From the NCBI GenBank assembly GCA_963602685.1, contig CAVCJG010000003.1, positions 560 through 64,559 on the forward strand: a stretch of DNA of 64,000 nt, given 5' to 3'. This document shows, in pieces, positions 1-64,000 of this stretch. Position numbers and translations under genes: made by a program. This DNA is from Eggerthellaceae bacterium. GTDB taxonomy: Bacteria > Bacillota > Clostridia > Christensenellales > UBA1242. How positions within the stretch are numbered: the stretch's first letter is position 1; every line of letters begins with the position of its first letter. The notes beneath the pieces were generated by a model, which made no database searches, was not told the origin of the DNA, and saw only the letters and a list, made by a program, of their open reading frames with translations.

Positions 1-2094
1 ATAAGCTTCTTTATCATCTTCGGAAATATTTTCAAGTATTTCGGCATAAGAATTTGTTATTTCAGCAAGTTCATTATTTTTATTTGACAAAGAAGTTGCT
101 TCTTCTTTTAAGATAGTTGATTGAACAAGTTCAAAAGGAATTACATGTCCGATATATCCATCTTGGACTTCTTCATCTTTACCATCTTTCTTTTTTACAA
201 CCATATTAGGGTCGACTTTCTTTGTTGACTCAAAACCTTCCGTTTGAATGATTTCAAGGTCTATTGCAATCTTTTGCCAACCATTATCCAAAAGTTGATA
301 TGCTTTATATTTATCAATAAGTGGAATATTTGCCAATCTTTCAAAAATATTACTTGCTATATCATTTTCTTCTTTTGAAACATTTATTTCTTCCATCTTG
401 CTTATAAGTTCGGATTTCAAGTACTTATCAAAATCTGAAAAAGCAGAAACAAATTGATTATTAAAATCTTTTACATTAGGGTTGTTTTCTATTGTTTGTT
501 TTGTATCTTCAACTGCAAGAGCAGAATATGCAGAATTAACACTCTTAAACAACTCTTTTTTAAGTTCAGGAAATGCTGACCAATAGCAATTTAATTTATC
601 TATTTCTTCATTTGGAATACCACCAAACATTGAAGCATAAATATCCCAGCTTTCTTGTTCTTCAGAAGAATCTACATATCTTGGAATATTAAGGTTATAT
701 TCATTTGCTCTAATTTCTTCTTTTGAAACCACTTTTGAATATTTTGGAGTAGTTTCTCTTTTAACAACAGTATCTACAATCTTTTTAATATCTGATGCTT
801 GAAGTTTATTATTCTTACCAACTTTAATAAAGCCTTTTGAAGCATCAATAATTAAAACATCTGTATTTGGTCTTTTTTGTCTTAAAACCATAATGATTGT
901 TGGAATACCTGTACCATAAAAGATGTTTGCAGGAAGACCAATAATTGCATCAATATTGTTATTTTCAATAAGTGCTTTTCTAATTTTTTCTTCTTCACCA
1001 CCACGGAATAATACACCATGTGGAAGAACAATAGTCATAATACCATCTGGTTTAATGTGATACAAATCGTGAAGCAAAAACGCATAGTCTGCTTTTGCTT
1101 TTGGTGCTAAACCATAACGAGCATATCTTGCGTCTCCTTCTTTGTTTGTAGGATCCCAATTTTGTGAGTATGGTGGGTTAGAAACAACTGCATCTACATA
1201 TAAAGGATTGTAAGTTCTGCTTGGATCAGAGTCGTCAAAATATGGCCAGTCGTCTTCAAGTGTATCACCATTTCTAGTAACTATATTATCTGGAATAATT
1301 CCACGCATAACCAAATTCATACGAGTAAGGTTATAAGTAGGTTCTTTTAACTCCTGGGCGTAGTATTTAATATTATCTTTATTTCTTACATATTTTGAAA
1401 CACATTTACCGATATTTATAAGAAGTGAGCCAGAACCACTTGTTGGGTCGTATATCTCAATTTTTTCTCTATCTTTCAAATGATTTGCAACAATTTCAGA
1501 CATAACCATTGAAACTTCGTGTGGAGTATAAAATTCGCCAGCTTTTTTACCTGCATTTGCTGCAAAATTGCTTATCAAATACTCATAGATAAATCCAAGA
1601 ACATCATAGTCTTGTCTATCATCCATAGGAATAACTTTAATCAAGTTTAAAAGTTCACGAATCGCTTTTGTTTGAGCACCCGAAGTATCTCCAAGCTTGC
1701 TTAGTCCTGTTTGTAATGTATCAAAAATCTTATTAAACACTTTTTTATGGCTATCGTTAATAAGTCTATCAAAAGCACTTAATGCTTCACTAACATCACC
1801 AACAGCAAAATCCATACCTTTTTCAATCCATGTAGAAAAAAGGTTATTATATGAAATGAAATATCCTAAATTCTTTTGACAATATTTTACTGTTTCCTCA
1901 TCATCTTCTGTTAAATATTCTTTAAAATCTTCTTTTGACCAACCATCTTTCAAAAGTGTGTCAGTTTCTTTTTCAGACAAAAATTTGTAGAAAATAAAAC
2001 CTAATATATAGTCCTTATATTCATTTGCTTCAATTTTTGAACGCATTTTATTTGCACTTTCCCAAATTTTTGATGCTAATTGTTGTTTATTCAT
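1..2094 (-). CDS. hsdM: Type I R-M N6-adenine DNA methyltransferase subunit (HsdM-like), partial; the C-terminus lies beyond the left window edge and there is a long extension after the MTase core
   Basis: It is absent from the ORF track because it has no stop in the window. The minus frame is open from ATG 2094 (GGAG about 8 nt upstream) to position 1, which is 698 codons. My translation starts MNKQQLASKIWESANKMRSKIEANEYKDYILGFIFYKFLSEKE, an HsdM N-terminal domain. It contains an AdoMet-site-like EIYDPTSGSGSLL and the catalytic NPPYS motif. More than 200 further residues follow the MTase core. Confidence 0.85.
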   Translation of the reverse strand, partial: MNKQQLASKIWESANKMRSKIEANEYKDYILGFIFYKFLSEKETDTLLKDGWSKEDFKEYLTEDDEETVKYCQKNLGYFISYNNLFSTWIEKGMDFAVGDVSEALSAFDRLINDSHKKVFNKIFDTLQTGLSKLGDTSGAQTKAIRELLNLIKVIPMDDRQDYDVLGFIYEYLISNFAANAGKKAGEFYTPHEVSMVMSEIVANHLKDREKIEIYDPTSGSGSLLINIGKCVSKYVRNKDNIKYYAQELKEPTYNLTRMNLVMRGIIPDNIVTRNGDTLEDDWPYFDDSDPSRTYNPLYVDAVVSNPPYSQNWDPTNKEGDARYARYGLAPKAKADYAFLLHDLYHIKPDGIMTIVLPHGVLFRGGEEEKIRKALIENNNIDAIIGLPANIFYGTGIPTIIMVLRQKRPNTDVLIIDASKGFIKVGKNNKLQASDIKKIVDTVVKRETTPKYSKVVSKEEIRANEYNLNIPRYVDSSEEQESWDIYASMFGGIPNEEIDKLNCYWSAFPELKKELFKSVNSAYSALAVEDTKQTIENNPNVKDFNNQFVSAFSDFDKYLKSELISKMEEINVSKEENDIASNIFERLANIPLIDKYKAYQLLDNGWQKIAIDLEIIQTEGFESTKKVDPNMVVKKKDGKDEEVQDGYIGHVIPFELVQSTILKEEATSLSNKNNELAEITNSYAEILENISEDDKEAY

Positions 2095-2390
2095 TTGTCA
2101 ACTCCTTGAGTACTATAAGTAAATTATAACATATAATTACCGTTTTTTGTTATCATTTTTGTAAAATAATACATTAATTATTATAAAATTATCAAACTTT
2201 ATTTATTTGTTGAAATCAATTTTATCCAAACCATAAAATTTACGCAACAAAGATTGATTACGAGATTGTAAAATTCCACTACAAAAATTCACAAAGTTCT
2301 ATATAGTTTTAAAGCGTTTAGGAAAGAAAAATATTGGCTGAAAATATGGGTTTAATACATTTAGGTACATGGGGTTTGGAAAATTGTGTA

Positions 2391-2426
2391 CCTAAATAAA
2401 AAATACTAGCGAAAGTGCTAGTATTT
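2391..2426 (-). terminator. Hairpin plus T-run in minus-strand orientation
   Basis: A perfect 10-bp stem aaatactagc/gctagtattt (2401-2410 / 2417-2426) encloses a 6-nt loop. On the minus strand it is followed by TTTTATTT. A second 10-bp hairpin, tttaggtaca/tgtacctaaa, sits at 2360-2396. Confidence 0.35.
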
Positions 2427-2480
2427 ATTGGGTGGTTTTGGGGTGTGGGTACAAGTTTAGTGCATGGGCTCGTGTGTTAG

Positions 2481-2514
2481 TAAGGCGGAGGTCACGGGTC
2501 CGATTTCCATCAGC
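2481..2514 (+). other. Decayed tRNA 3'-half-like segment (possible relic integration site); not a functional tRNA
   Basis: The sequence is taaggcggaggtcACGGGTCCGATTTCCATcagc. It resembles an anticodon-stem 3' strand, a variable loop and a T-arm (consensus-like ACGGG-TTCGATT-CCCGT). Three mismatches break the T-stem and T-loop. No matching 5' half or acceptor stem lies upstream. Confidence 0.2.
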
Positions 2515-2530
2515 AAATTCATTAAACAAA

Positions 2531-2575
2531 AGTCGCTAAACACCGACAAGCCAACGCTTAGCGATTTTTTATTTT
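2531..2575 (+). terminator. Putative intrinsic terminator, plus-strand orientation
   Basis: The stem tcgctaa/ttagcga (2533-2539 / 2558-2564) encloses an 18-nt loop and is followed by TTTTTTATTTT. No plus-strand ORF precedes it. Confidence 0.4.
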
Positions 2576-2855
2576 GAATTTTCATGCCTCAACTCTTTTC
2601 AGAAAACGAATTGGTTGCACACAATTTTATTTTTATTTTGGCTAATTCATATAATCTGTTTTCTTTAATTTAGATAAGTACTTATTTAGCTCATATAATT
2701 CATAATATATAAGTTCAGCGGTTTTCACATATCTATATAATTACAACCGATTTTCCGGAAATTTTTCATTTTATCATCCTTATCTGAATAACGTTATATT
2801 AAAAATCATTTTTTAATAAAAAAATTAATGCAACAAGTTAAGGATTGGTTATCTT

Positions 2856-3764
2856 TTAAATATTATCAAAATAATCGTTGTCTATTTCTTTTACTTCATA
2901 TTTAGTTTTAATATAAACCCCTAAATTGTATTCAAACATATACTCAACCAACTTCTGTCCATCAATTAGAGCAATTGGAATATTTGAGCGAGTTATTAAA
3001 TTGAGCGCCGGTGTTGAAAATGAAGATGTTGTGATGAATATTCCCTTTTTTGCACCCTGCAAATTAAGTGCACCTGTAAAAGCTTGAATTTCAGGAGAAC
3101 CAACTTGATGGTCCCTAGCATATCTTTTTGCTTGTAAATATATTTTACCTAATCCTAATTTATCTTCATTAATAACGCCATCAATGCCATCATCTCCAGA
3201 CTTTTTAGTGGCTTTCCCTGCATCCTTGATATTCCCTCCATATCCCATTGCAACAACCAAATCTACAACCAATTTTTCAAATGAATATGGGTTGTTTTCC
3301 AAAATCTTATTCAATAATTGGTCACAAACATCTTGTTTTAAACTATTAAAGGCAACTTGAATTTGCTCATCTGGAGTAATATCAGAGTTAGTCACTATGG
3401 TTTGGTTGTCGATTCCTTTATTTGTCCTTGTTTGAAACTCCATAAAACTTGGAAATTGCTTTAAATCTTCTACAGAAAGAGAAGAAGGATGCTTATTTAA
3501 AAAGTTTAATCCAACATCTGTTATCTGAAATAAACCTCTTTTAGGACTTGATATTAATCCTGCTTGTTTTAAATAGGTCAAGCCCCAACCACCCCTACCT
3601 AAATATCTAGGAAAACCAGAGTTAATCATTTCTCTTTTTTGCTCTTCTGAAACTTTTAATTTTTCAGCAGCTAATTCTATTAAATCATTTCTAGTATATA
3701 CTTTTTTATCTTTGAGTATTTGCAATTCAGGAAGCATATACTCATAGTATTTCGGTTGCTCCAT
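2856..3764 (-). CDS. mrr: Mrr-family restriction endonuclease (Mrr_N winged-helix plus Mrr catalytic domain)
   Basis: The ORF track gives a 337-aa ORF. I place the start at ATG 3764 (MEQPKYYEYMLPELQIL...), which has an AAAGGAG RBS upstream. The N-terminus is like Mrr_N (GFPRYLGRGGWGLTYLKQAGLI). The C-terminal nuclease core has GDDGIDGVI...IYLQAKRY, a D...(D/E)xK-type pattern typical of Mrr. Confidence 0.85.
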   Translation of the reverse strand: MEQPKYYEYMLPELQILKDKKVYTRNDLIELAAEKLKVSEEQKREMINSGFPRYLGRGGWGLTYLKQAGLISSPKRGLFQITDVGLNFLNKHPSSLSVEDLKQFPSFMEFQTRTNKGIDNQTIVTNSDITPDEQIQVAFNSLKQDVCDQLLNKILENNPYSFEKLVVDLVVAMGYGGNIKDAGKATKKSGDDGIDGVINEDKLGLGKIYLQAKRYARDHQVGSPEIQAFTGALNLQGAKKGIFITTSSFSTPALNLITRSNIPIALIDGQKLVEYMFEYNLGVYIKTKYEVKEIDNDYFDNI

Positions 3765-4042
3765 TTTAATTTCTCCTTTGTTGATATTAAACAACTTATG
3801 ATAAAAACTTTTTCCAAATTCATTATACCATAAAAAATTTATTTTGTATAAAAAATAACAGAAAAACAAGCAGATTTTTTGTTTTCATTTTTATTCAATT
3901 ATCTATAAACTCTTATCAACAGTAAGCATATGAAAATAACCATCCGTTGCATAATCACTCCAGATTTATTTTTCTTTAAAAATGCTACTTTGTAAACATT
4001 CTATTAACTTTAATGGAGATTCATAAGCTGTTTTGTGGCGTT

Positions 4043-4070
4043 AAAAAAACAGGCTGGGCCTGTTTTTTTG
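4043..4070 (-). terminator. Intrinsic terminator of the 332-aa gene (bidirectional shape)
   Basis: The sequence is aaaaaaacaggc-tgg-gcctgttttttt. A GC-containing stem is flanked by an A-run and a T-run and starts 7 nt after the stop at 4077. Confidence 0.7.
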
Positions 4071-4076
4071 AGGTTA

Positions 4077-5075
4077 TTAAATTTCTACTTGCGCTTTTTT
4101 CTTGTGCTCTCTGTCAATGCTTGCTAACATTTTATTAAGTCCGGTCATTGCCATAGCATCACTTGTTGGTTGAAATATGCGATTAGCATCTTTTTTGCTT
4201 GCATTCAAATCCCATTTGCCTTCAATCTTTAAGTTCTTTTCTCTTGCTTCAAACACTTGTTTAAGCATTTCAGGATCAAACTCTTTTATCTTATCATTAA
4301 GCGCTACTTCTCGTTTTGAAATTTCTTCTGACAAAGCATAATCGGCATCGTTCTTTTTCATTTCAACGATTGCTTTCGCTTCTTCAAAGATCTCATCATA
4401 TGGACTGGTTACCTGTTTAGTAAGGATGTCATGAAGTTCTTCATAAGTTGCTATTTCTTTTTCCAAATCATCGTCTGGAGTGTCCAACCAAGCCATGCCT
4501 GACGCAAGTGTTTGATAGTTGATCATTAATCTCAGCGACTCAACATCTCCGCCCTCTTTAACATAATCTTTGAACGCTTGTAAATAAACTTCCTGTTTAT
4601 TCTTGATTAATCTGCGGTTACCCAAAAGTGCTCTAATATCTTCTGATAAAAGTTCGCTATTTAAGGTTTTATCAGACATATATGCGAAGCGGAAAAGTTT
4701 GTACATATATCCAATATCATATTTTCCATCACTGTTAAAATGATTTTGGAATTTTTGAACGTCTTCAGGTGTTTTAAAATCATTCCATGTATCTTTATCT
4801 AGCAAATCAAAGCCATTTACTAAAGGAACTAACAGACTGCCGTTTGTGGACATATCAGCCCATTTACTTGCATACTTAAAAAATGTGTTGTAACGAGCAT
4901 CTGTCACATCATGCATAATTTCTTGTAATGCATCTGCAGATATATCATTTATCGATGAGTAATCTAAAATTGAAATATCATGATCATTTTTATATTTATC
5001 TGTCTTAGCAAGCATCAATTTATCTAATTTGCTTAATACAAATCCTGCCGGATATTTAGTCATGTAATCTCCCAT
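4077..5075 (-). CDS. Hypothetical protein (332 aa), no recognisable family; monocistronic gene in the defence islet
   Basis: A GGAGGG RBS lies 5 nt before ATG 5075. The gene has its own TTGACA-17-TACAAT promoter and its own terminator. The protein is acidic and probably helical, with no TM segment, signal peptide or catalytic motif that I can recognise. Confidence 0.75.
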   Translation of the reverse strand: MGDYMTKYPAGFVLSKLDKLMLAKTDKYKNDHDISILDYSSINDISADALQEIMHDVTDARYNTFFKYASKWADMSTNGSLLVPLVNGFDLLDKDTWNDFKTPEDVQKFQNHFNSDGKYDIGYMYKLFRFAYMSDKTLNSELLSEDIRALLGNRRLIKNKQEVYLQAFKDYVKEGGDVESLRLMINYQTLASGMAWLDTPDDDLEKEIATYEELHDILTKQVTSPYDEIFEEAKAIVEMKKNDADYALSEEISKREVALNDKIKEFDPEMLKQVFEAREKNLKIEGKWDLNASKKDANRIFQPTSDAMAMTGLNKMLASIDREHKKKAQVEI

Positions 5076-5161
5076 TTTTCCCTCCTAAGTATACTCAATT
5101 TTGCAAATCAAATGCACGGATAAGTTTGAACTAATTTGATTTACATTTTTACTACACTTAT

Positions 5162-5190
5162 ATTGTATAACTTTAAAGCCATTTTGTCAA
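5162..5190 (-). promoter_or_regulatory. Sigma-A-type promoter for the 332-aa gene
   Basis: On the minus strand: TTGACA (5190-5185), a 17-nt spacer, then TACAAT (5167-5162), about 85 nt upstream of ATG 5075. Confidence 0.55.
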
Positions 5191-5244
5191 GAGCCTAATA
5201 AATTTCGAAGCTTCAGACTGGCAAATGATCAGTTCTTCGCAATA

Positions 5245-5280
5245 CAAAAAAGTTGTCAATAATGACAACCTTTTTATTTA
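5245..5280. terminator. Weak bidirectional hairpin terminator
   Basis: The stem gttgtca/tgacaac (5252-5258 / 5263-5269) has a 4-nt loop, an A-run on the left and CTTTTTATTT on the right. Confidence 0.45.
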
Positions 5281-5384
5281 AACCAATTCCAAACGTGGCA
5301 AGGCGCAAATGATTTGGCAGCGATGCACATTGCAGCGTTAGCCAATTATGAGCGCGCCGATAAATATAAAAAATGCAAAATTTT

Positions 5385-5633
5385 CTACAAAAACTTTAAA
5401 AAACACATTAAAACAAGGTTTTTTAATGCAAAATCACAAAAATTATTACAATTATTAGTTTTTGCATTTTCTAAGCATGGGCAAGTGTTATAGCAACTTT
5501 GCGGATAAAGTTGGTTTGGTTTTGGCGGAACTATCCATGTCGAAACGACGTTGCTATATCTTACTCCACCCTGCTCTGAGCCATCAGGGAAAACCATTTT
5601 GTAGTTAAATTGTGCGGTGTTATTTAAAATCAT
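5385..5633 (-). CDS. Small hypothetical protein (82 aa), Cys-rich C-terminal half
   Basis: An AAAGGAAG purine run lies just upstream of ATG 5633. The sequence contains ...QSCYNTCPCLENAKTNNCNNFCDF.... No family is recognised, and it may not be a real gene. Confidence 0.4.
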   Translation of the reverse strand: MILNNTAQFNYKMVFPDGSEQGGVRYSNVVSTWIVPPKPNQLYPQSCYNTCPCLENAKTNNCNNFCDFALKNLVLMCFLKFL

Positions 5634-5802
5634 ATCTTCTTCCTTTGTTTACTAATATCATTATATTTGTTAAAAATGAGTTGTGTTAAAATTCAATTCA
5701 CCTTTGAAAAACCTGTCGCATACACTGACTTTAGAAAGAAGATGATTTGATAAAAATCGCTTTTTTGAATTTCACAATTTTTACAAAAGAGGACGAAAAA
5801 AT

Positions 5803-6189
5803 ATGGCTGACATTTTAGAAAACAAAATCGAAATCAATGGCACATATGGCGACGAAGCTACGCCTGTTACATTTTCAAGCAACACAGTTACAACAACCAT
5901 TGTAAGGGGCTTGACAGTAACCAAAAGTGCCGACAAACAATCTTGGGTTGATGGCTTGCTGACCTACACGATTACGATCAACAACTCATCGGGCGCGAAG
6001 TTGGCATCTGGAACTGTAATGGATCAGCTCAACACGACACTTGTAAACTTCAACACAGAAAGTGGCGTAACCATCAACGGCGAAGCAACATCAAACTACA
6101 CCTATTCAGGCGGCGTGCTTTCAGTAACATTGCCAGAGATTGCTGACACGTCGACAACAACCATCGTATTCAAAGTTTCGTTGGTTTAA
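5803..6189 (+). CDS. DUF11-like (conserved repeat domain) small protein, no signal peptide
   Basis: The 128-aa ORF has an AGAGGA RBS. The pattern LTVTKSADKQSWVDGLLTYTITINNSSGAKLASGTVMDQL...TTTIVFKVSL matches the DUF11 beta-sandwich repeat signature (TK.ad...v..Gd.ltYtItv.N.G). The N-terminus MADILENKIE is not a signal peptide. Confidence 0.7.
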   Translation: MADILENKIEINGTYGDEATPVTFSSNTVTTTIVRGLTVTKSADKQSWVDGLLTYTITINNSSGAKLASGTVMDQLNTTLVNFNTESGVTINGEATSNYTYSGGVLSVTLPEIADTSTTTIVFKVSLV

Positions 6190-6228
6190 GCAAAACGGTT
6201 AGACGAATTTAAAAAATGTAAATTTAAA

Positions 6229-6262
6229 ACAAAAACGAAGCAAATCATCGCTTCGTTTTTTA
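6229..6262. terminator. Bidirectional intrinsic terminator between convergent genes
   Basis: The stem aacgaagc/gcttcgtt (6234-6241 / 6250-6257) has an 8-nt loop. It is flanked by an A-run and TTTTTTATTTTTTT. The stop of the minus gene (6260-6262) lies inside the T-run. Confidence 0.7.
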
Positions 6263-8110
6263 TTTTTTTGTCTCGGTCACTTCCCAAATTAGGTCGGTCG
6301 AATACTGCCCCGCCGAATACTCTTTCCCGCTTTCAATGTTAAGCAAAAAACCTTCATCTTCAAGCCAACTTATTTTTGTTACTTGTGGCGGCGAGCCAAA
6401 CGAGCCGGTGTAAACCAAAACAGGATTTGTGTCGATTTGAACCTGCGCTGAGTCGGTTTTGAATATCAGCGCATTTTCCAAATTCTCATCTTGCAGATGC
6501 AGTGGCTGATCAATATGGGCATAAAGATACCAATCCCCTCCGCTTGTTCTAGTGTCGGTCACTTCAACTTCCCAATTTGGATTGATGCGTTTGACAGTGC
6601 CTTGATCGGTTGGCGAAACAAAAGCGTAAAATTTTAGTGTTTCGGCACTTGTCACTGAAACGCTTCCAACGCTTGTAACTTCTATTTGTTTGGTTAAAAA
6701 ATTTTTATTTGTAATTATCGACACTTTGGTGTCTGCTGCGACTCTTGGGCTTATCGCAACCGAAAACGAGCCGCCGTCTTCCGCTGTGCCTGAAAATGTT
6801 TGTGACATGAATCCGACTTGCAAGTTGGCAAGTGAGTCTGTCGTACCTGTTACACTGTCATCTAAGTCTGATATTTGATTGACTGCCAGTGACATTTTGC
6901 CAATGCTTATCACATTTGAAGTGAGAAGTTTAAAATTGCTGGTTGAAAGCGGATAGCCGCTGTCGCCGCTTGCCAAATTGCTCTCAAGCGTCAAGAGCGC
7001 CGAATTTGAAATGTTGGTTTTTATAGAAATGTCGCTTGCATAACTTTCTTTATAAATGCTTGTCGTTGGCTCGTCGTCGATGCCTCCGGCACTTGCCAAA
7101 GGCGTTTTCGCGCTATCCCACAAACGCATCATCTCCGCTGAAATGCTTAAAACATTTGGGCTGGAAGCGCTTCCTGTTTGAAAATTAAATATAGGCCCGC
7201 CGTTGTTATACAAAACCACATTTTGTGGCTGCGTGATGGTTATGTTGGCCGCCTTTGCAAAATACATAAGTGCGGTCGTGTTTTTCGCGGGCGAAAACAA
7301 GTTAAAAGTCGAGTTCGCGTTTGCCGTAAAGGCCGAAACGCACTTAAATAGCGGCGTCGCATTGCTGCTAGTCTGCGTTGCCGAAAATGATGCTCCTTCT
7401 TCAAGCAAAAACGAATTTGCAATGTGCGAAGATGTCCCCGTCGAATAAAAAAGCCCGTTCAAAGTCGTGATTTTTGTGGTCGAACCTTCCCTAAAAATCA
7501 GATCAGGCTGCGAATCTGTATACATCATATATGTCGAAGGCGCTTCAACTGTAAAGTTTGCATCTTTGTCTACAATAAGGCTGGAATTAGCATTTGTAAA
7601 CCACAAAACTGCATTTGCCGTGCCTTCGTCTTTTACAACGACGTTGCCTTTAATTTCTATGCGATTAACTTCGCCAAACTCCTGCGGGTTGGCGCTTGAC
7701 CCATTGCGTGAAAGCGTGAACGTGCTGTTTGAAACAACTGTTCTGCCGTTTTTGTTGTAAATGCACTGCGGGCCGGTGTAGTTTATGTTTTCATAAGTTA
7801 TTGTAGAATTTGTGTTGCCATCATAAACGCCCACGACTCCGTAATAGTTTCTGCCGCTCCAAACAGCGTTTTTGACAGTGACCGAAACCGTGTTTGTAGT
7901 CGAAGCAATATAAATCGTATCAGTAAAAGAAAGCGTGTTGTTGTCAACAACATTGTGCCCGTTAAAGTCGATTACAAGACTTGGCTTTGCAATGTTCACT
8001 TTGATGCCACCCGAAAAAGTTATATCTCCGGTAGCCGTAATGTCTGTAGTTGTCGAATCTTCCACAGCAATTTTTAATTCAGCAAAATTCGCGACGTAAG
8101 TTGTTGCCAT
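6260..8110 (-). CDS. Pectate-lyase-like (beta-helix adhesive) domain protein with C-terminal WxL-like domain; no signal peptide
   Basis: The 616-aa ORF has an AAGGAG RBS. The N-terminal two thirds are rich in N/T/S/G beta-helix-like repeats (ITFSGGIKVNI..., VTVKNAVWSG...). The C-terminus reads ...EVEVTDTRTSGGDWYLYAHI...ISWLEDEGFLLNIESGKEYSAGQYSTDLIWEVTE, which follows the WxL-domain pattern (V.D.R....gW.L ... aG.Y...l.W.l). The N-terminus is MATTYVANFAELK. Confidence 0.7.
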   Translation of the reverse strand: MATTYVANFAELKIAVEDSTTTDITATGDITFSGGIKVNIAKPSLVIDFNGHNVVDNNTLSFTDTIYIASTTNTVSVTVKNAVWSGRNYYGVVGVYDGNTNSTITYENINYTGPQCIYNKNGRTVVSNSTFTLSRNGSSANPQEFGEVNRIEIKGNVVVKDEGTANAVLWFTNANSSLIVDKDANFTVEAPSTYMMYTDSQPDLIFREGSTTKITTLNGLFYSTGTSSHIANSFLLEEGASFSATQTSSNATPLFKCVSAFTANANSTFNLFSPAKNTTALMYFAKAANITITQPQNVVLYNNGGPIFNFQTGSASSPNVLSISAEMMRLWDSAKTPLASAGGIDDEPTTSIYKESYASDISIKTNISNSALLTLESNLASGDSGYPLSTSNFKLLTSNVISIGKMSLAVNQISDLDDSVTGTTDSLANLQVGFMSQTFSGTAEDGGSFSVAISPRVAADTKVSIITNKNFLTKQIEVTSVGSVSVTSAETLKFYAFVSPTDQGTVKRINPNWEVEVTDTRTSGGDWYLYAHIDQPLHLQDENLENALIFKTDSAQVQIDTNPVLVYTGSFGSPPQVTKISWLEDEGFLLNIESGKEYSAGQYSTDLIWEVTETKK

Positions 8111-8180
8111 GATTTTCTCCTTAATAAACTAATACATTATATTTTTTAAATAAGGTTTGTGTTTATTCTGAACAAAAATG

Positions 8181-8211
8181 AAAAAGAAAAAAGCAACCTT
8201 TGTCGTTGCTT
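8181..8211 (-). terminator. Intrinsic terminator after ogt
   Basis: On the minus strand: aagcaac-gacaaag-gttgctt followed by TTTTTTCTTTTT. It lies 32 nt after the ogt stop at 8243. Confidence 0.65.
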
Positions 8212-8242
8212 TCTTATAGTTTTAATTTGGCAAACTTTTAGT

Positions 8243-8782
8243 TCACGCGTTTGGTTTTGTTTTGTTAGATTTTTTCGGCAAACTAAATTTCGTCATGTCG
8301 ATTTTTTCACATTTAAGCAAATTTATTTTGTTTTCGATTCCGCCGCCATAACCTGTCAAGTTGCCATTTGCTCCAACCACTCTGTGACATGGAATTATTA
8401 TGCAAATTGGATTCCACCCAACAGCGCCGCCGACAGCCTGAGCGGACATCTTTTTTATGCCTTTTTCTATGGCAATGCGCTTTGCGATATCGTTGTAAGT
8501 TACAACCTGCCCGAAAGGAATTTCAAGCATGATTTGAGATACCTTTTGCCTGAATGGCGTAACATTTTCAAGTTTATATTTCGGAATCGTCTTTGGTGGT
8601 TTGCCGGCAAAATAACCATCCAGCCATTTGCTGGTTTCATCAAAAATTGGAAGTTCTTTAAAACATTTTTCATCAATTTTGTGGCAGTTTTTTGAATTGC
8701 AAAATTGCAATCCTAAAAGATACTGCCCGTCGCTTTCTAAAAGAAGGTCGCCGATTTTAGATTTGTAAATTTTTTGATACAT
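8243..8782 (-). CDS. ogt: Methylated-DNA--protein-cysteine methyltransferase
   Basis: The 179-aa ORF has the active-site motif IIIPCHRVVGANG, followed by GYGGG and a DNA-binding helix region typical of Ogt/MGMT. A GAGGA RBS is present. Confidence 0.9.
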   Translation of the reverse strand: MYQKIYKSKIGDLLLESDGQYLLGLQFCNSKNCHKIDEKCFKELPIFDETSKWLDGYFAGKPPKTIPKYKLENVTPFRQKVSQIMLEIPFGQVVTYNDIAKRIAIEKGIKKMSAQAVGGAVGWNPICIIIPCHRVVGANGNLTGYGGGIENKINLLKCEKIDMTKFSLPKKSNKTKPNA

Positions 8783-8835
8783 GTCTTTTGTCCTCTACAT
8801 CATGATATCACATTTCAAAAAAACAAAAAACTTTT

Positions 8836-9303
8836 TTACAAACAAGGCTCGTCTTTTTTTCTCTGACAACTTTTTTCGCCGCTTTCGCGTTTGACAATTT
8901 CGTCAAAGTCAGTTGTGTAATATGTGCGGCTGCTGTCATAACTAGAAAATCGATAAACAAGTTGCGTTCCATAGTATTCGTTTGAAACAACTCCCGTTTC
9001 TAAAACGCTTAGCCACAAATAGTCAGGATTGCCGCCAAAATGGCTTTCCATATGCGCAATTCTTTCGCCGTCGTTGTTGTAAAATTCATAGGCGTATTTG
9101 CCCGCTTTAACGCTGCAACATCTCGCTCCGGTTTCAAAATAATCCACCCAACTTGACTCTTTTAAATCGCCCAACAACCCAAAATTATTTCGGCCACTTT
9201 TAATGGAAGCAATCATTTTTCCTGTTTTTTTATTAAAAACGCATTGATTTTGCTCAAAAAAGTTTAAATTTTCATCTTTTTTTATAGGTTTTAAAAAATC
9301 CAT
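8836..9303 (-). CDS. Hypothetical protein (155 aa), likely co-transcribed with the ThyX-like gene
   Basis: An AAGGAG RBS overlaps the upstream stop, leaving a 10-nt gap after 9314. No family is recognised. Confidence 0.7.
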   Translation of the reverse strand: MDFLKPIKKDENLNFFEQNQCVFNKKTGKMIASIKSGRNNFGLLGDLKESSWVDYFETGARCCSVKAGKYAYEFYNNDGERIAHMESHFGGNPDYLWLSVLETGVVSNEYYGTQLVYRFSSYDSSRTYYTTDFDEIVKRESGEKSCQRKKDEPCL

Positions 9304-9313
9304 GACTTTCTCC

Positions 9314-10474
9314 TTAAATTTCTCTTTCCAAATTTATGCCTTCTTTAAAGGCGCATGGCGAAGTGCAAACATAGTCGCCGCTTGTGCATCTTGCACCTTT
9401 TAGATATGGCGAAATATAGTCGCTTACTTCTTTGTTTTTTGTGCTGAAATAATATTTCATCATCGTCATTTTTGTTTGTCGCATAATTTCAAGTTGAGCA
9501 CAAGAGCACAATCTTTCTTTGCTTTTTAAGATTAAGTTTTCGACTGTTCCTCTTTCGTTTATTTTTACAAGTTCTGCCTGTGGATGAAGTTTGTAAACTG
9601 TTTGCATATCATTAAGCCACTGTGCAACCAAAATCGCATCATCACGAAGAATTTCAGGAACGTAAAATTCGGTTGGCTCGATAAGCGACATTTCATAATC
9701 AAGAGTTCTGTGACGTTGAGCCTGCGCCAAAGAAGCAAAACTGCCTTTGTAATTTATGCTGTAATTTTCGCCAAACTCTTCACTTCGATCGCGCTTTGCC
9801 AAAAGCGAAAATGTGCGACCCTTTCTGTCATTCATAAGGTCTTGATCAAGCAGGTTTGCCTTTTTCAATTCATCAATCAATTTGTCTGCATAAGGTGCAA
9901 GATCTTGCAGCAACTGGCTTGTGCTGTTTTCTAAATCTTGCATCCAACCCGCCAAATAATTTAATTGACGATAAGAAGTGGTGTAAACCATGCAAGTTGG
10001 AGTGTAAACCGACAAAAAGTATCTCGCGTTTTCTTGCGCCAATTTTTTTATACGATTTTCGCTCATGAACGGGCCAGCGTTGCCATAACGTTTGCTGATT
10101 TCATCTACGAAAATATTGTACCACTTGTCATACAACTTTTTCTCGGTCTCGCTGCAATGATTCATGACTGTATAGCGCGCCGATTTTTCGCTTGTGGCAT
10201 AAACCTTTTCGTTGTTTATAAGCATCGCAAAAAGTTTTGGCACATCTTCAAGATAAAGAGAAACATATTCATGATCAAAAACGCTGTGGTGCCCGCTCCC
10301 CTTGGTTTGATTTGCTCTTTTTAATGTTTTTTCGATCGGCTCGTTTTCTAAATCTTGATAAGTTCCGGGCATATAGCAAACGCCAGCAACTCTTCCGCTA
10401 AACTGATTATAAGCGCTCGCGTCTTCGAAATTCTTTGGATTTGTCGATGTTTCGGCAATGATTTTTACTTCCAT
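9314..10474 (-). CDS. ThyX-family (flavin-dependent thymidylate synthase-like) protein, atypically long with displaced motifs
   Basis: The 386-aa ORF has an AAAGGAG RBS. GSGHHSVFDHEYVSL resembles the ThyX H..S..EH segment. ATSEKSARY matches S....S.RY. ENARYFLSVYT resembles E.AR..LP. The RHR triplet is missing at the canonical place (NEK instead) and appears about 150 aa later (AQAQRHRTLDYEMS). Confidence 0.6.
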   Translation of the reverse strand: MEVKIIAETSTNPKNFEDASAYNQFSGRVAGVCYMPGTYQDLENEPIEKTLKRANQTKGSGHHSVFDHEYVSLYLEDVPKLFAMLINNEKVYATSEKSARYTVMNHCSETEKKLYDKWYNIFVDEISKRYGNAGPFMSENRIKKLAQENARYFLSVYTPTCMVYTTSYRQLNYLAGWMQDLENSTSQLLQDLAPYADKLIDELKKANLLDQDLMNDRKGRTFSLLAKRDRSEEFGENYSINYKGSFASLAQAQRHRTLDYEMSLIEPTEFYVPEILRDDAILVAQWLNDMQTVYKLHPQAELVKINERGTVENLILKSKERLCSCAQLEIMRQTKMTMMKYYFSTKNKEVSDYISPYLKGARCTSGDYVCTSPCAFKEGINLEREI

Positions 10475-10499
10475 TTTTTGTCTCCTTTTTGTTTTTCTA

Positions 10500-10528
10500 T
10501 TGACATTATAGCAGCAGTTTGATATAAT
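10500..10528 (+). promoter_or_regulatory. Sigma-A-type promoter of the LysR gene (extended -10)
   Basis: TTGACA (10500-10505), a 17-nt spacer, then TGaTATAAT (TATAAT at 10523-10528). It lies 40 nt upstream of ATG 10569. Confidence 0.6.
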
Positions 10529-10568
10529 GTAAAATACAAAATTTTAATGATGGAGATAAATTTTAGTT

Positions 10569-11453
10569 ATGACAAATTACAACTTATACAAGACATTTTT
10601 AGTGGTTGCGGAAACAAAAAACATCACCGCAGCAAGTGAAATTTTGTATATTTCGCAGCCCGCTTTAACCTTAAAAATTCATCAACTTGAAGAGCAAATT
10701 GGTGGCGAACTCTTTTTAAGAAAAAACAAAGGCGTCGAACTTACACCCCTTGGTTCGTTGTTGTATGAAAAAATAAAGCCTGTTATCGCCGAACTTGACC
10801 GCCTTGAAAATCTTGGGCAACTTCAAAAAAATTTGGAAGATGGATTTTTAAGAATTGGCGCAAATTCATCAAACTGCAACCAAATTATCTCTAAATTTTT
10901 GATTCAATTCGCTCAAAAACACCCAAACGTGCGCATAACCATGCTGCGTGATTATGGCGAAAACTTGGTTGACAAACTTATAAACAACCAACTAGACATC
11001 ATTTTCACTGATTCATGCCAGACTCCAAGCGAAATAGTTTGCGCGAAAAAATTTCCTGTTGTTTATCAACTTATCGGCAACAAAGATTATTATGAAAAAT
11101 ATCGCCACCTGCCTTTAACCAGTCCGGCATTCCCTTTAAACGAACTTATTTTGCCCAACCAGAAAAACAATTCGCGAAAATTCATTGACAATTATTGCAG
11201 ACAAAACAACCTTATTTTCACGCCTAAATATGAACTGGACAATTACACCTTGCTTTATGATTTCGTCAAAAATGGGCTTGGTATGGCGTTCGTGAGCCTT
11301 GATTATTACATCGACAGCATAAACAAGCAAGAAGTATATCTGCTTTCAGAAAGCACAAAAATCAAAATGCGCGAGTTTTCGGTTTATTTAAATAAGACAG
11401 CCGCCAACCCTGCCAAAGATGAATTCATAAAAATTTTAAACTCTGAAAACTAG
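10569..11453 (+). CDS. LysR-family transcriptional regulator
   Basis: The 294-aa ORF has an N-terminal wHTH, YKTFLVVAETKNITAASEILYISQPALTLKIHQLEEQIGGELFLR, typical of LysR, and a C-terminal substrate-binding-type domain. It is divergent from the ThyX-like gene. Confidence 0.9.
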   Translation: MTNYNLYKTFLVVAETKNITAASEILYISQPALTLKIHQLEEQIGGELFLRKNKGVELTPLGSLLYEKIKPVIAELDRLENLGQLQKNLEDGFLRIGANSSNCNQIISKFLIQFAQKHPNVRITMLRDYGENLVDKLINNQLDIIFTDSCQTPSEIVCAKKFPVVYQLIGNKDYYEKYRHLPLTSPAFPLNELILPNQKNNSRKFIDNYCRQNNLIFTPKYELDNYTLLYDFVKNGLGMAFVSLDYYIDSINKQEVYLLSESTKIKMREFSVYLNKTAANPAKDEFIKILNSEN

Positions 11454-11496
11454 CCGCAATTAACATTTTTTCGGCGAATTAACATAAATATAAAGC

Positions 11497-12177
11497 ATGT
11501 TAGTAGCAATAGTTGGAGCCAGCGGAAAACTTGGCAGATGCGTAAAGGATAAAGTTTCAAAAAATCACAATGTCGCCGGCATTGACAAAGTCGATGCAAA
11601 ATTTGTTAGTCTCAGCGACCTTAGCGTTTGTCCCGAAGTGATAATTGACACTTCAACACATCAAAACTCTATAAAAAGCGTTGAATATGCGTTAAAAAAC
11701 GGCATTCCGATGGTCATAGCCTGCACGGGGCACAGTGATGAGGAATTAGCCTACATCAGGGATAGCAGCCGTTTTATCCCTATTTTTCTCGCTTATAACA
11801 TGGCATATGGCGTTCAAGTTTTTAAAGAAGCAGCCGAATTTATTGGTTCGCGGTTCGATGGCGACGCTGCGCTGCACGAAATTCACCACAAATATAAAAA
11901 AGACGCGCCAAGCGGCACAGCAAAAGAAATCGAAAGCATATTTAACAGCATGGGCAAACCAATGCAAGTGACCAGCGCGCGCGGCGGCACTGTTGTCGGC
12001 ACTCATGAGCTGTCGTTTTATGGTGACGGCGAAAGCATCACTCTCACCCACACAGCTCAGTCGCGAGATGCGTTTGCATCAGGCATCGAAAAAGCCGCCG
12101 AATTTATCGTAACAAAGCAAAGCGGACTTTACAACATGAAAGATCTTGTCTGCCATGCTCCGACAAATGAATTGTGA
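11497..12177 (+). CDS. dapB: 4-hydroxy-tetrahydrodipicolinate reductase
   Basis: The 226-aa ORF has an N-terminal Rossmann motif VAIVGASGKLG. The signature EIHHKYKKDAPSGTA matches the DapB E.HH..K.DAPSGTA motif. It ends at a TGA stop. Confidence 0.85.
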   Translation: MLVAIVGASGKLGRCVKDKVSKNHNVAGIDKVDAKFVSLSDLSVCPEVIIDTSTHQNSIKSVEYALKNGIPMVIACTGHSDEELAYIRDSSRFIPIFLAYNMAYGVQVFKEAAEFIGSRFDGDAALHEIHHKYKKDAPSGTAKEIESIFNSMGKPMQVTSARGGTVVGTHELSFYGDGESITLTHTAQSRDAFASGIEKAAEFIVTKQSGLYNMKDLVCHAPTNEL

Positions 12178-12183
12178 TTTTAT

Positions 12184-12213
12184 TTGACAACAAAGTCTTG
12201 TTAGTTTTATAAT
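12184..12213 (+). promoter_or_regulatory. Sigma-A-type promoter placed for a leaderless transcript of the RNHCP gene
   Basis: TTGACA (12184-12189), an 18-nt spacer, TATAAT (12208-12213), then only 6 nt (cttaat, no SD) before ATG 12220. Confidence 0.55.
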
Positions 12214-12219
12214 CTTAAT

Positions 12220-12555
12220 ATGAAAACATTTACATCACTTGACGAAGGATTTGTATGCAAAGTATGTGGAACTACAGTTCCGCCGCTCAAATACTCTTCC
12301 CGCGACCACTGCACAAATTGTTTATGCTCACTGCACGTTGACAACAACCCTGGCGACAGAGAAAACGACTGCCACGGCGTGTTAGTTCCAGTAGAAGTTA
12401 GCCCTAGCAGCAAAAAAGGCTATGTTATTGGCTATAAATGTTCAAAATGTGGACAAAGGCACAACAACAAAGCCGCCGCTGATGACAACTTTAAAACCTT
12501 GCTTAGTGTAATGAACATGACATATGATGTCAATAAATACAAAAAGGATGAATAA
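12220..12555 (+). CDS. RNHCP domain-containing zinc-ribbon protein
   Basis: The 111-aa ORF has CKVCG...SRDHCTNCLCSLHVDNNPGDR...C.G...CSKCG, which matches the RNHCP-domain pattern (RNHCP.CL.S.HVD..PGDR) with four Cys pairs. Confidence 0.75.
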   Translation: MKTFTSLDEGFVCKVCGTTVPPLKYSSRDHCTNCLCSLHVDNNPGDRENDCHGVLVPVEVSPSSKKGYVIGYKCSKCGQRHNNKAAADDNFKTLLSVMNMTYDVNKYKKDE

Positions 12556-13094
12556 TGAAAATAGCAAACAAACAAGACAGTTTTAATCAAATCAAAAAAT
12601 TGGGGCTCAATCGCGTTCCTGAAATTATAGCGACAAAAAACGATAAACAAAAAGTTGAAGAATTTTTTAACAAATACAAAGCCCCTGTTTATGTGCTTCG
12701 CGATGTTAAGCACGCGATGGGAAAAACCTATTTTATTCATGACAAAGACGAATGCTTTAAGCACATCGACGAATACAACGACTTTTTCTCACTTGCCGTT
12801 TCAATTAAATCCTATCCGGGCAGAGTGCTTACAGGCGACATATACATTTCTGGCGACAATGTCGAACTCACCTATTCAACCGACCCAGAAGCGACATCGC
12901 GCACGCTTGATCAATCAATATTTGCAACGATTGACGACGACCGTCTTTGGGATGTTCCAGGATTCAGCGACCTTATAAAATACGTAACCGCCAACAATCT
13001 TTTGGACGTTATTGTCGAGTTTGCAGTGTATAAATCTGGCGTAGGAACAAAGAAAGAAAAAGTAGTTATTGTAGAACTTAGAACAGATTATTAA
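12555..13094 (+). CDS. Hypothetical protein (179 aa), translationally coupled to the RNHCP gene
   Basis: The start ATG overlaps the upstream stop (TAATG at 12553-12557). No family is recognised. Confidence 0.7.
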   Translation: MKIANKQDSFNQIKKLGLNRVPEIIATKNDKQKVEEFFNKYKAPVYVLRDVKHAMGKTYFIHDKDECFKHIDEYNDFFSLAVSIKSYPGRVLTGDIYISGDNVELTYSTDPEATSRTLDQSIFATIDDDRLWDVPGFSDLIKYVTANNLLDVIVEFAVYKSGVGTKKEKVVIVELRTDY

Positions 13095-13160
13095 GCAAAT
13101 TTTTCAAATCAATCTTTTCTCAATTTAATCTCAAATTTAAAAAATTGATGAATTTAAACA

Positions 13161-13188
13161 AAAAAACACGCAATTTTGCGTGTTTTTT
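13161..13188. terminator. Bidirectional intrinsic terminator (convergent 179-aa gene and rpoC)
   Basis: The sequence is aaaaaaacacgcaa-ttt-tgcgtgtttttt. The stem is flanked by an A-run and a T-run and lies 15 nt from the rpoC stop at 13203. Confidence 0.75.
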
Positions 13189-13202
13189 CTTTAATTATTA
13201 AG

Positions 13203-16200
13203 TTATTCTGCAACTTCTTCATCTTTAACGATGATTGGCATAACTTCACGGTATTCTCTAACACCTGTTCCGGCTGGAATAAGTTTTCCGATAATAACGT
13301 TTTCTTTAATACCTGCAAGAGTATCAACTTTGCCTTTAAGCGCTGCATCTGTAAGAACACGAGATGTTTCTTGGAAAGATGCTGCTGAAAGGAATGATTC
13401 TGTTGAAAGAGATGCCTTTGTGATTCCTTGAAGAACTCTCTTTGCTGTTGCAGGGATTCCGCCTTCTTGAAGCACTCTGTCGTTTTCATCTTCACATCTG
13501 TAAATGTCAACAAGTTCGCCAGGAAGAAGGTTTGTATCTCCTGAAGATTCAATCTTAACTTTCTTAAGCATTTGACGAATGATAATTTCAATGTGTTTAT
13601 CGTTTACGCCTACATCTTGTCCACGGTATGCACCGATAACTTCAGTAAGAAGATATTCTTGAAGGCCTTTAAGTCCGCGCAATCTAAGAAGATCAGATGG
13701 GTTGCAAGGTCCTTGTGTGATTTGGCTGCCAGGTTCAACTGTGTCGCCATCTTTAACTGCCAAAACAGCAGGTTTCTTAACTTCGTATTCTTCGTCTCCG
13801 TCTTTAGAAATAACAGTGACAATATAATACTTAGCGTCTTGTTTGATTTTAACTTTTCCGGCAACTTCACTAAGCACGCATTCCCCTTTTGGACGACGCG
13901 CTTCGAAGATTTCTTCTACTCTTGGAAGACCTTGTGTAATATCGGCAACGACAGCAGATCCGCCTGAGTGGAAGGTTCTCATAGTAAGCTGTGTACCAGG
14001 TTCACCGATTGATTGAGCAGCGATGATACCAACAGCTTCGCCTTTTTGAACAATGTTTTTGCCTGAAAGGTTACGTCCGTAACATTTAGCGCAAACGCCG
14101 TGTTTGCATTTGCATGTAAGGAGTGAACGGATTTGAACTTTCTTAATTCCTGCTTCTTGAATTTTTGCAGCTTGTTGTTTTGAAATCATTTCATTTGCAG
14201 CAACAATAACTTCGCCAGTTTTAGGATCAACGATATTGTCAACAGCAACTCTGCCATAAATTCTTTCTGCAAGGCTTTCTTGAAGGTTTCCGTTGTGATA
14301 AAGATCACTAACCCAAACACCTTTAACCGCTTCACCAAGATCTGCAAAGCAGTCGTCAGTTGTAACTACAACGTCTTGAGCAACGTCAACAAGTCTTCTT
14401 GTCAAATAACCTGAGTCGGCTGTTTTCATAGCTGTATCCATCAGACCTTTACGAGCACCACGTGCTGAAAGGAAATGTTCAACAGGTTGAAGACCATGAA
14501 TAAAGTTTGATCTAACAGGAACATCAATCTTTTGTCCAGAAGCCGCACTCTTAAGACCAACCATGCCGCACACTGAGTTAAGCTGTTGAGCTGATCCACG
14601 CGCGCCAGATGCGATGATAGTTTTAAGTGGGTTTCCGTCTTTAAGTTCGCTTAATGATTCCCCTTCAAGTTTCTTTTGAACTTCTGCCCAAACTGCAACG
14701 TTGTCATCAATACGTTCGTCGTTTGTGATAAGTCCACGTTTGAACAATTTTTCGTTTTCAAGAACTTTTGCTTCTGCTTCAGCCAAGTATTCTTTCTTAT
14801 GAACAGGTTCTGTTCCGTCAAACGCGTTGATAGTGTTTGCAATAAGAGTTGAATATTTGTAACCTAAGTCTTTAAGGTTGTCGATGAGGATTGAACAGTC
14901 AGTAGTTCCAAGTTTATCATAAGCAACAGCAATAAGATTTTTAAGGTCTTTTTTGCTGATAAGTTTATTGCTTTCAAGTTCGCAATAGTTTTCTTCTTTA
15001 GTTCTGTCAACTAACAAGCCTTCTGGAAGGATGCTGTTGAAGATGAGTCTTCCTACGCTGGTAGTGATACGTTTTGCGTATGTTTTGCCGTCAACTTCTT
15101 TTTGAATTCTAACTTGAATTTCCGCTTGAATGTTTACAGCACCTGTTTGATAAGCAATCATTGCTTCATCAATAGATCCAAACACACTCTTTTCGCCTTT
15201 CTTTCCAGGAAGGATTTGTGTAAGTGAATAACATCCGAGAACAACGTCCTGTGTAGGTGTAACGATAGGTTCACCATCTGCAAGTTTCAAGATGTTGTTT
15301 GATGCAAGCATGAGAGTTCTTGCTTCGGTTCTAGCATCGATTGAAAGTGGAACGTGAACAGGCATTTGGTCACCGTCGAAGTCGGCGTTGAATGCAGGAC
15401 ATGCTGATGGGTGAAGTTTAATAGCTCTACCTTCAACAAGCACTGGTTCGAATGCTTGAACAGAAAGTCTGTGAAGTGTTGGAGCACGGTTAAGAAGAAC
15501 TGGGTGTTCTTTAATAACTTCGTCGAGAACGTCCCAAACAACAGGTTTTTCACGTTCGATCATGCGTTTTGCGCTTTTGATATTGTTTGATTTGTTAAGT
15601 TCGATTAAACGGTTGATAATGAAAGGCTTGAAAAGTTCAAGAGCCATTTCTTTTGGAAGTCCGCATTGATACATTTTAAGTTCTGGTCCAACAACGATAA
15701 CTGAACGTCCAGAATAGTCAACACGTTTTCCAAGCAAGTTTTGTCTGAAGCGGCCTTGCTTTCCGCCGAGCATTGCAGTAAGTGATTTAAGGTCTCTTTG
15801 TTTTGAACCTTGAACAGCTTTTCCGCGTTTTCCGTTGTCGATAAGGTTGTCTACGGCTTCTTGGAGCATACGTTTTTCGTTTCTGATAATAACTTCAGGT
15901 GCACCAAGTTCCATAAGTTTTTTAAGACGGTTGTTTCTGTTGATAACACGACGGTAAAGGTCGTTAAGGTCTGAAGAAGCATATCTTCCGCCATCAAGTG
16001 GAACCATAGGGCGAAGTTCTGGTGGAAGCACTGGAAGAACGTCAAGCACCATCCATGTAGGATCGTTTCCGCTCTTCAAGAAAGATTCAACAACATCAAG
16101 TTTTTTGATGGCTTTGATTCTTCTTTGACCTTTCATTGTTGGAAGGCCCTCTTTAAGTGTTTCACTTTCCTTTTTAAGGTCTACTTGTGAAAGCAATTTT

Positions 16201-16730
16201 TTGATTGCTTCAGCGCCCATGCCTGCTTCAAATGAACCATATCCATATTTTTCGATAGCATCGCGATATTCTTTGTCTGTGATTACTTGTTTATAAACAA
16301 AGTCCGTTCCTTTTGGGTCGATAACAATGTAGTTTACATAATAAACTACTTGTTCGAGAGCCTTTGGAGTAAGATCAAGCAAAGTTCCGATTCTTGAAGG
16401 AACAGATCTAAAATACCAAAGATGAGTAACAGGAGCAGCAAGTTCGATGTGACCCATTCTTTCTCTTCTAACCTTTGCACGAGTAACTTCTACCCCGCAC
16501 TTATCGCAGACAACACCACGATAACGGATTCTTTTATACTTTCCGCAGTGGCATTCCCAGTCTTTTCTAGGTCCGAAAATCTTTTCACAAAAAAGACCGT
16601 CCTTTTCAGGCTTCTGAGTACGGTAGTTTATTGTTTCAGGTTTAGTTACTTCACCGTGAGACCATTCTCTGATCTTTTCCGGTGAAGCAATGCCTATTCT
16701 AATTGAATTGAAGTTATTGAGTTCAAACAT
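13203..16730 (-). CDS. rpoC: DNA-directed RNA polymerase subunit beta'
   Basis: The 1175-aa ORF has the zinc motif [23 protein letters not shown] and the catalytic NADFDGDQM. Trigger-loop and bridge-helix regions are recognisable. It lies directly downstream of rpoB. Confidence 0.98.
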
Positions 16731-16773
16731 AACTTTCTCCCTTTTATCTTTGTCAAAATCTATCTAAATTAAA

Positions 16774-19700
16774 TTATTCGTCGTCAAAATCGCCAAAATC
16801 GTCGAAGAGGTCAGCTGTATCCATAACTGATGAAGCGGTTTCTTCTTCAAAAGATTGTTTTATTTCATCTTCCTCTTCAGGTTTTTCTGCTTCTTTTGCA
16901 AGAAGTTCGTCAAAATCAAGAGAAATATCATCAAAGTTGTGTTCAGCTTCAACAGTTGGAAGATGTTGATCTTGTTCATCCATTGAAAGTTCGTTGATTG
17001 AGATTTCTTGATTGTTGTCAGTAAGAATCTTGATATCAAGTCCAAGAGATTGCAATTCTTTAACCAAAACTTTGAATGATTCTGGGATTCCAGGTTCTGC
17101 AATAGGTTGTCCTTTGATGATCGATTCGTAAGTTTTTGTTCTTCCTGTGACATCATCAGATTTAATGGTGAGCATTTCTTGAAGAACATGGCTTGCGCCG
17201 TAAGCTTCAAGAGCCCAAACTTCCATTTCACCAAATCTTTGTCCACCGAACAATGATTTACCTCCAAGAGGCTGTTGAGTGATGAGTGAGTAAGAACCGA
17301 TTGAACGAGCATGGATTTTAGAGTCAACCATGTGTTCAAGTTTAAGCATATATTTGTATCCGACAGTAGTAAGGTTGTCAAAAGGTTCGCCTGTTCTTCC
17401 GTCGTAAAGTTGAACTTTTCCGTTTTCTGGGAAGTTGTTGTTAACCAAAAGTTCTTTAATTTGGTTGATGTCTGCTCCGTCGAAAGTTGGAGTAGCGATC
17501 TTCCAGCCAAGAGAACCAGCAACAAGTCCAAGGTGGGTTTCAAGAAGCTGTCCGATATTCATACGAGAAGTAACACCAAGTGGGTTAAGAAGAATATCAA
17601 GAGGTCTTCCGTTTGCCATATAAGGCATATCGTTTTCAGGCATGATGATTGAAACAACACCCTTGTTTCCGTAACGTCCTGCCATTTTATCACCGACAGA
17701 AAGTTTACGTTTTTGAGCGACAGTAACTTTAACCATCATATTTACGCCAGCTTCAAGTTCGTCTTTGTTTTTCTTTGAGAAGACTTGAACGTCAACGACA
17801 ACACCTTCTTTACCGTGTTTAACACGAAGAGATGTATCTCTAACTTCTCTTGCCTTATCTCCGAAGATTGCACGGAGAAGTCTTTCTTCAGGTGTAAGTT
17901 CGGTTTCGCCCTTAGGTGTAACCTTTCCTACCAAGATGTCGCCTGAACGAACTTCAGCGCCGACTCTTACGATACCGTTTTCGTCAAGGTTTTTGAGTGC
18001 TTCTTCACCAAGGTTAGGAATATCACGAGTGATAACTTCGTCACCAAGTTTAGTGTTTCTGCAGCTGATTTCTTCTTCTTTAAGAATGATTGTTGTATAA
18101 ACGTCTTCTTTAACCAAACGTTCGTTGATCAAAATAGCGTCTTCGAAGTTGTATCCTTGCCAGTTCATATAACCAACAAGAACGTTTTTACCAAGGGCAA
18201 GTTCACCATTGTTACAGCCGTAGCCGTCATAGATTACATCGCCTTCTTTAACTTTTTCGCCTTTCTTAACGCAAGGTTTTTGGTTGTTACAAGTTTCGTT
18301 GTTTGTTTTTTCGAATTTTGTAAGAGGATAGATATCTTCGTCACCTTTTTCGGTTAAAACTCTGATTTCATCTGCACTTACATATGAAACTGTTCCGGCG
18401 TGTTTAGCAAGTCCAAGCGCTCCGCTGTCTCTTGCTGCACGATATTCCATACCTGTTCCAACGATTGGTGCTTCTGGTCTCAAAACAGGAACAGCCTGTC
18501 TTTGCATGTTTGCACCCATCAAAACACGGTTTACTTCGTTTGAGTTGATGAATGGAATAAGTGCGCTGGCTACTGAAATGAATTGACGTGGTGAAACATC
18601 CATATAGTCGATTTGGCTTGCAGGAACTTCACCCATTGTCGCGCCGTGACGAGCCATAACACGTTTGTTTACAAATCTTCCGTTTTCATCAAGTGGTTCG
18701 GTTGCTTGTGCGATGAAGGCTTTATCTTCGATATCAGCCATCTTGTATTCATATTTCTTTGAAACAATCCCTGTGGCTTTATCAACTGGACGATATGGAG
18801 TTTCAAGGAAACCATATTCGTTTACTTTAACGTAAGTAGCAAGTGTGTCGATAAGACCAATGCTTTGTCCTTCAGGTGTTTCGATTGCGCAGATTCTGCC
18901 GTAGTGAGTATAGTGAATATCACGGATACCAACGTCTGCTCTTTCCTTCTTTACACCGCCAGGGCCGACAGCCGAGATACGACGTTTTTGTGAAAGGCCT
19001 GAAAGAGGGTTGTTTTGATCCATAAGTTGTGAAAGTTGAGATTGAGTAACAAAATCTTTAAGCGCTTTGTTGATTGGTTTTGGATTGATGATTTGTGATG
19101 GAGTAACTTCTGAAAGTTCTTTTCCTTGAAGAGACTCTTTAATGTTTTGTGTGAGTTTTTGAACACCTGAACGGAACGCTTTACAAAGAAGTTCGCCAAC
19201 TGTTGAAAGACGTTTGTTTGAAAGGTGGTCGACTTTGTCAATAGATCCGATTCCTTCAAGGCAATCAAGATAAACACTGATTGTAGCCAAGATATCGTCC
19301 ATTGTAAGTGTTGTTGTAATAAGGTTTTTAGCGTTTGCTTTAATAGCTTCAAGACGTTTTTCTTTTGTCTTGTTTTCTTTCATGATTTGCATGAGAGTTG
19401 GATAGTAAACTTCTTCAGTGATTCCAAGTGCTCTTTCGTCGCAAGGGATAACTGCTGAAAGTCTAACTCTTCCGTTACCTCTCATAAGGTGTTTTTTGCC
19501 GTTTACTTGAACCCAAACTTCATTGATTCCAGCATCTTGAACTTTTCTTGCTGACTCTTCTGTAAAGATTTCGCCTGCTTTAACCAAAACTTCATCTTTA
19601 ACAGCAATGTTTTCAAAGCTTACAAGTCCAGGAAGTCTGTTTGCAAGGTCAAGACGGTTGTTAAACTTAAATCTACCAACATTTGCAAGGTTGTAATAAG

Positions 19701-20484
19701 CATCTGTAAAGAAGAATGCGTTGAGATAGTTTCTTGTTGATTCTGCTGATGGAACATCAGTAGGACGAGATTTTCTAGCAAATTCAAGCAATGCTTCATC
19801 TTGTGTTTGTTGAGGTTCGCGGTCTAATGCTGCTTTGATGTATTTGTTTCCACCAAAGAGTTTGTCAATTTCGGCACTTGTAAAGCCGAAGCACTTTAAG
19901 AACAAGCCGATTGAGAATTTGTGCTGTCTGTCAACAACCATTTTTACAGCTTCGTTTGCGCCTTGTTCGATTTCAAGCCACATACCTCTTTCAGGAATCA
20001 TTTGTGCACGAAGTGTTGAGTTGTCTTCTTTTTCTCTTGTAAGATAAACACTTGGTGAACGAACGATTTGAGAAATAATAACTCTTTCGATTCCGTTTGT
20101 AAGGAATGAGCCGTTTTCGCTCATAAGAGGAACATCGCCAAAGAATACTTCTTGTTCAACAGCCTCACCTGTTTCTTCAATGACAAATCTAGCCTTTACT
20201 TTAAGTGGAACCGAATAAGAAGCACCTCTTCTTTTGCACTCTTTAATAGAGTATTTAGGTTCACCAGCAAGACTGAAGTCTAAGAAATAGAGTTTAGCTT
20301 TCAAGCTGTAGTCAACTACAGGTGAAAACTCATCAAGCACTGATCTGATGCCATTTTCAATAAAGTTTTTGTAAGAACTTTTTTGAATGTCCAATAAGTC
20401 TGGAATTGGAACAATATCATCGAGTTTTGCGAAAGAATATCTTTCTGTTTTTCCAAATTTTTGTTTTTTAAGTGTTAATGACAT
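16774..20484 (-). CDS. rpoB: DNA-directed RNA polymerase subunit beta
   Basis: The track ORF is 1260 aa. I place the start at ATG 20484 (MSLTLKKQKFGKTERYSFAKL...), which has an AAGGAGAGG RBS, giving 1236 aa. Conserved blocks include GDKMAGRYGNKGVVS and FGEMEVWALEAYGA. The C-terminal tail is acidic. Confidence 0.97.
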   Translation of the reverse strand: MSLTLKKQKFGKTERYSFAKLDDIVPIPDLLDIQKSSYKNFIENGIRSVLDEFSPVVDYSLKAKLYFLDFSLAGEPKYSIKECKRRGASYSVPLKVKARFVIEETGEAVEQEVFFGDVPLMSENGSFLTNGIERVIISQIVRSPSVYLTREKEDNSTLRAQMIPERGMWLEIEQGANEAVKMVVDRQHKFSIGLFLKCFGFTSAEIDKLFGGNKYIKAALDREPQQTQDEALLEFARKSRPTDVPSAESTRNYLNAFFFTDAYYNLANVGRFKFNNRLDLANRLPGLVSFENIAVKDEVLVKAGEIFTEESARKVQDAGINEVWVQVNGKKHLMRGNGRVRLSAVIPCDERALGITEEVYYPTLMQIMKENKTKEKRLEAIKANAKNLITTTLTMDDILATISVYLDCLEGIGSIDKVDHLSNKRLSTVGELLCKAFRSGVQKLTQNIKESLQGKELSEVTPSQIINPKPINKALKDFVTQSQLSQLMDQNNPLSGLSQKRRISAVGPGGVKKERADVGIRDIHYTHYGRICAIETPEGQSIGLIDTLATYVKVNEYGFLETPYRPVDKATGIVSKKYEYKMADIEDKAFIAQATEPLDENGRFVNKRVMARHGATMGEVPASQIDYMDVSPRQFISVASALIPFINSNEVNRVLMGANMQRQAVPVLRPEAPIVGTGMEYRAARDSGALGLAKHAGTVSYVSADEIRVLTEKGDEDIYPLTKFEKTNNETCNNQKPCVKKGEKVKEGDVIYDGYGCNNGELALGKNVLVGYMNWQGYNFEDAILINERLVKEDVYTTIILKEEEISCRNTKLGDEVITRDIPNLGEEALKNLDENGIVRVGAEVRSGDILVGKVTPKGETELTPEERLLRAIFGDKAREVRDTSLRVKHGKEGVVVDVQVFSKKNKDELEAGVNMMVKVTVAQKRKLSVGDKMAGRYGNKGVVSIIMPENDMPYMANGRPLDILLNPLGVTSRMNIGQLLETHLGLVAGSLGWKIATPTFDGADINQIKELLVNNNFPENGKVQLYDGRTGEPFDNLTTVGYKYMLKLEHMVDSKIHARSIGSYSLITQQPLGGKSLFGGQRFGEMEVWALEAYGASHVLQEMLTIKSDDVTGRTKTYESIIKGQPIAEPGIPESFKVLVKELQSLGLDIKILTDNNQEISINELSMDEQDQHLPTVEAEHNFDDISLDFDELLAKEAEKPEEEDEIKQSFEEETASSVMDTADLFDDFGDFDDE

Positions 20485-20524
20485 ACCGCCTCTCCTTAAA
20501 TGCTTAATGCTGCAATATAAAGAC

Positions 20525-20570
20525 AAAAAAAAGGGTATAAAGCACGCAAAAAGCATGCTTTAAAATACCC
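20525..20570 (-). terminator. Strong hairpin plus T8 between the giant gene and the rpoB start (terminator/attenuator in the rpoB leader)
   Basis: On the minus strand: gggtat(ttt)aaagcatgc-ttttt-gcgtgctttataccc, about 15 bp with one G-U pair and a 3-nt bulge, followed by TTTTTTTT (plus-strand A-run at 20525-20532). It ends about 40 nt upstream of ATG 20484. Confidence 0.6.
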
Positions 20571-20624
20571 TTAATTTAATTATAAATAATCCACCAATCT
20601 CAACTTGCGCATATTGTTAAGATA

Positions 20625-20653
20625 ATACTATCATAATTGCAATTTTTTGTCAA
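20625..20653 (-). promoter_or_regulatory. Candidate sigma-A promoter upstream of the rpoB leader hairpin
   Basis: On the minus strand: TTGACA (20653-20648), a 17-nt spacer, then TGaTAGTAT (TAGTAT at 20630-20625). Confidence 0.4.
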
Positions 20654-20694
20654 CTACTTTTTTAACATTTTTTCTAGAAAAATCAGTAAAAATC

Positions 20695-23600
20695 TTAACC
20701 AACAAGTTCTAAACTTTCTTCAAATTTAAGATAAGATAATTGGTTATTTGCGGCCTTCCAACCGTCAACGCCATTGAATAAGTTCCAATACAACTTAAAT
20801 GTTTCCAGTTTATCGCCAGCCGTCTCTTTAAATTTTTCATTAACTTCTGTCGACCCAGCTACCCTCGCCTTTGCATACAAATCTGTTCCATATTCATTTT
20901 GATTTGCAGTTATTGAAATCTTTTCATATTTTCTAGCCATTAAAGTTGTATAGCCTTTATCTAAAATATCGCCACTTTCCAATTCGAAAATTGATGAGTT
21001 ATAAACTCCTGAGACAGTTGCGCCTGTTGTGCTATTCGTCTTGTAGTCTATTACTCTTGCAACGGCATTCTCTTTCGCCAATGTTTCACTATTTCCAGTG
21101 CAATCCTCCGTTCCTGTTACATAGAAATCATATAACTTCGGTGGAGTAGCTGCGTTATTATGTGCTCTATAGACCTGTGAAGTTGTGTTAGTCGATGATT
21201 TATCTTCAAGTGTGATGTTGTAATAAGTTGTGGTATAAATATTTTTGAGATTGATAATTGATTTATTATCGCTGTCGTCGTTGGTTGCGCCGATAATTCC
21301 ACCAAAATTTGCTTTTATTTGTGTCGAATATGTGTAAGTTTTGATGGTAATATCTGCAAGATTGTAAGCATTTGCGATTGTTGCATTTGCATTATCTCCC
21401 ACCTTTCCTATAAGCCCGCCGACAACAGGTGTCGCGTTTTGTCCTTCCATGCTAAGTTCGTTTGCCCTGCACGCTGCTGATGTCATTGTCAATGTTGCTC
21501 CGTCTGAAACTTGACCAACAATTCCGCCGAGCACATTTTTAGCGCTAAGGTTTCCGGCAACTACAACTTGACTAATCTTGTTGCCCGTGCCACTTACTTG
21601 ACCGACAATTCCGCCGACATAGTTTACTGTGTTAATTTCAACCGACGCGGTTGGTTGGTTTCCGATTGCAAAACCTTGGCTTGTGTAAGCAGTAGTGATT
21701 TCACCGCCATTAAGCAAGCCCGCAATTCCGCCGATAGCGGTTGCTGCGAAAGGTTTTAATGCAAACAGTTCTTCTGTTCCATCAACCACATTTGCGTATC
21801 CATAAACATAAGTATCATAAAGTTTACCTTTAATTTCGCCCGCGATAAGTCCGGCATATCTATAAGGTTTCATTCTCATAGCAGTGTTCATATAAAGGTA
21901 AGAATTTCTGATCGTTGCATCTTTTGCAACTCCGCCATACATAAATCCTGCTTTGCCACCAATTATGTTTGATGCTGCGCGGTTTACATAGGCATTTTTG
22001 ATTGTTCCGCTGCCCGAAACGTATCCTGCGATTCCGCCAACAAACGAAATATTGTCATAGTTTGAGCCTTCTTTTTCAAAATCGATTTGACTCTTATCTG
22101 ATGGCACGTTTGTTGCGAATGCGCCGATAAGTGAGCGAACATTTTTAATATTGAAGCTGTTTTTGGTGAGCCCAACAACACCGCCGACAATATTTTTGCC
22201 CGTAACGGTTGTAAGTTCGTCGGTCACATCTGCTTCTTCACCCGAACTTGCACCATAAATGTTGATGTTGTAAATGTTGGCGTTTTGAGCACGTCCAACA
22301 AGCCCACCAACTTCTGAAGCGTTGTTAAAGACAACTTCTTTTGGAATCAAGTTAAGGTTCATAATTGAAGCATTGATGCCACTTGCCGCACCCGTGATGC
22401 TTCCAAACAATCCGGCATAATCCAATTTTTCATTTGATGAAAGAGTGATGCCACTGATTGTCATATCGTTTGCTTCAAAGTTTCCTTTCATGTCGATTGT
22501 GTAAAGACGTGAATAGTCCGAAGCAAGCGATGAGTAATCTATTGGACAAACAAGTCTATAATTGCCACTTGCAATTTTGTTGTTTGTGACAAAATAGTTT
22601 TCCATTGTTTCTGGAGAGTAAATCACGTATGGGTTGAATACACTTCCGTCATCTGGAGTATCTTTTGCAGTTGCATAAATGTAAACTGCAATTCCGTCTG
22701 AGTTGAGTGTTGTTCTAACGTGTTCTTTCTTGCTTGTGGCAACAATGTTTGCACTTGCAAGTTCCAATCTATTGCCAGCAAATTGCTGTGATGGGAACGC
22801 GCTTGAAATATTGCCATCGCTGAAGAACCAAACTGTGTTGTAGCTTGGCACTTGGGCATACGAATATTCGCCAAAGTATTCAGCAATGTTTTTAAAATCG
22901 TTCTGTGTAACAGTTATCGAATTGTCCTTGACTTCTTCATTGTAAAGCAAGGCGGTGATACCTGCGTGCGCCAAAGGTGAAAGTGTTTTGTTGATTCTTG
23001 TTCCTTTGATATAATAGCAGTTTTCAAACGTTCCAATGCCCTCACCTGCAAAATAGAAGTTTGTTGCACTGTTGTCGTTTGTGATTTTGCTTGTAGAGAA
23101 ACTGCGAATGATTTTTCCGTTGTTGTTAAACGCAAATCCTGCGCAACGTGAAGTTGTAACCAAAGGTATATTTGAATAGCAATCTCTGATTGTTCCTTCG
23201 TTTCTGAAAATGAATCCGCCAACCGGAACACTCGAATCAAGAATGCTTCCGTCTATTTCCATAGAGTAGATTCTGTCGCCGCTTACAACACCTGACGAAT
23301 AACTTGTGACAATCACAGCGCTTTCGCTGTTGACTGCAGCAACTCCGCCCACTCCAAAGATGTCGTTGTAAATTGATTTGTTTGTCAATTTTCCGTTTTT
23401 GAAAAGTGATGATGCGACTGTGCCTTGGTTTGAACCAACAACACCACCCATGCTTACAACCGATTCGATCACAATGTGTGATTGGCTGTGAGTGATGTAA
23501 CCGCTGTTTTGTCCAACAACACCGCCGAAATAGTAACCTTCGGTTGAAGGTGTGTTTTTAAACGCAAGCGAACTTGACACTCCGCCATTTACAATCTTTG

Positions 23601-26600
23601 CATTTGTGATTGTTCCGCTGTTAGAGCCAGCCACAAAGCCAAAGTTAATGGCAGAAGTTGCCGAAGAATTGAATGTGACATAGTCAACTTCTTCGCTTCC
23701 CGTTTGAATTGTGATATTTTTAATAATTGTGCCTGAATTAACTGTTCCAAAAAGTCCGACTGAATTTGTTGTTCCAAGTTCATATGTTGCATCGTCAAAT
23801 ATAAACTTATAACTATTTCCGTCAAAGTATTTGATTGCTGTGTTTAATGGAGTAAATTCATCAGCAGGAACATGAATATCTTGCAACTGAATGTAATATC
23901 CGCCTTGTTCCATCTCTAAAAATTCTTTATAGGTGGTTACAGGGTTAGGACTCTCTTCCGAGCCTCTCATGTAAGAATAAACATCAAATTGAGAGTTAAT
24001 TACAAGAGCGTCTTGTTCGTTTTCATAAACATATTTTCCCCCGCTCACTTTGTAGTGTCCGCTGTATGTGAAGTAATATCTTCTTACAACTTGTGGATCG
24101 TGAGATTGCAAAGTTGTAAGAGCAAGGTCTGAAATTTTAAGATATCTAATATTGAAATCTTCGTGCTCTGTAATAACCGATTTTGTTGAATTTACATTCG
24201 AAATTGGCAAAGCAAGAGTAGGTTCACCGCTTGCGTTGTTTTGGTTAAGGTCGGTGTAAATCGTCCAAGTTCCTTTTGTTGAAAGTTCGTTAAGGAACGA
24301 AGCCACCATAGCCGCAACTGTGTTGTTTTCATGGTCGTATTCAACGAGCCCGTCAAACGAAATTGCAAGCTGTTTTTTATCTCCAACTGCAGTTGTCAAC
24401 ACGCCGTTGCTTGTTCCAGAAACAATATCTTGCGCTGTTTGATTGTCATAGTTAATGACATATTCCAAAATATTCAAGTTTAATTCGCAAGTATCAACAA
24501 CGCTTCCGCCAAAGTCATCGACTTTGCTTGCCGAAAGAGTCAATGTGAATGGCAATCCCGTAGTGCTATTTGAATAAGAGATTGTATCATTAGTGATTTT
24601 TACATAATATTTCCCATCACGATTTATGATGGCAGCCTGTTGAGGCTTATTTGATGTCAATAATACTGTGCTTTCGTCATAGCCAATCGTCGACACATCA
24701 AGTTCGTATTCAAGGCCACGAGCAACAAATGTTTTGTTTGTAAATCCTGTAAGACCAAGTTTAACCCCGTCTTTCTTATAGAATTTATAGCTTGCTGTTC
24801 TTGAAAGGTCTCCGCCTGTTTGTCTTACAGTGACATCAATTCCAACTGGAGTTCCGTCTTCAACATCTTTATTTGAGAAAATGTATCTAACGAAAATTTG
24901 ACCTTGATAGTTTGCTTTGTTGCTTTGATCTGCAAAGAATTTTTCAAGATTTGATTTTGAAATTTTAACTCCGCCGTCGATTGATTCTGCGTTTGGAATA
25001 ACTTTAAACTCGTCATTAACCATCATTCCAATAACAAATGTTCCTTGGCTTGCACCATCAAGAGTATTCATTTCGTTGTTTGCAATTTCAACATAGTCAA
25101 AATCAGCATCAAGTGGTGAAAGTGTAACTGAAAGCATTCCCCTAATTCCAGGAACAATGTTGTTTGTCTCTTCTAACACAAGTTTGCCACCGTTTTCGGC
25201 TGCACTCAAAGTGTAATTTGTAAAAGCAATAACATCAACATTTTCTTGAACAAGAAGAATAGGAATTTCTTTCACATATTCTTCATTTGATTTTGCTTGA
25301 AGAATCATCTTGTATTCTTTATAAATGTTTTTGGTGAATCTGTTTATAAATTCTTCAGAAGTTTTATCAACCGAAATTTTAGCATTAAATGTCAGTGCTT
25401 TGCCTGCCACTTTTTCAAAAGTTACATTAAATAATTTTGTTTCTATGCCGGTTTCTTTATCAACAAATTTGACCGCATTTTCTTCGATAACATCATCTTT
25501 ATCGTCTGAGTCAATTACGAACGTATCATTTACAACGATACTTGAAGAAAGAACATAATTTTCATTAAGTGACTTAATTTCTTTTGTCCCTTCATAATAA
25601 TTGATTTTAACATTTTCAAGAGTTGTAATATCAAGATAATATTCTCTGCCATCGATAATTTGTTTCATCGAAGCCTTTAAAGTAATATTATCAGAGGCAT
25701 TTTTGCTGTCTAAAACATCTTTAGTTTTTGTGAAAGTGATGCCATCTCTTGAAGGAGTTGCCGCCCCATAAGTTAATGTTCCGACAACTTCAGCCGTAAC
25801 TGAATGGTTTGATTTTAATTGAATAAGTTGATTTGAAATTCGAACAAGTCCGCTGCGCGAAATCGAAGCCCAAACTCCATTATCGGTGTTGTCACTTTCT
25901 GTATCTTTTGCGACAATGTCTTTCACTTTAAAGTTTGTTTGATAATATGAAGGCGAAATCATAACGTCAACGCCTGCATTTGAGTAAACTTTAAACGAAC
26001 TTTCCGCTCCGAGAACTAAATCTCCAAGTGTGAAAATTCCTGTTTCTGTTTCTTTTTCTGGGTCTGTATTTAAATAAGACTCAATGTTAAAGTAATTTAT
26101 TATATATAAATAAATCTTTTCGTTGTTTTTTCTGTTAAGTAAACTGCTCACTTCAATTTCAGCCACGCCAGTGCCTTTGATGTAAAGTTCGCCAGAAGCC
26201 GAAATTTCAACAAGTGAACTTTTTGATGAAATTGAAATGTCCGAACCTGCTATTTTAATTGGATAAAACTTGCTGTCCAATTTAAGTTTGTTTAAATCGT
26301 CCAAAATGAGTTGTGCTTCATAAACCTGTTCGGTTGTATAACCTTGCGCACCATAATATCCGGCTGCTTCAAAATAATATGCAAATATTACGTTCGAATC
26401 AAATTCTTTTTCACCTACTTGATATTTGAGACGTCTAAATCCGTTTGCAGTATTTGGTCCAACATCAAATGATGTGGTTTGTTTTGCAAAATTATATACT
26501 ACTTTTACAAGGCCTTCGTTTCGAGAAACAAACAAAACGTCGCCGAAGTATTGATCGTTTGTATATTCATAATCAATGCTGTTGTCCAGGCTGATTTCAG

Positions 26601-29600
26601 TTCTGTTTACATAAGAATCAAATGATGTATAGTTTTCTATTGTCGCCGGCCCCTCGCAAATTGCAAGTTTGTGATTTCTCGCATTTTCGCTTTCAAATTC
26701 GAACTTTCCATCGTCGATTGAATTTTGAATCAACACATACATCGAAGCGTAAATGCCCGTGCTTACACCATCATCTGTTGCTTGAATTTTAAATCCTTTT
26801 ATTGGATCGTCAGAAGTGCCTTCCGCAAAAGTGATCGAGCCTTGTGGCGCTTTTACAGCAATAAGTGCAACTTTTTCTCCGCGAACTTGCGTTCTAACTG
26901 TAAATCCATCTATTTTAGTTCCTTTGCCCTCAGCAAAATCAGCAACTATTCCGCCGGCACGCTCAGCATAAAGTTCACCGCCAGCAAGCATATTGAGAAT
27001 TTGTCCACCAGTTTGCTGCGAAGCAACTGCGCCGACTGATCCGGTTGTTACAAATTGACCGTTTTCGTCTTCAACTTTAATAAGTGCATAAACTGAATAA
27101 GCCGAAATGCCAAAGCGACTTGTTACATCTTCTCTTCCCAAGATGCTGCCAGTGCTTTCTCCTGCAATTCCACCTGCGAGAACTTGCAAAGATGTTGAAG
27201 AAATTGTCATAAAGTCTTCATAAATCACGCACATGTTTTGTATTGTGCCATCGTTTTGTCCAACAAGTCCGCCAAAAGTTACAGGGTTTGCTCCTGCTTT
27301 TATGCTACTTTTTGAAATGTATGCGGTTATGTTTTTAAGTTCCCCGCCGCTAGCAAGATTGCTTGCAAGCAAGCCACCAACAACGCTTCCTGTTTGAAGG
27401 TTGATAGAACCTTTAATTGTTAAATTTTCAATTTTTCCTGTTATAGAACTGAATAATCCAAAATTGCCGGTCGCCGAAACATTTTTAATGTTAATTCCAA
27501 CGATTGAAGCATCGTCTGTTCCGACAATCGATCCGGAAAATGCTTTATCGCCGCCAAGAGGCAATTTGCTTGAATATCCGCTTAAATCAATAGTGGTTGA
27601 CAATCTGTAATGCGAGCTCATTGCGGCGTCACTTTCGCCAATAGCAATCACATCTTCGGCCGAACTTAAAACGTAAGGATTTTCTTCTGTTCCGTCCGCA
27701 TAATTGATCATCATTTTAATAATAGAGTTTTCATAGCCTGCGATAATCTTGTCGTCAACATACCACGCTTGTGGAATGATTTGAAGCACTCCCGACAACG
27801 CGCCTGTATGCGTATCATTGAGCACGGCTTCATTTAATTTGATTGTGACAAGTCGGATTCCTTTTCCAACTTCTTTGATAACAATCTCACCTTCATTGAT
27901 CAAAGGTTCGTTGTCTGTGTTGTTGTTTATAAATTTTGCTATAACGTCTGTATTTGTCGCTGCGGCAGGATTTAAATAAACGCCAATTTCATAAGACTTT
28001 TTAGAAGGAGTAAACACCAATTCGTTTGCGCTTATGTTTGTGTAAACTCTTTCAACAAAATCGTATGTCTCACCTTTAATAGTAACTGAGAAGTATTTAG
28101 AAATTCCATATTGTCTGATTGAAGCAAACATAGTAAATGTAAATGTCGCTTTCATATCTTTATTTATAAGGAATGTTCCTGTAATTGTGTCGAATGTTCC
28201 GAAATAATTTATTGCGTCTGGGCCAATCTTATAAGTTTGTCCATAAATCATTCTTGCAAGGTCCGCCGGCTCGTTGTTAAGTGTGTAAGCGTTTGCGCCG
28301 TTTACTGTCCAATAAACGTATCTTTCATTATAGTTTTCGTTGCGCATAACATTTGTGCTTGCGTCACTGCTGGCTGGATCATAAAAACCATATGCGTCCG
28401 CTTGTGGCTCAACCTTTATGCTGAGTCTTGCAGTTTGCAACTCTGGATCGCTGACCATGCTGCCAACATAAAGTGAAATATTGTTAGCCTTGGCATTGAT
28501 TACGCCATCTTTATTTGTATCATAAACGTCCAACGAATAAACTGGAACAAAACTTGTAAAGTTGACTTTTGCAAGTCTTGTAATTGAAGAAACTTTAAAG
28601 TCTTCAACGTTTATTCCCACTGCTTTAAAGTCGATGTAGCCTTCACCGTATTTTGAAGTTGTCACGACATAATTTGTTTTGTCCGATCCTTCAACGGCAA
28701 CTACTCCGACGTTTGAAATAGAATATGTTACTGAGTCAAAAACGCCGCTTCCATTTGAGCTTCCCAAAATCAAGCTTGCTTTTTTGTCATAAACAATTTT
28801 GATGTTGCCATCGCTGTCTTTTTCTGTGGTGTTTTGCATAACGAGTTTCATCTCGTCGCTGTAACCTTCTTCTGGTGCGGTCACTTTTTCAGCGCTTTGA
28901 ACGCCGTCGTTGCCAGTTCCCGCCAGGTTTACAGAAAAGTTGTCAAAAGTATCAATCACACGGAATGTAACAAGTTTTGAAACACCGTTGTCAAGTGTGA
29001 TTTTATATGTAACATCCCCAACTCTTTGAGGAATAATTTTCAATTTTACAATTTTTCCAAGAGCGCTGCCAGCATATTCTTCTTTGCCGTCATAAACAAC
29101 TCTTGCTGCTGTTATTTGACCATCATAATATGAAACAGTTGCATAACCAAAATCATTATCAGTAATCAAGTGTGTAAACACAGCTTCGATTGAAGATGAT
29201 GACACAAAAACACCAGTGCTGTCTTGATTTGGTTTGTATTCATAACCAGTGTTTGGGTTGTCATATTCAAGACGAGTCGCGCCAGTCAAGATTGAGTAGT
29301 TGCACACATACGAGCATTCGTTTCGAATGTAATCACTTACTACTTCAAATTTAATTTGTTTTGGAGATGTTGTCGCTGGAGCATCACTCGCGCCACGAAC
29401 ATAAACTTTTTGTTTTACATCATCAATTTTAAGTTGATAAGTTGTAACGCCTGCTGTGTAAACTTTGTTTTTATATTTGACAATCAAATCGTTGTCGAAT
29501 GTCATTAAAACGTGTTCAAAACTGCTGTCTGTAGCATAAACATCAATGTTAAATTCGCGCCAACCAAATTCGCCATCATAGTGGTTATAAAAGTCATATT

Positions 29601-36627: not shown

Positions 36628-37302
36628 TTATATCATACTTTCATTTCCGTCTGCAAGCACAATTGGCTGATTTGTTGAAATTACTATATTTTCAACGTGC
36701 CCGTCTCTATCAAGCACGCTAAACAGCCAAAACACTTCGTTGAATCCGCCCGTCAAACTGTCGAGCACCTTCAAATAACATTCGCCATTAAACTTGTCCT
36801 GATTGCAAAGCGGAGTGATAAATTCCTGCATCGTTTCTACTCCAAGTTTAATTGCTTGTTGTGCCGAAACTCCGAACTCTGCACTTTTGCACACTAAATT
36901 TGCACTTTTTTGCCCAACTTTTATGGAAATTTGCTCATTTCCTGTTAATTTTCTTTCTAAGTCGGCAACATGATTGGCGGTTTTATAATTAAATTCAAGC
37001 AGCACATTTTGCTCTTGTCCATCAATTACAACGCACGCCATTTCGTCATCACACGAATCAAGTTGTGCGGTTATCAACGCAAAATCAACTTTGTTTTGGC
37101 TGTAACCATCATAGGCATATGGATCTTCCCTTTTGCCGGAACAAAGCGAAACACTAAATTGCGAATTGTCCGAAAAATAATAAACGTCGCTCATTTCTGA
37201 CATATTTTCGCGAACAAGACTGAGTTCGTCATATTGCGCGCACCCCGCCATACCCACACACGCCGCAACAAATGCAAGCGCAAATAAAAATTTCTTTTTC
37301 AT
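36628..37302 (-). CDS. Putative lipoprotein (224 aa), function unknown
   Basis: The track ORF is 265 aa. I place the start at ATG 37302 (MKKKFLFALAFVAACVGMAGCAQYDE, lipobox MAGC), which has a GGGAGAG RBS. Confidence 0.75.
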   Translation of the reverse strand: MKKKFLFALAFVAACVGMAGCAQYDELSLVRENMSEMSDVYYFSDNSQFSVSLCSGKREDPYAYDGYSQNKVDFALITAQLDSCDDEMACVVIDGQEQNVLLEFNYKTANHVADLERKLTGNEQISIKVGQKSANLVCKSAEFGVSAQQAIKLGVETMQEFITPLCNQDKFNGECYLKVLDSLTGGFNEVFWLFSVLDRDGHVENIVISTNQPIVLADGNESMI

Positions 37303-37330
37303 ATTTTCTCTCCCATAAACAACATATGTT

Positions 37331-37357
37331 TTGATTTTTGCGAAAATATGATATAAT
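37331..37357 (+). promoter_or_regulatory. Extended -10 promoter placed for a leaderless fba transcript
   Basis: TGaTATAAT (TATAAT at 37352-37357) is followed by 7 nt (ttgtcat, no SD) and then ATG 37365. TTGATT at 37331-37336 is only 15 nt upstream, so it is a weak or absent -35. Confidence 0.5.
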
Positions 37358-37364
37358 TTGTCAT

Positions 37365-38288
37365 ATGAAAGATTTAATGTTTTATTATAAAAAAGCAAAT
37401 AAAAAAGGTTTCGCGCTTGGCGCATTCAATTTTTCAAGCCTAGAAGGGCTTAAAGCAATTTGTACAGCGGCCGAAAACCAACACAGTCCAGTAATCATCG
37501 CAGTCAGCGAAGGCGCTTTGTCATTTATGGGCGGTGAATACATCAAAGCGGTAGTAGCCGTTGCTAAAAAACAATACAAAGCCCCAATATTTTTGCATCT
37601 TGACCACGGCAAAAGTTTTGAAGTGTGCAAAAAAGCAATCGCCCTTGGCTTTGACAGCGTGATGATTGACGCAAGCGCTCTTGAATTTAACGAAAATGTT
37701 GCGCTTACAAAAAAAGTTGTAAAATATGCACACCAAAAAGGAATTTTCGTTGAAGGCGAACTCGGCCAACTTAAAGGCGTCGAAGACAATGTCTCTTGCG
37801 ACGAACATCACTTCACCGACCCAGAGCAAGCGAAATTGTTCGTAGAACAAACGGGCGTAGACAGCCTTGCCGTTGCGATTGGAACAAGCCACGGTGCTTA
37901 CAAATTTTCGGGTGAAAGCAAATTGCGATTTGATATTCTTTCGCAAATTGAAAACGCACTACCAAAAGGCTATCCGCTTGTGCTTCACGGTGCTTCGTCA
38001 GTAGATGAAAAACTTGTTGAAAGCATAAACGCGCTTGGCGGCAACTTAGGAAAACCAAAAGGCGTTGATGAAAACCTTACTCATATCGCTTTAACTGAGC
38101 ACAATGTGGTAAAAATCAACACCGACACCGATTTAAGAATTGCCTTCACCGAAGGCGTTCGCCGCAGCCTTACCGAACATCCAGAAAACTTTGACCAACG
38201 CAAATATCTTGCTCAAGGAATGGACGGCATGCAAAAAGTTGTTGAAAGAAAAATGCAGCAACTTTTAAATTCATCAAATCAAGCATAA
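37365..38288 (+). CDS. fba: Class II fructose-1,6-bisphosphate aldolase
   Basis: The start is taken at ATG 37365 (MKDLMFYYKKANKKGFALGAFNFSSLEG...); the track start at 37338 is a TTG. Motifs are IFLHLDHG, DGS-equivalent MIDAS, GELG, IGTSHGAYKF and VLHGASS, typical of class II FBA. Confidence 0.92.
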   Translation: MKDLMFYYKKANKKGFALGAFNFSSLEGLKAICTAAENQHSPVIIAVSEGALSFMGGEYIKAVVAVAKKQYKAPIFLHLDHGKSFEVCKKAIALGFDSVMIDASALEFNENVALTKKVVKYAHQKGIFVEGELGQLKGVEDNVSCDEHHFTDPEQAKLFVEQTGVDSLAVAIGTSHGAYKFSGESKLRFDILSQIENALPKGYPLVLHGASSVDEKLVESINALGGNLGKPKGVDENLTHIALTEHNVVKINTDTDLRIAFTEGVRRSLTEHPENFDQRKYLAQGMDGMQKVVERKMQQLLNSSNQA

Positions 38289-38320
38289 AAAAAAGAAGTT
38301 GAAATTCAACTTCTTTTTTG
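38289..38320. terminator. Bidirectional intrinsic terminator (convergent fba and 615-aa gene)
   Basis: The sequence is aaaaaaaagaagttgaa-a-ttcaacttctttttt, with arms at 38294-38303 and 38305-38314 flanked by an A-run and a T-run. Confidence 0.75.
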
Positions 38321-38323
38321 TTT

Positions 38324-40171
38324 TTAAACTATTGGCAAAACTTCGTCGCGGGCTGCATTTGCTACTTTTTCTGCTTCTTCTTTTGTAAGTCCAGCCTCTT
38401 CAATCAGTTTAAGCTTGTCAGCTTTGCTAAGTTCTCTGTATCCTTTTAATTTTTCTGCTTTATCCGATATGTCTCCAAATACAATTTTAATCGCTTCTTG
38501 TTCTTCTTCGGTCAACTTGTATTTTTCAATCGTTTTTTCTCTTTGTTTTTGTGCTTTCTTAAGTGCGATTGTGCCTTCAATTTCAGCTTCCTTTTGAGCG
38601 AAAACTGTAAATTCTTTTTCAGCATCTTTGTTGCCTTCAAGAACAATTCCTTTATTTTTTACCTTGAACGCAAGTCCACCCTGCATAATCATAAAAATTT
38701 TGCAAACTTTGTCTCTGTCTTTTTTCTTAACAATCCCTTTATAGGCATCAGTCATTGCTTGGTGCATATACTTTTTATAGTCGTTTAAAGGACTTCTTGG
38801 CGCTTTTACTTCAGCACTCTTATCTGTGCTTCTTGCTGCAACCAAACCAGCCATTCTAGCAGATGTTGGGTCAGCAGCTGCTGCATCTTCATCTACCAAT
38901 TCGATTGTTCTTGTATAAGGAAGTCCAAGTTCTTCAACTTTTTTAACTGCTTTTTTAACAATTTCAAGTCTTTTTTCTGGAGATTCAACTCTGTCAAGGC
39001 ATTGAGCAAGAGGAATTGCAAATGCTTGTTGCAGACGTTCTTTATTCTTGCCTTCTAAACCAGCAAATTCAATCATTAAAAGGTTTGCAATGCAAAGCCA
39101 TGCGCCATCTTCAAAATTATCAATGGTTTTATCTTTTTCGTCTTTCAACATTTGTTTGTCATAATACTTTATTGCTCCAAGAAGGTCAGTATCATGAGCA
39201 CCATTTGATCTGAATGCGTTGTCGGCTTCGGCTGCTGTTGTGTAATTTTTAACGTCTTCTCTAAATACTACTCTTCCTTTTTCATCAATGTAAAAAACGC
39301 GGTAGTTTGATTTTCCTTCATCAAGAGCCACAGAAATATCTTTAAAGTCAGGTGAAGCCATGGTTTGAATCATATTAAGCATTACGCAGTTGTAGAAGTT
39401 TTTAGCCACATCTGAATCAATTTTGATTGCGCTTGTTGCATTTATTTTTTCAATTTGTTGTTTTGCAAGTTCGCTTGCAACTTCTCTGATTGTGAAAACA
39501 TCCATCATTTCATCTTTTTGATTGTTGTAAGCGTTTGTATATTTTTTAAGTGCATTAAGAATGCCGCCGTTTTTTGGTTCAACAAGTCCGTTGAAAAGAT
39601 ATGTTAATGTGTCTTGTTTTGATTGTTCGCTTGTTACAATACCATCAACCAAGCCATTTTCAACGGCAAGATAAGTTGCTAAATAAGCAACAACTTCTCT
39701 AGCGCTGTAAAGTGATGCGCTTCTTTCGTCAGTTTTATCTTCAACAAGTTTTGCTAATGGTGAGTCGCTTTTAATTTCATAACGGTCGTCCTTCCCCCAT
39801 TTTCCTTTAACAATGTCAAATGAGTTTTTCATTTCGGTCATTACGGCATTATAAAATTCATTAGCCCTATTACAAGCATTAACAATGTCTGCTGCAAATT
39901 TTGTTTTTGTGTCTGGTTCAGCAACAAAAGCGCCTGTGTTTTGATATTGCTCTAAATCTTTGTAACTATTACCTAATGATTTCCAGTAAAAAGCCACTAA
40001 TGCTTCATACATTTTAAAATCAGTAACGCAAAACGCATAAAGCACAGCGAGTTCTTGTGCTGAGTAATTTTTAATGCCTGGAATGAAAGATTCTATAGCC
40101 GCTTTTCTAACACTTGCTGCATTTATATTTTTCAATTCGTTTGGATTTAAAATGAAATCAGAAATTGTCAT
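38324..40171 (-). CDS. Hypothetical protein (615 aa), no recognisable family
   Basis: The track ORF is 662 aa. I place the start at ATG 40171 (MTISDFILNPNELK...), which has a strong AAGGAGGGGG RBS. The protein is soluble and probably helical, with a Lys/Glu-rich C-terminal third. Confidence 0.75.
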   Translation of the reverse strand: MTISDFILNPNELKNINAASVRKAAIESFIPGIKNYSAQELAVLYAFCVTDFKMYEALVAFYWKSLGNSYKDLEQYQNTGAFVAEPDTKTKFAADIVNACNRANEFYNAVMTEMKNSFDIVKGKWGKDDRYEIKSDSPLAKLVEDKTDERSASLYSAREVVAYLATYLAVENGLVDGIVTSEQSKQDTLTYLFNGLVEPKNGGILNALKKYTNAYNNQKDEMMDVFTIREVASELAKQQIEKINATSAIKIDSDVAKNFYNCVMLNMIQTMASPDFKDISVALDEGKSNYRVFYIDEKGRVVFREDVKNYTTAAEADNAFRSNGAHDTDLLGAIKYYDKQMLKDEKDKTIDNFEDGAWLCIANLLMIEFAGLEGKNKERLQQAFAIPLAQCLDRVESPEKRLEIVKKAVKKVEELGLPYTRTIELVDEDAAAADPTSARMAGLVAARSTDKSAEVKAPRSPLNDYKKYMHQAMTDAYKGIVKKKDRDKVCKIFMIMQGGLAFKVKNKGIVLEGNKDAEKEFTVFAQKEAEIEGTIALKKAQKQREKTIEKYKLTEEEQEAIKIVFGDISDKAEKLKGYRELSKADKLKLIEEAGLTKEEAEKVANAARDEVLPIV

Positions 40172-40312
40172 TTTCCCCCTCCTTAACAAAATATTTTTTT
40201 GTTTACATGATATTATAACACTTTCTGCTGAAAATTTCAAGATGTTATTTAAAAAAAAGTTGGAAAATGCCCCTTCTGCAAAATTGCTGTTTTTAAGCCG
40301 TTTTTTCGACAA

Positions 40313-41323
40313 TTATTTAAGCGTAACAAGCGCTTCTTTCATCTGCCCGTCGCGAATAAATTTAACAAGCACATTGTCGCCTTTGTTGTATGCAAAAACC
40401 GATTTTCGAAGCGACAGCAAATTGTCTATATCATAGTCGCCAACTTTGACAACCAAATCGCCTTTTTGGATGCCCGCTTTAGCTGCCGGCCCATCTGTTG
40501 AAACGGTGTAAACGCCTTGACTTGAAAGATTTTGACCATTTGCAAGCGCAATATCGCTGTCAAATCCAAAAATTCCAAGATATGCGGATTGATAGTTTGG
40601 ATTTTGTTTAAGTTTTTCGACAACTAAACTTGCCGTTTCAATCGGAATGGCAAATCCTATTCCTTCGCCTTCTGTGGCTTTTAAAGTGTTAATCCCAATA
40701 ACTTGCCCTTGACTGTTTATAAGCGGTCCGCCAGAATTGCCGGGATTTATTGGCGCATCATGCTGAATCAATGATTGCAAAAAACTTACTCCCGAAGAAG
40801 TTTCAGTCTCCAATGTTCTGTTTATTGCGCTGACAATTCCGTGCGTGACGGTGTGTTTAAATTCAAGCGTAAGCGGCGTTCCAAGCGCAAAAACTTCTTC
40901 GCCGATTTGTGGCACGCTTGTTTCGATGCCTAAATATGGAATGACTTTCGACGACGAAATTATGGCAAGGTCAAGCCCTGCATCTGACCACATAAGTTTG
41001 GCTTGTCCGGTGGTTTTATCGGCATAATAAAGTGTGATTTTTTTGCCGTCTTCAACCACGTGATTATTTGTTAAAATAAGCCCGCCATCCGAAATTGCCA
41101 CTCCACTGCCAATAGCATAGCCATCAGGATATGAAACAGAAATTCCGACGACGGCGCTTCTAGCTTCTTCCAGCATATCGCTTGTTGAAGCCGCGCTTTC
41201 GGTTGCTATGCGACGCACGCTCATGTCAACGCTTTGGTCGGCCACTTCGCCACTTCCACAACCTGTAAGCATCAACACCGACGCCATAGCAAGCGCACCA
41301 GCACAATAAAAAAGTTTCTTCAT
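40313..41323 (-). CDS. htrA: HtrA/DegP-family serine protease with PDZ domain, lipoprotein-type signal
   Basis: The start is at ATG 41323 (MKKLFYCAGALAMASVLMLTGCGSG, lipobox LTGC), with an AAAAAGGAG RBS. The catalytic residues are His in LTNNHVV and Ser in GNSGGPL. The C-terminal PDZ reads GVYTVSTDGPAAKAGIQKGDLVVKVG. Confidence 0.9.
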   Translation of the reverse strand: MKKLFYCAGALAMASVLMLTGCGSGEVADQSVDMSVRRIATESAASTSDMLEEARSAVVGISVSYPDGYAIGSGVAISDGGLILTNNHVVEDGKKITLYYADKTTGQAKLMWSDAGLDLAIISSSKVIPYLGIETSVPQIGEEVFALGTPLTLEFKHTVTHGIVSAINRTLETETSSGVSFLQSLIQHDAPINPGNSGGPLINSQGQVIGINTLKATEGEGIGFAIPIETASLVVEKLKQNPNYQSAYLGIFGFDSDIALANGQNLSSQGVYTVSTDGPAAKAGIQKGDLVVKVGDYDIDNLLSLRKSVFAYNKGDNVLVKFIRDGQMKEALVTLK

Positions 41324-41356
41324 AATTTTCTCCTTTTTAGGAGTCACGAAGAAACC

Positions 41357-42139
41357 TTAAAGCTTAAACAATGTTCCAGGCTGCGATGTTGCGACGTCAA
41401 TCTTTACATGCACGCCTTCAATGATTCCCCAGTTTTTGAGTTTGTCTGAAATATAGTTGTATGCCAGACTTGGAGAATTGTTTTCTCTGCTTAAGTGCGA
41501 CAGAACAATCTGTCGACTGCCACTTTCGACAAGACGTTTAATAATCATAGCGCTTTCGTCATTTGATATATGCCCGTGCCCACCGGCAATGCGGTTTTTA
41601 AGAGCAAGCGGATATTTTGTTCCCTCTCTAAGCATCGTCTTGTCATAGTTCGCTTCAAGGTAAACCAGTTGGCTCCCGCGAATACTGTCAAGTATTCTGT
41701 CGTTAGTATGCCCAACATCTGTCAAAATACTTATCTTCGCGCCATTATTTTCAAACACATATCCAAAGCATGGCACATCGTGATTGAGCGGCACGGCATG
41801 AACAGTTATGTCGCGCAGCATAAACGATTCCGTCTCAAAAAAGCGGCGGTTTTTCGGTGGAGTTTTTAAAAGTTTGTATTTCATATTTTCCCACACATCC
41901 TTGTGCGCAAAAATAGGTTTGTCGTATTTGTATGAAAAAGCATCGACGCCTTTTATGTGGTCGTTGTGCTCGTGCGTAACCAAAATTACATCAATTTGCG
42001 AAGGTTTAACACCGATAAGGTCAAGCCTTTTAACCGCCTCAGAGCATGACAAACCTATGTCAATCAAAACCTTGACTTTTTCGCTTTCGAGATATGTCAT
42101 GTTTCCATCGCTGCCCGATGCTAATGATATTATTCGCAT
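41357..42139 (-). CDS. MBL-fold metallo-hydrolase (YycJ/WalJ-like)
   Basis: It contains MRIISLASGSDGNMTYLE...VTHEHNDHIKG, with the HxHxDH motif. I prefer ATG 42139 (the third codon of the track ORF), which matches the usual YycJ N-terminus and sits 6 nt from a -10 box. The order yycJ-like then htrA mirrors the tail of the Bacillus walRK operon. Confidence 0.85.
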   Translation of the reverse strand: MRIISLASGSDGNMTYLESEKVKVLIDIGLSCSEAVKRLDLIGVKPSQIDVILVTHEHNDHIKGVDAFSYKYDKPIFAHKDVWENMKYKLLKTPPKNRRFFETESFMLRDITVHAVPLNHDVPCFGYVFENNGAKISILTDVGHTNDRILDSIRGSQLVYLEANYDKTMLREGTKYPLALKNRIAGGHGHISNDESAMIIKRLVESGSRQIVLSHLSRENNSPSLAYNYISDKLKNWGIIEGVHVKIDVATSQPGTLFKL

Positions 42140-42145
42140 GAGCAT

Positions 42146-42174
42146 ATTTTAGCATTTTTCACATAATTTTGCAA
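42146..42174 (-). promoter_or_regulatory. Sigma-A-type promoter placed for a leaderless MBL-hydrolase transcript
   Basis: On the minus strand: TTGCAA (42174-42169), a 17-nt spacer, TGcTAAAAT (TAAAAT at 42151-42146), then 6 nt before ATG 42139. Confidence 0.5.
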
Positions 42175-42180
42175 GAAAAA

Positions 42181-42208
42181 ACAAAAAATGAAGCATTTTT
42201 TGCTCCAT
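42181..42208 (-). terminator. Intrinsic terminator after uvrA
   Basis: On the minus strand: atggagca-aaaaa-tgcttcat (one mismatch) followed by TTTTTTGT. It starts 3 nt after the uvrA stop at 42211. Confidence 0.6.
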
Positions 42209-42210
42209 TT

Positions 42211-45045
42211 TTATTGTTTTAAAACATTTTTAAGAAATTTTCCTGTCCATGATTTTTCATTTTTTGCAACTTCTTCAGGCGTTCCAGTGGCGACAACTTC
42301 GCCTCCGCCCGAGCCGCCTTCTGGCCCCAAATCAATGATTTGATCGGCGCATTTAATCACGTCCAAATTGTGTTCAATCACTACAACGCTGTTTCCATTG
42401 CCAACCAATCTGTCAAGAATAGCGACAAGCTTTTTAACGTCATACATATGCAGCCCAGTGGTTGGCTCATCAAGAATATAAAACGTTTTGCCTGTCTCAC
42501 GTTTTGAAAGTTCGGTTGCAAGTTTAACTCTCTGCGCTTCTCCGCCCGAAAGTTCGGTTGCGGGTTGTCCAAGTTTAATATATGACAAACCAACATCATA
42601 AAGCGCTTGCAATTTGTTTTTGATTGTTGGAATGTTTTCAAAAAACTTCAACGCTTCTTCAACTGTCATATCAAGCACTTCTGAAATAGTCTTGCCTTTA
42701 TATTTGACTTCAAGCGTTTCATGGTTATAACGTTTTCCCTTGCACACTTCGCAAGGAACAGTAATGTCTGGCAAGAAATACATTTCGATTTCTTTTACGC
42801 CCGCGCCATCACACGCTTCGCATCGTCCACCTTTAACGTTGAATGAAAATCTGCTTGAAGTATAGCCACGCATCTTTGCATCCGCTGTCGCAGCAAACAG
42901 TTCTCTGATTGGAGTAAACAATCCCGTGTATGTTGCTGGATTGCTTCGAGGCGTTCTGCCGATTGGTGCTTGGTCGATGCAAATAACTTTATCAAGTTGC
43001 TCGACACCTTCAATCTTTGCGAATTTTCCTTCTTCAATGTGACTGCCGTTAAGTAAATTTGACAAGTGTGGATAAAGCACGCCGTTGACAAGGCTAGACT
43101 TTCCACTGCCCGACACGCCAGTAACAGCAGTAAACACGCCAAGCGGGATTTTAACGTTCATCTTTTTCAAGTTGTTTTGAGCAGCGCCCGTAACTGTCAA
43201 ATAACCACTTGGTTTTCGGCGTGAAGTCGGAATTGCGATTTTTTCTTCTCCGCGCAAAAATTTAGCAGTGATTGAATTTGGATTTTTCATAACTTCTTCA
43301 ACCGGGCCGCTAGCCACAATCTCTCCGCCGTGAACACCGGCATAAGGCCCAACGTCGACAAGCCAATCGGCCGCGCGCATTGTGTCTTCGTCGTGTTCTA
43401 CAACAATCAACGTGTTTCCTAAATCGCGAAGATTTTTAAGCGTAGCAAGTAGTTTTTCGTTGTCTCTCTGATGCAGTCCAATGCTAGGTTCGTCCAAAAT
43501 ATAAAGCACGCCAACAAGTCCCGAGCCAATTTGCGTAGCAAGTCTAATTCTTTGCGACTCACCGCCCGATAAGCTTTCAGCCGAACGTGAAAGAGTCAAA
43601 TATCCAAGCCCGACGTCAGAAAGGAATTTCAAACGTGCGACAACTTCTTTTAAAATGCTTTCTGCAATCACCATTTTATATTTAGGCAATTTGATGTTTT
43701 GCATATAAGGCAACAATTCACTAACTGGCATATCGCACATGTCAATTATGTCTTTGCCGTCAATTTTAATCGCAAGTGCGGATTCATTTAAACGTTTTCC
43801 GCCGCAAACTTTACATGTTTGATTGCGCAAAAACTTGCCGATTTCAAAGCGCATAAATTCGCTTTTTGTTTCTGCCAGTCTGCGTTTTAAGTTGTTTACA
43901 AGCCCTTCAAAACTGAGCGCATGATTTCCTCTCCATCGCTCTGCCATTTTGTTGCGATATTGGTCGCCAAAGATATCCATCTTTTCGCCACCATTGCCAT
44001 ACAAAAATATGTCAATCGCCTTTTTAGGCAAATCTTTAACAGGAACATTTAGTGGAATATCATATTTATTGCTGAGCGCGTCGAAATAAAGTTTCGCCAT
44101 GCTGCCTTCTTCATATCTCCAACCTGTCAAGTTGAAAGCACCCTGCTCAACCGACAAATGCGAATTTTTAAGCACAATGCTCTCATCAATGTCAGCTATT
44201 TCGCCAAGGCCTGAACAATTTGGGCAAGCCCCAAAAGGTGCGTTAAACGAAAAAAGTCTTGGAGTGATTTCTTCAAGGGTCCAGCCGCAAGTTGGGCAAG
44301 AATAATTTGTTGAATAAAGTTCTTCTTGTTCGTCAAATGAAACAATAGCAAGCCCATCGGTAAGTTTTAAAGCAGCTTCCAAACTTTCATTTAAACGCCC
44401 TTCAATTCCTTCTTTTAAAACAATGCGGTCGATAACAACCTTGATTTCGTGCTTTATGTTTTTATCAAGTTCAATTTGTTCATCAAGCGTATACATGCTT
44501 CCGTCAACTTCAACGCGCACATATCCACTTTTTTTCAAACTTTCAAAAAGTTTTGCAAACGCACCTTTCTCTTTTCTTACAACAGGACTGAGAATGGTGA
44601 GTTTCGTTCCCGCTGGACGCGTCATAACATCTTCAACAATTTGGTCGATAGTCTGACGCGAAATTGCTTTATGACAATGTGGACAATAAGCCGTGCCAAC
44701 ACGCGCAAACAACAATCTTAAATAATCATAAATTTCGGTGACTGTGCCCACAGTAGAGCGAGGGTTGTGGTTGGTTGTTTTTTGGTCTATCGAAATTGCA
44801 GGCGACAACCCGTCGATTGATTCAACATCTGGCTTTTGCGCCTGACCTAAAAACATACGCGCATAAGAAGAAAGACTTTCAATATATCGCCGTTGTCCCT
44901 CAGCAAAAATCGTGCCAAAAGCAAGCGACGTCTTCCCCGACCCGCTTACACCAGTAAACACAATCAATTTTTCACGTGGAAGGGTAAGGTTGATGTTTTT
45001 TAAATTATTTTCCTTCGCCCCCACGATTGTAATGTTTTCTTCCAT
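42211..45045 (-). CDS. uvrA: Excinuclease ABC subunit A
   Basis: The 944-aa ORF has two ABC modules (Walker A GVSGSGKTSLAF and GVSGSGKSSLV; signatures LSGGESQRIRLA and LSGGEAQRVKLA) and zinc modules (CPHC..., CPTCG...CPNCSG, CEACDGAG...CEVCKG). Confidence 0.98.
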   Translation of the reverse strand: MEENITIVGAKENNLKNINLTLPREKLIVFTGVSGSGKTSLAFGTIFAEGQRRYIESLSSYARMFLGQAQKPDVESIDGLSPAISIDQKTTNHNPRSTVGTVTEIYDYLRLLFARVGTAYCPHCHKAISRQTIDQIVEDVMTRPAGTKLTILSPVVRKEKGAFAKLFESLKKSGYVRVEVDGSMYTLDEQIELDKNIKHEIKVVIDRIVLKEGIEGRLNESLEAALKLTDGLAIVSFDEQEELYSTNYSCPTCGWTLEEITPRLFSFNAPFGACPNCSGLGEIADIDESIVLKNSHLSVEQGAFNLTGWRYEEGSMAKLYFDALSNKYDIPLNVPVKDLPKKAIDIFLYGNGGEKMDIFGDQYRNKMAERWRGNHALSFEGLVNNLKRRLAETKSEFMRFEIGKFLRNQTCKVCGGKRLNESALAIKIDGKDIIDMCDMPVSELLPYMQNIKLPKYKMVIAESILKEVVARLKFLSDVGLGYLTLSRSAESLSGGESQRIRLATQIGSGLVGVLYILDEPSIGLHQRDNEKLLATLKNLRDLGNTLIVVEHDEDTMRAADWLVDVGPYAGVHGGEIVASGPVEEVMKNPNSITAKFLRGEEKIAIPTSRRKPSGYLTVTGAAQNNLKKMNVKIPLGVFTAVTGVSGSGKSSLVNGVLYPHLSNLLNGSHIEEGKFAKIEGVEQLDKVICIDQAPIGRTPRSNPATYTGLFTPIRELFAATADAKMRGYTSSRFSFNVKGGRCEACDGAGVKEIEMYFLPDITVPCEVCKGKRYNHETLEVKYKGKTISEVLDMTVEEALKFFENIPTIKNKLQALYDVGLSYIKLGQPATELSGGEAQRVKLATELSKRETGKTFYILDEPTTGLHMYDVKKLVAILDRLVGNGNSVVVIEHNLDVIKCADQIIDLGPEGGSGGGEVVATGTPEEVAKNEKSWTGKFLKNVLKQ

Positions 45046-45058
45046 AATTTCTGCCTTT

Positions 45059-47017
45059 TTAATCTTTTTTGCCTAATTTTTTCTTTAAAATTAGTATTTT
45101 ATTTCGAATTTCAATCGCTCTTTCAAAATCAAGCGAATTAGAAGCAAGTTTCATCATGCTTGTCAAGCGCTCAATTTCAGCCGGAATATCTTTCTTTTTA
45201 ATTTCATCAGCTGTCACCTTTTTGGTGATTTCAAGAGTGTTCTTAACATTCTTTTTAATTGTTTTTGGAGTTATTCCGTGCTCTTTGTTGTATTGATTTT
45301 GTATCTCGCGACGTCTTGCTGTTTCGTCAATCGCACGTCTCATCGAGTCGGTTATTTCATCGGCATACATAATCGCTCTGCCGTTTTCATTTCGCGCAAC
45401 TCTTCCGATTGTTTGAATCAACGCTCCTTCGCTGCGCAAGAACCCTTCTTTGTCGGCATCTAAAATTGCGACCAATTCAACTTCCGGCATATCAAGACCT
45501 TCCCTAAGCAAGTTGATTCCTACAAGCACATCAAATTCGCCATTTCGAAGTCCATTGATAATTTCAACACGCTCCATGGTGTCAATCTCAGAATGCAAAT
45601 ATTTAACTTTAATTTTGCGGTCGCCAAGATAAGTTGTCAAACTTTCAGCCATTTTCTTTGTCAGCGTGGTTACAAGCACACGAGCCCCGCGCGCGATTGT
45701 CGCGTTTATTTCTGAAATCAAATCATCAATCTGGCCTTTCGAAGGTCGAACTTCAATGGTCGGATCAAGCAGCCCAGTAGGTCTAAGCAACTGTTCAACA
45801 ACCTGTCCAGCCCTAGAAAGTTCGTATGGTGCAGGAGTCGCCGAGACATACAAAGTCTGCCCCAAGCGTTCATTAAATTCGTCAAATTTAAGCGGTCTGT
45901 TGTCGCGCGCTGCTTCAAGGCGGAATCCAAATTCAATCAAATTATCTTTTCGCGCCTTGTCGCCGTTATACATCGCTCTAACCTGTGGCAGAGTCATATG
46001 ACTTTCGTCAATAATTGTTAAAAATCCACGTGGAAAATAATCCATCAAAGTGAATGGTGGCTCGCCAGGCTTTCGCCCGTCAAAGTATCTCGAATAATTT
46101 TCAATGCCGTTGCAATATCCAAGTTCTTGCATCATTTCAAGGTCATATGCCACGCGCTGTCCGATGCGTTCGGCTTCAAGCGGTTTCCCTTCATCATTAA
46201 ACTTTTTAATCGCCTTTTCACGGTCTTCAGTAATTTCTGCAATCGCTCTTTTCAAGCGTTCGTTTCCTACTGCATAATGAGTCGCAGGGTAAATCGCAGC
46301 ATAGCCAACTTCGTTTAACATATTTCCAGTAATTGGATCAAATTCAAACATTTTTTCAATTTCATCACCAAAAAAACGCACTCTAAGCGCCATTTCTGAT
46401 TGGTTTGCAGGAAAAATGTCCAACGTGTCGCCTTTCGCTCTAAACGTCGAACGCTTAAAATCCATCTCATTTCTGGTGTATTGAATGTCAATCAAACGCT
46501 TCATGATTTCATCACGATCAACGATGTCACCTTTTCTGAGCGATAAGTGCAAATTGTAATATTCTTCCGGGCTTCCCAAGCCATATATACACGAAACCGA
46601 CGCCACAACAATCACGTCTTTTCTTTCAAGCAAAGATGATGTGGCAGAAGAGCGAAGTTTATCAATTTCATCATTGATTGCCATATCTTTTTCAATATAA
46701 GTATCGGTCGGAACGATATATGCTTCTGGTTGATAATAATCATAATATGAAACAAAATATTCCACACGATTTTCAGGGAAAAATTCTCTAAATTCGTTGC
46801 ACAGTTGTGCCGCAAGAGTTTTGTTGTGAGCGATAACAAGTGTTGGTCTGTTTAATTTGGCAATTATATTTGCCATAGTAAAAGTTTTTCCGCTTCCCGT
46901 AACTCCCAACAGCACTTGTTCTTTTAAACCCTCATTAAACCCTTCCACAAGCTTATCAATAGCCTGTGGCTGATCGCCAGATGCTTTAAAAGGTGCATGC
47001 AAAATAAACTTATCCAT
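45059..47017 (-). CDS. uvrB: Excinuclease ABC subunit B
   Basis: The 652-aa ORF has Walker [14 protein letters not shown], a DESH box [11 protein letters not shown], helicase motifs and a C-terminal UVR domain ([13 protein letters not shown]-like: [17 protein letters not shown]). Confidence 0.98.
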
Positions 47018-47020
47018 TCT

Positions 47021-47380
47021 TTATCCTTTGAAAATAGTTTTCAGCACAAGTCCGAAAATAAAACTGACTGTCGCCAAAAACAAACTGCGCAATACAAGCA
47101 AACCAAAATTTCGCCGTTGACTTTTTGAATCTATGGCAAATGTCTGCCCTTTCTTTTTTAATGTTACACAATAATAATACCCCATTTTGCTTTCAGAAAC
47201 AACAAAATCAATATAGTTTTCATCAGAAAGCACTGTCATTATTTCATCAAGCTCAGCAATAGAAAGCACAAACTTTTTTGATAACGCCGCCGAAATGTCG
47301 CTTGGAGAAATTAGGCATGTCCTTTTTTTAGGGCAAACCTTGCAAAGATACAACATGACCAACCTTTCTTTTCTCGTCAA
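47021..47380 (-). CDS. Small wHTH-like protein with C-terminal transmembrane anchor (paralog 1); start uncertain
   Basis: The track ORF is 154 aa and overlaps the upstream gene by 38 nt. Ungapped alignment with the 48308..48670 product begins at ...KERLVMLYLCKV..., so the start is more likely TTG 47380 or ATG 47356. The C-terminus NFGLLVLRSLFLATVSFIFGLVLKTIF is a TM helix. The stop is 4 nt from the uvrB start. Confidence 0.6.
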   Translation of the reverse strand: MTRKERLVMLYLCKVCPKKRTCLISPSDISAALSKKFVLSIAELDEIMTVLSDENYIDFVVSESKMGYYYCVTLKKKGQTFAIDSKSQRRNFGLLVLRSLFLATVSFIFGLVLKTIFKG

Positions 47381-47447
47381 AAAAAGAGCGCCGCTCCTTT
47401 GTTCGGCTACTCTCTTTTTCCCATTTTTTATTTGTTTTAGACACTTA

Positions 47448-48080
47448 TTAACGTGATACTGTCCCGTCGTCTTTTTTTGCAACAAGTTCTGGACATGCCA
47501 TCTTTGCCATCTTTTGTCTCAATTCTTTGTGATATTGATTTGCTTCTTGCAATCTATTATGGCAATCTTCATATTCGTCATTTGCTTCATCAATATCAGA
47601 ACTTGAAACGCTGTATCCGCAAGATCTGTTATCATACAATTTATCCAATTTTTCGTCTGCCCATCTAAGTTGGCGGCTCAAAGCTTCTTTGTCTCTCATT
47701 GCTTCAAAAATAAACTTTAATTGAGATTCATAATAATACTCTGGAGCAAAAGACTCTTTAAACAATCTAACCAATTTATTATTTTCATTTAACGCTTGGG
47801 CGTAATTGTTTTTAGCTTCTTCAAAAACGGTTCTAAATTCATGTCCGTTGATAAAAATTTTATTTATATTGTCTGCAAGATATGGCTTCAAATCTTCAAA
47901 TGGAATTTCAATAAGTTCGCTAAGATATTGTGCCAACTCTTCATCATAATTAGTAATTTTGATATCTTCCTTTCTAATATAACCGAATGATTCAAGCCAT
48001 TCTTGAGGCATGTCTTCGTATCCTTCTGGAACTATAACTTTTCCATTCGCTCTTTCTTCAGCCCAATTTTCGTTCTTCAT
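47448..48080 (-). CDS. Hypothetical protein (210 aa), acidic, no recognisable family
   Basis: An AGAGGGGGAG RBS precedes ATG 48080. It is the first gene of an apparent operon with the wHTH-TM gene and uvrBA. Confidence 0.7.
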   Translation of the reverse strand: MKNENWAEERANGKVIVPEGYEDMPQEWLESFGYIRKEDIKITNYDEELAQYLSELIEIPFEDLKPYLADNINKIFINGHEFRTVFEEAKNNYAQALNENNKLVRLFKESFAPEYYYESQLKFIFEAMRDKEALSRQLRWADEKLDKLYDNRSCGYSVSSSDIDEANDEYEDCHNRLQEANQYHKELRQKMAKMACPELVAKKDDGTVSR

Positions 48081-48104
48081 TTACTCCCCCTCTTTGTTGA
48101 TTAT

Positions 48105-48134
48105 ATTTTACCACAATACAGCACCCTAAGTCAA
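48105..48134 (-). promoter_or_regulatory. Candidate promoter of the 210-aa gene / uvrBA operon
   Basis: On the minus strand: TTGACT (48134-48129), an 18-nt spacer, then TGgTAAAAT (TAAAAT at 48110-48105). An overlapping TATAAT lies at 48105-48100. Confidence 0.4.
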
Positions 48135-48171
48135 TAGCAAATTTTATTTTTGTCTAATTTTGTCGATATAT

Positions 48172-48273
48172 GTGGGCGTGCACCATCCGCACGCTAAGCG
48201 CGGTGACGGATGCGCTCTTCGCGACCGCGAAGAGCCCGTGCCGGCGGCACCCGCCGGCACTGTGCGCGCCCAC
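48172..48273. other. GC-rich 102-nt element folding as a near-perfect four-way junction (candidate structured ncRNA or palindromic extragenic element)
   Basis: By my count 76 of 102 nt are G/C, in AT-rich intergenic DNA. A 12-bp closing stem pairs 48172-48183 with 48262-48273 (one G-U). Three hairpins follow: 48184-48212 (catccg/cggatg plus an inner stem), 48214-48235 (ctcttcgcg/cgcgaagag) and 48238-48260 (gtgccggcgg/ccgccggcac). The linkers are only 0-2 nt. Confidence 0.5.
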
Positions 48274-48307
48274 GAATTATTATCGCTAATATTGCAAACA
48301 ATAAAAT

Positions 48308-48670
48308 ATGCTAGACTTAAAATCAACCTTAATATTAAAGATATTACAAAAAGAATGTCATGGTTCGGGATACAAAGTGATCGACAAGAGTGACATTATA
48401 TCTGCCATGCCTGCAAAATATCGAGTCGATGAAGAAAATCTTGACCATATCATCACATATCTAGAAAGAAGCGAATGCATACATGTGAAATATGACGATG
48501 AAAACGTTTATTGTTTATGCGTTCTGCCAATGGGAAATCAAATAACTGAAAAAGAAGAAAAAAACAAAAAAGAAAAGCCAAAATATTGGCTTTTGCTAAT
48601 TTTTATCGCTATTTTTTCAATGATAGGCGGTCTTTTAGGTTCAATTATTGCAAAATTTATAAAATTTTAA
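48308..48670 (+). CDS. Small wHTH-like protein with C-terminal transmembrane anchor (paralog 2)
   Basis: The 120-aa ORF shares ...IDKSDIISAMPAKYRVDEENLDHIITYLERSECIHV... with paralog 1 (about 17 identities over 58 hand-aligned positions). The C-terminus YWLLLIFIAIFSMIGGLLGSIIAKFI is a TM helix. Confidence 0.7.
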   Translation: MLDLKSTLILKILQKECHGSGYKVIDKSDIISAMPAKYRVDEENLDHIITYLERSECIHVKYDDENVYCLCVLPMGNQITEKEEKNKKEKPKYWLLLIFIAIFSMIGGLLGSIIAKFIKF

Positions 48671-49368
48671 TTGGTCCTAAATTCTCTAAAATATGTTTCA
48701 TGTTCCATGCTATAAACGCCGTCAATACCAACAATTATATGATCGGCTAATGGCACATTCAAACTGCTAAGCAAAGTGCGAACAACTGCTGTCCCTTCTA
48801 TATCTTGTTGAGATGGCAATGCCTTGCCGCCTGGATGATTGTGAGCAAGAAAGATGTATGTAGGCTTTGAACTAGTTACAAACTTTGCAATTTGATGCGT
48901 GCTTACACCAACACTGTTAATTCCACCAGTGCCAAGTTTAATCTTTGACTTAACACGATTCGACGCATCAATGCCGACAATATAAGTTGTTTCAACTGGT
49001 TTAAAACGTAAAAGTTCTTCAAAGAAATCAGAAATATCGCTGCGATATTCAAATACATAACGTTTCGCAAGTTGTTGTTCTGTGTAGTAATCAAAAATTT
49101 CAACAAACAAATGAAGCTTCTTCGCTGAAGTTTCACCCATGCCTTCAACTTCTGCCAAATATTCCCAATCTGCATTCAAAACATCTGCCGCTGTTCCAAA
49201 CTTGTCCAGCAAACGATGAGCGAGTTCATTTGTATCGCAACGAGGGATTACATATGTTAAAATAAATTCTAATGCTTGAACATTGCTCACCTTATCGAGA
49301 CCTGCGTCGAGAATAGTTTCAAGCAATCTTTGTCTGTGACCTGCATGCATATTCTTCTTTTCTTCCAT
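48667..49368 (-). CDS. radC: RadC-family JAMM-like protein
   Basis: The 233-aa ORF has an N-terminal HhH-like region (GHRQRLLE...), VGID and the AHNHPGG motif (RadC HNHPSG-type), then ...DI..T. Its stop overlaps the convergent gene's stop in the palindrome TTAA. Confidence 0.88.
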   Translation of the reverse strand: MEEKKNMHAGHRQRLLETILDAGLDKVSNVQALEFILTYVIPRCDTNELAHRLLDKFGTAADVLNADWEYLAEVEGMGETSAKKLHLFVEIFDYYTEQQLAKRYVFEYRSDISDFFEELLRFKPVETTYIVGIDASNRVKSKIKLGTGGINSVGVSTHQIAKFVTSSKPTYIFLAHNHPGGKALPSQQDIEGTAVVRTLLSSLNVPLADHIIVGIDGVYSMEHETYFREFRTN

Positions 49369-49454
49369 AATTAAAGCCCTTTATTTCAGACAAAATTTTA
49401 TCATTTTCGCCTTTCTAACGCAAATGATTTCGCATGTTTTCTAATATTTTTTTG

Positions 49455-49575
49455 CATTTCTCTCCACCCCGCGCGGGAGCAAAATTTTGCCCGCAAAATT
49501 TTTAGTCGGCTCACGCCGCCCCGCTCGCTCCGCTCGCCCTCCCGCGCCACATTTTCTGCAGTAGCAGGTGGCACA
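49455..49575 (-). other. Second GC-rich structured block, located in the radC 5' leader
   Basis: A long-range 9-bp pairing joins gcgcgggag (49471-49479) to ctcccgcgc (49539-49547). It competes with the local hairpin gcgg(ga)gcaaaattttgcccgc (49473-49494). There is a tandem CCGCTCGC x2 (49521-49538) and a ccacc/ggtgg pair (49464-68 / 49567-71). The block lies between the giant-gene terminator and the radC start at 49368. Confidence 0.35.
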
Positions 49576-49600
49576 AAGAAATCTGGAAAATACAGGTTTT

Positions 49601-49637
49601 GCAAATAAAAAAGCAACTGTTTAAACAGTTGCTTTTT
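49601..49637. terminator. Bidirectional intrinsic terminator after giant gene B
   Basis: The sequence is aagcaactg-tttaaa-cagttgctt (49611-49634), flanked by an A-run and a T-run. The T-run abuts the stop at 49638-49640. Confidence 0.8.
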
Positions 49638-52600
49638 TTATAATTTGTTTATTGCAAAACCATTGCATACTGCTCCTGTCATATCTTTAAAGACATAACA
49701 TGTGAATCTGGATACATCCTCAATACCTTGCCAGTCGACATCACCATCTGTTTGAATAAAAGTATTTAATACAATTTCACTATATAACACATAATTATTG
49801 CTATAACCATGATTATCATTATTAAATGTAGGATGGTTGTCACCATAATGAAGAACAACATCTATCATTGTGCTGTCAGCCTTTAAAGTACAGCTATTAT
49901 CACCTTTTGCGAATGTGATACCTATGTCTACTTCACTTCCAGGTGTGTTTAAGCTGCCGCAAGTGTAAGCCTTATTCAGCCATTGATTATATCCGTCACC
50001 AACTCTTAGCGTCTTGTCAGAGCCTTTCTTAGTGTGATAGTATTTGTTTAAATTTAATCCGCCCCAACTTGAATTGCCGGCATATCCATTGCTTCCGGCA
50101 GCACTTGATAATGCTGCTTTATCTTCAGCCGTTAAGGATATAGATGAATTATCTTTTTTATATAAGATTACCGAACCTGCCTTTGCTCCAGATTTCTGTG
50201 CTCCACCAGCAATGGCCGATTTTGGCTTAGAACTAGTCCTTGTTGAATCTCTAGCCTCTGATGCTGCAAAGTATGCTATTCCTCCATTACCGCCATCTCC
50301 GGCCTTGACTATGCCATAATTGTGGGCAGAAGTTACGTTTTTCGAAGAGATGAGTGTTATTGTTTGTCCTGCTATATTATATTGTCCATTTGCTCCAATT
50401 ATTGTGCCATAATTGCTAATTTCGCAAGCGCCTGTTCCATTAACAATAGTTGGGTCAATTTGTTCACCAAAGTCATTGTAGCTATTATTAAACATTGAGT
50501 ATGATGCAAAATTTAAAAGTCCTTTTGCTTCTTCATTTATTTGACCTATCAACGATCCGACTATCATGCAGTTGCTAGAGTTAACTGTAGTCTGAGCCAC
50601 TTGATCTGGTGTGATTGGCACCACTGGTTTGTATGCCACTGGTTTGTGTGGCTCCGCAGCATAAGGAGTCGCAATAATTTCACCGCCCTTAACTTTTCTG
50701 GTAGTAGTTAAGGTCGCAAAATTTTCACTTCGGCCAAGAGTTAATGAACCATATATTTTTATATTTTTCACCGGTTTAGAGATGCTTTTTGCAAACAATC
50801 CCGTACTTCTATTCCCCATGAGTTTAAGATGAGATTGTCTATTGCTATAAATTGTTCCTGCAATCTGAACATCTTTAACTTCCTGAGTAACACTATTGAA
50901 TAAAACTAAATCCCGTTTAATATATGTTGACAACTGATAAAGATAATTAACTATATAATTATTTCCTGATAATCGCACTGCAAGACCTGGATATGAATCA
51001 TCAATTAATTTTAAATCAATATCGTCTGTCAATACTACACCATCGAATTTTTCAGTATTGCTTCCAGCACTACTTCCACCCGTCAAATCGATTGTCTTGT
51101 CCTCGGCTTTTGCTTGGTTGGTGTAATCGGCAGTAATAACATAAGTCACTTTTTTATCTACTGCGTTAAATTTTATCGTGTTCTTGTCTTTCGTATAGTA
51201 GTTATCTTCTTCACCAGACTCAATGGTTATGCCTGAAACACTAATTGTAATTTCAGGCTCGTTACCGCTAAGACCTTTAGTAAATGTTATTTCATCCGTA
51301 TAATATTGCAAAGTGCATGTAATGTTTTGAGCTTCAGCAGGTTTGCTATAATTTATTGCAACTTCTTCCCACCAGTTAAGTTCTGGTAAATCATCAACCA
51401 TTTCAACTTTGAATTTTATTTTATCATTTACGGATTCGGTGGATAATTTCAACATGATATCAACTTTATATTCTACATTGTTATAAGTGAATGTTTCACC
51501 ATTAACCACTTCAACAACATGAGTTTCTAAAGTATCGTCTGCTTTTGGAGTAGTATATGTAAATTTAACTTTATCTTTAGCTCCATCAGTTCCTTTAACT
51601 ATTTCATATTGAATAGAGTTTGAAACCTTTCCATCGGCTCCATAAAATTTAACAAATCCAGCATCTCCATCAATTATTGGCACTCCGCCGGCTGTTAATC
51701 TCACTTCACCACAGACAAGCTTTTTTTCTGTTAATACAGTGTATTTTTTGCCACCATAACTAAACTTGCCATCTTTTGCAATTGTAGTGCCGTTTATTAT
51801 AACTTCGCCAGAGCTTTTAATTAAATAATAAAGATCTTTATTGTCGACTCTTATCACTCCATGACTTCCAACTATCTCCGTAGTTTCTCCGCTTGCATAG
51901 AGTGTAACTACATTTTCGTAAATACCAACCGTAGGCTTAATTATTCCGTTTTGCTCCCAATTTAAATCTGAAACATATTCATATGTTTTACTTTTACTTG
52001 AAGTAAATATTTCTAATAAGTTATTATTATTCTTAAATTTTCCTTCTGGTATTTTTTGAGCTTCTGTAGTCAAAAGTGTAGGCGTTCCCCACTCTTCCTT
52101 ATTAAAGACCATATAATAATTTTTATTAGTATCTTCAGGCGCAGCAACAGAAATTGAAGTTAATGTATAATCAGCTGAATGGTATAATTCATTGTATTTT
52201 ATAATTCCACAAGATGATTTTATATCGCCTTCGCTTACTTCTTCATTAATAAGATTTTCAATACTTTTTTTATAAGTTTTTTCTATATCAACGCCTTTCA
52301 ACTTATCTGTCAGAATTTGATCATCTGGGTTAAGACCAGGCATGGTTGAATTACTATTTTGATTAAAATAGTCGTCAGCACTATCATATTTAAATGTGAT
52401 AGGCAATTGATAAATCATGAATACTATCAATTGCACTCCAGCTGTACCTGCTTTGTCTGCCACAACCGTGTATTGTATGTCTATTTCGGTTATGTTCTCT
52501 GAAGAATTGTATTTCATATTACTTAGCGAAATAATAACTCCTTGCGATTTATCATCTCCACTGGTAGCAATAAGTAAAATGCCTGATACGTTTTTGGTTG

Positions 52601-55600
52601 ATTCCCAGCCTGAAATAGTGCAATCCGCTTCTACGCCTGATATCTTTCCGTAAACACGATAAGGTATAGTGAGTGTCGCTGAGTTATCTTGTTCGTTTTC
52701 TGTAATTTTTAAATCTTGGTTATTTTTTAAAACTTTTAAAGGAACGTCAAATGTAGGGTTGCCTGTGCCTGCCTCAAACGAATCTTCACTTGAACCTTTA
52801 TAATCTTCAACTACGGGTATTTTATCTCCCCCTATAGCAGTCCCAAATGCAGTGTAAGCTTTTGTTATTGAATGCAATCTTCTTACATGATTTGTTGTAA
52901 GCGTCATACTTCCTGTTATATCAGTTTCTCGTTTATCATCATTATATGCTGGAATTGAGAAAACACCTTCTCCATTAACGCTTCCCGCGCTAATGTTTAT
53001 TGTAATAGTTTGCCCTTTCAATTTAGCGATTATGCCTTCACAGGTTTCTCCCGCTTTTAACGTATAAACAAGATGTTGAATTCCTGTAGTTTTATTATAT
53101 GCTGCAGCTTTGAAGACATAATTCTCATTTTCACCAATTTTTACTACATGAGACGTTCCTTCCACCAAAGCTTCGTCTATGATAATGGCTACTGTATTAT
53201 CCCCTAAAATTACTAAGTTGCTCGCTTCTAAAACCACTGTTCGACTTTCATTGTTGATTGCTGCAGTGATTTTATATCCCAGTGTACCACGAACATTTGT
53301 GCTGCTGTAATAGATATTGAATGAAATAGATTTTCTATCGCCGCTTAAAATTGGAGAGTCGCAAATCAAGTCCCCTTGCGCAACCTCTTTCCCACCTACT
53401 GTTATGTTTGTAACAGTAAAACTATCATAACCTGCTGCGCTCAATGTCTCAATGGATATACCATCTATATTGTCGATGGTAATATTTTGTCTATTGAAAC
53501 CACTATTAACTGCACCTGCAAATTGTTTGCCATTATCAACAAATGCATAAGTTTTACCGGCAATTGAAACACTAGTTGGTGCTTCTGGAGTACTATCGCT
53601 TCCCCTTATTGATGCCAGTGTAACACCCTCCGCATCATTTTCAGTTTCTTGACTAATTGCTTGTTGATAATATGTTGCCTTAAGAATCGAGTAATCCTTA
53701 CAATCGGTATACCTATCTTGCGTCAGTGTCTTTTTGCCGCCGTAACTTATTGTTCTTACGGTCTTCACATACACATATTCAGGTCCACCAAGTCGATCTA
53801 CCCCATTACACATCAAGCTATTCGTAGATGTAATTGTAATTCCATTAGCATTAAAAATAGCATTCTCTGGCAAAGTGAATTCTGATTTAGTAGAAATTGT
53901 TTTCTTTCCAAACAATCCGTTATTGAAAACAGTTCCGTGATTGCTGCAGTTTTCTTTTGCGCTAGCTATAGCATACGCAGCAACATTAACGATACCACTT
54001 GTGTTGTATTCTAAATTTTCTATAGTTACCGTCTTAGTTTTATCATTGGTTGACATATTGTCTGTTAAAGATTTATAACCCATTACGCCGCCTGCAGTTG
54101 ATCCTAATGCTTCAATGTACCCTGCATTGTAGCATTTTGTAATTTTGGTTCCTTTTGCAGCAATACCCGCAGCTGTGGCTTTGCCGCTTTGAGGGTTCAT
54201 AGTCTTATTACCCGCTTTTATCATCGCTGTGTTGTAACATAGTTCAACTTCTTGTTGTGTAGTTTCATTATCTTTGCTGTTCTCTGCACTACCTACGATA
54301 CCCGCAGCATAATAATCGCCATCAGAATTGGCTCCAGTGTAAGCGTTGAATACTGTGTTTTCGTTTCCACACTTTTCTACTTTTCCTGTAGCTTCCCCAA
54401 AAATTCCGCCAATATAGCTGCCCGTTGAACCTTCAACGTTGATTGGAGAATAGTTAATACAACTTTCTGCGCCTGCGCCTACGCCCGCAATGCCGCCAAC
54501 TTTTACGCCTACCGGTGCTTTGTCTCCTTCTTGGGTTTTAATTATTGGGGCAATGGCATCGATTTTTACATAGTTTTTACAGCTTGTTATCTTGCCAGTT
54601 GTTTCTGCAAATAAACCACCAATGGATTCATTATCCTTGCTAAATGTGTATTTCAATAACCCGGTTGCAACTACGTTTGTTGCTGTTCCGACTTCATTTG
54701 CTACAACCGCGCTTCCTGTAATACCATTTGCACCATCATCTGTTATGACAGTTTCAACTCTTAAATTGTTAATTGAAGCGACATCGATAAATAGTGTTGC
54801 CGCCACATTTTTAATTGTGTGGTTGTCACCTTCAAATGTTTTTCCGCTGATATCTATTGAATTATTGCTCGCGTATGTAGTTTTTGCTAAATCAATATCA
54901 CGAATTAATTTGTAACTACTATTTACTGGTGACTCTGTAGTATCCTTTACCATTTGATAAAATTTTGTCGCGTTTGGCACAAGGAGACATTGAACATCTG
55001 TATCCCCTATTTTAACAGTCTCGCTAGATGTCGACTCAAATGCTTTGAAGTTTCGACGCATATAGCCATAGTTGTTATTAATATCTGCTACCCAGCCTGA
55101 TGTTAAACCTTCTAATTCCGTTCCGTTTGCATATGAAACATTGCTTACAGTTTCTGCTACTGTTTCACCCTCTTTGCACACATTTGAACTCCATTCTGTT
55201 CCGTCTTTATCATATGCGCAATTTGTTGGATCTGCAGAGCCAAATATTCCACACTTCCCACTAAAATCGCTGCTGGTTGTGTGATCCTTGGCGCTGATGT
55301 GAGATATAGTGTATGAGTTGTTTACATATGTATTTGCTCCGTTTGTGAACGCATAAAGATTTGCACTTATGTATGAAGCAACTTCACCCGTTGCATAAGT
55401 GTTTTCAATATAATTGATTGCGTTGCCATTATTGTCTTTGTCTTTTTCGCTTGTTACAGCAACCGCTGCAGCATTTCCAAGCGTAGTGCCGTTTTTGCCT
55501 GCACGATAAACGATGTCGACTGAAGAATAGCATTCTGCAACTCGACCTGTTTGCATTAAACCTACAATGCCACCGATGTTTACTACCGTTGTTGTTGTGT

Positions 55601-64000: not shown

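Follow-up and report, generated by a model that had tools for sequence, protein, structure and literature searches.

The window analysed here is a stretch of 64,000 nucleotides (C3:560-64559) from the 99%-complete, 978-kb genome of an uncultured gut bacterium of the Clostridia. According to UvrB, Christensenella-like MAGs and Candidatus Onthoplasma are its nearest named relatives, with identities of 66-69%. We refer to this genome as G000 and compare it with four relatives that are syntenic at the locus: the sister species G006, the DNA of which is about 93% identical, and G022, G007 and G046, whose UvrB proteins are respectively 93%, 92% and 86% identical to that of G000. The gene order is kept in the genus. 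A giant surface gene, radC and a gene for a 120-aa wHTH/TM protein stand on one side of an intergenic region, and the opposed uvrBA side carries, facing away, a variable gene of 174-486 aa, a 119-aa gene, uvrB and uvrA. The minus strand carries radC as well as the uvrBA operon, and the element that is the subject of this work lies between them, upstream of each of its two neighbouring genes.

The first gene of the uvrBA-side operon (47448-48080, minus strand) encodes here a protein of 210 aa with no assigned function. Its counterparts have 174-189 aa in G007 and G022 and 486 aa in G046, and a close orthologue (89% identity) is found in G006 only, where the adjacent UvrB is 100% identical. The operon formed by the 210-aa gene, the 119-aa gene, uvrB and uvrA is preceded by a strong sigma-70-type promoter (TTGACT-18-TGgTAAAAT, 48105-48134, minus strand), which was found in all five genomes examined (G000, G006, G022, G007 and G046). 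The five-genome alignment also contains a conserved block, TTTTGTCTAATTTTGTCGAT (48146-48167), with two TTGTC repeats 11 nt apart, which adjoins the insertion point described below on its left side and may serve the divergent promoters as an operator or UP element. The block TTTTGTCTAAnTTTGTCGAT, with its two TTGTC repeats one helical turn apart, is conserved between the divergent promoters of all five genomes and could be an operator, perhaps bound by the neighbouring wHTH-TM proteins. A sequence resembling it, AATTTTGTCG, occurs 20 nt downstream of another element of the genome, called C8a.

On the other side, the wHTH-like gene of 120 aa, which encodes a C-terminal TM helix, occupies positions 48308-48670 of the plus strand. 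Synonymous third-position variation across genomes begins at the ATG at 48308, which is therefore the true start of the gene, and no Shine-Dalgarno sequence was found before it (positions 48290-48310). The G007 counterpart of the gene has a TTGCAA-18-AATAAT promoter, the end of which is 5 nt from the ATG, and this suggests that the mRNA of the 120-aa gene may be leaderless; a candidate promoter of consensus quality for this gene was found in G007 only. A second GC-rich block of the window (about 60% G+C, 49455-49575) forms part of the radC leader, at a distance of 1.2 kb from the element. Its folding is weak, with -21.8 kcal/mol for 102 nt, and gives no closed junction, and the alignment with G006 stops within it, so that this block also varies between the sister species.

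The element itself is a GC-rich nested palindrome of 102 nt (48172-48273), present in one species only and assigned, like its parts and the blocks beside it, to neither strand. Its start is 38 nt upstream of the uvrBA-operon promoter's -35 box, and its end precedes the start of the 120-aa gene; an earlier note made from the sequence had likewise placed it between this promoter and this gene. Our count of G and C is also that of the note, 76 of 102 nt, for a genome average of 38.4% and flanking 100-nt windows of 24-41%. Folded as RNA with RNAfold, the plus strand reaches -74.9 kcal/mol (z -8.27), a stability equalled by none of 200 shuffles, and the minus strand -74.1 kcal/mol (z -6.19); with DNA parameters the two strands give -46.5 and -46.0 kcal/mol and the topology is unchanged. 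For either strand, as RNA or as DNA, this topology is a 12-bp closing helix enclosing three hairpins, with junction linkers of 0, 1, 2 and 1 nt (four junction nucleotides), so that the four-way junction described in the note was reproduced. Its opinion that such a junction is unlikely by chance also held, as a closed three-branch junction arose in only one of 1000 dinucleotide shuffles, looser criteria notwithstanding.

The closing helix pairs GTGGGCGTGCAC (48172-48183) with GTGCGCGCCCAC (48262-48273) through 12 bp that include one G.T, and formally constitutes a terminal inverted repeat. Hairpin 1 (48184-48212) has a 5-nt loop and a stem of 6+3+2 bp interrupted by two single-base bulges; hairpin 2 (48214-48235) is built of nine perfect bp with a GACC loop and hairpin 3 (48238-48260) of ten perfect bp with a CAC loop. 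Forty-one of the 42 pairs of the element are Watson-Crick, the sole exception being the G.T of the closing helix, which is a G.U on the plus strand. Four nucleotides, ATAT (48168-48171), separate the conserved left block from the element; they may be part of the inserted DNA, because ATATGGGCGCGCAC, in strain SRR1612387, is identical to the 5' end of C8a (14/14).

The samples ERR15441341, SRR13434679 and SRR1612387 each yielded a further assembly of this species, and all three contain the element, with the same 227-nt spacing and with neighbouring proteins identical to those of G000. Its presence in three independent assemblies means that it is no assembly artefact; it is real and fixed in the species, every sampled strain having it. 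Three haplotypes were distinguished, with variable positions at 6 of 102 sites in the element and 3 of 139 in the flanks. Counted from the start of the element, the variants are G to A at position 1, in the outermost pair; T in two assemblies (G.T) and C in two (G-C) at position 8 (48179), in the closing helix; A to C at position 20, in the stem of hairpin 1; A to G at position 35, in a bulge; A to G at position 53, which changes the loop of hairpin 2 from GACC to GGCC in two strains; and C to A at position 80, by which two strains lose the loop-closing pair of hairpin 3. The combination of A20C and A35G in SRR1612387 shifts the pairing register of hairpin 1, the lower stem of which becomes 8 perfect bp long; with -50.5 kcal/mol under DNA parameters, this is the most stable haplotype. 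Across strains, 96.8% of pair cells are still paired. The variation falls at loops, bulges and helix ends and stem interiors remain paired, an avoidance that is weak with so few sites (2 of 6; P = 0.19, not significant). The note had proposed a search for compensatory changes: within the species no pair was altered on both sides, and between species the comparison has no counterpart, the element being absent from the four syntenic relatives.

The orthologous intergenic region measures 124-150 nt in G006, G022, G007 and G046 and 227 nt in G000. In the five-way alignment, the 102 nt and the ATAT are missing from all four relatives, with a gap that falls between the conserved blocks TTTTGTCTAAnTTTGTCGAT and TTGCAAAyAATAAAnTATG. 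As the element is absent from four relatives, parsimony favours a gain in the G000 lineage, and the alignment shows that its arrival between the divergent promoters postdates the separation of G000 from its sister species G006. Relative to G006, about 23 nt of ancestral spacer were replaced at the insertion site, and the 34 nt of the right flank (48274-48307), which hold the putative -10 region of the 120-aa gene, are rearranged, with 63% identity to G006 against about 93-96% elsewhere. From its position in the alignment, the 3' end of the G000 element would lie where the -35 box of the ancestral promoter of the 120-aa gene is expected. We found no target-site duplication, for which the note had also asked: the flanks ...GTCGATATAT and GAATTATT... 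share no direct repeat. Import by homologous recombination was considered and rejected, since the divergence between G000 and G006 is uniform across the locus (about 93% identity over 2.7 kb, synonymous sites of uvrB included), with no divergent block. Runs of G and C at loci L129 and L041 of the relatives are ordinary coding sequence with no significant structure.

Searches with the sequence of the element returned no relative. There is no second sequence copy in its own genome, and blastn gave no match in 153 other genomes of the genus; in 400 genomes of the order it gave short chance matches only, the best of which, on inspection, lie in coding DNA or an unrelated hairpin. Matches in phages and plasmids were at chance level, and an exact junction-spanning 22-mer matched metagenome contigs twice only, in coding DNA of about 78% G+C and no hairpins. 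A donor copy and a related sequence were thus not found, and mobility would follow only from presence versus absence. Using Rfam in E-value mode on positions 47000-50500, a scan that the note had recommended, we obtained no match overlapping the element down to E = 10, and ARAGORN found no tRNA or tmRNA in it. A known RNA family was rejected on these grounds, in agreement with the failure of the note to match the element to tRNA or any known RNA class. The two ORFs drawn across the element, which the note took for spurious, have no significant family match (best E 0.055, below the cut-off) and rest on DNA that is absent from the relatives. An association with RAYT was rejected as well, the RAYT / IS200-type Y1 transposase PF01797 having no match in this 99%-complete genome and being found in 6 of 14 control genomes.

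Single in sequence, the element has kin in shape. By local folding of windows with at least 55% G+C, we carried out a census of structures that have two or more branches, a closing helix no shorter than 8 bp, up to 10 junction nt and a stability of -0.45 kcal/mol per nt or better. Besides one tRNA and one tRNA-linked repeat, it yielded ten closed elements: C1:61730-61861 (the dut locus), C14:1328-1429, C2:13607-13722 (upstream of leuS), C2:33124-33259, C3:48730-48833 (the element studied here), C3:126674-126808, C5:10301-10380, C5:50519-50625, C7:19308-19423 and C8:31102-31239 (C8a). All ten have exactly three branches, a closing helix of 10-15 bp and 1-5 junction nt, and fold about equally on either strand with 0-4 G.U among 42-59 pairs; in an all-against-all blastn they have only 9-11-mers in common. 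The architecture that defines the class, namely exactly three hairpins within a closing helix of 10 bp or more, no more than five unpaired junction nt, an intergenic location and folding of both strands, is that of the element at 48172-48273, which is thus related to the nine other loci by architecture only and is not one of the near-identical copies that the note would have expected of a MITE. The C14 and C5:10301 elements have a G+C content of only 41-46%, so the class is not strictly GC-rich, and AT-richer members may be missed because the census took only windows of at least 55% G+C. Two of the ten, the present element and C2:13607, are in divergent promoter regions; three begin 0-17 nt past a stop codon, and some lie between convergent genes.

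An earlier scan for GC islands had revealed further intergenic GC-rich hairpin clusters in the genome. Another GC-rich repeat, of about 110 nt, is present in three copies that are 95-97% identical (C4:455-530, C4:12374-12449 and C5:35817-35886) and is a true sequence family, unlike the four-way-junction elements. At C2:113599-114001, GC-rich collagen-like Gly-X-Y triplet repeats (GGnCCnACn...) lie inside an ORF of about 320 aa.

We then considered the turnover of the class, using seven other GC-rich elements, six of which are closed junctions by the census criteria. All seven are colinear in the sister species G006 at 91-96% identity, and only 48172-48273 is missing there. In G022, G007 and G046, the flanks of the tested elements align and the intervals are much shorter or empty. 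The site upstream of leuS is plain AT-rich promoter DNA in G007 and G022, which makes C2:13607 a second documented gain. At the dut locus, G046 and G022 contain simple hairpins only, and G007 contains a four-way junction (L121, G007:C10) homologous to C1:61730-61861, in which the closing helix and hairpin 3 have been kept and hairpins 1 and 2 have been rebuilt with arms that are still complementary. Hairpin 3 of L121 has been lengthened, relative to C1:61730-61861, by a symmetric palindromic insertion. The arms of the dut-locus junctions appear to evolve in concert. For C2a, which is in a divergent region, the changes between G000 and G006 include disruptive ones.

A link in sequence exists between the present element and C8a. 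The pattern GGGCGYGCAC-N(50-150)-GTGCRCGCCC occurs twice in G000, in these two elements, and in none of the 153 other genomes of the genus; the 5' end of the SRR1612387 haplotype, ATATGGGCGCGCAC, is identical to C8a over 14 nt, and the interiors of the two elements are unrelated. This suggests that an existing element can serve as template for the ends of a new one, a single shared helix being no proof of it.

Among known systems, the REP, BIME and REPIN sequences of Enterobacteria and Pseudomonas are, like the elements described here, extragenic, palindromic and richer in G+C than their surroundings (PMC2817692, PMC3733652). In both cases they are often found past genes or between convergent genes, can cluster into composites and vary by strain or species. 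REPs are single imperfect palindromes of 20-40 bp that belong to high-copy sequence families, have a conserved GTAG or CGTC head and are linked to a RAYT (Y1) transposase (PMC2817692, PMC3733652). By contrast, the present element is a closed unit of three hairpins within a closing helix, is single-copy and belongs to no sequence family, as the ten same-shaped elements share 9-11-mers only, and the genome has no Y1 transposase. It also lacks GTAG or CGTC at its ends, a REP feature (PMC3733652): these read GTGGGCG and CGCCCAC, GTAG is nowhere in the element and CGTC occurs once, internally, on the minus strand inside hairpin 1.

The GC clusters of yeast mitochondria (PMC4478555) and the hairpin elements of sponge and fungal mitochondria (PMC2800124) are likewise GC-rich intergenic palindromes of small AT-rich genomes, with presence or absence varying between close lineages and with no encoded transposase known. 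For these elements, substitutions biased to loops, variable flanks, merger and shuffling of hairpin modules and a transposition mechanism that is not known have been reported (PMC4478555, PMC2800124); the concentration of substitutions in loops and the variability of the flanks beside insertions are seen here too. They differ in being organellar, in forming multi-copy families (e.g. GC42, with an AG target) and in consisting of single or double hairpins, none of which applies to the present element.

Bacterial MITEs are multi-copy and near-identical, with target-site duplications and a matching autonomous IS. Together with the composite repeats Correia, RUP, BOX and ERIC, they have in common with the present element a length of about 100-150 bp, pairable terminal inverted repeats, an intergenic location and the capacity to alter promoters, but here there are no near-identical copies, no target-site duplication and no related autonomous element. 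Intrinsic (Rho-independent) terminators also have a stable GC-rich helix, and some of the sister elements are placed past stop codons, a few with T-runs; terminators are nevertheless single hairpins, and the present structure is a four-way junction with no U-tract, between divergent promoters. A full-text literature search found no description of such closed three-hairpin bacterial elements. By analogy, the lifestyle of the element resembles that of REP/BIME and of mitochondrial GC clusters, from which it is set apart by its closed three-hairpin junction and by having no sequence family and no transposase.

The explanation that we favour, with a probability of roughly 0.55, is that a GC-rich nested palindrome was inserted here recently and in this lineage only, as a member of a class of extragenic "cloverleaf" elements that is defined by architecture and has no shared sequence. 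Any role of the element would probably be exerted at the level of DNA, as a selfish or structural palindrome, and not through a strand-specific RNA. Selection on the fold could maintain the complementarity of its arms, as could hairpin-templated correction (intra-strand template switching), and the two may act together. Effects on the locus would be side effects: the element may occupy the place of the ancestral -35 box of the 120-aa gene, extrusion under negative supercoiling between the two divergent promoters is possible, and minus-strand read-through from radC into the uvrBA operon could be obstructed. The note had preferred a functional structured ncRNA. As a conserved ncRNA, this reading fails on conservation, family match and strand asymmetry: the element has no homologue at the orthologous site and none in 153 genomes of the genus, no match in Rfam, and strands that fold equally. 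The alternative offered by the note, a palindromic repeat, MITE or cruciform, came closer as far as the palindrome is concerned, but not in its near-identical copies with target-site duplications.

A strand-specific RNA element that is not conserved is an unlikely alternative, which can take two forms. The element might be a 5'-leader structure of the 120-aa mRNA, which assumes that the promoter of this gene is in the conserved block to the left of the element, or it might act on the minus strand as a roadblock or 3'-end stabiliser against radC read-through, in which case the element would halt radC transcripts that otherwise cross the 120-aa gene in antisense and reach the uvrBA promoter. The extreme stability of the element as RNA, its location between radC and the uvrBA operon, both on the minus strand, its presence in all sampled strains and a lone non-Watson-Crick pair that is a G.U on the plus strand are in keeping with such a function. 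Several sister elements, moreover, are directly past stop codons and some of these are then followed by T-runs (e.g. C5:50523-50621). C8a, which is in a co-directional gene context, is also instructive: its four differences between G000 and G006 are all structure-neutral on the plus strand, two being in an internal loop and the other two being transitions that leave G.T pairs (G.U in RNA), which hints at RNA-level constraint on at least some members of the class. Against this, all four relatives are without the element at the locus and do not need it there, no relative was found in Rfam, and the strands of the element fold about equally with almost no wobble pairs. On neither strand is the closing helix followed by a U-tract, and 47950-48450 contains no terminator-like site in either direction. 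No promoter scoring 9/12 or better separates the element from the 120-aa gene, and upstream there is a single plus-strand candidate, a weak one.

Repair of a DNA break might also have created the element de novo, through template switching or several rounds of fold-back (snap-back) priming, in which case each element would be a unique product of repair and no copy from a mobile family; this origin seems to us improbable. It would agree with the uniqueness in sequence of every element of the genome, with the lack of a donor, of a target-site duplication and of a transposase, with flanks in which about 25-60 nt were lost or scrambled, an outcome expected of end-joining, and with the joint change of both hairpin arms at the dut locus. 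However, a G+C content of 75% is hard to derive from local DNA at 30%, fold-back synthesis would not obviously give three hairpins inside a closing helix every time, and the closing helix in common with C8a points to templating from an existing element.

We consider it very improbable that the element is a protein-bound cruciform or Holliday-junction mimic regulating the divergent promoters via junction-binding or wHTH-TM proteins. The fold does hold under DNA parameters, and the element is placed 38 nt upstream of a conserved promoter and beside the conserved direct-repeat block. According to the twin-domain model, negative supercoiling in a divergent promoter region favours extrusion, and this is the kind of region in which the element is found. 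Yet the relatives regulate the same genes without it, the other nine elements are in unrelated contexts and no candidate binding protein was found. The outlying composition and the short chance-level matches to high-GC genomes might suggest that the element is an artefact of assembly or a piece of foreign high-GC DNA. This is effectively refuted by the insertion with strain-level variants in three other assemblies from different samples and by a four-fold nested palindrome unlike a random foreign fragment.

Beyond the young insertion that we favour, a broader and distinctly speculative reading, to which we give little credence, is that the class represents a new kind of genetic element, specified by structure and free of sequence, and that a transposase-independent process makes or remodels Holliday-junction-like nested palindromes, invariably with three hairpins within a closing helix. 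Such a process could be hairpin-templated DNA synthesis or junction-directed recombination, in either case perhaps with re-use of a closing helix that already exists. If this sequence-free reading were true, the copy studied here would be one made recently, for which the empty site and strain variants are known and C8a is a candidate template of the ends.

Structured GC-rich islands in AT-rich bacteria, which are routinely called ncRNA candidates, can thus be young palindromic DNA insertions, and one small genome documents elements that are united by shape and not by sequence. With its dated gain, a site that is empty in four relatives, three haplotypes and a closing helix shared with another element, the locus offers an entry point to the origin and persistence of sequence-unrelated nested palindromes without a transposase, the same question that mitochondrial GC clusters pose and that has been open for decades. 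For the organism, the element lies among the control sequences of the uvrBA excision-repair operon and of a small gene for a membrane-anchored wHTH protein, and it may have changed the regulation of both in this species.
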